Shown one piece after another: positions 1-64,000 of a stretch of DNA of 64,000 bases. A program made the translations under genes and the position numbers. The stretch comes from Acidobacteriota bacterium. Its GTDB lineage: Bacteria; Acidobacteriota; UBA890; WLXD01. The DNA lies in the NCBI GenBank assembly GCA_963666055.2, contig CAXWPH010000014.1, forward strand, positions 256,001 to 320,000. The letters run 5' to 3'. The notes under the pieces are model-generated. The model had not been told where the DNA came from, did not search any database, and worked only from the letters and a program-made list of their open reading frames with translations. How positions within the stretch are numbered: position 1 is the stretch's first letter; each line of letters starts with the position of its first letter.

Positions 1-418
1 GGCCGTTGGCTATCAAGCCGACGACCGCAACCCCCATCATCAGCGGAGCGTCGACAGCCGGCGGCTCGAGCAGCCGCTCGTACGCCTCCCAGCCGATAAT
101 TCCGGAGATCGCCACCAGCACAACGCCGTTTACCAGAGCCGCGAGGATCTCGAGTCGGTGCCAACCGTAGGTCTTGCTTCGGGTCGGCGGACGCGACGCG
201 AAGCTAACCGCCAGGTAGGCGAGCAGCAGCGCCAGCGCATCCGACAGCATATGGCCGGCGTCCGCCAGCAGCGCCAGGCTGTTGCTCAGCCAACCGCCGA
301 CGAACTCCGCCACGAGGATGACGCTGGTGGTGACCAACGCCAGCATGAGGCCGCGTCGCTCACTCGTGCGGCGCCGGCCGGAGCCGTGCGGGCGAACTTG
401 GTGATGAGAATGCGCCAT
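1..418 (-). CDS. Cation diffusion facilitator (CzcD/ZitB-like) Zn/Co/Cd efflux transporter, runs off the window edge
   Basis: Not in the ORF track. Manual translation from ATG 418 gives MAHSHHQ...AEFVGGWLSNSLALLADAGHMLSDALAL...TYGWHRLEILAALVNG, the CDF signature. Confidence 0.92.
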   Translation of the reverse strand, partial: MAHSHHQVRPHGSGRRRTSERRGLMLALVTTSVILVAEFVGGWLSNSLALLADAGHMLSDALALLLAYLAVSFASRPPTRSKTYGWHRLEILAALVNGVVLVAISGIIGWEAYERLLEPPAVDAPLMMGVAVVGLIANG

Positions 419-428
419 GTTAGGGATT

Positions 429-1319
429 CTACTCCGATCGTTCCGCTCCCCGGCGCGAGATGTGCGCCAGGACCTGGAGCAGGATATGCGCGGCCACGGC
501 CGCGGTGCTGTCGCTCGGATCGAGCGCTGGTGCCACCTCGACCAGGTCCATGCCGACGACACGTGTCTTGCTCCACAGCGATGCGAGCAAGTCGAGAAGT
601 GCCCGGCAGTCGGGCCCGCCAGCTATCGGGTAGCCGGTCCCCGGTGCCGCGGCCGGATCCAAGACATCGATATCCAGCGACAGGTACAGGGGGCGGTCGC
701 CGACTGACTCGGCGATCTGTCGGGCCAACTCCTCGCTTCCGGCGGCGCTCCAGGCTGCCGCGGTAACGACGAGGCCGGCCTCGTCGATCGACTCGAGCTC
801 GGTGTGAGCAAAGGACCGCAGGCCGACAAGGCAGGTGGAAACGGGCTCCACCCCGACCGTGTCCCAGACCCTGCGAACGACACAAGCGTGCGAGTTGCGA
901 TCGCCGTCATAGGTATCGAAGCAATCCGCGTGGGCGTCGAGCATCAAGAAGGCGAGATCCGAGTATCGGTCGGCTACCGCCGCTACCAGCGGCGGAGTCA
1001 CCGAATGGTCCCCTCCCAGGCCGATGAGCAATCCGTTGGGCTCCTGGCGCAACGCCTGGCGCGCCGCGGCCTCGATCGTCGGCCACGCCGGCACATCGGG
1101 CATCACATCACCTAGATCACGAACCTGTAGACCGGTAATCCGACGCCCGGTCTCATCGATCGCTTCGGCACTCTCCCCCCAGCGTCGGATGGCAACGGGG
1201 CCCGCCGAAGCTCCAGACCGACCGGTGGCGGCGCCGTCGACCGGGCATCCGAGAATCAGCGCCGTCTGTTGCTCGCCATCTCTTCTCGTGAGCCCGAACC
1301 AGCTACCAATGTCGCGCAT
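429..1319 (-). CDS. Agmatinase/arginase (ureohydrolase) family protein
   Basis: GGDHS, LDAHAD and SLDIDVLDP..APGTG Mn-binding motifs. Start at ATG 1319 is preferred; the ORF is open to 1391. Confidence 0.88.
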   Translation of the reverse strand: MRDIGSWFGLTRRDGEQQTALILGCPVDGAATGRSGASAGPVAIRRWGESAEAIDETGRRITGLQVRDLGDVMPDVPAWPTIEAAARQALRQEPNGLLIGLGGDHSVTPPLVAAVADRYSDLAFLMLDAHADCFDTYDGDRNSHACVVRRVWDTVGVEPVSTCLVGLRSFAHTELESIDEAGLVVTAAAWSAAGSEELARQIAESVGDRPLYLSLDIDVLDPAAAPGTGYPIAGGPDCRALLDLLASLWSKTRVVGMDLVEVAPALDPSDSTAAVAAHILLQVLAHISRRGAERSE

Positions 1320-1413
1320 CCCGCGAGGCTCGCGCGCGCCATAGCGTTCGTCAAGGCCGCGCCGGCGCAGGAGGTGTTTTGACCGGGTCACCTCCTCCGT
1401 CTAGGCTGCTCGC

Positions 1414-3931
<2,518 letters not shown>

Positions 3932-3934
3932 CGG

Positions 3935-4345
3935 GTGAACATGGGCATTCGGATTCTGATCCCGAAGCCACGACGCAAACGCGGTACAACACCGACGCGG
4001 CGATTCGTGTGGGTGGCGGCCGGGCTCGGGATGTGGGGCGTCGCCTACTCCTTCTTCGGCGCTGGCGGCATGGTCGGCGTCTATCGTGCGCGCGCCGATG
4101 TGCAGGAACTGCAGCAGGAGATCGTCGCCGCCGAGCACGCCAACCAGACCCTTCGCGAGCGAATTCAAGCGCTTCGCAGCGAGCCGATGACGATCGAGCG
4201 CGAAGCCCGCGAACGCCTGGGTCTGGTGAAACCCGGCGAGAAGGTTTACCTTCTTTCCCCGCCGCCTCCAGAACACGAGGCCAACACGGGCGGGGACGAT
4301 CGCCTGGCTCCGCAGTCCTCAGCCAGCCCTGCCTTCCCGCAGTAG
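3935..4345 (+). CDS. ftsB: Septum formation initiator FtsB/DivIC family protein
   Basis: Single TM helix, coiled coil and IEREARERLGLVKPGE motif; conserved position downstream of eno. Confidence 0.88.
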   Translation: MNMGIRILIPKPRRKRGTTPTRRFVWVAAGLGMWGVAYSFFGAGGMVGVYRARADVQELQQEIVAAEHANQTLRERIQALRSEPMTIEREARERLGLVKPGEKVYLLSPPPPEHEANTGGDDRLAPQSSASPAFPQ

Positions 4346-4369
4346 GTCTGCCGCGCTTCGACTAGACAC

Positions 4370-5962
4370 ATGACCCGTATCGGAATCTACGGGTGGGGTG
4401 TGGTTGCGCCACGCTCTCCCGATGTGGCCGCGTTCGCCACCAACCTCGGGAAATCCGATACCTGGCTAGCTCCGTTCTCCGACCCCGACAGGTCGAACTT
4501 CCTCGCCGGCACACCCGAGTTCGACCTGACTGCCTACCGAGCCTGGATCGACGAACGTTTCGCACCCACCAAGTTCGCCCAGCTGCGCCAGAAGATGGGC
4601 TCGACGACGCAATACGCGATCGGAGCGTTCATCCAATCTCTCGGGCAGAACCCCGGCATCGAGGCAACGCTGCAATCGCTTGGCGCCCACGCCCAGGTAC
4701 TGATCACCACGGGGCTCGGCGACCTGCCGACCTACTATGACTGCTCGGTCAGCTTGTACCGGGCACGTCGTCGATGGGAGGAGTTCTGGGCCCAAGCGGA
4801 GCGCAACGCCGACCGAGCCGACTTCGACTCGGGCAACAGCGAGCACCGTGCCGATCTAAGCCGACGCTGGAACGTGCCGGTGAGCCCCGGCGGAATCGAC
4901 GAGGCGGCAGCGCGTGATGACGCCACCGAGGCCTGGAATCATTTCTGGGCGGACCGATCGGATGGGTTGACCACGTTCCTGGAGCGCCTCAATACGATCG
5001 AGGCGCAAGGCGTTGAAGGCGAGGTCGAGCAAGGCAAGCTACGACTACTGCGCCGCAAGCGTACGGAAACCGGGCGTCTGCAGAAAGAGGTGGGTTGCCC
5101 CACACCGCCCTGGCTGGCGGTGTCGGCGAACCTGCTGTGGAACCTCCACAATATCCCGGCCTCCCAGGTGTCGATGCTGGGCCGTATCACCGGCGCCGCC
5201 TACGCTCCGGTGGCGGCCTGCTCGGGCTTCGGCGTGGCCCTGCACCTGGCGATGCAAGCCATTCGCACCGGACAAGCAAAGGCGGTGGTGGTAGGTGCAG
5301 CCGACCCGCCGCCCCACATGCTGAGCGTCGGAACCTTCTACAGGGCCCGCGTGCTGGCTTCCGACCAGGCGCCCTCCGTGCCGCTCACGGATCTCCGCGG
5401 CACCCACGTGGCCGGCGGAGCGTGTGTGTGGATCGTCGGCGACCGCGACTTCATGGAAGGTCAGGGTTTCTCACCGGTAGGGTTGGAGCTCCTCGGCGTA
5501 GGAGTTACCTCGGACGCCGACCACATCATCACACCGTCAACGCAAGGGCCGCAGGACTCGATCCGACGCGCTCTCGAGGACGCCGGCGTCTCGGCCGATG
5601 AGATCTCCAACTGGGACCTGCACGCCACGGCCACACCCGGCGACTACCAGGAAGTCACCAACCTGAGCGCCATGGTTCGCGACGGCGTGGTGGTCACGGC
5701 AAGGAAAGGCACCTTTGGCCACGGCATGTCGTGCTGCGGCGGCTGGGAGCTGATGGCGCAGCATCTCGGTCTCGCCGAGGGCCGGATTCATCCGACGCCG
5801 CTGACCGCCGGACGGCTGAACCCGAGCGTGGCAAGCGCCCCGCTGCGCTACGTGCTCGACGAGAGCTACACGCCCGGACCCGGCGCAGCCGGCAAGCTCT
5901 CGATGGGTGTCGGGGGCATAAACGCCTGCATCATCTCGCGGCCCTGGGACACCCGGAATTAA
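4370..5962 (+). CDS. Stand-alone beta-ketoacyl synthase (FabF/KS-like) with large insertion
   Basis: AACS (catalytic Cys), SDADHI, HATAT (His), KGTFGH (His), SMGVGGIN. Confidence 0.8.
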   Translation: MTRIGIYGWGVVAPRSPDVAAFATNLGKSDTWLAPFSDPDRSNFLAGTPEFDLTAYRAWIDERFAPTKFAQLRQKMGSTTQYAIGAFIQSLGQNPGIEATLQSLGAHAQVLITTGLGDLPTYYDCSVSLYRARRRWEEFWAQAERNADRADFDSGNSEHRADLSRRWNVPVSPGGIDEAAARDDATEAWNHFWADRSDGLTTFLERLNTIEAQGVEGEVEQGKLRLLRRKRTETGRLQKEVGCPTPPWLAVSANLLWNLHNIPASQVSMLGRITGAAYAPVAACSGFGVALHLAMQAIRTGQAKAVVVGAADPPPHMLSVGTFYRARVLASDQAPSVPLTDLRGTHVAGGACVWIVGDRDFMEGQGFSPVGLELLGVGVTSDADHIITPSTQGPQDSIRRALEDAGVSADEISNWDLHATATPGDYQEVTNLSAMVRDGVVVTARKGTFGHGMSCCGGWELMAQHLGLAEGRIHPTPLTAGRLNPSVASAPLRYVLDESYTPGPGAAGKLSMGVGGINACIISRPWDTRN

Positions 5963-6086
5963 CGGTATCTTGCGCGTCGAGATTCTCCTCGACGGAGAGG
6001 CTGTGGCGTTTGACTGGACGCGGGATCAGCACGGCCACGTGAGCGCCAACCCGAGAATGCATCTACGAAATCTTTCTGGAGGCGAA

Positions 6087-6416
6087 ATGGCATACGTCTA
6101 TCTGGCCATCGCAATCATGGCGGAAGTGTTCGGAACCACCTCGTTAAAGGCATCCGAGGAATTCACGCGACTCGCGCCCAGCCTGGCCGTGGCGGCCGGC
6201 TACAGCGTCTCCTTCTACTTCCTCTCGCTGGTCCTGCGGAGCATCCCGCTGGGGATCACGTACGCGGTGTGGTCGGGGCTGGGCGTTGTACTGGTGGCAA
6301 TCGCGGGGGCGGTCGCCTATGAGGAGATTCCGGATGCCCCCGCCGTGCTCGGCATGACGATGATCGTCGGCGGCGTGATCGTCATGAACGTGTTCTCGAA
6401 GACCGTGATCCACTGA
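6087..6416 (+). CDS. SMR family small multidrug efflux transporter (EmrE/QacE type)
   Basis: 109 aa, 4 TM, AIMAEVFGTTSLK (membrane Glu), PLGITYAVWSG; GGAGG RBS before ATG 6087. Confidence 0.92.
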   Translation: MAYVYLAIAIMAEVFGTTSLKASEEFTRLAPSLAVAAGYSVSFYFLSLVLRSIPLGITYAVWSGLGVVLVAIAGAVAYEEIPDAPAVLGMTMIVGGVIVMNVFSKTVIH

Positions 6417-6429
6417 ACGCGGCGGCAGA

Positions 6430-7470
6430 TCAGCGGCCTGTCAAGGGTTTCGATACGCGCTCCGCGAACATCTCGATGAAGCGCGGCCAATCGAGATCGA
6501 ACTGAACCTCGATGCGCTGAGCTCCCTCTGCTCCCGGCCAGATGCGATCGCCTCCGACCGAGGTTCCGTAGCTGATTCCGCGATTGATATCGACGTCGAC
6601 AAACAGCTCACGGGTGGTTACCAGCGAGGGATCGATCAAGCTTGCCACCGCCACCTGGTCGTACATCAGCCACACCGTCGACGGATGCTCCTCGTAGACA
6701 GGCCCCATCTCGCGGCGGAGCAGCTCGGTAATCGGCGTGTCGGTGGCTACGATGCGCTCGTAGGCAGCTCGATCAAGCGAGGTCTTGCGCGACACGTTCA
6801 GCGGCGACAGGGTGATAGGGATTCCGGCGCGCAACACCGCGCGGGCCGCTTCTGGATCGACCCAGAAGTTGAACTCGGCGTTCGGCGTCACGTTGCCGTG
6901 CCCGTCGGGAAGGGTGGCGACGGCGCCTCCCATGATGACCAGCTTCTTCACGCGCCGGGCGAAGGCGGCGTCCTGTCGTATAGCGATCGCCACGTTGGTC
7001 AGCGGGCCGATGGCCAGGATGGTGATTTCCCCTGGCTGCTGGCGCACCGTCTCGAGCATGAACTCAACCGCACCGGTAGATTCCAGGGTCTTCGCGGCGA
7101 AGCCTCCGGGCGGCTCGCGGGGCACAGCGTTCGACCACCACTCCCCGTGATTCTGGATCGCGTAGTCCGACTTCTCATGCACCAGCGGCATGTCGGCGCC
7201 TGAGTAGACGCGGATCTCGGTACGTTCGGCGATTTCCAGCAGTCGCAGCACGTCGGCGTTTGCCTGCTCGAGCGATAGATTCCCTGCCACCGTGGTGATG
7301 CCGACGATCTCCAGCTCCGGAGACTGCAACGCCAGCAGCAACGCCATGCCGTCGTCCTGCGGTGGCATGGCGAAATCGGTGTCGAAGATTACTCGGTGCG
7401 ATTGAGCCGAGGCTACGTCGGCTATCAGCAGCGCCATCGTGGCAACAACGCTGAGAACAACCGGGCGCAC
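6430..7470 (-). CDS. Secreted nucleoside hydrolase (IUNH family)
   Basis: Signal peptide, IFDTD...DDGMA, GPLTN, AEFNFWVDPEAA. Confidence 0.9.
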   Translation of the reverse strand: MRPVVLSVVATMALLIADVASAQSHRVIFDTDFAMPPQDDGMALLLALQSPELEIVGITTVAGNLSLEQANADVLRLLEIAERTEIRVYSGADMPLVHEKSDYAIQNHGEWWSNAVPREPPGGFAAKTLESTGAVEFMLETVRQQPGEITILAIGPLTNVAIAIRQDAAFARRVKKLVIMGGAVATLPDGHGNVTPNAEFNFWVDPEAARAVLRAGIPITLSPLNVSRKTSLDRAAYERIVATDTPITELLRREMGPVYEEHPSTVWLMYDQVAVASLIDPSLVTTRELFVDVDINRGISYGTSVGGDRIWPGAEGAQRIEVQFDLDWPRFIEMFAERVSKPLTGR

Positions 7471-7474
7471 GTCG

Positions 7475-9169
7475 CTACATCCTTGAGCCGGTCAAGGTCA
7501 CGTCGGCTAGTGACCAGACCTGGTTGAACCTGTCGAGCTCGTCGGCGGCGTCCTTGCCCTGCGCTTGAAGGCTCTGGACGAGCCCGAACATCGACCAGCC
7601 ATTGCGCGGGAACACGGCCAGATCGTCGCGATAGATCTGCTCGGCTGCGGCGGCGTCTCCCGCCGCCAGCAGCGCCCGGCCCAACGACTGCCTGGTCGGG
7701 TAGTACCAGAACGGTGGCTCCGTGTACGGCAGCTCGTCCTGGGTGCCGACGGCGTGCTCGAAATGCGTGATCGCCGCGTCGAGGTCACCCTCGGCCATGG
7801 CGATGTCACCGAGAACGAGGGCATCGGCGATCGACAGCAATATGCTGGCCGGATAGTCGACCGAGTCGATCTGGTGAATCTTGTCGGTCTGCAGCAGCTG
7901 TACGAGGGCTTGCCGCTCGCCCCTCGCGGCTTCCAGGTCGCCCTGTGCCGCATAGGCGGTGGCGCGCGCGTAACGCCAGATTGCGTTCGAGAAATCGAGG
8001 TGCTCGGCTGGCTGGGGCTCATTCAACACCTCGCCCCATCGTCCGAATCGCGTCAGCGCGAGCATCGGGATGGTATGGAAGAACTCCACGCTCGGAAACT
8101 CTTCGATCATCTCCAGCCGGATGTTGGCGGCCACCCGCCGGCCCGCGTCGATGGCTACCTGGCTACGTCCTTCCATGGTCGAGGCTGCCCATAGGAAGTG
8201 AATGTTGTGCGGGTAGTACGCGGCGGGGTAGAAACCCTGAGCATTGCACGCGGCAATATAGGCCTCGTCGACGGCCGCGGCGCGTACGTTCACCTCGGAA
8301 GCATCATGGTAGCGGCCCACGCGCCAGTAAATGTGCGCCGGCATGTGCACCAGGTGCCCCGCTCCCGGCACCAGCTCGGCCAATACGTCGGCGCCCGGCT
8401 CGGCGCGCTCAGGAGCGGATGAAGCCTCGACCGCGTGGATATACAGATGAATTGCCAGTGGGTGATCCGGGCTGCGTGCCAGTACGGTTTCCAGCGCGCC
8501 GATCACCTCCACCGTCTCGGGCTTCGGGCTGTCCGGGTCGAGCCAGTAATCCCAAGGCATGTTGTTCATCAGCGACTCCGCGAACAGCGCCGCCAGATCA
8601 TCGTCGTCGGGGTACTTCTGATGCAGCTGACGCATGGCACCGGCGTATGCCAGATCGAGCGGCCCGCGCTCGGTCGTCGGGTCGCCGTTGTAGCGAACCG
8701 CGAGCGCATCGATGAGATCCTGCTCCTTGGGCGCCGCGCCACCCTTCCGAGCGACCGCCTTCTGGATCGCCGCGTAGGCGGCGAGGCGATCTTCGTCGGC
8801 CATCACGACCTTTCCATTGAAGGTCACGTTGATGTTCGGACCCAGTGCCAGCGCCTCGCCCCAGTAGCACATGGCGCAGTCATCATCGAGGCGCTGCGCG
8901 GCTTGAAACGAACGCACCGACTCCGCGTGGTTGAACGCAAAGTCGATCACCAGGCCCTGGTCGAAGTAGAGCTGGGCGGCGGGGTCGCTGGTGGTGATCG
9001 GGCGACTGTGGTCGCCCATGCCATCGAACAGCGGTGCCCCGGCGCGAGCCGCGAGTGCATTGCGCTCAGCGACAGCCAGCTCCGGATCCGGCGCCCGGCC
9101 TCCCGAGCACGCGGGCGACAAGAGCGAGCCAAGCATGGCGACAGACAACAGAACTCGAGACGACCTCAT
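7475..9169 (-). CDS. TPR-repeat lipoprotein
   Basis: Lipobox-like SPAC; FNHAESVRSF, HLYIHAVE and HLVHMPAHIY motifs of a conserved TPR family. Confidence 0.75.
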   Translation of the reverse strand: MRSSRVLLSVAMLGSLLSPACSGGRAPDPELAVAERNALAARAGAPLFDGMGDHSRPITTSDPAAQLYFDQGLVIDFAFNHAESVRSFQAAQRLDDDCAMCYWGEALALGPNINVTFNGKVVMADEDRLAAYAAIQKAVARKGGAAPKEQDLIDALAVRYNGDPTTERGPLDLAYAGAMRQLHQKYPDDDDLAALFAESLMNNMPWDYWLDPDSPKPETVEVIGALETVLARSPDHPLAIHLYIHAVEASSAPERAEPGADVLAELVPGAGHLVHMPAHIYWRVGRYHDASEVNVRAAAVDEAYIAACNAQGFYPAAYYPHNIHFLWAASTMEGRSQVAIDAGRRVAANIRLEMIEEFPSVEFFHTIPMLALTRFGRWGEVLNEPQPAEHLDFSNAIWRYARATAYAAQGDLEAARGERQALVQLLQTDKIHQIDSVDYPASILLSIADALVLGDIAMAEGDLDAAITHFEHAVGTQDELPYTEPPFWYYPTRQSLGRALLAAGDAAAAEQIYRDDLAVFPRNGWSMFGLVQSLQAQGKDAADELDRFNQVWSLADVTLTGSRM

Positions 9170-9295
9170 GACCCACTCCCCTCGGCTGGCGTTGCGAGGA
9201 CCCGTACGCAGGTTCAGCTGCCCTGCCGGGTTCAGCTACCCTGCCGGCAGACTAGTCCGCGCCGCACATCGAATCCAACCGCCGGCTCGACCTCT

Positions 9296-10981
9296 TCATG
9301 CCTGCCGCAGCTGGCGCGTCTCGGCCTCGTTGACCAGCATCGTTTCCGCATCGATCACTACCCGGTAGTCATCGCGAGCTCGCATTAGCGACACGTAGCC
9401 GTCGCGCACGTCCTCGAGCACCAGGGCGGGGTCGCGCTCTTCGGGTGGGCCGTAGCCGCCACCACCGGGCAACTCCAGCGTCACCTCCGTGCCGGGCGCC
9501 AGCTGCGCGCGGATCTTCGGATACACCGATACGTCGTTGTTCGCGTACACGGCACCCGGAGCACCTGGTCGCCCTCCGGCCAGACCCGGAGCCGGGAACT
9601 GCACACGCTCGTAGAGCCCCGAGAACATGTAGGGACGATCGGTGCGCACGGCGATCCGTATCACCTGTCCGAGGCCGCCACGAAACCGCCCTGGCCCGCC
9701 GGAGTCTCGTATCAGCGCCCGACGCGTGAGCATCACCGGCGAGACCGCCTCGATGACCTCCACCGGCACACCGGCGATGCCGCTCGGGAAGGCGGTGGCC
9801 GACAGACCGTCGCGATGGGCCATGGCGCCGGTACCACCGGAGGAGAACCAGACGTAGCTGAACGGCTCATCGGTGCGCGTATCGTGCCCGAAGATCTGCG
9901 TGTCCCAAAGGCTGTCGAAGCCCGGGGCCGAGACTTGGTCAGGCAGCACCTCCGCCAGTGCAATAAAGATGGCGCCGGGCAAGTAGTGTCCGATCAGGTG
10001 TCGGCCACCGATGGCCGCTGGGAACTGGGCGTTGAGGATGCACCCGGCTGGTGCGGTGACCGCCACCGGCCGGAAGCTGCCCTCGTTGTTGGGCACGTCC
10101 GGTGCGATCGCGCACTTCACGCCATAGGTGGTGTAGGCATGGCTGTAGTTAAACGCCACGTTGATACCCCAGCTCACCTCGGGCGAAGTTCCGGCGTAGT
10201 CGACTCGCAGAGAATCCCCTTCGACGACGACCTTGGTGCAGATACGGATCGGTTCCTCGAACCCGTCGCACATGACCTCCGAGCGATACTCCCCGTCGGG
10301 GATCGTCGCGATGCGCTCGCGCATGGCCGCCTCCGAGCGCTCGACGACCAGATCCGACAGCGCCTCAATGTCAGGAAGGTCGAATTCCGCCAGGCTCTTG
10401 AGGAGCTGATCGCCCCCTACCTCATTCGCCACTACCTGAGCGTGAATGTCGCCGAGCACCTCGTCGGGGGTACGTACGTTGGCACGAAGAAGGGCGAGCA
10501 GCGTATCGTTCGGCAACCCTGCGTCGTACAACTTCATGATCGGGATGAAGATCCCTTCCTCGTACACCTGGCGGGAGTCGGCAGACAGGCCACGGCCTCC
10601 GATGTCGAGCGCGTGACAGGTATTGCCAAAAAAGGCGACGACGCGCGATCGGTGGAAGACCGGAGTAATAACCGTGATGTCGTTGAGCTGCGAGGCCGTC
10701 TTCCAGGGATCGTTGGTGACCAGCACGTCGCCCGGCTGCAACGAATCGATAGGGAAGGCGCCGAGGAAGTGCCCCATGCTCGTGGCCATGGAGTTGATGT
10801 GCCCTGGGGTCCCGGTAACCGCCTGGGCAATCATGCGGCCACGGCGATCGAAGATTCCCGCCGACAGGTCACCGGCCTCGCGCAGCACCGAGGTAAACGA
10901 GGTGCGCATCAGGGCCGCGGCCTGCTCGTTGACCACGCCGACGAGGCGATTCCACAGCACGTCGAGAAGGATGGCATCCAT
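9296..10981 (-). CDS. Hydantoinase B/oxoprolinase family subunit
   Basis: RTSFTSVLREAGDLSA, NDPW, DIGG, DSGGPGRFRGGLG, PGGGGYG. True start is MDAILLD at 10981. Confidence 0.9.
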   Translation of the reverse strand: MDAILLDVLWNRLVGVVNEQAAALMRTSFTSVLREAGDLSAGIFDRRGRMIAQAVTGTPGHINSMATSMGHFLGAFPIDSLQPGDVLVTNDPWKTASQLNDITVITPVFHRSRVVAFFGNTCHALDIGGRGLSADSRQVYEEGIFIPIMKLYDAGLPNDTLLALLRANVRTPDEVLGDIHAQVVANEVGGDQLLKSLAEFDLPDIEALSDLVVERSEAAMRERIATIPDGEYRSEVMCDGFEEPIRICTKVVVEGDSLRVDYAGTSPEVSWGINVAFNYSHAYTTYGVKCAIAPDVPNNEGSFRPVAVTAPAGCILNAQFPAAIGGRHLIGHYLPGAIFIALAEVLPDQVSAPGFDSLWDTQIFGHDTRTDEPFSYVWFSSGGTGAMAHRDGLSATAFPSGIAGVPVEVIEAVSPVMLTRRALIRDSGGPGRFRGGLGQVIRIAVRTDRPYMFSGLYERVQFPAPGLAGGRPGAPGAVYANNDVSVYPKIRAQLAPGTEVTLELPGGGGYGPPEERDPALVLEDVRDGYVSLMRARDDYRVVIDAETMLVNEAETRQLRQA

Positions 10982-11021
10982 CAGCCTGCCCCGACCGCCG
11001 CTGTCTGCGGCTGCGTTGCTC

Positions 11022-13121
11022 TCACGACAGCTCCACCACGAGATTGAGTGACTCGTCCACGTGGGCACGGGTGTCGGGTCCGAGCACAACGGTCGACTCG
11101 CGCTCCTCCACCACGGCCGGGCCGTCGAATCGCGCTCCGACCGCCAGCAAGTAGCGGTCGTACACCGGCACCGGCAGGAGGCCAGATTCCTCGGGGAGGT
11201 AGATCGGCCGGTGCCCCTTGATCGGACTCGCTGCTTGAGCACCGGTCCCCGGCTGATCGACCGAGTCGGCCGGTGCCTCGGGCAGGTGCAGCTCGGGCAG
11301 CGGGCCGGCGCACGACACACGCCAACTCACCACCTCGATCTCCGGACCGGGCGGTGTGCGCCCGTAGATCGACTCATACTCGGCCTCGAAGGCAACCCTG
11401 ATCTCCGGTTCCCTGGCATCCCCGAGACTGCCGCCCGGAACGAGGATGCGCATCTCGTGCCCCTGCAGGCTGTAGCGGAGGTCTGCCCAGCGTCGGACCG
11501 ATATCTGTTCCGCCGGCAGCGTCGCCTCGAGGATCGAGCGGCCCTCGTGCTCCATCTCCGCCAGGCAGCCGTTGACCGCCGACCAGTCGAGCGATGCCAG
11601 CTTGCCCGGCAACGTGCGCACCGATTCGGTGGACAGCGGAGCGGCCAGGAAGCCGACCGCCGAGGTCACCCCGGCACTACGCGGGCAGATGAAGCGCGGA
11701 CAACCCAGAATCCGCGCGACCCGGTCGGCGTGTACGGGGCCCGCACCGCCGAACGCGAATAGCGGGAACCGACGCAAGTCCTTGCCGCGCTCCACCGCGT
11801 GCACCCGGGCCGCCGCTGCCATGCTCTCGTTGACTACCTGGTGGATTCCCCAGGCAGCGCGCAACGGGTCCAGATCGAGCGGCTCGGCAACATGCGCGAC
11901 AATCGCGGCGTGCGCAGCCGCGCGATCGAGCGTCATATCGCCGCCGAGGAAGAAGTCGGGGTCGAGATATCCGAGGATGAGATCGGCATCGGTGACCGTG
12001 GGCGCGGTACCGCCGCGGCCGTAGCAGGCGGGACCGGGATCCGACCCGGCGCTGTCTGGGCCTACGCCCAACAGGCCCAGAGGGCTCAGCCGCGCGATGC
12101 TGCCGCCGCCTGCTCCGATCTCGATCATCTCGATAACCGGCGCCTTGATCGGCAGGCCGCTGCCGCGCTTGAAAAGATAGACACGCGCAACCTCGAACTC
12201 CCGGGTGATCAGCGGCTCGCCCGCCTCGATCACGCCCGCCTTTGCGGTCGTGCCGCCCATGTCGAACGACAGCAGGTCCGGCTGCCCCATGCGCCGACCG
12301 TAGTAAGCCGCCGCCAGCGCCCCGGCCGCTGGTCCCGACTCGACCAGATGGATTGGCAGCCTGCAAGCCAGGTCGACCGTACAAATACCGCCGTTGGATT
12401 GCATGACGAACAGCGTCCCGACGATACCCAGCTCGCGTAGTCGCTCGACCAGACGGTTGAGGTAGCTACCCGCCAACCGCTGGATAAACACGTTGGCCAC
12501 CGTCGTCGAAGTGCGCTCGTACTCACGGATCTCAGGCGCCACATCGCACGACAACGAGCAGGCGATCTCGGGCGCGCGCTCGCGCAGCAGCTCTCCGATC
12601 GCCCGCTCGTGGTCCGAGTTCGCGTAGCTGTGCAGTAGGCAAACCGCCACCGCCTCGACCGCCTGCACGCGCAGCTCGTCGACAACTAGCGCCGCCCCAT
12701 CGAGATCGAGCTCTCGATGGACGGAACCGTCCTCGAGCACCCGCTCCTCGACTTCGTAGCGGAGATGGCGAGGCACCAGAGGGGCCGCACGCTCCAAGCG
12801 CAGGTCGTACATGTCGTAGCGATGTTCGCGAGCGATCTCAAGAGCATCGCGGAATCCAGCCGTCGTGATGAGGGCCGTCCGCGCCCCCTTTCGCTCGATC
12901 AGTGCGTTGGCGAACAGCGTCGTGCCATGAACGACGTGCGAGATTTCTTCGGCCGGCACCCCGGTAGCACTCAGTAGCGCCTCGATCCCCTCCCCCGCCG
13001 CGCGGGCCGGGTCGGTCGAGGTGGTCAGCACCTTCGCCACTTCGAAGACCGCCCCGGCGTCGTCGACCAGCACCAGATCGGTGAAGGTACCGCCGATGTC
13101 GACCCCGATCCGGTAGCTCAT
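11022..13121 (-). CDS. Hydantoinase A/oxoprolinase family ATP-dependent subunit
   Basis: IGVDIGGTFTD, ESGPAAG, DMGGTTAK, IGAGGGS, AFGGAGP. Confidence 0.93.
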   Translation of the reverse strand: MSYRIGVDIGGTFTDLVLVDDAGAVFEVAKVLTTSTDPARAAGEGIEALLSATGVPAEEISHVVHGTTLFANALIERKGARTALITTAGFRDALEIAREHRYDMYDLRLERAAPLVPRHLRYEVEERVLEDGSVHRELDLDGAALVVDELRVQAVEAVAVCLLHSYANSDHERAIGELLRERAPEIACSLSCDVAPEIREYERTSTTVANVFIQRLAGSYLNRLVERLRELGIVGTLFVMQSNGGICTVDLACRLPIHLVESGPAAGALAAAYYGRRMGQPDLLSFDMGGTTAKAGVIEAGEPLITREFEVARVYLFKRGSGLPIKAPVIEMIEIGAGGGSIARLSPLGLLGVGPDSAGSDPGPACYGRGGTAPTVTDADLILGYLDPDFFLGGDMTLDRAAAHAAIVAHVAEPLDLDPLRAAWGIHQVVNESMAAAARVHAVERGKDLRRFPLFAFGGAGPVHADRVARILGCPRFICPRSAGVTSAVGFLAAPLSTESVRTLPGKLASLDWSAVNGCLAEMEHEGRSILEATLPAEQISVRRWADLRYSLQGHEMRILVPGGSLGDAREPEIRVAFEAEYESIYGRTPPGPEIEVVSWRVSCAGPLPELHLPEAPADSVDQPGTGAQAASPIKGHRPIYLPEESGLLPVPVYDRYLLAVGARFDGPAVVEERESTVVLGPDTRAHVDESLNLVVELS

Positions 13122-13179
13122 CGCGACCGGGGAGCTTCGGCGATGGCACTCAGGTCAACCTCCACTGCAACCGCCAGGC

Positions 13180-16023
13180 TTACCAATCGAACGAGCGCGT
13201 GACCTTGAGGGTGAGCGAGCGGTCGTGGCGTCCGAAGCGGAGTCCATCGTAGGCGCCCGCCTGACGGTAGACGAGATAGATATCGTCGCCGATGCGGTAG
13301 ATGTAACGCAGCCGGGCGAACACCGAGAGCCCGTTTGAAACGTTGCCGTACTGCACCAGCGCGTCGGTGAGCCAGCGGTCCGAAAAGCTGTAGCTGGCGC
13401 GCGCGTTAAGCACGTTGCTCGTGAAGCTGCCACCCGGCAGGTCGATCTTGTTGTAGCTGAAGGTGGGGGCGATGAGCAGCCTCTCACTGAGGCGAAACGT
13501 CAGCCCGGGCGACACCGTGACGATCGTACCGTCGTAGAACTCCCCGATATTCGCGTCGCCGCTCACGCTGATCCAGCGACCGCCAAAGGTGAAATAGAAA
13601 AGGTACAGGGTGTCGAATGTGTACTCGCCCGGTGGAATCGACACGTCGGGGTGGATCTGGAAGGGAAGCTCGAGCCGCTCGAACGTGTTCGAGTAGTAAG
13701 CACCTATACCGTCCCCCGACTCGGTGTTGAGGAAGCCGCCGTACCACGACTCGCGGCTCACGAGGTCGCCCCTGGTATCGTGGAAGGTCGTGTAGTTGAC
13801 ATCGAAGTTCACCGACCGCAGCCAAGAGATATCAGGCCGTGGATTCCACGCACCGCGGAAGGCTCGCCGCACGACGTCATCGCGCAGGACGAAGCCCAGA
13901 TCGCTACGGAAGTCGGGGTCGACGCGCATGATGTCGAAGCTGGCGCGCCACAGATCGCTCTGCCAGCCGACGCCGAACTGGCCGGCGAACTTACCTTCCT
14001 CGACGTCGTCGTCGGTAGCCCGGGCGGCAAAAGCGGAAATGTTGAGGTTGTCGAAGAAGGTAAAGCTGGCGTCGGCGCCGACAACCGTGTTGGTGGCCCC
14101 GTCCGCACCTTCGACGTTGGTTACCAGCGCACCCACGCTCGATCGGGCCAGCACATCCTGACGCCAGCGCAACGCCGTGAACCCCTGTCCCGCGCCCAAC
14201 ACGGAGTCGTCCGTGCGGACGTGGAGGAAGCCGACGCTGCCGCCTCCGACCTTGCCGGTCATCTTGGTACCGAAGTCGATCGGGATTGGGACGCCCGACG
14301 GCGACAGCCCGATGTTGCGCGAGTGGAAAAGCCGCAGCACCGGTGCGCTGAAGCCACTTCCACCGCTCGGACCGAAGCTGAAGTTGTTGGCGCCCTCGAG
14401 GAAGAAGTCGCGCTTTTCCGGGAAGAACAGTGAGAAGCGCGTCAGGTTGACACGCTGGTCGTCGAGCTCGACCTGGGCGAAATCGGTGTTGTAGGTCAGG
14501 TCGGCGGTCAGGTTCGAGGTGAGCTTGATCTTGAGATCGTCGATGCCGAACTGCTCGTCGATGTCGTTCGCACGTCCCGGATCCTCGAACAGCGAAGTGG
14601 CGTTACCGAGGAAGTACGGCCGCAGGCGGAACCGCTGGGTCACCGAGAGGTCCTGGAAGCCGCGCAGGTCGCCGGCCTGCGACACAGCGATGAACCGGAA
14701 GTCGCGCCGGTAGTTGCTCCAGGCAACCTGCTCGTTCTTGCGGCGGATCTGGCGCTCGAAGTCGACGCCCCAGTCGGCCAGGCCGGTGGAGAAGCGCAAG
14801 ATCCCGAGAGGGATGACCAGCTCGGCCTCCCAGCCGCGTGAGGTGATCTGCGCCGCCGCTTCCCAAGCCTCGTCCCATTCGGAGTTGATCTGACTTTCGT
14901 TGCGGATGGTGGCGTCGTAGCGCGCGCCCAGCGGATTGACCCTGAACAGGAAGGCGCTGCGTCCGTCGTGGAAGGTATCCAGCACGACGCTGAAGGTGTC
15001 ATCCGAGCCGCCGCCACCTCCACCGCCGCCGAAGAACCCTCCGCCGCCGCCAAGCGCGTCACGTCGCAGCTCACTGGCAAGAATACCGCTCGGGTTCGTG
15101 TCGTAGGCGATCAGCCCGACGTAAAGGTTCTGGTCGTCGTACAGAATGCGCACCTCAGTGCGCTCAGATGCGGGCCGTCCTTCCTGTGGCTCGCGTTGCA
15201 GGAAGTCGGTGGCGACGTCGGCCAGGGCCCAAACGGCGTCATCGACGATGCCGTCCATCACCGGAGCCTCAACGGTACGTGTCACGGTCATGTCGGGAGC
15301 CACACCGGGTGCTCGCGCCGATCGGGGTCGGGCCACTCCGAACACCGCCTCGGGCTCGGTGGGCGCCGGAATGCCGGCGCCTCCCGGGCCCGTCGCACGC
15401 CCGGGAACGACGGTGGGCAAACTCCTTGGTCCCGTCGGTCGCCTGGCGGAGTCACCGGGATTGATCGGTTGTACCAGGAGGTACCCGGGGCCGCCCGGAG
15501 GTACGGCCATCGCGTCGCTTGCAACCAACGGAGCTGGTGCCAGAGGCTGCACACGATCGGGATCCATGACCGGAGCGCCGGCGAGGCGAACGGGCGCGTT
15601 CAGCTCACTCGTCACCACCATACGAACCGGGATATATCTCCTCGGTGCCGGGACGACCACGGTCAGAGGCGCTCGGCGGCGGCCGCCGCCTCCTCCGGTC
15701 CCGGCCGCCCGCACCCTTGGCGAGCTGGCTGGCGTGCTCGAAGCCACCATGCGGACCGGAATCGCACGCCGCCCAGCTGCCCGCTGCGGCCCCGGGGCCT
15801 CGGTCTTGGGCGAGTCGTCCGTGGCCAGCTCAAGCTTGGCGGATTCTGGCCTGGCCCGCTTTGGCCGCCCGGGTTCCACCTTGGCGGATGCAGCTCGGGC
15901 GGACTGAGCCTGGCGCTTGCCCGCTCCAGAACCAGCGTCAGACGGGGTCGAAGCCTGCAGCCGCGGGCTCGCTCCAACCACCAGCGCAATGCAGACGACA
16001 ACAACGAATCTGGGCTTGTGCAC
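13180..16023 (-). CDS. DUF5916 / CBM9-like outer-membrane protein with Pro/Ala-rich N-terminal extension
   Basis: QREPQEGRPASERTEV, DFAQVELD, NLTRFSLFFPEKRDFFLEG and a beta-barrel-like C-terminus. GTG 16023 precedes a signal peptide; start uncertain. Confidence 0.8.
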   Translation of the reverse strand: MHKPRFVVVVCIALVVGASPRLQASTPSDAGSGAGKRQAQSARAASAKVEPGRPKRARPESAKLELATDDSPKTEAPGPQRAAGRRAIPVRMVASSTPASSPRVRAAGTGGGGGRRRAPLTVVVPAPRRYIPVRMVVTSELNAPVRLAGAPVMDPDRVQPLAPAPLVASDAMAVPPGGPGYLLVQPINPGDSARRPTGPRSLPTVVPGRATGPGGAGIPAPTEPEAVFGVARPRSARAPGVAPDMTVTRTVEAPVMDGIVDDAVWALADVATDFLQREPQEGRPASERTEVRILYDDQNLYVGLIAYDTNPSGILASELRRDALGGGGGFFGGGGGGGGSDDTFSVVLDTFHDGRSAFLFRVNPLGARYDATIRNESQINSEWDEAWEAAAQITSRGWEAELVIPLGILRFSTGLADWGVDFERQIRRKNEQVAWSNYRRDFRFIAVSQAGDLRGFQDLSVTQRFRLRPYFLGNATSLFEDPGRANDIDEQFGIDDLKIKLTSNLTADLTYNTDFAQVELDDQRVNLTRFSLFFPEKRDFFLEGANNFSFGPSGGSGFSAPVLRLFHSRNIGLSPSGVPIPIDFGTKMTGKVGGGSVGFLHVRTDDSVLGAGQGFTALRWRQDVLARSSVGALVTNVEGADGATNTVVGADASFTFFDNLNISAFAARATDDDVEEGKFAGQFGVGWQSDLWRASFDIMRVDPDFRSDLGFVLRDDVVRRAFRGAWNPRPDISWLRSVNFDVNYTTFHDTRGDLVSRESWYGGFLNTESGDGIGAYYSNTFERLELPFQIHPDVSIPPGEYTFDTLYLFYFTFGGRWISVSGDANIGEFYDGTIVTVSPGLTFRLSERLLIAPTFSYNKIDLPGGSFTSNVLNARASYSFSDRWLTDALVQYGNVSNGLSVFARLRYIYRIGDDIYLVYRQAGAYDGLRFGRHDRSLTLKVTRSFDW

Positions 16024-16312
16024 GACGAGAGATTTCCGGGACCGTGTGGCGGCGACGAGGCTCTGCGCCACTACACTACATCGCCGGTCTGAGGGCACGC
16101 ACGACCTCATCTCCAGCGAAGAGCGAGCGGACGGCCAGATGCGGCCCCGCTTGACCGCTGGGCTGCCGAGGCGGAATGTGCGAAGGGTCCGTAGTGTCCT
16201 CCGGCACGCTTTCCGTCGGGTATGGTGAAGGCGATCACTGGCTGCGTCGCGGTGGCGCTCTGGTCGCTGCGACCAGGCACCGGCTGTGCCGTTGGACGAG
16301 GAGAATTCAAGA

Positions 16313-17302
16313 ATGCCCGGCGATAATGCGTCTTCCCTTCCTCGCCGAAGACCGCTTGCCGGGCTTGCTGGCCGCAGCGTGGTCTTCGCCTGTTGGCTGC
16401 TCGGCATTTGCGCGTCGGGCAGCCCGGCCATTGCCCAGCCGACGCTGATCGGCGCGCGGAGCTGCATCGCGCATGCCGGTGCCAGTGCCCTTGCCCCACC
16501 CCACACGATGGCCGCCTACCGGCGCGCCCTGGAGCTGGGCGCCGATTTCGTCGAGCCCGACCTGCAGCTGACTCGCGACGGCGTGCTCGTGTGCCTGCAC
16601 GATCTCTCGCTCGAGCGAACGACCAATGTCGAGAAGCTGTATCCGGAACGCGCCACGGAGGTCATGCGCGGCGGCCGTCAGGTGAAGGCTTGGCTGGTTA
16701 ATGACTTCACCCTGGACGAGATCCGCCGCCTCGATGTCGGTACCTGGTTCGACCCCGCCTTTGCCGGCGAGCAAGTCCCTACGCTGCAGGAGCTGATCGA
16801 TCTCGTGGCCGGCAAGGCCGGCATCTACCCGGAGACCAAGAACCCTGACTTTTATCTCGAGCGAGGCGTCGACGTCGATCGGAAGCTCCACGAGCTGCTG
16901 GTGAGGAACGGGCTCGACACGCGCCAGGGCCAGCGCCACACGCCGGTCCTCATTCAGTCCTTCCATGAGAGCAGCTTGCGCACCTTGAGACAGCTTGGCG
17001 GCGATCACTACGATCTGATTCAGCTAGTGTGGATCGACCAATGGAGAGATTTTCTGAGCGACGAGGGGCTCGACCACGTGGGCGAGTACGCGCAGGGCGT
17101 CAGCCCGTTCCTGACCTTCGTTCTCGGTGACCCGACGCTCGTCGAAAGGGCCCACGACAGGGGCCTCGCCGTTCACGCTTGGACGGCGTTCGAGGCGTTT
17201 CCACCGAGCGATTTCGATGACGAAGCCGCCTACATTCGGCACCTTCTGAACGACATCGGCCTCGACGGCCTCTTCGTTCACGACCCCGGGCTCTGTCCGT
17301 GA
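16313..17302 (+). CDS. Glycerophosphodiester phosphodiesterase family protein
   Basis: IAHAGAS, ADFVEPDLQLTRDGVLVCLHD, YPETK, IQSF, HAWT. The canonical HRG motif reads HAG here. Confidence 0.88.
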   Translation: MPGDNASSLPRRRPLAGLAGRSVVFACWLLGICASGSPAIAQPTLIGARSCIAHAGASALAPPHTMAAYRRALELGADFVEPDLQLTRDGVLVCLHDLSLERTTNVEKLYPERATEVMRGGRQVKAWLVNDFTLDEIRRLDVGTWFDPAFAGEQVPTLQELIDLVAGKAGIYPETKNPDFYLERGVDVDRKLHELLVRNGLDTRQGQRHTPVLIQSFHESSLRTLRQLGGDHYDLIQLVWIDQWRDFLSDEGLDHVGEYAQGVSPFLTFVLGDPTLVERAHDRGLAVHAWTAFEAFPPSDFDDEAAYIRHLLNDIGLDGLFVHDPGLCP

Positions 17303-17325
17303 GAGCCGTGAGGGTGCCGGCGTCG

Positions 17326-17605
17326 CTAGCAGGCCGTGGTGAAAGTGTGGTGGGTCTGGCGACAGGGTCTTGCGAAGTGCAGGCAAGGAGAAGAGGAGGA
17401 GGCGATGGTTACCGCATCGTTGACGAGGAACGACGCAGCATGCGCGCGCAACCCCCTGTCGCCCGAAGGGTTACGGCGAGTTGGGGCCATTTGCGGTGTT
17501 GGCCTTCCTGGACGATGGCCGGGGCATCGCCTGCGTCAGGCCGCCTTGCATCTGGCCCCAACTCGCCGTAACCAGACCCACCACACTTTCACCACGGCCT
17601 GCTAG
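17326..17605 (+). mobile_element. MITE-like element, copy 1 (280 bp including both CTAGs)
   Basis: 34-bp perfect inverted ends CTAGCAGGCCGTGGTGAAAGTGTGGTGGGTCTGG; near-identical copies at 39486 and 54035. Confidence 0.9.
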
Positions 17606-17740
17606 TCGCCATCGCGATCCTGTCGCGCCTCTCTGCCGGTCGCTTTCTGTAGGCGCTTAAAAGGCGACCGCCTGAAAAGCCGCCTGCATGGCCTTCCAAC
17701 GGGAGAGTATTCGTTTTGTTCACCCGTTTGGGAGGTAAGA

Positions 17741-18064
17741 ATGGGCCAAGCTTCCTGGGAGCGCAGGATCCAAGAATCCAAGCGCCGTGCTGTCAGCTGT
17801 TTCCTCGTACTTCTACTGAGCCTGGTGGTTCTGTCTGTACCCACGACGCCCTCGCTGGCGGACACAGACGCGGCGCCGACGATGACTGCCACCGAGCAGA
17901 GCAGCTTGTTCTGGGTCGGCCTGGCATACCTGACAGAAGACCGACGGGCGAGCGCCATGGTAGGCGCTGTGGGTGTGCTCCAGACGTCAATCAACTCGGC
18001 GATCATCGGAGCCGTGTTCGGCGGGCCGGCGGGCTTCGCCGCGGGCGTCGGTTACGGACTCTAG
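17741..18064 (+). CDS. Putative circular-bacteriocin-like precursor peptide with Sec-type signal peptide
   Basis: GGAGG RBS; 107 aa; signal peptide ending SLA|D; Gly/Ala-rich hydrophobic C-terminal core LFWVG...GGPAGFAAGVGYGL; first gene of a SpoIIM-Yip1-ABC operon. Confidence 0.7.
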   Translation: MGQASWERRIQESKRRAVSCFLVLLLSLVVLSVPTTPSLADTDAAPTMTATEQSSLFWVGLAYLTEDRRASAMVGAVGVLQTSINSAIIGAVFGGPAGFAAGVGYGL

Positions 18065-18086
18065 TCGGTCGACAGATCCACCTCAG

Positions 18087-18118
18087 GGGGCGGAGCTCAG
18101 CACCTGTGAGCCCGCCCC
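18087..18118 (+). terminator. GC-rich stem-loop after the precursor gene (attenuator or mRNA stabiliser)
   Basis: GGGGCGG(A)GCTCA pairs with TGAGCCCGCCCC; no U-tract follows. Confidence 0.55.
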
Positions 18119-18139
18119 GAGGAGATCCCAGCGGGTGGC

Positions 18140-18724
18140 GTGGAACCAACTGCGACAGCGAGATCGTTGACCATGCCTGCAATGGCTGCGGCGGTACTTT
18201 GGGGAGCGTCGGCGACCGTCGGGGCAGGTCTTTACATCGACTCGACCCCGCTGGCTCTTAGCTCCGATTCCGCCGCCGTGCTCGACACCGACCGAGCCGC
18301 CGTGTCGTTCGGAGTGATCCTGGCGCGCAACTTGTGGGTCTTCGGAATCAATATCGCAGGTGTAGCCAGTCTGGGAATCAGCACCCTTGGCTCTGTCGTT
18401 GCGAACGGGCTTCAGGCAGGCATGGTGCTTGGGCAGGCTTACCGAGAAGGCCTCGGCCTCAGTTCACTCGTCGCAGTAACTCTTCCCCATAGCCTCGAGC
18501 TTGTCGCGCTGTGGCTTTCAGCGGCTGTAGGGTTCCTCGGCCCTCGCCTGGCGATGTCGTTGGTGAACGACAGCGAGCTCCCGGCCTCACTCAGGCCACA
18601 GACGCTTGCCCTGGTCGTGCTTGCACTTGCGGGGTTGATCGTCACGGCAGCCGCCTTGGAGACAGGCGTGTCGTTGCCTATGGCGGAGCGTATTCGAAGC
18701 ACGGCGTCGGAGATCGGCTCGTGA
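18140..18724 (+). CDS. Stage II sporulation protein M (SpoIIM/DUF95) family membrane protein
   Basis: ILARNLWV...G..TL..VVANG..AG...TLPHSLELVA....A.VG matches the DUF95 N...NG...PH.E pattern. Confidence 0.85.
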   Translation: MEPTATARSLTMPAMAAAVLWGASATVGAGLYIDSTPLALSSDSAAVLDTDRAAVSFGVILARNLWVFGINIAGVASLGISTLGSVVANGLQAGMVLGQAYREGLGLSSLVAVTLPHSLELVALWLSAAVGFLGPRLAMSLVNDSELPASLRPQTLALVVLALAGLIVTAAALETGVSLPMAERIRSTASEIGS

Positions 18725-19278
18725 CCTTCGACACGGGGACCGACAGGTTTCTATCCACACTCCTGGTTGTTGGCACAGCGCTCGTACAAGGTCAGATCTC
18801 AGCCACCGTTGCCAGCAGCATCACCACTGTCATCATGCCGGCCTGGGCAGCACTCTTCGCGGGCTTCAACGGACTGATGACCTGTGCTCTGGCGATCGTT
18901 TTCTGGCTGCTCATAACCGCAATGGCTCACATCATCTGCCTGATCATGGATGGCCGAGGTGACTACGGTCGTTTCGTTGTAGGCGCTGGCTACGGTTATC
19001 TCCCCTACTTCCTGACTACGCTGATTACACTCGTGGCGGTGATCGACATCTCACCTCAGATCTCTGCGGCCCTAGAGTCGGGTGAGATGATCGGGGCTCC
19101 GTTACGCGCTCGGCTACGTTGGTACGGAGCACTCAACAACGCGGCGCAGGTGCTGTTGTTCGGCTGGGTGGCAGTAGCGGCACGGCGAGTCCACGGCGTT
19201 ACGATGGTTACGGCCGTGATGAGCGTGTTCGCACCTGTCGGGGCTGTCCTTCTAGCCCGCGGCGTGCTCGTAACATGA
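18721..19278 (+). CDS. Yip1 family membrane protein
   Basis: GTG overlaps the upstream stop (GTGA); HIICLIMDGRGDYGRFVVGAGYGYLP and RRVHGVT..TA are Yip1-like patterns. Confidence 0.72.
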   Translation: MTFDTGTDRFLSTLLVVGTALVQGQISATVASSITTVIMPAWAALFAGFNGLMTCALAIVFWLLITAMAHIICLIMDGRGDYGRFVVGAGYGYLPYFLTTLITLVAVIDISPQISAALESGEMIGAPLRARLRWYGALNNAAQVLLFGWVAVAARRVHGVTMVTAVMSVFAPVGAVLLARGVLVT

Positions 19279-19997
19279 GGGGTGTTGCTCCAGCAGACAC
19301 GACGCTGCGCTGTACGGACTTGTCTCGGACCTATTGCAGACGAGAGGTACTGTGCATCGACGATCTGGTTATCAAGCCTGGTGAACGGATCGTCGTCGTT
19401 GGCCCGAATGGCGCCGGGAAGACCACCTGGCTGCGGATACTCCTCGATCTGGTTCGACCAACCGGCGGCACAACCACCTTTGGTCTTCTCTCGCCGCAGC
19501 AGGCACGGCGCCAAGGCCTGCTAAGCGGGTACCTGGGCGAGGATTTTCTGATCCCCTATCTGACCGTGGATGAGTACCTGGCGTTCGTCGGCCGATCCTT
19601 CGGGTTGGAGACGGTTGAGATTGCCACCGCGAGGCAGGAGCTCGACGAGTTCATCGGCTTTGACGGGTCGGCCAAGCTGATCCGCCAGCTCTCCACCGGT
19701 ATGGGCCAGAAAGTCGGGCTCGCCGGTGCGCTGTTGGCAAACTCACCGATCCTGGTACTCGACGAGCCGTTTGCCAACCTTGATCCACCGTCTTGCTTGT
19801 CACTCATACGCCAGCTCCAAACACGCCACGCATCGACCAACGCCACGCACATCGTGTCGAGCCACAGCCTCGAGTACGTTGCCGACATCGCCGACCGCGT
19901 CCTCCTGTTGGAGCAAGGTCACATCATCTGGGACGAGACCGAGTACACCCAGGCCAGCTTGCGCCGGCATTTCAGCCAGGACGCTTGGCGATGCTGA
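19275..19997 (+). CDS. ABC transporter ATP-binding protein
   Basis: ATGA overlap; Walker A GPNGAGKT, signature LSTGMGQK, Walker B ILVLDEP, H-loop SSH. Confidence 0.93.
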   Translation: MRGVAPADTTLRCTDLSRTYCRREVLCIDDLVIKPGERIVVVGPNGAGKTTWLRILLDLVRPTGGTTTFGLLSPQQARRQGLLSGYLGEDFLIPYLTVDEYLAFVGRSFGLETVEIATARQELDEFIGFDGSAKLIRQLSTGMGQKVGLAGALLANSPILVLDEPFANLDPPSCLSLIRQLQTRHASTNATHIVSSHSLEYVADIADRVLLLEQGHIIWDETEYTQASLRRHFSQDAWRC

Positions 19998-21472
19998 TCG
20001 AATCGCTGCTGCGACACGAAGCTACTCGTATTCGCCGAGGTCTCGGGTTCACCGCGACCCGCCTCGGCATCAGGATCGGCCTGGCAACCCTGTTGCTTCC
20101 GCTCGTCGGCATGTGCTTCGCACTGGGAATGGTGTGGGTTCAGGCAACATCCGAGCTTGGAATCGACGGGATCGCGGCTCTTTCCAGGTACGCCCTACCG
20201 TGCTTGGTGGTCTTGACGACCGTTCGTGTAGCCTTCGACCGCGGCGTCGGACTCAACCCGATTCCATATGTGGCACTAGCCTGTTCCCGCCGCAGCTTGA
20301 CGGCATTCGTGATCGTCCGATCACTGTTCAATAAATACGCCTTGATTGTCTGCTTGTTCGCCAGCGGTTTGCTGCTCGCGTCACGGCTGGCACAAGGGGC
20401 CAGCGAGCGGGTGCCCCCGAGCTGGTTCATCGCGCTGGCGACGATCTGGATCGTCGCTGATCTCGCCGTGCATACGCTGAGGAGATGGCTCTTCCGGAGG
20501 TCCGTCGGTTACGTGATTCTTACGGGGCTGGGCCTCACGGCGGTATCGCTGGGCTGGCTGTCGAATCTTTCGAGCGCCTACTTTGCCTGGGCCGAGACAT
20601 CTCAAAGGGCAGCAATCTCCACCGGGCTCGCGGCCCTGTGCGCAGCTGTCTGGGCCGCGTACTTGAGCCTCGTGGAGTCGACCTATCTGGATACCGCGGC
20701 AATGGCCGACGGCCGGCGGCCGTGGCCCCTCGTGAGTCAGTTGCTGAGATCAGCCAACTCCGCAACCCGCTACGCAGCGCTCATGCTCTGCCTGATAGCC
20801 CGGGTCCCCAAGGCCCGGACCGCCATACTGGGCGGCGCCCTGATGACCGGAGCCGCTGTCTTGATCTATTGGCTCAATCCCGGCTACGGCGACAACCAGC
20901 TCATCGGCATGGGTGTTCTCGCTGGGTTCTACAGCAGCGGGAGTCTGGCCTTCTTCATCGGGCAGCTGGGATTGAGCTGGCAGAGCAGCTTCTACGATCT
21001 TCTGGCGTACGCCGAGCGCCACGAACGCGACGTTGTCCGCGGGCAAATTCTGAGCCTTCGATCACTCGTGCTCATTCAGTATGCGCTCGCGGCGCTCCTG
21101 TTCGCTGCAATCCTCGACGGTGGACTCTTCGTAGCGACCAGCTTCGCGATCTTCAATTTCGGCTGTGTGCCCCCCGTTTGTGTGTGGATCTCCCTCAGCA
21201 ACTCTCGGCGAATTGACCCCTACGACTCTGCCTTCTTCTCCCAGGAAGGAACCTCCAGCGCGGTTGAATCGTCGCTGGGAACCGCTGTTCTCGTCGCCAT
21301 TCCGCTCCTACTGAGCTTCGCCGCAATCTCTTCGGAGACCGCAGGTCTGATTGCCATCGGCGCCACAGGCGCCGCCGGTATCGTCGTAGGCCCCGCGATT
21401 GAACGACGACTCGCATCGCTCCGCAGGTCGCGACGCTACGTCCTCGCTCACCAGCTGAGACAGCGTGCTTGA
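19991..21472 (+). CDS. Multi-pass ABC exporter permease (DUF5687-like)
   Basis: ATG 19991 overlaps the ATPase stop; 493 aa with roughly 12 hydrophobic segments; GQLGLSWQSSFYD recalls DUF5687 permeases (from memory). Confidence 0.7.
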   Translation: MLIESLLRHEATRIRRGLGFTATRLGIRIGLATLLLPLVGMCFALGMVWVQATSELGIDGIAALSRYALPCLVVLTTVRVAFDRGVGLNPIPYVALACSRRSLTAFVIVRSLFNKYALIVCLFASGLLLASRLAQGASERVPPSWFIALATIWIVADLAVHTLRRWLFRRSVGYVILTGLGLTAVSLGWLSNLSSAYFAWAETSQRAAISTGLAALCAAVWAAYLSLVESTYLDTAAMADGRRPWPLVSQLLRSANSATRYAALMLCLIARVPKARTAILGGALMTGAAVLIYWLNPGYGDNQLIGMGVLAGFYSSGSLAFFIGQLGLSWQSSFYDLLAYAERHERDVVRGQILSLRSLVLIQYALAALLFAAILDGGLFVATSFAIFNFGCVPPVCVWISLSNSRRIDPYDSAFFSQEGTSSAVESSLGTAVLVAIPLLLSFAAISSETAGLIAIGATGAAGIVVGPAIERRLASLRRSRRYVLAHQLRQRA

Positions 21473-22527
21473 ACCGGGCCACGGCCTGGATAGGGTCTGT
21501 TCCACGACAGCTCGTAGCTGTCTTCCCGGTAGTCGTAGTAGTACTGATGTTCGAAGCCGAGGCTCTCGTAGAAGGTCGTGCTCTTTCGAACGTCGGTGAC
21601 GTAGAGGGCAGTGCGGGTCTCTCCGGTGAAATCGGCGGCGGGCGTTGCGGGCCCGCCGCAACTTGTCAGCAGGGCCGGCAACGCGACCACCTGAAGGAGC
21701 GAGAACCGGAGGGTCAATGAAGCCCCGCTGGCGCCTTCTTGACGAGTCGTGCTAGCCGCCAACGGCGAGTCCGACGCGTGGGTTACGAGCGCGATGGCCA
21801 GGCTAATCGGGATGGCTCCCAAGAGCAGGTTCCATGCCTGCGGCTGTCCGAATAACAGCCCCCGCGAGCCGAGCTCAGCGATGACGCCGCCGGTCCACAT
21901 GGTAGCCACCACCAACGGCAGGTGCGCGGCGCGACGCACGGCGCGATCGGCGCGTACTAGACGCACGACAAAAACGACGGCCGCCAAGACGGAAAACAGA
22001 TTGGCGATCAGCAGCACGAGTCCGCCGATGATCTGCAACGTCGCCTGCGGAACCATGCCTGCGATCGCCGCCACCAGCCAGGCAACGGCCGGCGGCGCAT
22101 AGAGCGCGACCCGGACAACTCGTGCCACCGACCCGCCGCTCGGAAAGATCAGCGCAAGGTGCAAGAAGGCGGCCTCGGCCAGTGCACAGAATCCCAGGTA
22201 CACGAAGAGGAGGCTGAGCTCGATCCCGGCGTGCGCGGCGCCGATGGTTCCACCCCAGTGGATTCCACCACCCACGCCATACAGCAGTAGGACGACCGTG
22301 AATCGTCCGGGACGCAGCCTCCACGCCGCCGCCCCGCACACCAGAAACAGCACTCCCAGCAGGGTGATCGGCAGACGAAGGCTGTCGGGTATGCTGACCA
22401 GCGAGGACGGCCACAGGAGTGCCATCGCGCGCCAGAGCAAAACGGCGACCGTCGCCAAGATGACCCATCTCCGGCCTTCGTAGCCGGTTTCAACAGCAGA
22501 ACGACTCATTCCATGGTCCTCACTCAT
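21448..22527 (-). CDS. Multi-pass membrane protein read through into the N-terminal half of a VOC/glyoxalase lipoprotein (chimeric ORF)
   Basis: About 8 TM segments, then a lipobox (LLTSC) and ALYVTDVRKSTTFYESLGF (VOC beta1-alpha1), which breaks off near 21485. Confidence 0.6.
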   Translation of the reverse strand: MSEDHGMSRSAVETGYEGRRWVILATVAVLLWRAMALLWPSSLVSIPDSLRLPITLLGVLFLVCGAAAWRLRPGRFTVVLLLYGVGGGIHWGGTIGAAHAGIELSLLFVYLGFCALAEAAFLHLALIFPSGGSVARVVRVALYAPPAVAWLVAAIAGMVPQATLQIIGGLVLLIANLFSVLAAVVFVVRLVRADRAVRRAAHLPLVVATMWTGGVIAELGSRGLLFGQPQAWNLLLGAIPISLAIALVTHASDSPLAASTTRQEGASGASLTLRFSLLQVVALPALLTSCGGPATPAADFTGETRTALYVTDVRKSTTFYESLGFEHQYYYDYREDSYELSWNRPYPGRGPVQARCLSW

Positions 22528-22602
22528 CCGGCGAGTGTGGACGACCAGCGCTGAACAGGGGCTGAACGCGCTGCCGAGCGCACGCACGAGGGTGCCAGCG
22601 CT

Positions 22603-23604
22603 CTATGCGGCACCCGTCGCGGGCAATTCGAGGGTCACCTGCAGGCCGCGCTTCGCTGACCGGTCCAGCCTCAGCCCGCCGCCGTATAGCTCGACCAGGG
22701 CCTGGACGATCCGAAGCCCGACGCCACGACGCGGGCTGTGCACCGACTCGGGTCGGCCGGTGGCCAATATCTGGTCTCGCACCGCTTCGCTGAGCCCCGG
22801 TCCGTCGTCCTCGACGACGATGAGCAACCTGTCTTCGGCGGCATGCGCCCGCACCTCGACGCTACCTCGACACCACTTGCAGGCGTTCTCGAGCACGTTG
22901 CCAAGCATCTCCTCGAGATCTTCCGGATTGCCATGAAAGTTCAGGTCCGGAGGGACCTCGCAACGAATCTCGAGCCGGCGGCCGACGTGCAGCTGGCGCA
23001 TCGCACGCACCAGCCCATCGACGCTCGGAGCGACGGGGCAGGACCCTGTGGGGGGGGGGGGGGGGGGGGGGTGGGCGAGCCGAGCCGCGGCGGCACTGGC
23101 CCTGGACAAGTGCAGCGTCACGCGGTCGCTCATTGCCTCGACCTGTTCGCGCAGGCCCTCGGCTGCGGGGTGGTCGTCCTTTCGCAGCCGCTCGATCTCG
23201 TTGGTGAGAATTGTCAGCGGCGTCTTCAGGCCGTGCGCCAAGCTGTCTGCTTCCAGGTGTGATCGCCGAAGGGCCTCTTGATTGCGCCGCAACAGGTCGT
23301 TGACCTCGTCCACCAGGGGATGCACCTCTGCCGGATACTCGCCTTCGAGCCGGGCAGCCGATCCGTCCCGCACCGGCGCCAGGCGCTGGCCCAGTCGAGC
23401 CAGTGGAAGGAGGCTCGCGGCGACCCGGAGGGCACCGCCCAGCATCAAGCCGAACGCCAGCAAGCAGATAACGCCGACCCAAAAGTCTTCGACTTCCAGA
23501 AAGCCCACGGCGCCGAGCGCCAAGGCGCCGACCGCCCACAGCAGGCCACCGGAAATGATCGCGGAACGGAGTGTGGTGGCACGCGTCAGGCTCCTCACGT
23601 TCAT
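22603..23604 (-). CDS. Sensor histidine kinase (QseC/PhoQ-like)
   Basis: LAHGLKTPL H-box, GNVLENACKW N-box, VEDDGPG, GVGL. Contains a G22 run read as poly-Pro. Confidence 0.88.
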   Translation of the reverse strand: MNVRSLTRATTLRSAIISGGLLWAVGALALGAVGFLEVEDFWVGVICLLAFGLMLGGALRVAASLLPLARLGQRLAPVRDGSAARLEGEYPAEVHPLVDEVNDLLRRNQEALRRSHLEADSLAHGLKTPLTILTNEIERLRKDDHPAAEGLREQVEAMSDRVTLHLSRASAAAARLAHPPPPPPPTGSCPVAPSVDGLVRAMRQLHVGRRLEIRCEVPPDLNFHGNPEDLEEMLGNVLENACKWCRGSVEVRAHAAEDRLLIVVEDDGPGLSEAVRDQILATGRPESVHSPRRGVGLRIVQALVELYGGGLRLDRSAKRGLQVTLELPATGAA

Positions 23605-24185
23605 ACCGTGCGGCCTCGAGCGAGTCCAGCGCCCGGGTGGTCAGAGCCCGTCTGCTCGGGCACTTGATACCCCAGGCCACTCAGCGTGCGGATCAGATCG
23701 CGGCCCAGCTTCCGGCGCAGCCGGGCGATGAACACCTCGATGGTGTTGGAGTCGCGCTCCCAATCCTGCGCGTAGACATGCTCGACGAGCTCCGACACCG
23801 ACACCACCCGGCCCTGATTGTGCAGCAGGTAGCGCAGCACCTTGAGCTCGTACGCGGTCAGATGAACGCGCTCGCCTTCGAGCCTGACCTCGAGCGACCT
23901 CGTATCGAGAGTCACAGCCCCGTGCCGGAGCACCGGCGACGCACGTCCTGCAGAACGTCGCAGTAGCGCCCGCAACCTCGCGAGAAGCTCCTCCATGCGA
24001 AACGGCTTGGGGAGGTAGTCGTCCGCACCCGCGTCTATCCCCGCTACTCTCTCGTGCCATCGGCCACGCACGGTGAGCACGAGGACGGGTGTGGCCACTC
24101 CCTCCGCGCGCAGCTTCTCGAGCACCTGCAGGCCGTCCAGCTGCCTGGCGAGATCGGCCTCATCCTCAACAACGAGTACCCGCAT
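23601..24185 (-). pseudogene. OmpR-family response regulator with internal deletion of the phospho-acceptor region
   Basis: MRVLVVEDEADLARQL jumps directly to DGLQVLEKL, so the ...VLDLGLP segment is missing. The winged-helix C-terminus is intact. Confidence 0.8.
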
Positions 24186-24239
24186 GTGGTCGGCTCCCGG
24201 AGCCTATTCTACGAGCATGGCCGTCGGCTGTTCCCTCGC

Positions 24240-24287
24240 TTGTGCCACCTCACCTGGTTAGGTATAGTCGCCTCACTTGGTTAGGTA
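24240..24287 (+). promoter_or_regulatory. Sigma70-like promoter overlapped by a 17-bp direct repeat (probable PadR operator)
   Basis: TTGTGC-N17-TATAGT; CCTCACCTGGTTAGGTA (24248-24264) and CCTCACTTGGTTAGGTA (24271-24287). Confidence 0.6.
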
Positions 24288-24316
24288 AGAGAACGAACAA
24301 CGCCGGAGTAGCTCCC

Positions 24317-24634
24317 TTGAGCCTGTTGCAAGGAACGCTCGACATCTTGATTCTGACCGCTGTGCGCAACGCCCCGCTGCATGGCTACGCGATCGCCCAA
24401 GAGATCGGCTCACGAACGGCTGGTGAGATCGAGGTAGAAGACGCGGCGCTCTACAAGGCACTGCACCGCTTGGAGGCTCGTGCGCTCATCGATGCCGAAT
24501 GGGGCATGTCGGAATCACGTCGCCGCGCCAAGTTCTACCGAATAACGCCGCCAGGTATCAAAGTTCTGGAGTCCGAAACCGACGCATGGCAGCGCTACGT
24601 TGACGCCGTCGCCAAGGTCATCGATCCCCGCTAG
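24317..24634 (+). CDS. PadR family transcriptional regulator (Acidobacterial type)
   Basis: LLQGTLDILIL...HGYAIA...LYKALHRLE...WGMSESRRRAKFY; TTG start after GGAG. Confidence 0.9.
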   Translation: MSLLQGTLDILILTAVRNAPLHGYAIAQEIGSRTAGEIEVEDAALYKALHRLEARALIDAEWGMSESRRRAKFYRITPPGIKVLESETDAWQRYVDAVAKVIDPR

Positions 24635-24642
24635 AGGTCGCC

Positions 24643-27011
24643 ATGGATGAGCCGAGGCCTCGCGATGCGGTCGACGAGGAGCTCGAGTTCCACCTCGCCC
24701 GGCGTGCCGAAGAGCACGAGCGTCACGGCCTGCCCCCCGAGGAAGCGCGCCGCCGTGCGCTGCGCGCCCCGACATCATCGACTACCGAGAGCGATCGTCG
24801 ACCCTCACAGATCTCGCCGCGTACACGATGGAACGCGCCAGCCTGGGCGACGATGCTGGGAGCCGCGTGGTTACGGTACAGCTGTCGACCGGGAACCTCT
24901 TTCCATTGCTCGGCGTCGTACCCGAGCTGGGGCGGCTGTTGTCACCGAGCGACGATGTGCCGGGCGGAGCGGCCGTGGCGGTACTGTCTTACGACCTGTG
25001 GCGCGATCTCTTTGCCGCCGACAGCAACGTCGTCGGCCGTACCGTCCGTCTGAACGGCAACCCGTTCGAAGTTATTGGCGTAGGACCCGAGAGCTTCCGC
25101 GGTATCACCGTCGGCGACGGCCCCGACATCTATATTGCGTTGCTGGTGGGCCCGAGCATGGCCTCCGGCTTCGTGGTCGACGACTCGCGCTTCAGCCAGC
25201 GTGGTTCTCGCTGGATTGGCCAGCTTGTCGGACGCATGGCTCCCGGCTCGACGTTCGAGCAGGTGCGCAGCGAGATGTCAGCCATCTCGGACCAGCTCGC
25301 CGCCGAAGACCCCGGCGCGCGGGGACCGCGGCGCATCACCGTAGATCAAGCCCATCGGCTGATCTTGCCGATCGCCAGTGAGGCTAGCTTCTCGCGTTTC
25401 CTGCTGTTGTTGTTGGTTGTCGTCGGCCTGACCCTGCTCCTCGCCTGTGCCAATCTCGCCAACCTACAACTCGCCCGCGCCGCCAGTCGGCGCCACGAAC
25501 TGGCCATCCGCGCCGCCATCGGCGCGGGCCGTGGTCGTTTGATCCGACAGGCTCTCACCGAGAGCTTGGTGCTCTCCATGCTTGGAGGAGTTGCCGGGCT
25601 GGCGATCGGGCCGTTCCTGCTAATCGCCATGGCCGGCTACCAACTTCCGGGACGAATCGGTATCGCTGGCCTTCAGACCGGCCTCAACGTGCCCGTGCTC
25701 CTGTTCACCTTCGCCCTCGCTGTGGCGACGGGCATGCTTTTCGGCATCGGACCGGCGCTGAGCAGCGGCAGAAGCAACAGTATGCAGTTGCTGGCCGCCG
25801 GTGTGCGCACGAGCACGCTGCGTTCTGCGTGGGTTCGGGGCGGGTTAGTAGCAGTACAGGTCGGGGTATCGCTGGTGCTGCTGGTCGGCGCCACCCTCTT
25901 CTTGCGGGCGCTGCAAGCGGGGCTCAATGTCGATCTCGGCTTCCTGAGCGACGATGAGCTGGTGCTCACGACCATCGATTTGTCGCTATTGCAGTATGGC
26001 GCCGGGGATGCTGAAGCGCTGCTGCAGGAGATCGAACAGCGCATGATGTCCACCCCCGGAGTCGTCGCCTTTGCGGCCGCCACGCGGGTACCGTTGATGA
26101 CCGGCGGCGGCACGGCTCTCATGCTCGAATCGGTCGTCGACTACCAACCCGCGCCAGACGAAGAGCTGCGACTCGAGTACAACATCGTCACGCCGGATTT
26201 TTTCACCGCTCTCGGACTGCCGCTGGTAGCGGGCCGTGTGTTCGAACAGAGCGACCTGGTGGAGGGCGCTCCCGTTGCGCTGGTGATCAATCAGGACATG
26301 GCCGACAGATGGTGGCCGGGACGTTCTGCTGTCGGCGGCACGATGCGGTTCTTCGGCGGCGAACAGAGCGCACGAGTTGTGGGGATCGCGACCAACACCA
26401 AGTGGGACGACGGCATGCTCACCGACGACTATCCGTTCGCCTACATGCCGATGACCGGAAGCCGAGCGGCGAATAGACCGATTACCCTGCTGGTGCGCAC
26501 CCGGCGGGCAGAGACCATCATGACAACGCTGCGACAACAACTACTGGAGCTCGACAGCGACATGCCCATCCTGCAGGTATCGACCTTCGATTCTCTCCGG
26601 CAGACAGTCCTGATGCCGCAACGTATGGGCGCCGCGCTGCTGGGCGCCTTTGCGCTGTTGGCGCTGCTGCTGTCGGCGGTCGGGATCTACGGGGTGGTCG
26701 GACACAGCGTCAGCCAACGTACCCGCGAGATCGGTATCCGTATGGCGCTGGGTGCGGATCGGCATCGCATCGTCGGGATGGTGGCGCGCGGCGTGTTCGT
26801 TCCGGTGGTCGCCGGAGTCGCTGCCGGACTTGGCGGTGCCCTACTGCTTTCCGGCGCTGTGCGCTCGTTCCTCTACGGGGTGAGCCCCGCCGATCCGATA
26901 TCGTTTGGCCTCGTCGTCGCGGTGCTCGCCTGCATCAGCGCATTAGCGGCTTGGCTGCCAGCGCGGCGAGCGGCTCGAGTCGACCCCGTCCGGGCGCTGA
27001 GTCTGGACTGA
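24643..27011 (+). pseudogene. ADOP-type duplicated ABC permease (MacB/FtsX domains) with N-terminal deletion/frameshift
   Basis: Prefix DEELEFHL...EEARRRAL switches frame near 24765 into PDIIDYR...; LLLACANLANL, RTREIGIRMALGA and PARRAARVDP are intact; first TM region missing. Confidence 0.8.
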
Positions 27012-27075
27012 TCGCAGTCCTCGAGTCTCGCTGGCAGGCGCGTTCGCCGTTCCGAAGCTCGGCGCGGATGTGTGC

Positions 27076-27543
27076 TCAGCGATCAGACAACTGCCTCTTC
27101 ATGATCGTGCAAGGGACCTCCTTGAAGCCACACCGGTGATACGCCTTCAGCGCCCGTTGGTTTGCATTGTTCACATAGAGTTTGAGCTCCAGGGCACCGG
27201 CTTCTCGTGCCGCGTCAGCCAGATGGTCCAACATGAGTCCAACCAGACCACGGCCGCGATGCTCGGGCATGATGAACAGACTCTGGATCCACCAGTAGCA
27301 TGCGCCGTTGAAATCGCTCCACTCTGTGACGATCGAAGTGCTCGCGACGACGCCACAGCCGATCGATTCCGCCACCCAATAGGCCGCAAGAGTTGGGTCT
27401 TCAAGACCCGATCGAACACCTCGACCGACCGCCTCGATGTCCTTGTCTGCGCCTTCGGCTTGCCGCGCCGCCTGCAGCGTAAAGGCGACGAGGGTGTCGA
27501 GGTCAGCGCTGCTCGCCCGTCTCAAGCTGTACCCGGAACTCAT
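27076..27543 (-). CDS. GNAT family N-acetyltransferase
   Basis: [35 protein letters not shown]...GF. Confidence 0.88.
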
Positions 27544-27574
27544 GTCGGCACATCCTCGCCTCGTTCACCCGCCT

Positions 27575-27690
27575 GGAAGGAGGGCGACTACTTTCATCTC
27601 CCGCAAGCTCTACCCTAACGTTGATTTCTACTCCGGCGTCATTTGTCAGGCGATGGGCTTTCCGACGGCGATGTTTCCGGTGCTCTTCGT
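27575..27690 (+). pseudogene. gltA: Citrate synthase internal fragment
   Basis: DYF(+1 nt)[31 protein letters not shown]; no start or remainder of the gene. Confidence 0.8.
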
Positions 27691-28089
27691 ATCCTGCGCA
27701 CCGGGCCTTCGTTCCCGTCGATCAACATGATCGGCTTCGATTCGATCGTCTGACCGCGACAGTGCGCTCTCGGTGGTAGAGCCCGGCTGGGCCACTCATC
27801 CGACGCTTGAAGTCGGCTCGAGATGAGGCGTGCTGAGCGTTGATTCTGAACAAGACGCTGCGGCTCCGATCGGCATGGCTCGATGCCGATACCTGCGCTG
27901 CTGAGGGCGTACCTGACCGCCGTAGTCCGCTCCAGACCGGCCTTTGGCGGCCAGATAGTTCCAGATCGTCGATCCTCTTGCCAGACGCCTGGCCGCTCAG
28001 TAGCATCCGATTTCCCCGGGGGGCCTCGGCGCCCGATGCGCTCCCGATCCGCTGCCTTGCTAGCCCTATTTCGGCACCATCCAACACCG

Positions 28090-30012
28090 ATGAGTCCCAC
28101 CCGCCATCGCACGAACGCGCTCCTGTTCAGTGTGCCGCGGACGCCAAACCGCTCGTGCCACCGCCGGCTGTGGCTAGCGTGCGTGGTGATTGCCGGCGTA
28201 GCGGCGCCGGGGCTCGGCACCGGGCTGGCCTTGGGGCAAGGGTTCCGAGAACTACTGATCGAGGGGCACCCCGTGATGACGGCGGGCCGCACAGCGGCGC
28301 TAGTTTGGCGATCTGCCGATGGTCGGACGGGCGCCAGCGTATATGCGGCGGTACCGCCAGAAACGCCCGCCCGGCGCCTCGGCCCGGCGTCGCCTGGCGA
28401 CGACGGCCAGCCGGCGGGCGCCGCTCGAGCCGATGGCTCGACCTGGGTGATAGCGTCGCGCTCTGGCGGCTCGCGAAGCCGTCTCTGGGCGCAACACTTT
28501 GACAGGGGACGCTGGCTCCGGGCCGAGCGTGGCCCTTCGGCTGGGCGATACGATCGCCACCCTGCGTTAGCCTCGGGCGGCGAGGCTCTGTGGGCAGTGT
28601 GGATTGCATCCGAGGAGTTCGGCAGCAGCGGGCGCCCGGGGCTCTACGCCTCGCGTCGATCGGGTGACGGCTGGACGCCGCCCGAACGCTTGCCGCAACC
28701 GCGCGGCGAGCCCATGGCCCCGGTGATTGCCGTCGATGCTGGCGGGCTGCCAGCGGTCGCCTGGGCCGCCGGTGACCGTGGACACTCCGAGATCTGGATC
28801 AGCTGGCGCGGACCAACAGGGTGGAGCGCTCCGCTTGCGCTAACCGACGACGAAACGCCCGATGTTTCGCCGAGCATAGCGGTGAGCGGCGACCGCTGGG
28901 TCGTAGCGTGGAGCTCCTTCAGGCAGCGCGGCTATTGGACGGAGGTGACTGTCGGGAATCCCAAGCGAGGATGGGAAACGCCCCGTAGAATCTCACGCCG
29001 TGCTGGCAGCTCTCCGGTGGCGTTGGCTACCGAGGGGGAGCTGGGTTTGATTTGGGCGGTGCCCGAGAACTCTCCAGCGTCGACGCGAAGTGTCCTGCGG
29101 TGGAGTCGCCTTGTTGAAGATTCGTGGCGACGGCCCCGGGATCTAGTGCTGTCTGCCAACGCCAACATTGCCGCCGCAGCCGGTGCCGACGGCCGACTGC
29201 GTTTGGGATGGACGAACCTGCGCGGCGGCTTGACGATGGCCGAGAGTGCCGGCGCCCTGTTCCGAGATCGGGCGACTGAGCTTCAAGTGGTTTTGGGACA
29301 GACCGGCGATGCGGCTCCAGTGAGCTCGTTCCCTCCACCGGTCGTGCCCAAGATCTCCTCGGCTCGCCGTTGGCTGGCTTTCGGCGACAGCATCACCGAC
29401 GGCTACACGCTCGTCGGTGGCAAGCCGGTGATCGATCCGGGCTATCCGGACAACCTTCGGTCGCGGCTCGGTGCAGCGCTCCCCGGGGGCGCTGAAGTTT
29501 TCGACGGTGGGGTCGGCGGCGAGACCACCGTAGCCGGCTTGAACCGCTTCGCTGGAGCACTCGCCGGGACGGCCGCCACGGGCGTGGTGATCATGGAAGG
29601 AACGAACGACATCAGCGTCGGGTTCGCCGCTTCGCTGTCGGCGTTCAATCTCCTGCAAATGGCGATCCTCGCCGCGGGGTCCGGAGTGACAACCCTGCTC
29701 GCGGCTGTCCTGCCACGCAACGAGCAAGGGTTCGGCGGCAGCCGCAACGCAGCCACCAACGACCTCAACGGCCGGCTCCCCGCGGCGGCGGCCGCCGCAG
29801 GTGCGACTGTGGTGGATACGCACGGCCCGTTCATGGGGCGCAGTGATCTGTTCGTCGACCACCTACACCCGTCTCCCGCCGGCTACGACTTTCTCGGCGG
29901 CCTCGTGTTCAGCGCCATCAATGCGCTGCCGCCGGAGGGTGGGGGGGGGGCGAAACGACGGCCCCGGGCCCCCCCGGAGAGCTGGAAGTGGTGGTCGACA
30001 GCTCGACTGTAA
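28090..30012 (+). CDS. Secreted beta-propeller-like + SGNH/GDSL hydrolase protein (5' part of a frameshifted gene)
   Basis: Signal peptide; repeated P.IA...VAW blades; AFGDSIT, GGETT, EGTND, DHLHP SGNH blocks. Confidence 0.78.
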   Translation: MSPTRHRTNALLFSVPRTPNRSCHRRLWLACVVIAGVAAPGLGTGLALGQGFRELLIEGHPVMTAGRTAALVWRSADGRTGASVYAAVPPETPARRLGPASPGDDGQPAGAARADGSTWVIASRSGGSRSRLWAQHFDRGRWLRAERGPSAGRYDRHPALASGGEALWAVWIASEEFGSSGRPGLYASRRSGDGWTPPERLPQPRGEPMAPVIAVDAGGLPAVAWAAGDRGHSEIWISWRGPTGWSAPLALTDDETPDVSPSIAVSGDRWVVAWSSFRQRGYWTEVTVGNPKRGWETPRRISRRAGSSPVALATEGELGLIWAVPENSPASTRSVLRWSRLVEDSWRRPRDLVLSANANIAAAAGADGRLRLGWTNLRGGLTMAESAGALFRDRATELQVVLGQTGDAAPVSSFPPPVVPKISSARRWLAFGDSITDGYTLVGGKPVIDPGYPDNLRSRLGAALPGGAEVFDGGVGGETTVAGLNRFAGALAGTAATGVVIMEGTNDISVGFAASLSAFNLLQMAILAAGSGVTTLLAAVLPRNEQGFGGSRNAATNDLNGRLPAAAAAAGATVVDTHGPFMGRSDLFVDHLHPSPAGYDFLGGLVFSAINALPPEGGGGAKRRPRAPPESWKWWSTARL

Positions 30013-30536
30013 CGGTGAGCTGGGATGCGCCCACCTCCGGAGGTGCGCCGACCTCCTATCGGATCCAGGCGGGCTCCGCTCCTTTCGGCAGCGATCTCGC
30101 AGATTTCGATACCGGTAATTCCAGCACGTCGCTCACCGCCACGAATGTTGGCGCTGCGACCATCAACATCACCGTGCGGGCGGTCAACGCGGCCGGCACG
30201 AGCGCGCAATCCAACAACGTATTAGCCACAATCACCGGTGGCACAAGCACGTGCACGGCGACGGCCGGCGTGCCGTACGGCCTGACCGCATCATCCAGCG
30301 GCTCCAGGGTAACCCTCAGCTGGGCGCTAGGGCCCGGCCAGGACGCCACCTCGTACATGATCGAAGTGGGATCGGCGTCGGGGCAGTCCGACCTGGCCAG
30401 TTTCGAGACCGGCAGCTCGGCCACCACCTTCGTGGCCGACGGCGTCGCTGCCGGCACCTATTTCGTGCACGTGCGCGCCGTCAACTCGTGCGGGATCAGC
30501 GGCGCTTCGGGGGAGGCGATCCTCATCGTCTCCTGA
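29949..30536 (+). CDS. Tandem fibronectin type III domains (3' part of the SGNH gene after a G10 frameshift)
   Basis: APGPPGELEVVVDSSTVTVSWDAP...YRIQAG...VRAVN and VTLSW...YMIEVG...VRAVN; no independent RBS or signal peptide. Confidence 0.78.
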   Translation, partial: GETTAPGPPGELEVVVDSSTVTVSWDAPTSGGAPTSYRIQAGSAPFGSDLADFDTGNSSTSLTATNVGAATINITVRAVNAAGTSAQSNNVLATITGGTSTCTATAGVPYGLTASSSGSRVTLSWALGPGQDATSYMIEVGSASGQSDLASFETGSSATTFVADGVAAGTYFVHVRAVNSCGISGASGEAILIVS

Positions 30537-30664
30537 CACTATTGCGCTGCGACGGAGACCGTGAGTGCGCTTTGTGCGTCATCACGTACCCTTCGTGGAG
30601 GTTGAAGCTGTGCCCAATGGCAGCGCTCAGCGTTATCTTTTCACCCCGAATCCGAAGGATCCAC

Positions 30665-31951
30665 ATGCGCCAAGGCAAGAGACTGATCCGCGTCGTAATC
30701 GCCATGCCCGCGTGGCTCTGTGTTGGGGCGGTTCTGATAACCGCCTGCGCCGCTCCGGACGACGGCGCGAGCGTGGCGGTCACCGCGTTCCATGGAGCCC
30801 GCCTCATTACCGGAGATGGCGCGGTGATCGAGGAAGCGGTTTTCCTCGTTGAGAACGACCGTTTCACGGATGTCGGGACGGCGGCGGACGTGGAGATTCC
30901 GACCGGTGCCACGCGTGTCGATCTCAGCGGCAACACCGTCATGCCGGCGATCGTCAACGCCCACATGCACCTGGCACCGGAGCGATCCGAACGGACCTCT
31001 CAGCTCCAGCACGTTGCGTACTATGGGGCCGGCGCCGTCGTCAGCCTCGGCCACGACAGCGGTGACGCGCCGTTCGAGATGCGCGGCGAGATCGTGCCCG
31101 ACGGCGCCCGGTCTCGCACCGCGGGACGAGGGATCACGTCCCCGGAGCCCGGGCGGTCGGAGGTCCCCTTCTGGGTTACCACCGAGGAAGAGGCGCGGGC
31201 CGCCGTGCAGGAACTGGCCGCCCAGGAGGTCGATATCGTCAAGATATGGGTCGACGATCGCGGCGGCCAATACGACAAGCTCTCCCCCGCCCTCTACGGT
31301 GCGATCATCGACGAAGCTCATCAGCACGGCTTGATGGTCGCCGCGCACGTCTTCAACCTCGAGGATGCAAAGGGGCTCCTTCGCGCCGGCATCGATGTCT
31401 TTGCCCACGGCATCCGTGACCTGGACGTCGACGACGAGCTGGTGACGCTGTGGACCGAGCGTCCCAACGTGGTCCTGATACCGAATCTCCCGGGCCCGGG
31501 AGTGGCGCGAGACCTCGGGTGGCTGAGCGGAACGGTACCGTCCGCCGAGCTGCAGCAAATGCAGGAGGATTCCGTAGATCGCCCAGCAGCCCAGGAGGCT
31601 TTCGGGATTCAGGGCCGGAATCTGGCAAGGCTCAGCGGCGTCGGCGTGACGATCGCGTTCGGCACCGACGGCAGCGCCGCGTGGGCACCCCACCAGGAGA
31701 TGGAGGACATGGTGAGGTCGGGAATGTCCCCCGCCGACGTCATCGTGGCCGCCACCAGTAGCTCCGCAGAGCTCATGGGCTGGGATGATGTGGGAACGGT
31801 GGCGGCCGGAAAGAGCGCCGACTTCATCGTCCTGGATGCGAACCCCCTCGAGGACATCACCCACACAAGGCGGATCTCATCGGTCTACCTGGGCGGCGCC
31901 AAGATCGACCGGCAAGCGATCGGCACGCGTCTCAGGGGCGAGATACCGTAG
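30665..31951 (+). CDS. Amidohydrolase family lipoprotein
   Basis: ITAC lipobox, MPAIVNAHMH, VKIW, AH, FGTDG, GKSADFIVLDANPLEDI. Confidence 0.88.
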   Translation: MRQGKRLIRVVIAMPAWLCVGAVLITACAAPDDGASVAVTAFHGARLITGDGAVIEEAVFLVENDRFTDVGTAADVEIPTGATRVDLSGNTVMPAIVNAHMHLAPERSERTSQLQHVAYYGAGAVVSLGHDSGDAPFEMRGEIVPDGARSRTAGRGITSPEPGRSEVPFWVTTEEEARAAVQELAAQEVDIVKIWVDDRGGQYDKLSPALYGAIIDEAHQHGLMVAAHVFNLEDAKGLLRAGIDVFAHGIRDLDVDDELVTLWTERPNVVLIPNLPGPGVARDLGWLSGTVPSAELQQMQEDSVDRPAAQEAFGIQGRNLARLSGVGVTIAFGTDGSAAWAPHQEMEDMVRSGMSPADVIVAATSSSAELMGWDDVGTVAAGKSADFIVLDANPLEDITHTRRISSVYLGGAKIDRQAIGTRLRGEIP

Positions 31952-32117
31952 GGCGGAGCCGCATACGCCCTGGCGAGCATCGCCGCCGACTGGCGCGTTA
32001 GCCAGCTCGTCGACAGCAACCTCGCGTCCACACGACGATCGCCAGGCCGACCTTCCCGAGGCCAGCTAGCGGCGCGCCCGGTGCCCGGGCCTCGACGGTG
32101 GCAAGCTTCGGGATAAC

Positions 32118-32516
32118 ATGTGCGGCCGATACGCGAACTTCTCATGCGGCCAATGCTACGAGAGGACATCCTTGACACGAGCGATAACAAGACAATCGGC
32201 AGCATTGCTGGGGCTAATCGTTCTGCTCCCGTATCTCGCTGGGTGCTACAACACGCAGGTGCTCCGAGTTGCGCCACCCCCTGCCGAGGAATCTCCACTC
32301 GGCAACGTGGTGGGGGTCACCACGATCGACAACCAGGAGGTGCCCTTCGCGCGATCTGGCGAGGTTCGCGATGAGACCGTGTACGGCACGATCGAGACCC
32401 GCTCCGCCACGGGGACGGTCCTGACGCCCTATGAGATCGCAGTGTCACAGGTGGCGCGTTTGTGGCTGGAAGAAAGGGAGCTCGAATGGGCCGCCTGTTT
32501 ACGGGCGTCGCTGTAA
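32118..32516 (+). CDS. Hypothetical lipoprotein, probably truncated
   Basis: Hydrophobic stretch with LAGC lipobox; no recognised domain. Confidence 0.4.
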   Translation: MCGRYANFSCGQCYERTSLTRAITRQSAALLGLIVLLPYLAGCYNTQVLRVAPPPAEESPLGNVVGVTTIDNQEVPFARSGEVRDETVYGTIETRSATGTVLTPYEIAVSQVARLWLEERELEWAACLRASL

Positions 32517-33311
32517 TAGCCGGAGCGATCCTTGCAGTCTTGATCGATCCTGCCGACTGAACCCCGTGCGGCGCTTGTCGGGAGCGTCGTCGAGTTGCAG
32601 CTAGCAGCGACCACCCGATATGGGGCTGCGCAACCGTCGACTGGTCGGATGCCATGGATCGCCCCAGCGTTCCGCCCGGGGCGCGCGCCATCATGGGCAA
32701 CATCAACTCCGCCGGGGTCGGCGCCAGTCCGGCTACGCTAGCTCTCTACGCGGTAGACAGTGCGACCCCAGAGGCTCTGAACAGGTCGGCGGTTGCCCAT
32801 GGGGTTATTGCCGGGGGCTTTATCGAGACTCAATACAACCCCCGAATACACAATACTTTCGGGGTAGGCACCCTGCTACCGGGTGCGTAAAACGCACCCT
32901 ATACGCACCCTGGGAATCACGCTGGGTGCGGCTACTGGAGCCCGCCGCATGACGGCCCTCAACGTGGCCACGCGGCGAGTAAGCTGCCGCGCATGAAGCT
33001 CACACCCGAAACCCAGATCGTCCACCTCAAGGGCATCTGGATCTCTACGTCGCTCGCCCTGCGGCAATGCAACATCCGCACGCTGCAGGACCTGCCGCTA
33101 ATCAACCTCGCTACCACACCGTCGGAGATCCACGAGCAGCAGTTGGCGATTCTGCTAGAGGCTGCTGAGGTGGCTGGGGTTGAGCACCGGGAGACGTAGC
33201 GCGGCAGCGCCGCCAGTGCTCGCGAGGCTCCCCTGAGCGCGCGCTACGGGTCCGTCGGCACGAGCCGCTTCAGCTCGTCGAACCGTGTGAGGACGACATG
33301 CATCCGATGAC

Positions 33312-33674
33312 TCAGAAGTTCATGAGCTTGTCGCTCTCTGCCGCAAGCTCAGCGTAGCGCTTCGGATCGATGAACTCGGCGTTCTTTCCCTCAAGATCGG
33401 CCTCGAAGACCTCACGGGCCTTCGCGCAACCCCCTCAGACGTAGATCGGCACACCGTTATCGACGGCAAACTGGAATAGCTCCTTGAGCGGCGGCATGCC
33501 GACGCCAACGAGGCTCTCCCGCAGCCCGTCCTTGAGGATCACCGGACTGTCAACGGCCAACACGATACCGACATCGTGCCCGGCTTCTTTGGCCCCTTTG
33601 GCGATGTGGAAGGGCAAGCTTGCACGGGTAGGATCATCGGCCCCGTGAGTACCCGTGATCAGGAACTTTGCCAT
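33312..33674 (-). CDS. DsrE/DsrF-like selenoprotein (Sec at in-frame UGA 33435-33437)
   Basis: MAKFLITGTHGADDPTRASLPF...VPIYV-UGA-GGCAKAREVFEADLEGKNAEFIDPKRYAELAAESDKLMNF*. The domain is complete only on read-through; UxxC motif; GGGGAGG RBS. Confidence 0.85.
33404..33424 (-). promoter_or_regulatory. Bacterial SECIS-like hairpin
   Basis: CGAAGGCC-CGUGA-GGUCUUCG; apical loop begins 18 nt after the UGA, with G at loop position 2. Confidence 0.65.
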
Positions 33675-33884
33675 AAGACACCTCCCCCTCTTCTGCCCCT
33701 ACGTACTAGGGCAACACCTCAAGCTGCTGGAGTAACGAGAGCATATCGAAGTAGCGACCGGCTTGGCTGCCGGCGATGTGCCCGTCAGAGACAGGCGCGG
33801 GTGGTGAGTCCTGGCCGCTGCCCCCGGCGAAATCGAGGATCTCATGCGGATCGACTTCGTTGCGAAGCTGAGGGAAATCGGGTG

Positions 33885-34061
33885 CTAGTGCAGCGTGGTG
33901 CTCATGGCGTACCGCCCCTCCTGGAACTCGCCGCACAGCGTGGTCACCAGCGGGTGGCTGATCGGCTGACCGCCGTCGTCCGGCTCGAGGTTTCGCTCGG
34001 CCACGTAGGTCGTGTGGTCAGCTCCGTCGACGAGCACGTGATACCACGGGCTGTCTTTCGG
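33885..34061 (-). pseudogene. hspQ: HspQ (YccV-like) C-terminal fragment
   Basis: PKDSPWYHVLVDGADHTTYVAERNLEPD...ISHPLV; N-terminal half absent. Confidence 0.75.
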
Positions 34062-34084
34062 CGATCCGCCCGCGCCGGAGGCCC

Positions 34085-35417
34085 CTATCTCGGCGTCGCC
34101 ACGTCTCCCGCCACCGGCTCCAGCCTCACGATCCTCGTCATCGGCTTTCCTTCGGGGCCCCTCGAGCGCCAGGTAGATGAAGCCGTCTGGACCCTGCCGC
34201 ACGTCCCGGATGCGCCCCAGAACACCTTCGAGCAGAGTCTCCTCGCTCACCGCCCTGTGCCCGTCGAACGAGATCCGGGCAAGCTGCTGACCCAACAGCC
34301 CGCCTACGAACACGCTGCCCTTCCACCACGGAAACTGCTCGCCCGAGTAGATCATCAAGCCCGACGCGCCGATGGACGGGATCCAGGCGAACCGTGGCGA
34401 CTCCATCCCCCGCCGTTGCGTTTCTGTCGTGAAGACCGTCCCGTCGTAGTGGATCCCGTGGGAAACCACCGGCCAGCCGTAGTTTTCCCCGCCGACGATG
34501 AGGTTCAGCTCGTCGCCTCCCCTGGGACCGTGCTCGTTCGACCAGACCTCCCCGGTCACCGGGTGGACGGCGAGCCCTTGCTGGTTCCGGTGCCCGTAGC
34601 TCCAAATCTCGGGGAGGACGTCGGCGCGCCCGACGAAGGGGTTGTCGGCGGGAACGCTGCCGTCCTCGTGAAGGCGGATGATCGTTCCCATGTGGTTCGT
34701 CAGGTCTTGTGCTGGATGGCCCGCCATGAAGTCGGGGGAGACCATCCGGTCGCCCACAGCGACGAACAGGTAACCGTCCGGGTCGAAGACCATTCGGCCT
34801 GCGAAGTGGTTGTTGTTGTCGCCCCAGGCGCTTGACTCGAAGATCTCCTCGACGTCGACCACGCGATACCCTTCCAGATCACCCGCCACCGGACCAGGCT
34901 CCAGGCGCCCCCGCACGACGGTGGTCGTCCCGCGGGAGCCGTCGGCGTTCGGCTTGCCGTAGCTTAGATAGAGTAGACGGTTCGTGGTGAAGTCCGGATG
35001 GGGAGCCACATCCATGAACCCTCCCTGTCCCCGCTGCCGATACACCTGGGGAAGCCCGGCGACCGGGTCGGGCTCGAGCACCCCGTCCCGGACGATCCTC
35101 AGGCGGCCGGGTCGCTCCGTCACGAGCATCTCGCCGCTCGGCAGCCAGGTCATGGACCACGGTTGGTCCAGCGCCTCCACGACGGTCACAACGCGGAAAT
35201 TGTGGCGCGCTGACTCGCGTATCTCGGGCGACTGCTTCTTTCCCGTCTGGCAGGTGATGGAGATGTCTCCCCAATCCACGGGAGGAACTAGGTCGTTTGC
35301 TGCCGTGTAGCCGTAGGTCCCCGAGACCCTGGCGTAGCCAGGGACTATCGCGGCGTCGGATACGATCGCCAGCGCCAGAATTACCAGCACGGAGGGTGCC
35401 GCGCCTGATCTCTTCAC
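34085..35417 (-). CDS. PQQ-dependent sugar dehydrogenase (YliI/GSDH family), frameshifted near its C-terminus
   Basis: LVTERPGRL, GQGGFMDV, WSYGHRNQQG, EHGPRGGDELN. The natural end MTRIVRLEPVAG...* lies in another frame after ~34155. Confidence 0.85.
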
Positions 35418-35481
35418 ATCGCCTCCCAGCAAGTGTTCGGGTTTCCATGGAGCGCGATCAGACGCACCCACTACCTCATCG

Positions 35482-37161
35482 TCAGATGGTGGCAGGCGGC
35501 AGATGGAGTCGCCACCAGTCGGCCGCTCGACGGGCGGTCCATCGCGGCTCAGGGCAGCTGGCTACCAGAGCTTCCGCCAGCTCCGCGGCGCTCGGATAGC
35601 GGGCGCCCGGATCCTTCTCGAGGCACCTGAGAATGACGCGCTCGAGCCCGGCAGGAATCTCCGTCTCGACCCTTTCGGAGGGTGGCACCGGCGAGGTCTT
35701 GACGTGATCCAGCAGCACGCCGAGCGGCGGGCCGTCGAACACCGGCGTTCCGGTCAACAAGTAGTAGCCGACACAGCCCAAAGCGTAGATATCGGCGCGG
35801 TGGTCTGGCTCGACGCCGTTGAGCACCAGTTCCGGAGCCATATACCCAGGGGTCCCATTGATCTCCCCCTCGAGCGTGAGCTCAGTCGGTTCATCGGCGC
35901 CAAGTGCCGGCAGCGTCCCGCCCGTCACGAGACCGAAATCGAGCACCTTGACGAAGTCGTGGGCCATTCCGAGCCGGCAGGCAAAGATGTTGGCGGGCTT
36001 GATATCTCGATGCGTCATGCCCTGGTCGTGCGCGTCGGCCAACGACTCGCAGGCCTGCTCGAGGAGGTAGACGACGCGCTCAGCAGCAACAGGTCCGTGC
36101 TGCTTGACCAGGCTACTCAGGTCGACGCCGTCGAGATACTCCATCGCATAGTAGAACGTGCCATCGCCGGCGACGCCGAAGTCGTATACCTCGACCGTGT
36201 GGATCGAGCGCAGACGAGCCGTGGCCTGGGCCTCGCGCTCGAAGCGGCGCAATACCAGGGCCGCCTTTGCAGGGCTGTTCTTGTCGACCGCGTCACCACG
36301 AATCAGCTTGATCGCCGCCGGCCGTGCCAGCAGGTTGTGCTCGCCCAGCCAGACCTCGCCCATGCCGCCCTGGCCGATTCTACGCTTCAGCACATACCTG
36401 AGAGTGATCCGGGTGGTACGGGCGAGCGCCAGGTACTGGTCAATCACGTAGGCAGCCAGGATGGCTAGCACCGCGGCAGTTGCCAATACGATCACCGACT
36501 CTGCAACTCGGCCTGGCACAGCGACGTCGCGCAGCCCCGTCGCGCGTTGCGGGCTCGATAGCCACAGGAGCGTCACCAACGCAGCCGGGGTCAACGCCAG
36601 GGCGCCAATGACGCGAGCGGCACGGGACCAGGAGTTGGGTACCGCGGTCCCATACGTGACCATGAGCAACACGAACTGCACGAGGGCGAGGTTCCATCGG
36701 GACACCAGCCCTTGAGCGTCGCCAACGGCCAGCAGTTGATCGAACGCTGCGTAGGCCGTCCAAGCCAGGTACGAGGTCAGCGTGGCGAACACGGCGCGCT
36801 CAATCCAGCGAAGTTCGTCAACGGTGGGATCGTCCCGGACGAAAAGTACGGCGACGGCGCCAGCAAGAACGAGCACTACGAGAAAGAGCCCTGCGGCGCC
36901 GCGCGTCGAGCCCGTCGTCAGGCTCCAGAGCAAGAAACCCGACGCGCCCGCCAGCATCAGCCCGGTCACGGCGCCCAAGAGCATACGCAGCGGCACCACG
37001 TTGGCCAGTTCCTTCGCCTCGTCGCCCAGACCGGGCAACAGTCCCGTCTCGGGTCAGAACCAGCACCTAGCATCGGCCGCGTCCGCGTCGAACGGATCGC
37101 TGTCGCCGAGCGCAGGAGACGCTATCGGACCGGTGATGCCTTCATTCCGGGCGTCGCTCAT
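35482..37161 (-). CDS. Membrane-bound Hanks-type Ser/Thr protein kinase (in-frame TGA at 37054-37056 if started at ATG 37161)
   Basis: About 6 TM, then IGQGGMGEV, AAIK, HRDIKPANI, DFG, GTPGYMAPE. Alternative start is TTG 37038. Confidence 0.88.
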
Positions 37162-37314
37162 GCGCGCAAGAGTGTCACCGCTGTCGGCAGGGCGAAAGCG
37201 GCCCGGGTCACCGCCGTTTCTTCTGCCAAGAGCCGCTGCGCTCAGGTGTCTCCTGCTATGGTTATCGAACTCTGCTCTGGCCAACACTGAAGATCGACTG
37301 GGGAGGGGCATCAA

Positions 37315-39303
37315 GTGGCACGCTTCGGGCAATTCTTCGCTATTTGCCTCTTGGTGAGCCTTGTTGCCGGGGCACTGCCGGCAGCAACAAGGCTGTTGGA
37401 ACGACCTCAGCAAGACGAATGGCGCTACTTCGGCGGCGACAAGGGTTTCACTCGCTACTCCCCGCTCGATCAAATCCACCGTGAAAACGTCAACGATTTG
37501 CGGATCGTCTGGCGTCGCCCTGCAGTGCGCGACGAACTTACCGAGGCGTTTCCTGATCTGTACCCCGATGCCTACCTGAGGGCGACGCCGATCATGATCG
37601 ACGGCGTGCTCTACACCCAAGATGCCCACGGTTTGGTGATCGCCCTCGATGGCGAGACCGGCGAGACCGGCGAGACCGGCGAGACATTGTGGCAACAGGA
37701 GCTCGTCGTGTCGACACTGGAAGAGGCCGACGCGTCGAGCACTCGTGGTGTTGATCACTGGAGCAGTGGCACCGGCGACGAGCGCATCCTCGCCATCCGC
37801 GGCGAGTATCTCTATTCGCTCAATACCAGGACCGGCGAGCCTTACGCTGGTTTTGGCGATGACGGCAGGGTCAGCCTGCGGTTCCATGAGCGTCAGCCCT
37901 TGGCCCGTGCATTCAGCGACAGCACGGGTCCTCTCGTCGTTGGCGACGTCGTTGTCGTCACCGGGATCACGGGCGGAGCCGGCGATGGCGGCAACAAGAA
38001 GGAATCGGCGCCCGAGGACGTGCGTGGCTTCGACGCCGAGACGGGCCGGTTGCTGTGGACGTTCCATCCGGTGCCGCAGGAAGGCGAGTTTGGCACCGAC
38101 ACCTGGGGCGACGATTCTTGGAAGGTAGCGGGCGATCTCGGCGCTTGGGCTCTGATGACAGCGGACGAAGAGCTCGGCTATATCTACATCGCGCTGTCAG
38201 CGCCGACGTCTGCCTGGTATGGCGGCTGGCGACCCGGTGACAACCTGTTCTCCAATACCTTGGTCGCTCTGAATGTGAAGACCGGCGAGCGCGTCTGGCA
38301 CTTCCAGATGATTCACCACGACCTCTGGGAATACGACAACATCGGCCCCGCGATACTCGGCGACATCACGGTCGACGGCAGGCGCATCAAGGCGGTGATG
38401 CAGCCGAACAAGAATGCGTTTCTATTCGTCCTCGACCGTACCAACGGCGAGCCGGTATGGCCGATCGAGGAGCGACCGGTACCTCGGTCAACCGTGCCCG
38501 GCGAGGAGTCCTCGCCGACGCAGCCGTTTCCGACCAAGCCGCCGCCCTTCGACCAACAGGGCATGACCGACAACGACTTGATCGACTACACACCGGAGCT
38601 CAAGCAACGGGCACGCGAGCTCGTCAAGGACTATCAACTCGGTCCGCTCTATACGCCACCGTCGGTGCCGAGCGATGAACCGGGTGGAACGAAGGGGACG
38701 ATCGTATATCCGGGAGCGTGGGGCAACGGGAACTGGAACACCGGAGCCTTTGATCCCGAAACAGCGATCTACTACGCGGTCTCAAACACCTCGTATGGTC
38801 CGACAAACCGCGCTGTGGTCAAACAAACCGACCCGGAAGCGACGATGGAATATGCCTACGTCCCCAGCGCCCGACTCGAGCTCGACGGGCTCTTCTTCAA
38901 CAAGGGGCCGTACGGCCGGATCACAGCCCTCGATCTGAACCGCGGCGAGCAGCTGTGGATGACCGCCAACGGCGATGGGCCGCGCAACCATCCGCTGCTG
39001 AAGGACCTGAACCTGCCGCCGCTGGGGAGTCCCAACCGTCCCGCTCCACTTGTCACCAAGACCCTGTTGTTCCTCGGCGAAGGCAGCAACGCGGTGAGCG
39101 GAACGCTGAACGAGGACTGGGCATGGGGCAAGAAATTCCGCGCCTATGACAAGGCGACGGGCGAGGTGATTTGGGAGACAGAGTTGCCGTCCGGAACCAC
39201 CGCCGGCCCGATGACCTACATGCTCGACGGCAAGCAGTACATCGTGGTGTCAATTGGGGCGCAGGATCACCCGCCGGAGTACGTCGCACTGGCGCTTCCC
39301 TAG
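37315..39303 (+). CDS. PQQ-dependent (quinoprotein glucose-type) dehydrogenase
   Basis: Signal peptide, WRYFGGD..TRYSPLDQI, WHFQMIHHDLWEYD, PMTYMLDGKQYI. Confidence 0.9.
   Translation: MARFGQFFAICLLVSLVAGALPAATRLLERPQQDEWRYFGGDKGFTRYSPLDQIHRENVNDLRIVWRRPAVRDELTEAFPDLYPDAYLRATPIMIDGVLYTQDAHGLVIALDGETGETGETGETLWQQELVVSTLEEADASSTRGVDHWSSGTGDERILAIRGEYLYSLNTRTGEPYAGFGDDGRVSLRFHERQPLARAFSDSTGPLVVGDVVVVTGITGGAGDGGNKKESAPEDVRGFDAETGRLLWTFHPVPQEGEFGTDTWGDDSWKVAGDLGAWALMTADEELGYIYIALSAPTSAWYGGWRPGDNLFSNTLVALNVKTGERVWHFQMIHHDLWEYDNIGPAILGDITVDGRRIKAVMQPNKNAFLFVLDRTNGEPVWPIEERPVPRSTVPGEESSPTQPFPTKPPPFDQQGMTDNDLIDYTPELKQRARELVKDYQLGPLYTPPSVPSDEPGGTKGTIVYPGAWGNGNWNTGAFDPETAIYYAVSNTSYGPTNRAVVKQTDPEATMEYAYVPSARLELDGLFFNKGPYGRITALDLNRGEQLWMTANGDGPRNHPLLKDLNLPPLGSPNRPAPLVTKTLLFLGEGSNAVSGTLNEDWAWGKKFRAYDKATGEVIWETELPSGTTAGPMTYMLDGKQYIVVSIGAQDHPPEYVALALP
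37651..37686 (+). repeat. In-frame 9-bp tandem repeat (GGCGAGACC)x4 encoding (GET)4
   Basis: Read directly; the last unit ends in A. Confidence 0.9.
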
Positions 39304-39485
39304 AGCAATCGCTGGTCAGCAGCCAGATACGCTCCGGTATCCCCGAATAGCTGCTCGGCGATCTGGGGCCGTGAAGCCCGACGTCAGAGCGGGCGAGGAT
39401 CGGTGTGACAAATCGGCTACGCTACGCTACGCCGGCTCCAACAACCTCTTGTCAGCACCGACCTAATGAGTTACGAAGTGGCCCA

Positions 39486-39764
39486 CTAGCAGGCCGTGGT
39501 GAAAGTGTGGTGGGTCTGGCGACAGGGTCTTGCGAAGTGGAGGCAAGGAGAGAGGAGGAGGCGATGGTTACCCCATCGTTGACGAGGAACGACCTAGCAT
39601 ACGTGCGCAACCCCCTGTCGCCCGAAGGGTTACGGCGATTTGGGGCCATCTGCAGCGTTGGCCTTCCTCGACGATGGCTAGGGCATCGCCTGTGTCAGGC
39701 CGCCTTGCATCTGGCCCCAACTCGCCGTAACCAGACCCACCACACTTTCACCACGGCCTGCTAG
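39486..39764 (+). mobile_element. MITE-like element, copy 2 (279 bp)
   Basis: Same CTAG-bounded 34-bp inverted ends and internal sequence as copy 1. Confidence 0.9.
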
Positions 39765-39784
39765 GGAGTGGCGGAGGAGCATGG

Positions 39785-40297
39785 ATGATGAGCAGCGTTA
39801 CATTGCATGTGAACGGCGCTACGCACACGGTTGACATCGACCCGTCGGCTCGGCTGCTCTATGTCTTGCGAAATGATCTCGGCTTGCGGGGGCCGCGGTT
39901 CGGGTGTGGACTCGGCCAGTGCGGGGCGTGCACGGTGATCATCGACGGCGTCGCGACTCGGTCGTGTGTGACGCGCGCGTCGCGGGTCAGCGGCGAGATC
40001 ACGACGCTCGAAGGCCTCGCCAAGAACGGCACGCTGGATCCGGTGCAGCAAGCCTGGATCGACGAGCAGGTTCCGCAGTGCGGCTTCTGCCAGAACGGGC
40101 AGATCATGACCGCCAAGGCACTGCTGGACCGAAATCCGAATCCGACGGATGCCGAGATTCGCCAGGGCATGGCCCGAGCGCTGTGCCGGTGCATGACCTA
40201 CTACCGGGTCCAAGCGGCGATCAAGCGCGTGGCGCGAGGGGCCTATGCCAGCGCGCCGGGCAGCGAACAGGGCATTGCGACGGAGATGGTCGAATGA
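39785..40297 (+). CDS. (2Fe-2S)-binding small subunit (IorA/CoxS type)
   Basis: GCGLGQCGACTV...SC, QCGFCQNG, LCRC. Confidence 0.93.
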   Translation: MMSSVTLHVNGATHTVDIDPSARLLYVLRNDLGLRGPRFGCGLGQCGACTVIIDGVATRSCVTRASRVSGEITTLEGLAKNGTLDPVQQAWIDEQVPQCGFCQNGQIMTAKALLDRNPNPTDAEIRQGMARALCRCMTYYRVQAAIKRVARGAYASAPGSEQGIATEMVE

Positions 40298-42693
40298 CGA
40301 TCTTCACGAGAGTTCCGAATGCCATCGAAGATGTATTGGCGCACCGCAACCCCTCGAGCTCTCGGAGGGACTTCCTCAAGACCTCGGGCGCTCTTGTCGT
40401 GAGCTTCAGCGCGACGGCAGTCACGGCTACCGATGCATTCGCGGCGGTGGCCGGCAGCGGCGAAACAGCCCTGGCCCGGTCGGCGGGTCCCTATCCCGAT
40501 CCCGACTTCAGCCAGCTCGATACATGGGTCGTGATTCATGGCGACAACACGGCGACTTTCTATGTCGGAAAGACGGACTGCGGTCAAGGCACGGGAACGG
40601 CATTTCGGCAGATGATGTCCGACGAGCTGGATATCGCCTACGACAAGACCAGCCTCGTCATGGGTAGCACCGACGTCACCCCCGACCAGGGCGGCTCGGG
40701 CGGTTCCGATGCGATACAGAGAGACGGCTGGCCGATGCGGCGTGTCGCCGCCGAGGCCCGGCGCATCCTGCTGGAACTGGCTTCTGATCGGTTCGGGGTG
40801 CCGGTCGAGCAGCTCGACGTCAGCGACGCGGTGATCGCGCTGCGATCGGACCCCTCCAAGAAGGTCACCTACGCGGAGCTGGTCGGCGAGAGGCGGTTCA
40901 ACGTCACGCTGACGGGAGACAACGTCAACGCGATCTCAGGGGTGGCCGACGTCAAGCCGGTCGAGGATCTCCGCATCGTCGGCCAGTCGCCGCAGCGCTA
41001 CGACATTCCCCCGAAGGTGGACGGGTCGTTGACATGGGCGGTGGACGTGACGCTGCCCGGGATGGTTCATGCACGCAACGTCAAGCCGCCGGTTGCCGGC
41101 GCTGCGCTCCGCCGCATCGACGAGGCATCGGTCCAAGACCTGCCGGGATTTATCCGAGTGATCAGCAAGGGGAACTACGTGGCGGTGATCTGCGAGCGGG
41201 AAGAGCAGGCGATCGACGCCGCCAGGCGGCTGCAGGTGGATTGGGACAAACCGCCGGCCGCACCGTTCCCGACGTCCGATGAGTTGTATGCGTACATGCG
41301 CAGCGCGACGCCCACCTCGAGCGGCGAACCCGACGTGGTGGGAAATCCCGAGGTGGCGCTGGCGGGCGCGGCACAGGTAATCGAGGCCGAATACGATTTC
41401 CCGTTCCAGGGACACACGGCCTTCGGTCCAGCTCACGCTCTGGCCGACCCTTCCGACGGTCAGATGACGATCTACTCCAACGACATGAAATCGTACGGGA
41501 TGCGGAACGGCATCGCCGAGTTTCTCGGCATGCCCAGGGACCGGGTGCGCGTCGTGTGGATGGAAGGTTCCCAAGCGTACGGCCGTACGGCCGCCGACGA
41601 TGCGGGATTCGAGGCCGCATTCCTGGCCAAAGAGATCGGCCGACCGGTTCGCATGCAGTGGATGAGGGACGAGGAAACGGCCTGGGAAACGAAGGGGCCG
41701 GCGTTCACCTTCAGGTTGCGTGGAGGGCTCGACGCCCAGGGCGAGCTGGTCGCGTTGGAGTACGACGCGCAGAGTGCCGACTACAACCACGTTGGGTACA
41801 ACGAGGTCGAGACGGTCTTGATCTCACAACTCATGGGAACACGGCTCGCGACACCGAACAGGGGTCGCGCCTCGACGCCGTCCGAGATGTATGTCATTCC
41901 GCACCGGCGCACGACGGCTCAGGTAGTTCGGCTTCCCTTGATTTGGGAAACGCCGCTTCGAACCGGCAACCTCCGGGATCCCAACGGACCGCAGGTCACG
42001 TTTGCCTCCGAATCGTTCATCGACGAGCTGGCGGCAGCGACGCACGCCGACCCCGTCGAGTTCCGGCTGAATCTGCTCACCGGCCGCAGCGACGATGACA
42101 GCGGGTTCAGGCGGGCGCGCTCGATCGCGGTGGTTCGCGCGGCCGCCGACGCCTATGGCTGGGACACGCGGCCTTCGCCGAAACGGCGCGGAACGGGAAG
42201 GATTCTGACCGGACGCGGGATCGCGTACTCCTTCCGTAGCCAAACGATCGTCGCCGAGATCGCCGAGGTCGAGGTGAACCGTGAGACAGGCCACGTCTGG
42301 GTAAAGCGACTCGTCTGCGCGCATGACTGCGGATTGGTCATCAACCCCGAGGGACTCCGCCGCACGATCGAGTGCGGCATGTTGCACTCGCTAAGCCGCG
42401 CGCTCCACGAGGAAGTACAGTTCGACACCGAAAAGGTCACCAGCCTGAACTGGCTGTCCCATCCCAGCCTCAGGCACACCGACACGCCGGACGAGATCGA
42501 GGTGGTGCTGGTCAACGGCGATCCCAATCCGGACCGCTCCGATCTGCCGCCCTACGGGGCCGGCGAGGCGGTCTGCAAACCGATGGTCGCGGCGGTCGCC
42601 AATGCCATCTACGATGCGACCGGCGTTCGCCTTCGCCGCGCACCCTTTCGCGACCAGCGTGTGCTCGCGGCGCTCGAGGCCGCGGGCGCGTAG
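40294..42693 (+). CDS. Molybdopterin-binding large subunit (IorB/xanthine dehydrogenase family), Tat-exported
   Basis: SRRDFLK Tat motif, GQG, GGSGGS, CAHDCGLVINP, GAGE...ANAIYDATGVRLR. Confidence 0.9.
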   Translation: MTIFTRVPNAIEDVLAHRNPSSSRRDFLKTSGALVVSFSATAVTATDAFAAVAGSGETALARSAGPYPDPDFSQLDTWVVIHGDNTATFYVGKTDCGQGTGTAFRQMMSDELDIAYDKTSLVMGSTDVTPDQGGSGGSDAIQRDGWPMRRVAAEARRILLELASDRFGVPVEQLDVSDAVIALRSDPSKKVTYAELVGERRFNVTLTGDNVNAISGVADVKPVEDLRIVGQSPQRYDIPPKVDGSLTWAVDVTLPGMVHARNVKPPVAGAALRRIDEASVQDLPGFIRVISKGNYVAVICEREEQAIDAARRLQVDWDKPPAAPFPTSDELYAYMRSATPTSSGEPDVVGNPEVALAGAAQVIEAEYDFPFQGHTAFGPAHALADPSDGQMTIYSNDMKSYGMRNGIAEFLGMPRDRVRVVWMEGSQAYGRTAADDAGFEAAFLAKEIGRPVRMQWMRDEETAWETKGPAFTFRLRGGLDAQGELVALEYDAQSADYNHVGYNEVETVLISQLMGTRLATPNRGRASTPSEMYVIPHRRTTAQVVRLPLIWETPLRTGNLRDPNGPQVTFASESFIDELAAATHADPVEFRLNLLTGRSDDDSGFRRARSIAVVRAAADAYGWDTRPSPKRRGTGRILTGRGIAYSFRSQTIVAEIAEVEVNRETGHVWVKRLVCAHDCGLVINPEGLRRTIECGMLHSLSRALHEEVQFDTEKVTSLNWLSHPSLRHTDTPDEIEVVLVNGDPNPDRSDLPPYGAGEAVCKPMVAAVANAIYDATGVRLRRAPFRDQRVLAALEAAGA

Positions 42694-42754
42694 GTCACTT
42701 GACGGTGCCACGGCCCATGACCGCAGATTCGATAGCATGGAGGAGAGCGACGAC

Positions 42755-43669
42755 ATGAGGCAAAACAGTGGGATACGCATGACCCGGATCGCGCTCGCGG
42801 TTGCGCTGCTGGCTGCCGCCTCTTCAGGTACGGCAGCCGGAGCTCAAGAATCGCTCAAGGTCTTCATCTCAGTCGACATGGAAGGGATCGGCGGCATCGG
42901 CACGAGCGCCATGACCAGCGCCGGAAGCAGGGGCTACGGGCTCGGTCAGGAGCTCATGACCGAAGAGGTCAACACCGTGGCTGCGGCGATCTTCGAGCAT
43001 GGGCCGGCCGAGATCCTGGTCAACGACTCACACGGCAGCATGCAGAACCTGCTCCACACGCGTCTTGATCCGCGCGTCGAGTACATTCAAGGCAACAACA
43101 AGCCGCTCGGCATGGTGCAGGGGCTCGACGGCTCGTTCGACGCCGCGATCTTCATCGGTTATCACGCCCGGGCGCGTACCGAAGGGGGCTTCCTCGCCCA
43201 CACCGGATCGGGTTCGGTCAAGGGGTTGTGGGTCAACGGAGTGGAGGTGGGAGAAGGCGGCATGAACGCCTACTACGCTGGCTCCCACGGGGTCCCGGTG
43301 ATCGTGGCTTCAGGCGACCTCGTCTTTACCAAGCAGTTCTCGGATTTGGTCGGCTCGGGCACCCGCACCGTGGCCACCAAGGAGGCGATCGGCGCTCAGG
43401 TGGCGCGCCTCGACCACCCGGCAGTGGTTCGCGAGAAGCTCCGCGATGCAACCCTCGACGCGCTCGCCAACCTATCCACGATGTCCCCCCTCGTTCCCGA
43501 CGAACCGACGGTTGTCCGCGTGCGCTTCGCGACCATCACCCGCGCCGACATCCTGCAGGCGGTGCCCGACATGCAGCGCGTCGACGGCACGACGGTCGAG
43601 TACACGGCTCGCAACATGACCGAGGGCTACAAGCTGATCCGGCTGATGTACAAGTACATCAGCTGGTAG
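42755..43669 (+). CDS. M55 family D-aminopeptidase (DppA-like), secreted
   Basis: ISVDMEG, VNDSHG, FIGYHA, LAHT; signal peptide. Confidence 0.9.
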   Translation: MRQNSGIRMTRIALAVALLAAASSGTAAGAQESLKVFISVDMEGIGGIGTSAMTSAGSRGYGLGQELMTEEVNTVAAAIFEHGPAEILVNDSHGSMQNLLHTRLDPRVEYIQGNNKPLGMVQGLDGSFDAAIFIGYHARARTEGGFLAHTGSGSVKGLWVNGVEVGEGGMNAYYAGSHGVPVIVASGDLVFTKQFSDLVGSGTRTVATKEAIGAQVARLDHPAVVREKLRDATLDALANLSTMSPLVPDEPTVVRVRFATITRADILQAVPDMQRVDGTTVEYTARNMTEGYKLIRLMYKYISW

Positions 43670-43690
43670 ATGGACTGCCGGGGACACTCG

Positions 43691-44812
43691 ATGAAGTCAG
43701 CTGTCTACGCATTACTGCTCGCTGTCTTGGCCTCGGACGGTCAGAGCTTGCAAAGCGTGGCGCTCGAGGAAACCGCCGAGACCAGCGCCAACGCCAGCCT
43801 CGGCGACCTCGACGGCGACGGCGACCTCGATATCGTTCTCGCCAAGGGACGCCATTGGCCCCTGGTCGACCTCGTCTTGATCAACGACGGTGCCGGTGGG
43901 TTCGAGCAACGCCACGAGGTCGGCGGCTCGGCAGATCGGACCTACACGGCAGCCCTCGCCGACCTCGACGGCGATGCCGACCTCGACCTGGTGATCGGCA
44001 ACGATCGCCCCGACGACAAGCGCATCTACTTCAATGACGGCGAGGGTCATTTCAGCCTCGCTGGGACGTTCGGCGATTCAGAGTGGCCGACGCGCAACGT
44101 CACGGTGGCCGACTTGAACGGCGACGACCGCCCCGAGATCATCGTTGCCAACCGCGGCGGGCCCGATAATCTCAGCGCCAACTACGTTTGCGTCAACGAC
44201 GGCACCGGTGCTTTTCCCGCCTGCGATGTGCTGTCGGGTGAGTCGGCCACCACGATCGCGGCGGGCGATCTGACCGGTGACGGGTTCATCGACCTGTTCG
44301 TACCGCATCGTGATGGTGGCCAAAGCTACCTGTTCGTCAACGACGGCGACGGTGGCTTCGACGAGCGCCACACTGTCGGCCCGAAGCGCTCGGCGACCCG
44401 CGCGGTGGCGCTCGGCGACCTCGACGGCGACGGCCTCCTCGACATCATCGTGGGTGATGAAGTCGAGGGCGGGGCACGACTGTATATCAACCGCGGCGAC
44501 GCCTCCTTCGAGGAGTCCAGGGCGATCGGTGACCGCGGCGACGTCGTCTTCGCGTTGGCTGTAGCCGATCTGGACGGAGACGGCGACGAGGATGTCGTGG
44601 TCGGCAATGCTGGGGCTCCCGGCGCTATCCTGACCAACGACGGATCCGGTGACGGGTTCACATTGACCCGCTTCGGCGACGCCCAAGGCGCCGTGTACGG
44701 GGTGGCCATCGGCGACGTCAACGGCGACGGAGTCGCCGACATCGTCGCCGGCCGATCGGGCGCGCCGAACACTCTCTATCTCGGCTGCTGTCGATCACCC
44801 AAACCACGATGA
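43691..44812 (+). CDS. FG-GAP/VCBS repeat beta-propeller protein
   Basis: Seven D.DGDG..D repeats alternating with (I/V)NDG motifs. Confidence 0.88.
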   Translation: MKSAVYALLLAVLASDGQSLQSVALEETAETSANASLGDLDGDGDLDIVLAKGRHWPLVDLVLINDGAGGFEQRHEVGGSADRTYTAALADLDGDADLDLVIGNDRPDDKRIYFNDGEGHFSLAGTFGDSEWPTRNVTVADLNGDDRPEIIVANRGGPDNLSANYVCVNDGTGAFPACDVLSGESATTIAAGDLTGDGFIDLFVPHRDGGQSYLFVNDGDGGFDERHTVGPKRSATRAVALGDLDGDGLLDIIVGDEVEGGARLYINRGDASFEESRAIGDRGDVVFALAVADLDGDGDEDVVVGNAGAPGAILTNDGSGDGFTLTRFGDAQGAVYGVAIGDVNGDGVADIVAGRSGAPNTLYLGCCRSPKPR

Positions 44813-44887
44813 GCACGTCGCGGGCGGCGGTGGCCGAAGAGTCCGGGAGAGCCTAGCAGGGTGCTGAAGATCCGCTATTCACAGTGT

Positions 44888-46669
44888 CTATCCGTCCCGT
44901 GATTCCCAGGCGTCAACGCCGTAAAACGTAATCTCGTCGACCTCGAACCAAAATTCGCCGAGGTTCGCGTCGCCTCGGCGCGAGAGATACAGGCCGCGGC
45001 AATCGGCGCCGCTCCAATCGATTGGCGTCTCCGATTCGAAGAACGGCGTCAGCTCGGCGGCGCCGAGCTCTACCCGCCGCCACTCCTCGGACGCCGCTAT
45101 CTCCTTGCCGAACTCGCCGTCAGCACAGCGGAACGTCAGTTCGAGGGAGCTGTTGCCGCGAGCGTAGAAACGAACGCCGCCGAGATTCTCGAGGCTGATC
45201 GCCGTCGCCCCACGGTCGAACGGGACGTACATCTGGGCGAGCGGCCCGCGGGCCGCACCGAGCGCCAGCTCACCGTCGAGCCGGGCGGCCTTCGAGGTGC
45301 CCGCGGCGCCGTCGTCGACCAGCTGCAGGGCCGCGGCGGACACTCCATTGGTGAACGTTTGCCAATGAACGCCGGTGTGTGCGAACAGGTCGCCATCTTC
45401 GAACGAATCAAAGAGCAGCGTGAGTCCGGCCGCCAGCTCGGCGGGAAACGGAGTCGACACGGCGCCCTCGGCCGCTGCAACCGCCGGCGCGATGCCGTCC
45501 GTCATGGCAACAAGATGGCCCGTCGTGCGGATGAAGATCTGCCCTTCGGAGATCGCCGGCGTAGCCAGGCAGACCTCGCCCATGCGGTTGGTTGCCAGCA
45601 GCTCATACTCGGGCCCGGCCCTGACGACGAAGATGTCGCCGTCCTCACTGGTCAGGTAGATGCGACCGTCCGCGGCGATGGGCGAGGCACTGTAGGCACC
45701 GCCGGTGTCGCCGATGCGCCGCTTGTAGACACGCTCACCGGTGGTCGCATGAAAGACCGTCAACACGCCGTTGGCCGAGACCGCGTACAGGTAGCCGCGG
45801 TAGACGAGCGGCGTGGTGATGTAGGGCCCATCGCGTGACGAGCTCCAGGCGACGTGGGCGTTCGAGCTCTCGCCGGCAGCGAGCGAGATGTCGCCGGTGG
45901 CGCCCGCCCTGATGGCAAAGATCGGCCGCGTGCGGTAGCCGCTGGTCACGTAGACGAGACCTTGATCGCTGACCGGCGTCGGCGTCGTGTTCAAGGAACT
46001 GCCCGACATCCTCCACAGCTCCTCGGCGCTCGCCGGGTCGTACCCGTGCATCGTGCCGGCACCGTTCGTCACCAGCTCGGTGCGCTCCGTGCCGACGTGG
46101 ATCGTCGGCGTCGAGAACGACGAGATTAGGTCGCGCGGTGTCCGCCAGACCTCTTCGCCGGTGCCGATATCGAAGGCGGCGATGAACGAGCCCTCCTGCT
46201 GATCCGCCTGCACGATCACCAGGTCTTGCCAAATGATCGGCGAGCTGGCGGCAGCCCACTGGTAGGCAGTGTCGTAGGAGGCACCCGAATCCAGGGGTCC
46301 GAGATCGAGATCCCACAGCAGCTCGCCTTCGAAGTCGTAACAAAACAAGCCGCCGGTGGCCAGCAAGACCACGACGTGCTCTCCGTCGGTCGCCGGGGTT
46401 GCGGATGCGTAGCTGTTCTTGGGGTGGCGCTGCACGCTCGGGTTGCCACTGCTCGCCTGGCGCACCCATACCACCTCGCCACCGCGTCGATCGAGCGCGT
46501 AGACATACCACGCGTTGCGCGATCGATCGGACCTACGATCCTGGCGGCCGTCGGTCCCGTAGCGAAAGATCGAATCGGGATCATCGCTCACCGCCGTTGT
46601 CAGATAGATCCGGTCACCCCAGACGATCGGGCTCGAGTGCCCGAGCCCCGGGATCGTGGTGCTCCACAA
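44888..46669 (-). pseudogene. PQQ-like (BamB-type) beta-propeller with C-terminal CIA30-like domain; N-terminus missing
   Basis: LWSTTIPGLGHSSP, SYASATP, SSP, ATPAISEGQIFIRT; begins abruptly without a signal peptide. Confidence 0.75.
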
Positions 46670-46670
46670 A

Positions 46671-46916
46671 GGCCGCAAGTTCGGACTTCACGAACCTATC
46701 AATGACGAGCAGCAGGCCCGCGTCGGGAAGCAGCGCATTTATTTTCGCGTGCGCGACCTCGACGCCCACCGCACCCGGCTGCAAGCGTGGGGCGTCGAGT
46801 CGGGAGAAACTCACAAGACCAACTGGATGGATTTCTTCATCGTTTCCGACGCCGACGGCCACGAGATCGTGTTCGCGATAACCGACGCCGAGCGCCACCG
46901 GACCGATCCCTGGTAA
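46671..46916 (+). pseudogene. VOC/glyoxalase C-terminal half
   Basis: KFGLHEP...IYFRVRDLDA...W..FFIVSDADGHEIVF; no N-terminal half adjacent. Confidence 0.7.
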
Positions 46917-47072
46917 GAACGTGCACCGGGTGGCTCCCCGGGGCCCACAGACTGTGCCCGGCCGCTAGGGAGACCTCCGATGCCGAGCGCAAGCGCGCAC
47001 ATCAGTACTAGGCGTGGACGGCGCGACCGGTGAACGTACGGCAGGCGAACGCTTGTGGTGGGACGCAACCCT

Positions 47073-47963
47073 CTATTCCATCGGGCCGTCCGAAATCGCC
47101 GCAGCGCGGCGCACTACGCGGGCGATGGCGGACACGTCCTCGTCACCGTGGCCCTGGGCGATCAGCGCGTCTTCCATGCCGGCCACGTACGCCGCCGTTG
47201 GCAGCGGCAGTTCGGCGGCGCGGCCGGTGTCGAGAGCGATGCCGAGGTCCTTGCGATGCAGCCGTACCCGGAAACCCAGCGGGTACTCGTCGCGCACCAT
47301 GTTCTCGGCCCGGTTGTCGAGGATCCAGGACGCAGCGGCGCCGCTGTTGATGGCGGCGATGACCCGGCGCGGGTCAGCACCGGCGCGGAACGCCAGGGCA
47401 ATGCCCTCGGCCAGCGACTGGTAGGTTCCAGCGATGATCACCTGATTCACTGCCTTGGCGATCTGGCCGCAGCCCACCGGTCCGACGTGGGTGACCTTTC
47501 CGCCGATGATCTCGAGCACCGGTAGCGCACGCTCGAAGTCGACCTCCGTTCCGCCGCACATGATCGCCAGGGTTCCGTGGATCGCGCCCTCGGAGCCGCC
47601 GGAGACCGGCGCGTCCACGAAGCCGATCTCCTTGTCCTCCGCTTTCCTCGCCAGGTCGCGTGCACCCTCGGGCGAGATGGTCGAGCAATCGACGACCAGG
47701 CCGCCGCGCGCCAGCCCCGCCAGAGCGCCGTCGGAACCGGCCAGCACCTCGGCCACGTCGTCGGTATCCGAGACGCAGATCAGCACCACGTCCGCCTTCC
47801 CCGCCGCCTCCCGCGGACTCGCCGCGCGCCAGGCCCCCTGGGCCTCAAGGGGCTCTTCGCGGCTCCTGGTGCGATTGTGCACCGTGACCTCGACTCCGGC
47901 GTTGATCAGGTTGGCGGCCATTGGCGCGCCCATCGTTCCCAGGCCGATGACGGCAACCTTCAT
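47073..47963 (-). CDS. NAD(P)-dependent beta-hydroxyacid dehydrogenase (GlxR/MmsB family)
   Basis: IGLGTMGAPMA, DAPVSGG, GQIAKAVNQ, KDL; GGAGG RBS. Confidence 0.92.
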   Translation of the reverse strand: MKVAVIGLGTMGAPMAANLINAGVEVTVHNRTRSREEPLEAQGAWRAASPREAAGKADVVLICVSDTDDVAEVLAGSDGALAGLARGGLVVDCSTISPEGARDLARKAEDKEIGFVDAPVSGGSEGAIHGTLAIMCGGTEVDFERALPVLEIIGGKVTHVGPVGCGQIAKAVNQVIIAGTYQSLAEGIALAFRAGADPRRVIAAINSGAAASWILDNRAENMVRDEYPLGFRVRLHRKDLGIALDTGRAAELPLPTAAYVAGMEDALIAQGHGDEDVSAIARVVRRAAAISDGPME

Positions 47964-48039
47964 GTCGTTGATCCTCCTCCGCGTTCGGGTTTCGCGCCGC
48001 AGGATACCACCGGGCCCCGTGAGCACCCGTCCGTGGTAC

Positions 48040-48215
48040 GGAGGAAGGCAGAGTGCCGTTCGTTCCACCGATGGCCAACAGCCCGGCTCTTGGGGAGGGG
48101 GAGGTGACGGCCAGATGAAGGAGGGCTCGATCATCGGCGGTGCGCCGCTGTCGCTGGGGCCAGCGCCTGAGGCGCCTACGGGTCGAGCTGGGCAGATGAC
48201 GGCCACATCTCGCTA
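48040..48215 (+). pseudogene. Degraded fragment resembling a PD40/TolB-like propeller blade
   Basis: DGQMKEGSIIGGAPLSLG and, in another frame, SWADDGHI; compare the LKKVS..GG.P..L...GASW..DG.I pattern. Confidence 0.4.
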
Positions 48216-48319
48216 GGCTGGCACGGCGAGCTCGTTCACCCAGAAATATACGTTCCACATTTTCTGTACCGCTTCGTAGTGTGGAACGATAAATTTGGGG
48301 TCTTCGACTTGACTGAGCA

Positions 48320-48478
48320 TCAAGTGGGAATCTCACGTGAAAGGATACAGAAGCCTGGAGGCTCGCCCCAGAAGCGTTCGTATCTAAATCCGACCTTGTC
48401 TCGGTAGTAGTTGGCAGACGCAACCACGTCCCTCACCAACAGTATTGGTGCACTCCCCGCGATTTCTGACTTCGCCAT
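48320..48478 (-). pseudogene. VOC/bleomycin-resistance family N-terminal fragment
   Basis: MAKSEIAGSAPILLVRDVVASANYYRDKVGF...WGEPPGFCILSR then truncated. Confidence 0.7.
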
Positions 48479-48589
48479 GTCAACAGGCACCCTACCAAAG
48501 TTTCGGCGATCAGCAACGACCGGCCTGTGCGTGATCGCCAGCTTGGCGGCGACGGCGTTGTCCCTGGCGGCATGTGGGCCAGCGACATC

Positions 48590-49198
48590 GACGGTCGACG
48601 AGGCGATTGACATTTGGGAGCAGATGGGCGTGGTCGTCGAGGACATCACGCTGCCTCGGTACCCAACGGGAGCCCTGTTCTCGACCATCGTCACCGTCGA
48701 GAGCGGCACGATCTTCAAGCCCCTGTTCGATGACGGCCGAGCCAATGGAATGTTCTCCTTCAACCAGGACCGAGCCGCGGGGTGGATGGCAGGCCGCATG
48801 ATGCCGGCGGCGGACTATCTGACGGCCCAACGGATCCGCAGTCAGCTGACCCGCGAGGCCGACGAGATCGTCTCTCGGTACGACGCCGTCATCGCCCCCA
48901 CGTGGCCGAACGGCGCGGCGCTTCGTGAGGTCCGAGACGGTTGGCCCATCCCGGCCCGCAACGAGTGGGAGCCCCCGACGAGATCGACGCTCAGACCCCT
49001 CGGCTCAACTACATCGCCAACCTCGTCGGACACCCCGGCCTGTCGATTCCGTGTGGCTTCGACCCTGACGGCCTGCCGCTTTGCCTTCAGATCGTCGGGT
49101 CTCCCTTCGACGAACAAGCGGTGCTCGACTTCGGCATGTCGTTCCAACGCGATACAGACTGGCATCTTCAAAGGCCCCCGTTTCCCTGGAGGGAGTAG
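48590..49198 (+). pseudogene. Amidase (GatA-like) C-terminal fragment with frameshift
   Basis: ADYLTAQRIRS...DAVIAPT, then in another frame ANLVGHPGLSIPCGF...GLPLCLQIVG..FDE; fused to an unrelated lipoprotein signal. Confidence 0.75.
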
Positions 49199-49233
49199 GG
49201 AGCTTGACGCAACGAAAATTCGCAGGAGTCTTC

Positions 49234-50799
49234 ATGAACATTTCGCGTCGTGCCCATGGCCAGTGGAGCCTGCTGGCGCTGTCCGCTCTGCTCGTGGCGA
49301 TGCCTAGACCATCAGCCGCGCAATCGCACTACGACCTGCCTATTCGAGAGCATGTCTTCGACAACGGGCTCCGTCTGCTCGTCCTGGAGCGCAGCAGAGA
49401 CCCCAGAGTGGCCTGCAAGATCTTCACGGACATGGGCGCGATCCACGAAGTCCCTGGGCTCCTCGGGGCGGCGCACTTCCAGGAGCACATCATGTTCAAG
49501 GGCACTCCCACGCTGGGCACGACCGACTGGGAAGCGGAACAGCCGATCCGGGAGCGCATGTGGGAGGTGGAGGCCGATCTGATCGAAGAGAAGAACCGAG
49601 CCCGGAACGACATCCGGCAGCGCGGCATCATGGACGATTACCGGCATGTTGAGAGCACGCCCGGTATGGACGAGCTGCTCACCGGGCTGGCGGAGCTCGA
49701 GCGCCAGGCGGCGACGTACCGTGAGAGTAGCCCGATGTCGAAGTGGTACCAGGCCTACGGGGGTACGGGCCTCACCGCGACCACCGAGCAGGAGTACATG
49801 AACTTCGACATCATCCTGCCCGTCGAGCGCGTCGACCTCTTCCTTCGGGTCGAGGCGGACCGAATGTCGAACACCGTGTTCCGGGAGTTCGAGCAGGAGC
49901 GGATGATCCTCGTGGAGCAGCGTATCGGCGATCTGAACAACGCGTCGACGCCGTACTACGAGCAGATGAACGCGCTGTCGGGGATCGTGCATCCGGTGTT
50001 CTGGCCCGAGGGTTACAGCACCGACTTCGACGAGTACACGCGCACGTCGCAGAGAGCGATGTACGAGGAGTACTTCGTGGTCAACAACACCACGCTGGTG
50101 TTCGTCGGCGGGGTCTCCCTCGAGGGGCTGATTCCGCGCGTCGAGCACTACTTCGGGTGGATGGAGCGTGCTCCCGAACCCCGCCGGACTCCCGCAGTCG
50201 AGCCGCGTCCCGGCTCGGAGCGCCGATTGGTCTACCGCAACGACGAGATCGAGCCGCGGGTCGAGTTCCGTTATCAGATCCCCGCGGTGGGTCACCCCGA
50301 TCGGCCCGTCTTCGACGTGCTGGGTGAGGTCGCAGCCGGTCGGCTCGTGGAGAGGCTCGCCGGCGAGGGGATCGCGGCCGGGGTCAACGTGAACACACGC
50401 GTGGTGCACACGGCGCGCTTTGGCGTCCCGAGCACGATCAACTTCGAGCTGGTCCTCTTGGATGAAGGGAGGCTCGAAGAGGCGGAAGCCCTGCTTGAAG
50501 AGACGATCCAGTCGCTTATGACGCCCCTGGACGACAGCAAGGTGAGGCGTGCCCAGAAGGTGCTTCGCACCGCGTGGCACCGTACCGCGAGAGACGCGAG
50601 CGCGCTGGCCTTCGAAATCGGGCATTTCCAGACGATGGACCGCTGGGAGTCGCTACAAGCGTTCCTCGACGCGCGCGACACCACGTCAGCAGCCGACATC
50701 GCACGGGTCGCGCAGCTCTACTTCGTGCCGGACAACCGCTCGGTGGGTGTGGCGCGCTCACGAGCGCCCCGGCGGCCAACCTCGGAGGAGCGGCCATGA
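49234..50799 (+). CDS. M16 family Zn peptidase, catalytic subunit
   Basis: Signal peptide, FDNGLRLLV, GAAHFQEHIMFKGT (HxxEH). Confidence 0.9.
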   Translation: MNISRRAHGQWSLLALSALLVAMPRPSAAQSHYDLPIREHVFDNGLRLLVLERSRDPRVACKIFTDMGAIHEVPGLLGAAHFQEHIMFKGTPTLGTTDWEAEQPIRERMWEVEADLIEEKNRARNDIRQRGIMDDYRHVESTPGMDELLTGLAELERQAATYRESSPMSKWYQAYGGTGLTATTEQEYMNFDIILPVERVDLFLRVEADRMSNTVFREFEQERMILVEQRIGDLNNASTPYYEQMNALSGIVHPVFWPEGYSTDFDEYTRTSQRAMYEEYFVVNNTTLVFVGGVSLEGLIPRVEHYFGWMERAPEPRRTPAVEPRPGSERRLVYRNDEIEPRVEFRYQIPAVGHPDRPVFDVLGEVAAGRLVERLAGEGIAAGVNVNTRVVHTARFGVPSTINFELVLLDEGRLEEAEALLEETIQSLMTPLDDSKVRRAQKVLRTAWHRTARDASALAFEIGHFQTMDRWESLQAFLDARDTTSAADIARVAQLYFVPDNRSVGVARSRAPRRPTSEERP

Positions 50800-52235
50800 T
50801 GACCCGGCCCCTCCTCATCGCGGCAGCAACGCTAGTGCTCCACACGACCCCGGCGGTCGCACAGGACACCACGCATCCGCAAGACATGGACCTTCCAGCC
50901 CCCTCGTTCGAGCGTCCCGATCCTGAAGGTCTTCGCCTGGAGCTGGATAACGGCCTTCGCGCGTACGTGGCCGAGGATCACCGGGCGCCGCTCATGACGC
51001 TGACGGCGTTCGTCGCGGCCGGATCGGCCCACGGCGAGGCCGGCGAGGCCGCGGCCGTGGCGGCGGCGCTGCGACGCGGGCCGGCATCGATGTCCGTGGC
51101 GGATTTCCGTGCCGCGCTCGATCAGATGGCGGCCGCGTACACGGTGACCCTGGGACGAGAGGAGACCGAGATCACCATGGACGTGCCCGCCGGAGATGCG
51201 TGGAGGGCGCTCGACCTGTTCTCCGCCACCCTCCAGGGGCCGGCGTTGGGCGCCTCGTCGGCCGGCAGCCCGGCGCGCACGTCTCAGGCCGAGGGAATCG
51301 ACTGGGCGAGCTCGATCGCCGGGGCGATCGCCGCGTTCGACAGCCGCTTGTACCAGGGCCATCCGTTCGGGCGCAGTCCGTCCGCTGACGACGTGGACGA
51401 GGCCAACGCCGGGGGCGCCGAGCGTTACCACCGCACGTACTTCGTTCCTGCGAACGTCGTCCTCGCGGTCGCCGGCGACTTCGACGCGGCGGAGGCGCGG
51501 CATCGTACCGCCGAAGCGTTCTCGCGGTGGAGTGGCGGCGAACGTGCCGGTGCCTTGACGTTTCCGAACGTGACGACGGAGTCGCCGCGTCGCGTGCTTC
51601 AGGCGAACGCCGACAAGCTCCAGGGTTGGGTCGTGATCGGCCATGAGATCCCCATCGTGCCGCGGCAGGATCAGGCCGCGCTCGACGTGATGAACTACAT
51701 CCTCGGCGCCTATCACCTCGATTCACGGCTCTACCGTGAGTCGAGGGAGCTGCGCGGTCTCACCAACGACAACAGCTCGTTCCTCGAGCCCGGCGTGCGA
51801 GGTCCCGGCAGCTACACGTTCCGCACCTACGGCCGACCGGAGGCGGTGCGCTTGCTCGTGGAGATCACCTTCCGGGAGCTCCAAAAGATCCGCGACACGA
51901 GAGCGAGCGACGACGAGCTCTTCGTCGCCAAGGGAGCGCTTGCGGACGGAACGTACGCGTCACAGTACGCGACGGGGCTTGATGCGTCGCGGAGCTTTGC
52001 GCTGGAATGGCTGCGTGACCGAGACCATGACTGGTCGGCCGGCTATACGGAGCGGATTCGCGCGGTGACGCTAGAGCAGGTACAGGCGGCGGCACAAAGG
52101 TACATCCACCCCGATCGCATGCTGGTCTCCGTCATGGGTCCGCTCGAGAAGATCGAGGCGTCGCCGATGATCGAGTCGGAGCCCCAATTAGATGCTTGGG
52201 GCGAGATCGAGCGAGTCGATGGCGGAGGGCGTTGA
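50796..52235 (+). CDS. M16 family peptidase, non-catalytic partner subunit
   Basis: LDNGLRAYV, YFVPAN..LAVAGDF, SRLYRESRELRGL; no HxxEH; ATGA overlap. Confidence 0.85.
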   Translation: MMTRPLLIAAATLVLHTTPAVAQDTTHPQDMDLPAPSFERPDPEGLRLELDNGLRAYVAEDHRAPLMTLTAFVAAGSAHGEAGEAAAVAAALRRGPASMSVADFRAALDQMAAAYTVTLGREETEITMDVPAGDAWRALDLFSATLQGPALGASSAGSPARTSQAEGIDWASSIAGAIAAFDSRLYQGHPFGRSPSADDVDEANAGGAERYHRTYFVPANVVLAVAGDFDAAEARHRTAEAFSRWSGGERAGALTFPNVTTESPRRVLQANADKLQGWVVIGHEIPIVPRQDQAALDVMNYILGAYHLDSRLYRESRELRGLTNDNSSFLEPGVRGPGSYTFRTYGRPEAVRLLVEITFRELQKIRDTRASDDELFVAKGALADGTYASQYATGLDASRSFALEWLRDRDHDWSAGYTERIRAVTLEQVQAAAQRYIHPDRMLVSVMGPLEKIEASPMIESEPQLDAWGEIERVDGGGR

Positions 52236-52279
52236 AGTGGCCGGTTGCCGGGCCCGCAACGGACCCGTCGCCGCGCTCC

Positions 52280-53893
52280 TCAATACGACAGAGTCTCCCC
52301 TGGCAGTGGTGGGGTGTGACGGGGGAGACGCCGCGCTGCGGTACGCTGCTCGAACGCATAGCCGAGTGCCAGCAGACGCGGCTCGCTGAATGCGCGGCCC
52401 ATGAACGATAGCGTTACCGGTAGCCCGGAAGTCGTGAAGCCCGCGGGGACGGCGAGAGCGGGAAAGCCCGCCAAGCTCGCAATGTTGGTGGGAGTGCTGC
52501 CCATAGTCGCGGTGAGCGCACTCCCGCCAACCAGCTGGGGCGGTGGATCGGCGTCGATCCAGGTGGGTCTGGTAGGAGATGTGGGGTAGACGATGGCGTC
52601 GAGCTCGTTGACCTCGAATAGCCCGGCCACCATATCCCGAATCAGCGGCAGGCCGTGCTTGCGTACGGCGAGATAGTCATAGTCGTTCAACGTGCCGGCT
52701 TCCGTTTCCCTCTTGAGCAGATGCCAGCGCGACGCGTTGGGAACATACCCCTCCGGTGACGGCGACCTGAGCATGGTCGACCGCCGATACAGCTCTTCAA
52801 CGGTCTTTGGATACTTCTCGTCCAAGGTCGCGAGATATTCGCCCATTTGCGGTTTGAACTCGGGAAGGCGCACCGTCCAATAAAGCTCCTCCCGCGAACG
52901 CAGCAGCCACTCCGGAAACTCCACCTCGACGATGGTCGCACCGGCGTCGCGCATCGCCTCCAGCGAGACCTCGACGACCCAGTCCACGTCCCCATCCTGT
53001 CCGAGGAACTGACGGGCGACCCCGATGCGAGCGCCGTCGAGGGCGTCGGCGTCGAGGTAGGCCGTGTAGTCGCTCTCGACCCTGCCGGCGACCCCGGCGG
53101 TGGCTTCGTCGGCGGGGTCGACTCCGGCCAGCACGCCGAGGGAGACCGCCACATCGTAGACGTGGCGAGCCATTGGGCCAGCCATGTCGAAGGACAGGCC
53201 GAGCGGGATGATGCCGTCCCGGCTGAGGAGACCGTACGTCGGCCTCAGACCCACGATGCCGTTGGCCGACGCCGGGGCGCGGACGGAGCCGCCCGTGTCG
53301 GTCCCGAGGCCGAGAGGCGCGTACGCCGCCGCGATGCCGACTCCCGTACCGATGGATGACCCTGAAGGTGACCGTTCGACGTCGTGTGGGTTCCGCGTCA
53401 CTCCCCCGATGGAGCTCAAGGAGTCGCCCGAGGCGAACTCGCTCATGGTCGTCTTCGCCAGGATGACCGCCCCGGCGTCGCGTAGCTTGCGCACCAGAAA
53501 CGCGTCATCCGGAGGTAGCGATCCGGCCAGCACGAACGACCCGCCGGTGGTATCGAAGTTGTCCTTCAGGAGGACGGGAATGCCGTGCAGCGGTGACCTC
53601 GGCCCACTCGTCGCCCTCTCAGTATCGAGGGCCCGGGCCTGCGCCAACGCGCTCCGATTCAATGCCATCACCGCGTTGAGCTCGGGACCGGCATCGTCGA
53701 AAGCCGCGATTCGTGCCAGGCTGAGCTCGATGAGCCTCTCGGAGGTGAGCTTGCCGGAATCGAAGGCGGCGTTGATGTCGGCGATGGTGGCCGTGGTGAG
53801 CTCGAATGTCCTTTACCTGGGCTCCTGCGAGGCCTCGGAGACGGCCAATGAGAGCGCCATGGCGATTGGCGGTATCAGATAACGGTGTCGCAT
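52280..53893 (-). pseudogene. Secreted amidase, disrupted
   Basis: LHGIPVLLKDN, SGSS, GTDTGGSVR..A. In-frame TAA at 53813-53815 after the signal peptide and a short deletion at FDT|TGGS. Confidence 0.78.
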
Positions 53894-54034
53894 GATGGTC
53901 GCTTCCACTCACCGAAATGGTCGCATCCTGTCGACCTTTGATCTGGATTACTCGACCCCTGGAGCGGCCGAAACTGAGATGACCGGCGTTCGGCACACTG
54001 TGCCAGCCGGGTAATTGACTTGACAGTGCCAGCG

Positions 54035-54313
54035 CTAGCAGGCCGTGGTGAAAGTGTGGTGGGCCTGGTTACGGCGAGTTGGGGCCAGATGCAAGGCGGC
54101 CTGACACAGGCGATGCCCTAGCCATCGTCGAGAAAGGCCAACACCGCAGATGGCCCCAAATCGCCGTAACCCTTCGGGCGACAGGGGGTTGCGCGCCTAT
54201 GCTGCGTCGTTCCTCGTCAACGATGGGGGTTCCATCGCCTTCTCCTCTCTCCTTGCCTCCCCCTCGCAAGACCCTGTCGCCAGACCCACCACACTTTCAC
54301 CACGGCCTGCTAG
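54035..54313 (-). mobile_element. MITE-like element, copy 3 (279 bp, opposite orientation)
   Basis: Reverse complement of copies 1 and 2; one mismatch in the inverted end. Confidence 0.9.
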
Positions 54314-54458
54314 CAGAGTTTCTTCAGCACCTTGCTAGTGTTCAGGTCGACGCGTTTGCCGTTTTGAGCGAGGCGTGATCCGATTGTCGCCGCGAGCTCA
54401 CCCACGTGGAGCGCGGCATCGAGGTGGCGCGGCGAGAGGATCTCCTGACCATCTCATC

Positions 54459-55919
54459 CTATTTGATGAGATAAAGCTCCTCTTGCGGCGGAGACAAGTA
54501 TTCGACTCCACTTTCGGTGGCAATCGCCTGCTCATGATCCCACCAGAGCAAATATTGGTCTTCGTGTTCGCCGGAAGCCCACGGCATATAGATGAAGTAC
54601 TCCAGAACGAAGTGGTGATTGGGTGGGAGCGGTATGTCCCACATCCATTCGGGACCGTTAGATCCGATCCTGGGGCCAAAATAGTTCTCGAACGTCCTGG
54701 CGCGCGCTCCCTTTCCCATGCCATGGCAGTCGATATTGAGGTGGGTCTTGTCAGGGTCAAAGCCCGCGGTATAAGCGGAGAGCTCGTTCCTTGGGGTGAA
54801 CAAATGCAACTGCTCGTCCCTGAGAATTATCCCTTCGTCTTCGATTATCGCCGTGTAGTTCTTGACTATTTCTCGCGGGGTAAGGCCCACCTTGATGTTC
54901 TCTGCCAGGATCTGATCGATTCTTCGGTACTCTGCCCAGACTTCCTTGATCTCTGGAGGCGGTTCCGTCTCTCCTTCACGCAGCACATAGGCGTACATTC
55001 CCTGGCTCGGGGCCGCAACAATGTCGCCTCCCTGGATCACAACATCCTCGTGACCTGGAGTCCGTCCCCTTTGTGAGACTCCCGTGCCTCTACGGCGAAA
55101 AACAGTCATTCCCACGTCGCGATTCCTTGTTACGCCCGGCACGATCTCCTCGAAGGCGCTCTTTACGCGCTCAACCTCGTCGGCGCGCAGCTTCTTGAGC
55201 AGCTCGATCTCACTTGGCACCGGTGTGGCTACGTACTCCATCATCACGAATTCAGACGAGACGATCCGGTTGGCGTATTTTTCCCCGAGCTCCGCGGCCA
55301 ATAGCAGGTAGTCCGTATACGAGAGGCCGTCTTGCGCTCGTGTCGTGGTGGGATAGGGCCCCAGGTCGAACTTGAAATTCAGGGCAATGCGTTCGGGGTC
55401 ACGTGCTTCAACGAATTCTCCGAGGCCCTGGAATCGGTAGTCATATTCCGTCTCCGGCCCTCCCGGCGGCTGCTTCACCAGAACCGGGTCATGGAGTATG
55501 TCGTAGGCTCCCGATTCCTCGACCGACTCAGTCTCCCAAGTCACCCTCCATGTTTCTCCGGCATGTGAAGCTCCCCAGCGACGTCCGAGAACCGCCCGTT
55601 CGATCCGGTCGCCGCCACGGTCCGTGAAGACGAAAACACCGGAGGTACTCCCCAAGTCTTCTGCACCGAAGGGATCCGGAATGGCCTCTCTCATCACGTG
55701 AATCCACATGTCGACGTCGTTCTTTCGCATGACTCCAGGCAGGACGATGTCGAACTTGTCTCGACGAATCCGATGATTCCATTCCTTCAGGTCGTTCTCA
55801 TCCCGAGCTAGTGCCTCGGTCGTAGTCGTATCGGTCGATGCTGCGTCTCTTTCAGAGCCACAGGAACACAACAAGACAGACACAGGAACGATCAACAGCG
55901 AAGCGATTCGAATAGACAT
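54459..55919 (-). CDS. M24/Xaa-Pro aminopeptidase-like lipoprotein
   Basis: LCSC lipobox; LPGVMRKNDVDMWI..RE..DP, IVPGVT, AYVLREGETEPP; metal ligands look incomplete. Confidence 0.65.
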   Translation of the reverse strand: MSIRIASLLIVPVSVLLCSCGSERDAASTDTTTTEALARDENDLKEWNHRIRRDKFDIVLPGVMRKNDVDMWIHVMREAIPDPFGAEDLGSTSGVFVFTDRGGDRIERAVLGRRWGASHAGETWRVTWETESVEESGAYDILHDPVLVKQPPGGPETEYDYRFQGLGEFVEARDPERIALNFKFDLGPYPTTTRAQDGLSYTDYLLLAAELGEKYANRIVSSEFVMMEYVATPVPSEIELLKKLRADEVERVKSAFEEIVPGVTRNRDVGMTVFRRRGTGVSQRGRTPGHEDVVIQGGDIVAAPSQGMYAYVLREGETEPPPEIKEVWAEYRRIDQILAENIKVGLTPREIVKNYTAIIEDEGIILRDEQLHLFTPRNELSAYTAGFDPDKTHLNIDCHGMGKGARARTFENYFGPRIGSNGPEWMWDIPLPPNHHFVLEYFIYMPWASGEHEDQYLLWWDHEQAIATESGVEYLSPPQEELYLIK

Positions 55920-55992
55920 TGGACACTTCCTTTCAAACGTCTTCGATCAAAAAGCGCCGCAAGACTGCGCCAGGTTGGGCGAGCGTCGGGCG

Positions 55993-56490
55993 CTAACGAC
56001 GCTCCGCCTCCAGCCTCCCATCCATGAATACGTACGACGGCACGACCCGGTAGTCGAACGGGTGTCCCTCCAGGACGACGAAATCGGCGTCCTTTCCTAC
56101 CTCGATGCTACCGATCCGGTCTTCGATATCGAGCATCTCGGCCGCGTTGAGGGTCGCCATCCGCAACGCTTCGACCTCTGGCACGCCGTTCCTGAACGCC
56201 CAGGCGCTATTCAGGATGGGCTCACCACCCCGACGGCCGATCGGTGACGCCCGGCGCGACGCACCGGGGCCGAAGAAGGCCACCTTGACGCCTGCCCGGC
56301 TGAGGATCGCTGGGCCCTCGATGCTCCAGCCGTCCCCTCCCCCGCGGATGTCGGAGGCGGCGCTGCCGGAGTTGCCGAGTATGACTCCTACGTCGGCCGC
56401 GGCGAGCTCGTCGGCCAGTTTGTGGGCCTCCACTCCTCCGGTGACCACGAGGCGCAACCCGTAGTCCTGCGCGATGCTCATCGCTGCCCC
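55993..56490 (-). pseudogene. Amidohydrolase C-terminal fragment
   Basis: ALRMATLNAAEMLDIEDRIGSIEVGKDADFVVLEGHPF; N-terminal domain absent. Confidence 0.75.
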
Positions 56491-56787
56491 GCAGATGGAG
56501 TCACGAACACGCCACTGAGGCAGAGCATAGCCGCCACCCTGAGCCTGAGGCACGCCTCCCTCCCTACGCTTCCTCGCTTCGCCAGGAGATCCTTGACGTC
56601 GCGCAAGCTCAGGCAGAAGCGTTGGTCTAGCCAGACAGCGTGAACGATGACGTCGATTGGGAAACAGTGTCAAGATAGCGCCTCGCGGCGGCGCCAAACG
56701 CGGACCGATGCGACCCCGTAGAGGCCGGTAACGGTTGTTCATCTCGACGATCGTCTGGATATCAGGGCGATAGAGAGAATCAAGCAC

Positions 56788-57393
56788 ATGGAAACACTGG
56801 TTGTTCCAGCCGGGGAGGGCCGCGCGTTTCACGTTACCGACGGCCAGCGCCTGCGCATCATCACCCCCAAGGGGCAGCAGTCCGCCGACCTCTTCGCCTT
56901 CCGCGCCGACGACATCAGCGAGTGCTTTTCCCCAGCGCACACCTGGATGCCGACACGCGCGCTGCACCCGCGAGCCGGCGACACCTTCCTCAGCTGCTTC
57001 CGGCAGCCGATGCTCGATTTTGTCGAGGACGGAGCCGATGGCATCCATGATCTGATCATCGCCCCCTGTGACGCTATCCGGTACAAGCAGTTCGGCGTCG
57101 AGGGTGATCACCGGAGCTGCGCCGAAAACCTCGAGATCGCCATGCGTGAAATTGGCCACGAGATCATCGTGCCCCCCCTGGCGGTAAATTTCTTCACCAA
57201 CACGACGGTGGAGGACGGATTCATGTTCAATACGCCGGTTGCGCCGGTGGTCAAGCCCGGCGGCTACGTCGTGCTCAAGGCCCGCATGGACCTCATCTGC
57301 GCTGTCTCCTCGTGCCCTTACGACCTGGAGGGGCCTGGTTGGGCGATCAATGCGCCCGGTGGACCAACTGAAATCGTCGTCGAACTGCTCTGA
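56788..57393 (+). CDS. DUF1989 / urea carboxylase-associated family protein
   Basis: G.Q.ADL.AF, HDLIIAPC, HRSCAENL, VNFFTN, G.YV.L.A.MDLICAVSSCP. Confidence 0.88.
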   Translation: METLVVPAGEGRAFHVTDGQRLRIITPKGQQSADLFAFRADDISECFSPAHTWMPTRALHPRAGDTFLSCFRQPMLDFVEDGADGIHDLIIAPCDAIRYKQFGVEGDHRSCAENLEIAMREIGHEIIVPPLAVNFFTNTTVEDGFMFNTPVAPVVKPGGYVVLKARMDLICAVSSCPYDLEGPGWAINAPGGPTEIVVELL

Positions 57394-57606
57394 GGGTACT
57401 GTCAAGTGAAGTCGGTTCTTAGCAGCTGACGCCAAGCAATCTCGGCGTCGATTTGCAGGATCTAGGAGGCCGCCGCGGTTCCGCCACCGCATGTGGGATT
57501 GCGCACCGCTGGCCAGCCGATTCTCGATCGTTGCTCGATTCCTTCGACGGCTGGGCAGTTTCGCCGACAGCGCGTTAGCCAAATCCAACGCAGAGAAACT
57601 CACACC

Positions 57607-59232
57607 GTGAGCACCGCCCAGCTTGATGCCCTGTTGAATCCCAGGACGATTGCGATCGTCGGCGCCAGCGATCGTGCCAGCTCCTGGACGCTCGAGATCT
57701 ACAACAATCTCCAGAGCTTCGGATTCCGGGGCGAGATTTTTCCGGTCAACCCGCGACGGCCGAGCGTTTGGGACCGGGATGCCTACAAGAGCCTCGCGGA
57801 GATTCGCCACCAAGTCGACCTGGCGATCATTGCGATCCCCGCCAGCGCGGCAGTCGACGCCGTAGCGGCGTGTGGCGCGGCCGGTATCCCGGCGGCAATG
57901 GTCGTCTCCAGCGGCTTCCGAGACGCTGGAAGCGAAGGCGCCGACATCCAGGAGGCGCTCGTTGCCGTCGCCAAGGCGAGCAACGTCACCGTGCTGGGAC
58001 CCAACGTCGAGGGCTTCATCAACTATCGCGATCGAGTCGCGGGCTACGGGGCCGAGATGCCTCCGAGCTCCAGCGTCGGCTCGATCTCGATGTTCTCCCA
58101 GAGCGGCACCGCGGCATGGACATTCGCGCACATGGCAGGCGATCGCGGTGTCGGCCTGCGACTCGTCACCGGGGTCGGCGTGGAGGCCATCCTCGACATC
58201 GGAGACATGCTCCAGTGGGCCGCAACCGACGAGGCGACCTCCGTCGTCGCGTGTTACGTCGAGACGGTTCGCGACGTGTCCCGTCTGGAGAGTGGTCTCG
58301 ACGCCATGGCACAGGCGGGCAAGCACGTTGTGGTGTGCTGCCCCCGCGTGGCGGCTGAAGCGGCGCGTCGGTCGATGATTGCGCACACCGGAGAGCTGCT
58401 GGACGATACGACACTGCGCGACGCCTTCCTACGTCGACGCGGCGCAGTGGTGGTTCACGACCCCATCGCACTCTTCGAGACCGCCCTGCTGATCGAAAGC
58501 TCCCCAGCAGGCGTTCGTGGCACGGTTGCCGTGGCCATGCAGTCCGGCGGAAACTGCACACTCTTCGCCGATGCACTCGACGATGCCGAGGTCACTCTCG
58601 GTGAATTCAGCCGGAAAACAACCGCCGCGCTGCGAGAGATCCTGCCAGACTTCACCGAGCCCCGGAATCCGCTCGACGTAACCGGCCAGGCGGTCTTCGA
58701 CAGCAAGATCTACTGCGGCACGATCGACGCGTTGGCAGCGGACCCGGAAGTGGGTATCGTCGTAATCGACGTCGCGCCCAGTCGCCGCGACCCCGACGGC
58801 GGCTCCCTAGTCAACGTGATCCTGAAGCACGCGGCAGAGGTACAGCGTTCCAGTGGCAAGCCTGTCATCTCCGTGCTCGCAACCCCGTTCTCGTATCCTC
58901 CACGCACGGCGACGCTGCTAGCTGAACATGGTGTCACCGTGTTGCAAGGCCACGCCGCGTCGGCCATCGCGATTGGTGGCCTGATCAGCATTTCTCGACA
59001 GCAGCGGCCCACCTCCAAGCGCAGCGTCGATAGGCCCGACATCTCGATCCCCTCGGGCGTGCTCGATGAGACAGCAAGCGCCCGGATCTTCGCCGCGTAC
59101 GACATCGAGCGGCCCCGCGAGCTCGTCGCGGCTACTGCCGAACAGGCGGCGGAGCGCGCCGAGCAGATCGGCGGCCGCGCCGTGGCTGTGGACGCCCTGG
59201 CCGTCACCAAGGACGAAAAAGGAGAGGAATGA
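57607..59232 (+). CDS. Acetate-CoA ligase (ADP-forming) family protein lacking most of the ATP-grasp domain
   Basis: [32 protein letters not shown]; AEQIG joins directly to GRAVAVDAL. Confidence 0.8.
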
Positions 59233-59618
59233 TGTCGAAAGAGGCAGTGTTGCGCGTGCGCATGTCAGCCCGCGATGCCCACTACGGTGGAACCCTGGTA
59301 GCCGGCGCCAAGATGCTCGAGCTCTTCGGCGATTTGATCACCGAGCTCGCCATCCAACAGGACGGCGATGAGGGCCTGTTTCGCAGCTACGATGAAGTGG
59401 AGTTTCTGGCCCCTGTCTACAGCGGCGACTTTATCGAGGCCAAGGGCCGCATCATCAAGATCGGCAACACCTCGCGACGTTGTGAATTCGAAGCCTACAA
59501 GGTCATCGGCGTTCGGCCAGATGTGAACGATTCGGCCGCGGATGTGCTGAAGGACCCTGTCCTCGTGTGTCGGGCCACAGGCACGACAGTGGTTCCCGAG
59601 ATCAAGAAGCGCCTCTAG
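59229..59618 (+). CDS. kal: 3-aminobutyryl-CoA (or beta-alanyl-CoA) ammonia-lyase, hotdog fold
   Basis: [46 protein letters not shown]...GNTSR. Confidence 0.88.
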
Positions 59619-59746
59619 CAGGCCGTGCTAGCAGGCCAACGGCGGGCCCTACTCCACGTCGCGGGCCCCAATGCGAGCGTCGCATCCTTGACTTGACAGC
59701 ACCCGCAAAAGAGATTGTTCTGTCCGGTGGCGATTCGTAATTCATC

Positions 59747-60496
59747 ATGCTCATACACAAACCCGACGGGCACTACAGATTCCTCAAGGGCATTGCCCCC
59801 TACTCGTGCGGTGTCGTCGCGGACGACGGGTGGGAGATCGTGCGTGCCACGCTGGCCGAGCCCTTGCCCTGGCGGACGGGTTTTGACCGCGTCGAAACGC
59901 AGCTGCGGGAACTTGCAAGAGACCGCCACGCCCTCTGCGGCATGGAACTTCGGTCACCCGCACCCTTCACAATGCAAGGGTTCATCGAATTCAACCGGGA
60001 ATACTGTGATGTGCTGGCGTCCTGGGATCTCTACGTTGACGGTGATAATCCCGTCGCCCGCACCAATGTCGCACCGGTCGAGGACCCTCCGGGCAACGTG
60101 ACGCTGCACGCCTTTTCCTACACCATCGAGGCAGCGGCTGATCGACCTGCGACGTTGGTGGTCGCCGGCGCCGGAGAGTTGCGGAAAGGCAGCCTCGACG
60201 AAGCAGCTATTGTCCGCCGGGGTCAAATCGATCCCCGTGCCATGCTCGAGAAAGCAGCGCACGTCATGGACGCTATGGAAGAACGGCTGACCGGACTCGG
60301 TGGCACATGGGCATCGGTCAACGCTGTGGATGTCTATACCTGTCACCCGGTCGACCTGCTGCTGAACGATCTTCTCTGGAAGCGACTCGGCCCGGCACGT
60401 CGTCATGCCGTTCGACTGCATCACACCCGGCCGCCGGTGATCGGCATCGAATTCGAAATGGACGTGCGTGGCGTGCGCACCGAACTGGTGATCTGA
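59747..60496 (+). CDS. CnbZ-like (2-amino-5-chloromuconate deaminase-like) protein
   Basis: YRFLKGIAPYSCGV, LCGMELRSPAPF, NPVARTNVAP, RPPVIGIEFEMDVRG. Confidence 0.75.
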   Translation: MLIHKPDGHYRFLKGIAPYSCGVVADDGWEIVRATLAEPLPWRTGFDRVETQLRELARDRHALCGMELRSPAPFTMQGFIEFNREYCDVLASWDLYVDGDNPVARTNVAPVEDPPGNVTLHAFSYTIEAAADRPATLVVAGAGELRKGSLDEAAIVRRGQIDPRAMLEKAAHVMDAMEERLTGLGGTWASVNAVDVYTCHPVDLLLNDLLWKRLGPARRHAVRLHHTRPPVIGIEFEMDVRGVRTELVI

Positions 60497-60603
60497 TGAC
60501 CACAGGCCCCACCCGAACCGCGGACATCGAACTGACCCTCGTCGTCGGAGTGCACGGACCGGGCGCGCTTCACGCCCTACTCCTGCGAACGGCCCTCCCT
60601 TGA
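60496..60603 (+). pseudogene. LUD-domain (LutC/YkgG) C-terminal fragment
   Basis: TGPTRTADIELTLVVGVHGP..LH is the LUD C-terminal signature. Confidence 0.75.
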
Positions 60604-61115
60604 GACCCGACGTGCGCATCCCGCCTGGAAGCGTCGAGGTCGACTACGAGGCTGAATTCGGTGTCGTGATCGGTCGCCGCGTATCGCGCGTCTCGACGGC
60701 TGACGCCATGAACTACGTGTTGGGCTACACCAACATCAATGACGTCAGCGCGCGCGACTTCCAGTTCGCCGACGGACAATGGCAGCGTGGCAAGTCCTGC
60801 GATACCTTCTGCCCCACGCGCGAAGCCATCGTTACGCGCGACGAGATCGCGAATCCGCACTCCCTCCAGATCCAGTTCCGCTTGAACGGCGAGACGCTGC
60901 AGAACTCGAGCACGGACCAGCTGATCTTCCAGGTGCCTGAGCTCATCTCGAGTCTCTCCGCGTTCACAACGCTAGAGCCCGGCGATGTCATCGCCACCGG
61001 CACGCCCGCCGGCGTTGGCTTCGCGCGCCAGCCTCCCGTCTACGTTCGCCCGGGCGATGTGACGGAGGTCGAGATCGAAGGACTCGGCATCCTGACGAAT
61101 CCGGTCGTCGAGTAG
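60600..61115 (+). pseudogene. Fumarylacetoacetate hydrolase family, C-terminal part only
   Basis: VDYEAE, NDVSARD, GKSCDTF, PGDVIATGTP; the N-terminal C.G.NY..H region is missing. Confidence 0.8.
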
Positions 61116-61117
61116 CT

Positions 61118-62311
61118 ATGGGCAGCGGTGTGGAGCCTGCGGTCCAGCGCGTTGCCACCCGTTTCGAAACGCTCCGCGAGTCCGACTACGCCCTCCCGGA
61201 CGACTTCGCTCGGCGCGTGCTCAGCCCCGCGCTGGTCGTACATCTCGACAAGGTGCGCGACAACCTGCGTCGCGTGATCGACTGCGCTGGCGCCGATGCC
61301 AATCGCTGGCGCCCACATGTCAAGACCACCAAGATCCCCCAGGTCTTTGCGGAGGTGGCGCGCATGGGGGTGCGCAACTTCAAGTGCGCGACCACCCGCG
61401 AGGCGGCACTCCTGGCCGACGCTTTCAGGCAAGAGGGCATCGAAGATGGCGACTGCCTGCTCGCCTATCCGCTCGTCGGCCCGGCCCTCGTGCGCCTCGG
61501 CCGCATCGCCGAACAACACCCCGAGACGCGCCTGTCGGTACTTTGCGAGGAGCCGGTCCGCGTAGCGGAGGTTGCGCCACAGCTGTCCGTGTTCGTCGAC
61601 GTCAACCCCGGCATGAACCGCACCGGCATACCGATGGCCGACGCCGAAGAGATCCTGGCCGTCGCGCGGGCTGCAGGCGATCGCTTCCGCGGCGTGCACC
61701 TCTACGACGGGCACCTGTACGATCTTGCCAGCGCGGATCGCAGGCGCGCAGCCTTCGAGTGCTACGACAGACTGCTCGAGCTGGTCTCTGCGCTCGAGTC
61801 TGCGGGACATTCAGTGCCCGAGATCATCACCAGCGGCACACCGACGTTTCTACACGCGCTGGCCTTTGAGCGCTTCGCGGAGCTCGGGGAGACACGCCAC
61901 CGCGTCTCCCCGGGCACGGTCGTCTATCACGACGTGAACGGCGAACAGGCGAATCCCGAGCTCGCGCTCACGCCTGCAGCCACCCTGTTCACGCGCGTGG
62001 TCAGCCACCCGAGCGCGGCGCTCGTCACCTGCGACGCGGGAGTGAAGTCGATCGCCGCGGAAGATGGTGATCCCTGCGCCTTCGTCATCGGGCATCCCCA
62101 CCTTGTTGCGCAACCGCCGAGTGAAGAGCACCTGCCGCTCCACGTGACGAGCGGCGAGCGCCCGGCGCGCGGCACGCCCTTGCACCTGGTGCCGAAGCAT
62201 GTGTGCCCCACGGTGAACCTTGCGGAGCAAGCCGTCTTGATGGACGGCGGAGTAGTGCAGGACGTGGTTCGCGTCAGTGCTCGGGCTCACGAGCTCTTGC
62301 TCGACGAATGA
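61118..62311 (+). CDS. D-threonine aldolase/DSD1 family PLP-dependent enzyme
   Basis: WRPHVKT (PLP Lys), GMNRTG, YDGH, SEEH, HVCPTVNL. Confidence 0.88.
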   Translation: MGSGVEPAVQRVATRFETLRESDYALPDDFARRVLSPALVVHLDKVRDNLRRVIDCAGADANRWRPHVKTTKIPQVFAEVARMGVRNFKCATTREAALLADAFRQEGIEDGDCLLAYPLVGPALVRLGRIAEQHPETRLSVLCEEPVRVAEVAPQLSVFVDVNPGMNRTGIPMADAEEILAVARAAGDRFRGVHLYDGHLYDLASADRRRAAFECYDRLLELVSALESAGHSVPEIITSGTPTFLHALAFERFAELGETRHRVSPGTVVYHDVNGEQANPELALTPAATLFTRVVSHPSAALVTCDAGVKSIAAEDGDPCAFVIGHPHLVAQPPSEEHLPLHVTSGERPARGTPLHLVPKHVCPTVNLAEQAVLMDGGVVQDVVRVSARAHELLLDE

Positions 62312-62730
62312 CCACGGGGCCGATTCCTCCGAAGACAAATCGCACGAGGTAATCCGGTACTGGTGTGTCAAGTTCCGACGCCTCTTCAGAACACAAGCGC
62401 GCGGTTATTGCGGCGGAACCGTATCCCATATCGTAAACATAGTGGCTACTATATGGTCGAAATCTCGACATCGAACCCGGCCAATTGGGCATCCTCACGC
62501 GATCATCTTCGCCGAGTGGACTGAGGGCGCCCCTGACGCCGATCGTCCCGCCGTCTATGATGCAAACTCAGAGGGAGACCCTGTCATCGGAACCAGGCGC
62601 GACTTCCCCTCTTCTTGAGCTGGGCGCGAGACGCGCCCAACCACGTGTTTGTGGTTCAGGGATTCTCCCCTCCACCTGCATCTCGCACCGGTGCTCGCCG
62701 GGGCGGTCAACCGCGAGCGAGGTCGCGATC

Positions 62731-63708
62731 ATGACTATCGAAGTTCAACAGCAGTTGGATGTACCCCAGTTGGTCCTGGAGGCCAGCGAGAGATGCCGGG
62801 ACCACCTCTCGCCCACACCTCTGGAGTACTCCTTGTACCTCAGCAAGGAGATCGAGGGCGATGTCTGGCTCAAGCTGGACTCGATGCAGAGAACCTCCTC
62901 CTTCAAGTTCCGCGGTGCGATCAACAAGATCCTCTCGCTCACGGAAGAGGAACTGGACCGTGGGGTGGTCTCGGCCTCGACAGGCAACTACGCGTTGGCG
63001 GTTGCCGAGGCCATGAGGATCCGCGGACGCCGCGCCACCGTCTACGTGGCGGAGGATCTCCAGCCATCACGTCTGGAGCTGTTGCGGTTCCATGACCTGG
63101 ACCTGGTCATCCACGGCGAACGAGCCTGGGACGCGGAGGAGGGGGCCCGGCGCGCTGCGGAAGAAGACGGCAAGACCTACGTGTCGCCGTACAACGATCC
63201 GCTCGTGGTCGGCGGACAGGGAACCTGCGGGTACGAGATCTCCACGCAACTTCCCGACCTGGATGCCGCCCTCTTCGCCTGCGGGGCGGGGGGATTACTG
63301 ACCGGGTCGGCGGGCTGGCTCAAGTCCCACAACCCCGATGTAGAGGCCTTCGGCGTCTCGCCGGAGAACTCCCCGGTGATGCATGAATCGATGCGGGCCA
63401 ACAAGGTGGTCGAGATGGAGACCTTCGCGACGCTGGCCGATACCTGCGCCGGCGGCGTCGATCTGGACAGCATCACCCTGGATCTGTGTCAGCGGTATGT
63501 GGATGAGATCGTGCTGCTCACCGAGACAGAGATCGAAGACGCCATCCGCCTGCTGTTCGAGCAACATCGACTGGTGGTCGAGGGTTCGGGGGCCCTGGCG
63601 GTCGGGGGTCTCCTGAAGCAGAAGGAGCGCTTCAAGGGAAAGAAGGTGGTCGCGGTGCTCTGTGGACGAAATATCGATCTGGAAGTGTTCAAACGAATCA
63701 TCGGGTAA
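62731..63708 (+). CDS. Threonine/serine dehydratase family PLP enzyme
   Basis: TPL, QRTSSFKFRGA, ASTGNY, GQGT, GAGGL, VEGSGA, CGRNID. Confidence 0.9.
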   Translation: MTIEVQQQLDVPQLVLEASERCRDHLSPTPLEYSLYLSKEIEGDVWLKLDSMQRTSSFKFRGAINKILSLTEEELDRGVVSASTGNYALAVAEAMRIRGRRATVYVAEDLQPSRLELLRFHDLDLVIHGERAWDAEEGARRAAEEDGKTYVSPYNDPLVVGGQGTCGYEISTQLPDLDAALFACGAGGLLTGSAGWLKSHNPDVEAFGVSPENSPVMHESMRANKVVEMETFATLADTCAGGVDLDSITLDLCQRYVDEIVLLTETEIEDAIRLLFEQHRLVVEGSGALAVGGLLKQKERFKGKKVVAVLCGRNIDLEVFKRIIG

Positions 63709-63820
63709 GCCCTCTGCTTGAGTATCCCTGGTTGACCGATCTGGTCCTCCCCGTCACGTTGCCGCGACCCGTCAAAGTGCTTTACCTACGGCGGGGCTCA
63801 CCGCCGGTGTACGAGCTCCG

Positions 63821-64000
63821 ATGAGAAGCGACAGCGCATTGCCGAAGGCGGCCGGCCCGGGAAGGGCGCGGAATGAGGGACTGGTGCGCGTGATTGGAAC
63901 CGGCGCACTTGGCTTGAGCGTTGTGAACATGGTGGTCGGCGCAGGAATCTTTGTCCTGCCGGGCCGCATCGCAGCAGAGCTGGGGTCTGCCGCGATTCTT
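63821..64000 (+). CDS. APC family amino acid permease, runs off the window edge
   Basis: LVRVIG...VNMVVGAGIFVLPG TM1 motif. Confidence 0.85.
   Translation, partial: MRSDSALPKAAGPGRARNEGLVRVIGTGALGLSVVNMVVGAGIFVLPGRIAAELGSAAIL

Follow-up and report, generated by a model that had tools for sequence, protein, structure and literature searches.

Does the small gene P0001 encode the precursor of a circular peptide? It lies in the window (the whole 64,000-nucleotide stretch of Acidobacteriota DNA analysed here, from genome G000), and the first-pass annotation had read its product as a signal peptide, an acidic spacer and a neutral core that would be exported and joined head to tail.

The precursor gene and the operon it heads

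P0001 is a genuine gene with a core under purifying selection, because phmmer finds four homologues (65-88% identity, among 28 candidates) that all terminate at the same Leu and because the core shows an excess of synonymous changes. Codon differences from the genome G002 are 12 synonymous to 3 non-synonymous in the core and 4 to 10 in the leader; for G001, the counts are 19 to 12 and 14 to 15. GGAGG stands 6 nt upstream of the ATG, and the precursor has no meaningful family in Pfam or NCBIfam. Its product has three parts (Table 1). Residues 1-16 are basic (net +3), residues 17-33 are uncharged with a GRAVY of 2.85, and residues 34-40 begin with Pro34 and end in SLA|D, giving an AxA-type site at 38-40. 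This layout agrees with the signal peptide proposed for residues 1-40, although the term 'classical' rests on a simple n/h/c-region rule. The spacer is polar as described (net -3, GRAVY -0.85) and constant in length among the five Acidobacteriota copies, but its charge varies from copy to copy (net -3, -2, 0, -1 and -1 in the alignment), so that acidity is not a conserved trait. The description of residues 56-107 as a neutral 52-aa core with hydrophobic termini and small-xxx-small motifs holds in full (net 0, GRAVY 0.93, 12 overlapping motifs).

Table 1. Features of the window and of related loci; positions are those of the window unless a locus is named.
Feature	Position	Strand	Basis or remark
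Precursor gene P0001, 107 aa	17741..18064	+	translation, homologues, codon differences; Pfam: none
Residues 1-40, signal-peptide-like leader	17741..17860	+	segment composition, n/h/c-region rule
Residues 41-55, polar spacer	17861..17905	+	alignment of five close copies
Residues 56-107, hydrophobic core rich in Gly and Ala, net charge 0; mature peptide predicted to start at L56 or F57	17906..18061	+	
Short SpoIIM/DUF95 membrane protein, 183 aa (194 aa from GTG 18140)	18173..18724	+	PF01944, E 6.3e-11, above cut-off
Yip1-like membrane protein, 185 aa	18721..19278	+	PF04893, E 1.3e-5, 25.5 bits, under 28.6 cut-off; alignment
ABC transporter ATPase, 240 aa	19275..19997	+	PF00005, E 6.6e-20
DUF5687 multi-pass membrane protein, 493 aa, about 10 hydrophobic segments	19991..21472	+	PF18940, E 8.3e-30
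MITE-like element, 280 bp	17326-17605		palindromic, 47-nt inverted ends
Long ORF, probable outer-membrane hydrolase-like protein	13180-15300	-	many paralogues in genus
Response-regulator gene	23601-24185	-	part of receiver domain apparently missing
Window equivalents absent from the G001 cluster	19117-20502; 20748-20946		Yip1 end, ATPase, DUF5687 start; about 200 bp
G001 copy of the cluster	L008 7093-7332		
MITE-like element remnants in G002	L049 4873-4905; 6819-6871		33 nt, at precursor stop codon; about 50 nt, near ATPase/DUF5687 junction
Full MITE-like element in G002	L049 8381-8660		after DUF5687
Zn-ribbon genes	L014 4423-4743; L016 4398-4724; L017 781-1134; L020 2832-3155		
Zn-ribbon genes	L021 3-314; L022 28-357; L023 323-646; L009 5411-5764		
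Type-2 precursors beside short SpoIIM	L046 3963-4540; L048 5894-6193; L059 5132-5428; L060 5760-6035		Bacteroidota; tandem precursors in L046
O-antigen-ligase-like (Wzy_C) TPR genes	L059 3220-5031; L060 7449-9245		Pfam
ORFs similar to the Wzy_C TPR gene	L046 2057-3856; L048 6263-8053		
Unannotated cluster, Bacillus thuringiensis plasmid CP052063.1	L051 3020-6082		two ORFs of about 64 aa, 489-aa membrane protein, SpoIIM, ABC ATPase

The gene heads a five-gene operon, in the order precursor, SpoIIM, Yip1, ABC ATPase and DUF5687 with all genes on the same strand, and the SpoIIM/Yip1, Yip1/ATPase and ATPase/DUF5687 pairs overlap by 4, 4 and 7 nt. Its SpoIIM is the sole match in G000 to a short-SpoIIM profile, and the DUF5687 protein is likely to be the permease partner of the ATPase. 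The minimal set of circular bacteriocin clusters is given as a precursor, SpoIIM and a transporter, often with Yip1 (PMC8659200, PMC6131525, bioRxiv 10.1101/2025.10.31.685828); overlapping genes are said to characterise such clusters (PMC7132975), and a small hydrophobic precursor beside SpoIIM is treated as defining the class (PMC13289728, PMC6131525). Judged by predicted gene content, the operon matches this set, and the reading of P0001 as a circular-bacteriocin-type precursor gains support from the SpoIIM, Yip1, ABC and membrane-protein genes that do follow it. No gene for a small cationic hydrophobic immunity protein, a trait of the class, is seen in the operon among ORFs of 45 aa or more, none of the five genes encodes a peptidase, and the ORF list of the window has no pilus or secretion genes beside them. 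Scans for promoters and terminators gave counts at chance level.

We note some further features of the region. Directly upstream of the operon lies the MITE-like element. G000 contains 89 distinct copies of full length that are at least 80% identical, and Rfam has no family that the element matches at threshold. The G002 cluster has no such element upstream, but remnants and a full copy occur at other positions there (Table 1). Elsewhere in the window, a histidine-kinase gene adjoins the response-regulator gene, in whose product DLARQL is followed directly by DGLQVLE.

Relatives in the Acidobacteriota and Bacteroidota

Among 61 relatives searched, the precursor is present in three, all within the genus (three of its five genomes), and DUF5687 scores above cut-off in the same three out of 401 genomes of the phylum. 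The G001 cluster keeps its precursor and SpoIIM intact, and from the two missing segments (Table 1) this copy appears to be decayed or misassembled. As to origin, the window ATPase scores 129 bits against a DUF5687-linked Prevotellaceae ATPase and at most 100 bits against other ATPases of its own genome. The SpoIIM tree (21 rows) places four Acidobacteriota-type SpoIIMs within 12 short SpoIIMs of Bacteroidota-type loci; two Bacillota sequences and three long forms fall outside this group (support 90/88, not starred, on long branches). Because of these bit scores and this placement, we suggest that the cluster was transferred from Bacteroidota into the Acidobacteriota genus.

More distant relatives were sought in genomes and metagenomes by the back-translated C-terminal motif. 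The genomes gave three matches (one in the Acidobacteriota, one in the Prevotellaceae genome G401 and one by chance); the metagenomes gave 16, of which 10 are precursor-like (one repeats the G001 protein, and two share a single sequence) and six were dropped. Chance or unrelated frames account for L010 in the genomes and for L012, L013, L015 and L024-L026 in the metagenomes. The low-GC members, on contigs of Prevotella type and others, are tied by cluster look-ups to Segatella salivae and Leyella stercorea. They are 85-89 aa long, and a basic start of the MKK type is followed by a hydrophobic stretch without charge, a short polar linker and the same core. SpoIIM follows the precursor in all nine low-GC loci whose DNA reaches far enough, and a Yip1-like ORF follows SpoIIM (Pfam-positive in one of five scanned, L017; the others align at low identity). 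Upstream of the precursor, eight of ten low-GC loci (L018 is cut and L019 has only 350 nt upstream) carry an unnamed Zn-ribbon protein (CxxC...CxxC) of about 105 aa with two hydrophobic segments; it is a candidate immunity or regulatory factor, and G000 has no match to it. ABC or DUF5687 genes are not seen beside the Bacteroidota type-1 clusters at the loci inspected, and G401 has its DUF5687 and ABC pair on a contig other than that of the precursor cluster, in the opposite gene order.

Since the motif search itself fixes the terminal GL of the members it finds, a search anchored on SpoIIM was added. It gave 12 matches in 401 genomes of the family of G401 and eight in 401 genomes of its phylum, four and three of them, respectively, of the short form; the long forms (8/12 and 5/8) were set aside, and the three long-form loci inspected have no precursor-like neighbour. 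Precursor-like ORFs lie upstream at five of six distinct short-SpoIIM loci. At the sixth, in G1134 (L047/L061), no precursor is seen ahead of the short SpoIIM and Yip1-like genes; the upstream DNA there passes into a region of higher GC that looks mobile. The five ORFs have leaders of 35-39 aa, a Q|V/I/L junction and tail-free cores of 53-60 aa with a net charge of -1 or -2, ending L, L, L, L and A. Only the L060 core beat shuffles when compared with the P0001 core (4 of 500); the other four failed. Two of the five have Cys at core positions +5 and -3, as might be expected if the two ends of the core lay side by side, although n is two and their homology to P0001 is uncertain.

The type-2 precursors listed in Table 1 show a QQ|V junction and in some cases a W-x-P-V-G-W-like motif. 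Their loci are flanked by Wzy_C TPR genes or similar ORFs and also by MacAB-like efflux genes; glycosylation of the peptides is a possibility that this gene content raises. A precursor profile run over 401 Bacteroidota genomes, with at most 13 candidates scored per genome, matched only the genome at the centre of the search. Viral contigs yielded no motif match and no confirmed relative, and plasmids no DUF5687 and no Bacteroidota-type precursor. One weak SpoIIM match on a Bacillus thuringiensis plasmid belongs to the unannotated cluster L051, which is probably a circular bacteriocin locus.

Core boundaries, leader and possible products

Compared with its four close relatives, P0001 is least conserved at residues 34-55 (32-68%) and most conserved at 81-107 (89-100%), so that the supposed spacer is the least conserved part in every case. 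Conservation had been expected to start at L56 or W58. It does begin near there, but L56 is invariant only in the five Acidobacteriota copies, the column being K, Q or D in the eight Bacteroidota-type members, and the boundary that holds for the whole family precedes F57, whose column is hydrophobic in 13 of 13. The residue before the core is S/G or K/Q/D and never Asn. Taking the alignment as a guide, we place the mature start tentatively at L56, with F57 a somewhat weaker candidate; a start at W58 is improbable, and is kept in consideration because an AxA stands directly before the aromatic residue in five of the eight Bacteroidota-type members. Cores begin with a hydrophobic residue after a polar one, and their last residue before the stop codon is L, V or A. 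The variable C-terminal extensions that would have spoken against the idea are absent from all relatives, including the precursor-like ORFs found through SpoIIM; an N-terminal leader alone, no C-terminal extension and hydrophobic core ends are traits of the class, and the ligation sites of circular bacteriocins are described as hydrophobic and helical (PMC6131525). The predicted core is about 50-52 aa here (51-52 from F57 or L56) and 52-55 aa in type-1 relatives; with the SpoIIM-anchored ORFs included, cores span 51-60 aa and net charges of -3 to +3. Mature circular bacteriocins have 58-70 aa, and altitudin S has 76 (PMC7132975, bioRxiv 10.1101/2025.10.31.685828). With the boundary as predicted, the core thus falls below this range, and the suggestion of an unusually small ring extends to the family (51-55 aa, in general neutral).

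Similarity searches give the circular reading less help. The likeness of LFWVG to the IYWIA start of gassericin A, noted at first pass, lacks statistical support: hhalign gives a probability of 0.1% against each of plantacyclin B21AG and paracyclicin, and none of the 13 family members matches PF12173 at E 10, whereas both of these controls match at E of about 1e-26. P0001 therefore does not group with subgroup II (PF12173) by similarity, nor by an Asn at -1. We count this want of any sequence or profile match to a known circular bacteriocin against a ring. In the ESM Atlas, the nearest named clusters are class IIc cyclic bacteriocins at 0.76 and 0.79 (below 0.9, and hence a weak lead), with PF12173 on 44% of members. 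A profile search of the PDB with the precursor gave a best E of 0.11, to an unrelated entry. In the low-confidence model of the core (S55-L107, 27 sequences; pLDDT 68, pTM 0.36; full-length precursor, pLDDT 58, pTM 0.26), three helices are predicted. Both ends of the core are helical, in favour of a ring; the saposin-like fold is a bundle of four or five helices with adjacent termini, and the difference in number, at that confidence, counts against one. Searches with this low-confidence core model gave no Foldseek match at E 0.001 and, in VIA-align, a best Z of 4.6 to a generic helical structure, with no bacteriocin among the 50 matches listed.

Despite these points, and despite the losses in the G001 copy and the want of an immunity gene in the operon, we consider a circular product probable, by whichever route it is made. 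Our leading proposal, held tentatively, is that P0001 is the precursor of a small uncharged membrane peptide, cyclised head to tail, which the SpoIIM, Yip1, ATPase and DUF5687 proteins of the operon make in a two-step Sec route. Residues 1-40 would target the precursor to the inner membrane via Sec, and signal peptidase I would cut after A40. The spacer of 15-16 residues would then be removed at the polar/hydrophobic boundary, and ligation of the new N-terminus to L107 would take place at a membrane complex centred on SpoIIM and Yip1. The ATPase and DUF5687 may release the product or clear the membrane of it, which would also protect the producer, and the ring of 51-52 aa (about 5.0-5.2 kDa) would act on the membranes of competing bacteria. 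Beyond the gene anatomy we infer every step, including cyclisation, Sec export and antibacterial activity.

The leader bears directly on this route. All five Acidobacteriota copies have Pro34 and, with residue 40 as its last position, an AxA-type site (SLA, SLA, ALS, AFA and AMA, under a permissive n/h/c rule). In the Bacteroidota-type leaders no signal-peptidase site is conserved behind the h-region; the AxA before the aromatic residue in five of eight would imply a single cut and a product of 54 aa. The annotation had taken Sec export followed by periplasmic or membrane cyclisation to be an unusual route for the class. The build of the leader is not itself unusual, because the controls plantacyclin B21AG and paracyclicin both have a basic start and an uncharged stretch of 17-20 residues before the cut after Asn (placed from the 58-aa mature length, PMC7132975). 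A signal-like leader is thus not new; what appears distinctive in the alignment is the conserved AxA-type site with its 15-residue spacer, in the Acidobacteriota clade only. A host signal peptidase has been proposed, though not shown, as the enzyme of the first cut (PMC6131525).

The same leader may instead be a membrane anchor, the cluster's membrane proteins cutting once at the core boundary, with cyclisation on the cytoplasmic side and export by ABC/DUF5687 as in Gram-positive clusters. The like build of the two control leaders, the unconserved AxA site after the h-region in Bacteroidota and the encoded ATPase all fit such an anchor, and the reported cyclisation of leucocyclicin Q within the cell (PMC6131525) is hard to reconcile with a route that begins with Sec export. 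We nevertheless regard it as unlikely: Pro34 and a small residue 40 are kept in five of five Acidobacteriota copies although residues 34-55 are only 32-68% identical, and the inspected Bacteroidota type-1 loci have no ABC genes beside the cluster. Among the routes to a ring, the two-step Sec route is the likelier.

Nor need the product be a ring. Divergicin A and enterocin P are Sec-dependent class II bacteriocins, and P0001 could likewise give a linear, Sec-secreted Gly-zipper peptide that acts on membranes, with SpoIIM and Yip1 serving release or self-protection. The missing similarity to known rings agrees with this, signal peptidase alone could free the core where AxA precedes the aromatic residue, and many junctions have Gln at -1, where a cut on its N-terminal side could leave a linear peptide capped by pyroglutamate. 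Moreover, a DUF95 knockout in leucocyclicin Q still cyclised (PMC6131525), so SpoIIM is no proof of a cyclase. Set against this are the pairing of SpoIIM with a small hydrophobic precursor, which is the mark of the circular class (PMC13289728, PMC6131525), and two core ends that are hydrophobic with a tail-free C-terminus throughout, and we judge a linear peptide to be improbable. Least credible is a pilin-like membrane or surface subunit with no antimicrobial role, served by SpoIIM and Yip1 as a membrane-remodelling module and glycosylated in some lineages: the neutral core lacks the polybasic patch of most circular bacteriocins (PMC7132975), SpoIIM and Yip1 families have other roles (PMC5898192), a Wzy_C TPR gene flanks L059 and L060, and conjugative pilins are Sec-exported and some cyclic (PMC11722321), but no pilus or secretion genes adjoin the operon, cyclic pilins lose a C-terminal tail that these precursors do not have, and the patchy distribution in the genus together with the decay in G001 fits an accessory competition locus.

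Comparison with known systems

By gene content, these loci appear to form an unannotated diderm branch of circular-bacteriocin-like clusters in the Acidobacteriota and Bacteroidota. Nearly all clusters found by mining come from Bacillota; the one Gram-negative cluster noted belongs to Novosphingobium (PMC5695211). The full-text literature searched contains nothing on the P0001 family or DUF5687; the supplementary cluster tables of PMC5695211 and PMC8659200, which lay outside that search, could list members. It is a good deal more doubtful that every part of a wider proposal holds, namely a Gram-negative branch of circular bacteriocins spread in Bacteroidota (including oral and gut relatives of Prevotella) and passed to one Acidobacteriota genus, with the smallest rings (51-55 aa), Sec export, closure at the outer face of the inner membrane by SpoIIM and Yip1 only, and DUF5687 acting as ABC permease in cis or in trans, which would be its first role. 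The precursor models of Pfam miss the family, although it has members in named species that can be cultured (Segatella salivae, Leyella stercorea). Several loci reduce to the precursor, SpoIIM, Yip1 and one small gene. For circular bacteriocins in general, no enzyme has yet been assigned to cutting and cyclisation (PMC6131525). Should P0001 prove to give a ring, the cyclase would be narrowed to two proteins, and precursor-SpoIIM-Yip1 would be a minimal system in which to seek it; the old proposal of a host signal peptidase for the first cut could be tested, the size limit of the class would be lowered, and gut and oral Bacteroidales would have a candidate competition peptide.

Cyclic conjugative pilins (TrbC of RP4, TrhA of R27) resemble the product proposed for P0001 in the Sec-type leader, in processing at the inner membrane and in a head-to-tail ring within a Gram-negative cell (PMC11722321). 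They lose a C-terminal tail through a TraF-type peptidase, whereas P0001 is tail-free and its cluster has neither a gene for such a peptidase nor conjugation genes close by. The DUF5687 (PF18940) and ABC ATPase pair of Bacteroidota is of the same family as that of the window and likewise has an ATPase neighbour in a Prevotellaceae genome; the pair is joined to the precursor cluster in the window but lies apart from it in G401. The long-leader clusters of Bacillus with Yip1 (altitudin S, pumilarin; amylocyclicin) have precursor, SpoIIM, Yip1 and ABC genes as here. Altitudin S has a 56-aa leader and a ring that starts with Leu, like P0001 (bioRxiv 10.1101/2025.10.31.685828); as described there, it has 76 aa, a net charge of +13, a Trp end and an M48 peptidase gene, while the P0001 core is neutral with a Leu end and its operon has no peptidase. 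The subgroup II circular bacteriocins (gassericin A, acidocin B, butyrivibriocin AR10, plantacyclin B21AG and paracyclicin; PF12173) share the basic-plus-hydrophobic leader, a near-neutral hydrophobic core (GRAVY about 1.0 versus 0.93) with hydrophobic ends and an aromatic residue near its start, and SpoIIM and ABC genes in the cluster. They differ in core length (58 aa versus 51-52) and leader length (27-33 aa in the two controls versus 55-56); the P0001 family has no detectable sequence similarity to them, lacks Asn at -1 and carries a conserved FGGP(A/V)G motif, and its cluster is set apart by a putative DUF5687 permease and by diderm hosts.

Follow-up and report, generated by a model that had tools for sequence, protein, structure and literature searches.

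A predicted DsrE-like UxxC selenoprotein from an Acidobacteriota genome and its relatives with one or two in-frame UGA codons

Introduction

DsrE-like selenoproteins with a UxxC motif are tabulated in several surveys (PMC1088965, PMC1794560, PMC2398784), the last of which has entries 'DsrE 1' and 'DsrE 2', and the table in PMC13188914 lists a DsrE-like family with PF02635, UxxC, and one selenocysteine (Sec), exemplified by WP_014524487.1. The same article constrains bacterial SECIS (bSECIS) elements to a loop of 3–9 nt, a stem of 4–16 bp, a G in loop position 1 or 2, a spacing of 16–37 nt, and an energy of −7.5 or lower. It also describes UxxU selenoproteins of the Prx-like, NF041115, and FmdB families. 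Group 4 NiFeSe hydrogenases likewise have UxxU, and one SECIS may serve both of their codons (PMC13582414); PMC5322559 is a further source on known systems. Among solved structures, 3mc3 is DsrE3A (SSO1125/Mcup_0681), in which the first Cys of Cys-X7-Cys is the DsrE active-site Cys (PMC4175335).

Here we analysed a gene within a 64,000-nt stretch of an Acidobacteriota genome (the window; coordinates are window positions unless a contig is named). A preliminary description had taken it for a selenoprotein hidden by an in-frame UGA and had stated, in agreement with PMC1088965 and PMC13188914, that DsrE-like selenoproteins are already known. Judged by its sequence, the gene is a fresh member of this catalogued UxxC class, and what appears new is found in its relatives: UxxU forms with two hairpins and a linkage to a methyltransferase. 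We consider it likely that the gene encodes a 120-aa DsrE fold whose UGA is decoded as Sec via SelABCD and a downstream hairpin, and whose U-G-G-C pair would serve an ArsM-like methyltransferase.

The read-through frame and its product

The gene occupies 33312–33674 of the minus strand, with a Shine-Dalgarno-like GGAGG (33681–33685, same strand) placing the ATG 6 nt downstream. From the ATG at 33674, the ORF called with translation table 11 stopped after 79 aa at the TGA at 33437–33435, and 40 more codons continued in frame (GGCAKAREV...DKLMNF) to a final TGA at 33314–33312, for a total of 120 aa. This is the extension that the preliminary description had read, with the strand unstated. The complete DsrE-like domain claimed for it was also recovered. 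The read-through product matched Pfam DsrE (PF02635) with 59.2 bits over model positions 2–116 of 116 (cut-off 22.7), compared with 26.6 bits over positions 2–76 for the truncated 79-aa product, so full domain coverage was obtained on read-through only. The protein (P0002) had no matches among NCBIfam models.

An AlphaFold2 model with Cys in place of Sec had a mean pLDDT of 93.5 and placed residue 80 at the end of a strand (77–80) that is followed by a helix (81–86). The best solved structure in Foldseek was 3mc3 (TM 0.78), followed by DsrEFH, YchN, and TusBCD, and 3mc3 also matched in sequence (E 6.8e-6, 28% identity), with its DsrE3A-type active-site Cys aligned to U80, the predicted Sec. 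Cys83, the predicted resolving residue of the U80-G-G-C83 motif, is encoded by the TGC at 33426–33428 (minus strand), a codon that is TGA in the UxxU relatives. We predict a DsrE-like selenoprotein gene from the frame, the Pfam match, the AlphaFold2 model, and Foldseek together.

Neither a sigma-70-like promoter nor a terminator was found at the window copy, and an Rfam scan returned a single match at chance level. One RNA run contained contigs of a relative ~94% alike across the gene; since contigs are no sign of transcription, these were left out as evidence.

Genomic context and second copy

The gene sits in a block (33300–34063, minus strand) comprising the 3' half of hspQ, a spacer, and the dsrE-like gene, which the window has in common with another contig of the genome (C15:433089–434047). 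The second gene copy (C15:433101–433463) was one synonymous base apart and had an intact hspQ upstream. The upstream edge of the duplicated block in the window was the 3' half of hspQ/yccV (33885–34063, minus strand), and a glucose/sorbosone dehydrogenase ORF (33885–35471, minus strand) ended in frame with it. Because hspQ at C15 is intact and the half hspQ in the window is fused to the dehydrogenase, we take the copy in the window as probably derived. The join looks like a recent rearrangement rather than an evolved fusion. Two sequencing runs from different studies contained contigs for both branches at 34063, with a junction overlap of just 30 letters, one below the threshold of the bridging tool, and one of these runs may be the source sample.

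Positions 33709–33804 were unmatched in the C15 block, which bears a ~280-nt repeat there. This dispersed repeat, which we take to be MITE-like, had many copies in the genome, including 17325–17605, 39486–39764, and 54035–54313 of the window and another that lies immediately before the gene copy on C15. A short genome-wide repeat with no assigned strand (33218–33296) lies immediately downstream of the window gene, and positions 32973–33296 held a 68-aa ORF plus short repeat that recurred elsewhere in the genome at 77–88% identity and had no Pfam or NCBIfam match.

At a threshold of 1e-15, none of 10 genomes from the same taxonomic family matched the gene, and 8/401 genomes in a phylum sample did, this genome included, a distribution which suggests that the gene may have been gained horizontally.

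Selenocysteine machinery and decoding of UGA

The preliminary description implied that this genome (G000; 5.73 Mb, 95.7% complete) has Sec machinery, and each component was found. Profile searches gave selA (533.6 bits), selB (367.5 bits), and selD (326.6 bits), each above cut-off, and selC was identified as a tRNA-Sec(UCA) with 68.2 bits, also above cut-off. The two selC calls are probably one gene, since both fell inside a single duplicate (8 kb, 99.9%; C6:1–8030, C13:58156–66188) located where a contig ends. This duplicate is among many near-identical blocks and probably represents assembly overlap. SelD was inside a 758-aa frame (C2:113002–115182, L011) with the Cys form at its active site and a long N-terminal extension that, read by eye, resembles an FAD oxidoreductase domain.

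Two further genes had in-frame TGA codons with G-loop hairpins: a formate dehydrogenase (−10.1 kcal/mol, 19 nt after TGA) and an ArsM-like gene (−11.7 kcal/mol, 17 nt). The formate dehydrogenase alpha subunit with its Sec TGA (C3:76500–79500) was in two pieces meeting at model positions ~367–369, as a frameshift or a split gene. Among 36 genomes holding relatives of the window gene, mostly incomplete MAGs, selB was present in 30, selC in 32, and at least one of the two in 35.

UGA might instead be decoded as Cys via the SECIS-dependent tRNA-ReC, or as Trp via a variant code. tRNA-ReC does translate UGA into Cys, and genomes that have UxxU hydrogenases are enriched for it (PMC13582414), but we regard such decoding as very unlikely here: selABCD was complete, tRNA-Sec was the sole UCA tRNA called by ARAGORN, and 926 long ORFs terminated with TGA, which makes it an ordinary stop codon in this genome. 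The tRNA-ReC option is weightier for the UxxU relatives than for the window gene. Pyrrolysine was also considered and rejected; the tRNA-Pyl called by ARAGORN (C5:65608–65685) has a loop that reads Arg(TCT) and a mismatched anticodon stem, and the genome had neither a PylS N-terminal match nor a C-terminal match above cut-off. For Sec, the standard bacterial model would very probably apply, in which SelB and Sec-tRNA would bind the G-loop hairpin and insert Sec80. Recognition of a SECIS by SelB can differ between species.

Residue 80 across relatives

We examined 119 loci, redundant loci counted, using scan patterns drawn wholly from sequence upstream of the UGA codon. A genome scan with a single query yielded none among 456 pattern matches, and an alignment query succeeded. 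Column 80 was covered by 116 loci and was TGA in 111 of them, with one locus each for TGC, TGT (a frame slip), CGC, AGA, and GGA; these counts overstate independence because the loci are related. The open frame continued 38–41 codons past the TGA in 107/111 loci, and the other four reached a contig end. Rows left out were L075, L151, and L155 (column 80 absent), duplicates, and rows close to contig ends. L049 (the frame slip) was also removed from the Arg80 tree and the second-hairpin counts, and L128 from the tree.

Database homologues, a set that includes the window's own cluster, terminated at column 80 in 114/119 cases. The window gene is a real gene annotated as a fragment in the same way, and the routine truncation stated in the preliminary description is what we observed. 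Members are common across uncultured phyla; in one of these the family occurred in 90/251 genomes, with an in-frame TGA in all 102 matches.

The UGA had also been said to fall where homologues carry the first Cys of a CxxC. This stands for distant homologues, as Cys forms (CGTC, CGAC, CGPC) and Ser forms were found at 30–40% identity, and does not extend to closer relatives, which nearly all have TGA. Distant relatives L243–L245 and L263 had the motif SGMS, with neither Cys nor Sec. Sec and Cys paralogues occurred together in two genomes (L025 and L034 in G037; L181 and L187 in G253). Sequences with Arg80 (L045, L110, P0004, P0005) formed one supported branch that retained Cys83. The pair for which DNA was seen had no hairpin, and the genome of L045 nonetheless has selB and selC. 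Going by these sequences, some close relatives appear to persist with neither Sec nor Cys at residue 80. The family places forms with one Sec, two Sec, Cys, Ser, or Arg on a single scaffold. The preliminary description had named a lack of selABC, or homologues with neither Cys nor UGA at this column, as evidence against it; selABC were present and homologues carried UGA or Cys, and its selenoprotein interpretation is supported.

The SECIS-like hairpin

The hairpin lies at 33404–33424 (minus strand) and has 8 pairs and the loop CGUGA (33416–33412), which begins 18 nt past the UGA, as had been described. According to our own script, rather than bSECISearch, it satisfied the bSECIS consensus, with a loop of 5, a stem of 8, G second, 18 nt of spacing, and a stem-loop energy of −10.4 kcal/mol. 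The same consensus was satisfied at 65/800 ordinary TGA stops of the genome. Equally strong G-loop hairpins occurred 16–37 nt downstream of 22/800 such stops and at 18–20 nt in 4/800, and z-scores for the window hairpin over four folded stretches were −0.28, 0.55, 1.52, and −1.34. By itself the window hairpin is not beyond chance; conservation across the family provides strong support for it.

Across 84 distinct gap-free rows, 81.2% of hairpin cells were paired vs 71.6 ± 0.9% when shuffled and 29–61% in slid registers. Two-sided changes numbered 82 vs 37.8 in the control in these rows, a comparison that is inflated by relatedness. A C-G pair closed the G-U/G-G loop in 77/84 rows; the window loop is without such a pair. 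The codon for Arg87, the source of the loop G-U/G, was CGT or CGG in 113/113 distinct UxxC rows vs 4/14 non-Sec rows. CGT and CGG together made up 37% of Arg codons upstream within the same genes. At held-out loci, the hairpin was found in 46/47 UxxC genes vs 1/10 non-Sec genes. It is this family covariation that upholds the SECIS fit proposed earlier.

Synonymous codon choice was constrained inside the hairpin across the family. This constraint, the conservation of the 40 downstream codons in more than 100 loci, and the occurrence of TAA or TAG at column 80 in 0/116 loci argue against a true stop that would leave a truncated protein or a pseudogene. Databases do give a product of 79 aa, and the window copy is in a rearranged, duplicated block with no sigma-70-like promoter found, so that expression of this copy stays unproven; even so, a true stop is hardly credible.

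Relatives with two UGA codons

The motif was UGGU in 29/117 rows, and in the uncultured phylum noted above 27/102 matches had two TGAs, counted from the table. UxxU genes comprised L095, L152, L176, L178, L247–L252, and subsets of L050–L057, L111–L138, and L189–L204. In these genes the loop of hairpin 1 is only ~10 nt past UGA 2, outside the 16–37 nt model. A second hairpin (−7.5 kcal/mol or lower, 16–37 nt after codon 83, scored with our own script) was present in 35/37 distinct UxxU rows, all but L138 and L252, vs 4/113 UxxC rows. It was also present in 2/14 non-Sec rows, one of which (L150) retains UGA 2. Under our first criterion for this hairpin, 18–20 nt after UGA 2, only 7/13 held-out UxxU rows passed. 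The six misses were a separate group, of which five bear a different hairpin at 26–27 nt. A range of 16–30 nt was picked after seeing these misses, and the reported counts hence use the published range of 16–37 nt.

Group 1 (Rokubacteria/Methylomirabilota and L095) had the second hairpin 19–20 nt after UGA 2, with bases shared with hairpin 1. Both hairpins were kept in its 21 rows, where cells were paired at rates of 99.2% and 97.0%. In one lineage of 3 rows, the shared base had changed together with both its partners. Codons in group 1 were TTG for 17/19 Leu and GAA for 16/17 Glu, vs 11% and 27% elsewhere in these genes. Folding predictions for the L053 RNA gave hairpin 1 at full length and hairpin 2 after removing 15 nt. 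Group 2 (6 rows) had another, non-overlapping hairpin 26–27 nt after UGA 2 in 5 rows, and its hairpin 1 was weak or absent. A single UxxU clade was rejected (p-AU 0.011) in a quick tree of 56 chosen rows with motif and hairpin codons masked, and a possible third UxxU origin in L095 had a p-AU of 0.416. The independent-pairs test gave 1 starred pair (3 on all branches), too few for significance.

Taken jointly, and with the chances for and against about balanced, we propose that the change from UxxC to UxxU requires a new SECIS for UGA 2 and has had at least two origins, that group 1 mRNA refolds between exclusive SECIS elements while group 2 uses a separate hairpin, that the products are of the diselenide type, and that one-Sec members pair with a Sec methyltransferase as its redox partners, the two selenoproteins forming a module so far undescribed. 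In group 1 the hairpins would be mutually exclusive, and the mRNA would refold from SECIS to SECIS while the ribosome advances three codons; in group 2 the separate second hairpin would have arisen as hairpin 1 weakened. Hairpin 2 alone could instead serve both UGAs, as it is within spacing range of each, and the few independent events and the two misses weigh against the two-SECIS proposal. It is also conceivable that tRNA-ReC inserts Cys at one of the two UGAs (PMC13582414). In the literature searched, we found no DsrE UxxU form, overlapping bacterial SECIS pair, or DsrE-ArsM linkage, and the main text of PMC12013277 contains neither DsrE nor UxxU.

UxxC and UxxU genes are matched natural constructs for comparing one SECIS with two, and they offer a predicted RNA switch. 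How two UGAs three codons apart are read bears on producing multi-Sec proteins in bacteria.

Gene neighborhood and possible role

Out of ten queries tested, the commonest neighbor in relatives was an ArsM-like methyltransferase gene with a TGA of its own (DLWTG-U-IAGAL). It was at most 600 nt away in 27/115 loci, and among loci flanked by 1 kb or more on each side it was adjacent in 20/47 UxxC loci vs 0/19 well-flanked UxxU loci. The neighbor was upstream, downstream, or divergent, across several tree branches. Its TGA was kept in all 28 matches listed, and among these the UxxG Sec motif of arsenite methyltransferase selenoproteins was present (G-U-IAG). The protein was nearest to Sec-containing ArsM models and scored below every ArsM cut-off (best 220 vs 510; NF008823 216.3 vs 263 for the L039 protein), so we name it ArsM-like only. 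The ArsM-like gene of this genome (C15:404598–403996), with its TGA and hairpin, adjoins neither dsrE-like copy and is ~29 kb from the C15 copy. No match to the ArsM-like gene at 1e-35 was found in 11/36 host genomes of relatives. Other neighbors in relatives included YeeE/YedE (7 loci), MFS, LysR, ArsR-rhodanese, MerR, and a chromate transporter.

Enzymes of the ArsM type depend on a reductant. From the gene neighborhood, we tentatively favor the DsrE-like selenoprotein as a redox or carrier partner of the ArsM-like Sec methyltransferase, ahead of a general sulfane-sulfur carrier and, after that, a peroxidase. By analogy with DsrE3A, Sec80 would be the nucleophile, which would either attack a disulfide or accept a group containing sulfane, selenium, or a metalloid; Cys83 would resolve it as a selenenylsulfide, and the assembly would probably be a homotrimer. 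The ArsM-like enzyme would be re-reduced or fed by the DsrE-like protein, in a route that may methylate and remove arsenic, selenium, or sulfur species. This linkage would provide a first testable function for the DsrE-like selenoprotein class, which has been listed since 2005.

A less probable role for the selenoprotein is that of a persulfide or thiosulfonate carrier like DsrE3A, independent of the methyltransferase. U80 aligns with the active-site Cys of SSO1125/3mc3, on which DsrE3A bears a thiosulfonate (PMC4175335). Neighbors consistent with a carrier were the YeeE/YedE transporters, ArsR-rhodanese fusions at L068 and L069, and a metallo-beta-lactamase-fold gene (Lactamase_B match) at L084 and L093. 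The latter is presumably a persulfide dioxygenase. However, TusA, Dsr, and Hdr genes were absent from the neighbors whose domains were scanned (57/144 called ORFs plus 25 cluster representatives), the motif is UxxC rather than Cys-X7-Cys, and the methyltransferase was the most frequent neighbor.

We consider a stand-alone peroxidase or disulfide reductase unlikely. The model puts UxxC at a predicted helix start, many truncated homologues are labelled 'predicted peroxiredoxin' by JGI, and neither genome copy has operon partners beside it. The JGI label is automatic, though, the fold is DsrE rather than thioredoxin, and the neighborhood recurs in relatives.

Comparison with known systems

The window gene resembles the published DsrE-like selenoproteins in PF02635, UxxC, and an in-frame UGA with a downstream SECIS-like hairpin, and the class is described as functionally uncharacterised. 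It may belong to DsrE 1, DsrE 2, or a third subfamily. The published tables give UxxC with one Sec only, and we found no mention of UxxU forms, the Arg80 branch, or the methyltransferase linkage in these sources.

DsrE3A was the best sequence and structure match, and its first Cys aligns with U80. It differs in having Cys-X7-Cys, no Sec, and a linkage to Hdr-like sulfur oxidation genes, whereas the window protein has only U80/C83, and dihydrolipoamide dehydrogenase, tusA, and hdr-like genes were found beside neither the window nor the C15 copy among the neighbors scanned. SaoD is also a DsrE-like protein, with CxxC or CxxCC, beside selenoproteins of organometal chemistry (bioRxiv 10.1101/2022.07.06.499078), and some relatives here carry UxxCC. 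SaoD is described there as never a selenoprotein and belongs to the SAO operon; the window gene has TGA at the first position and no NCBIfam match and does not qualify as SaoD. Lastly, the UxxU relatives have two UGAs three codons apart like known UxxU selenoproteins, and in contrast to the single SECIS suggested for hydrogenases (PMC13582414), their second UGA accompanies an extra hairpin in 35/37 rows.
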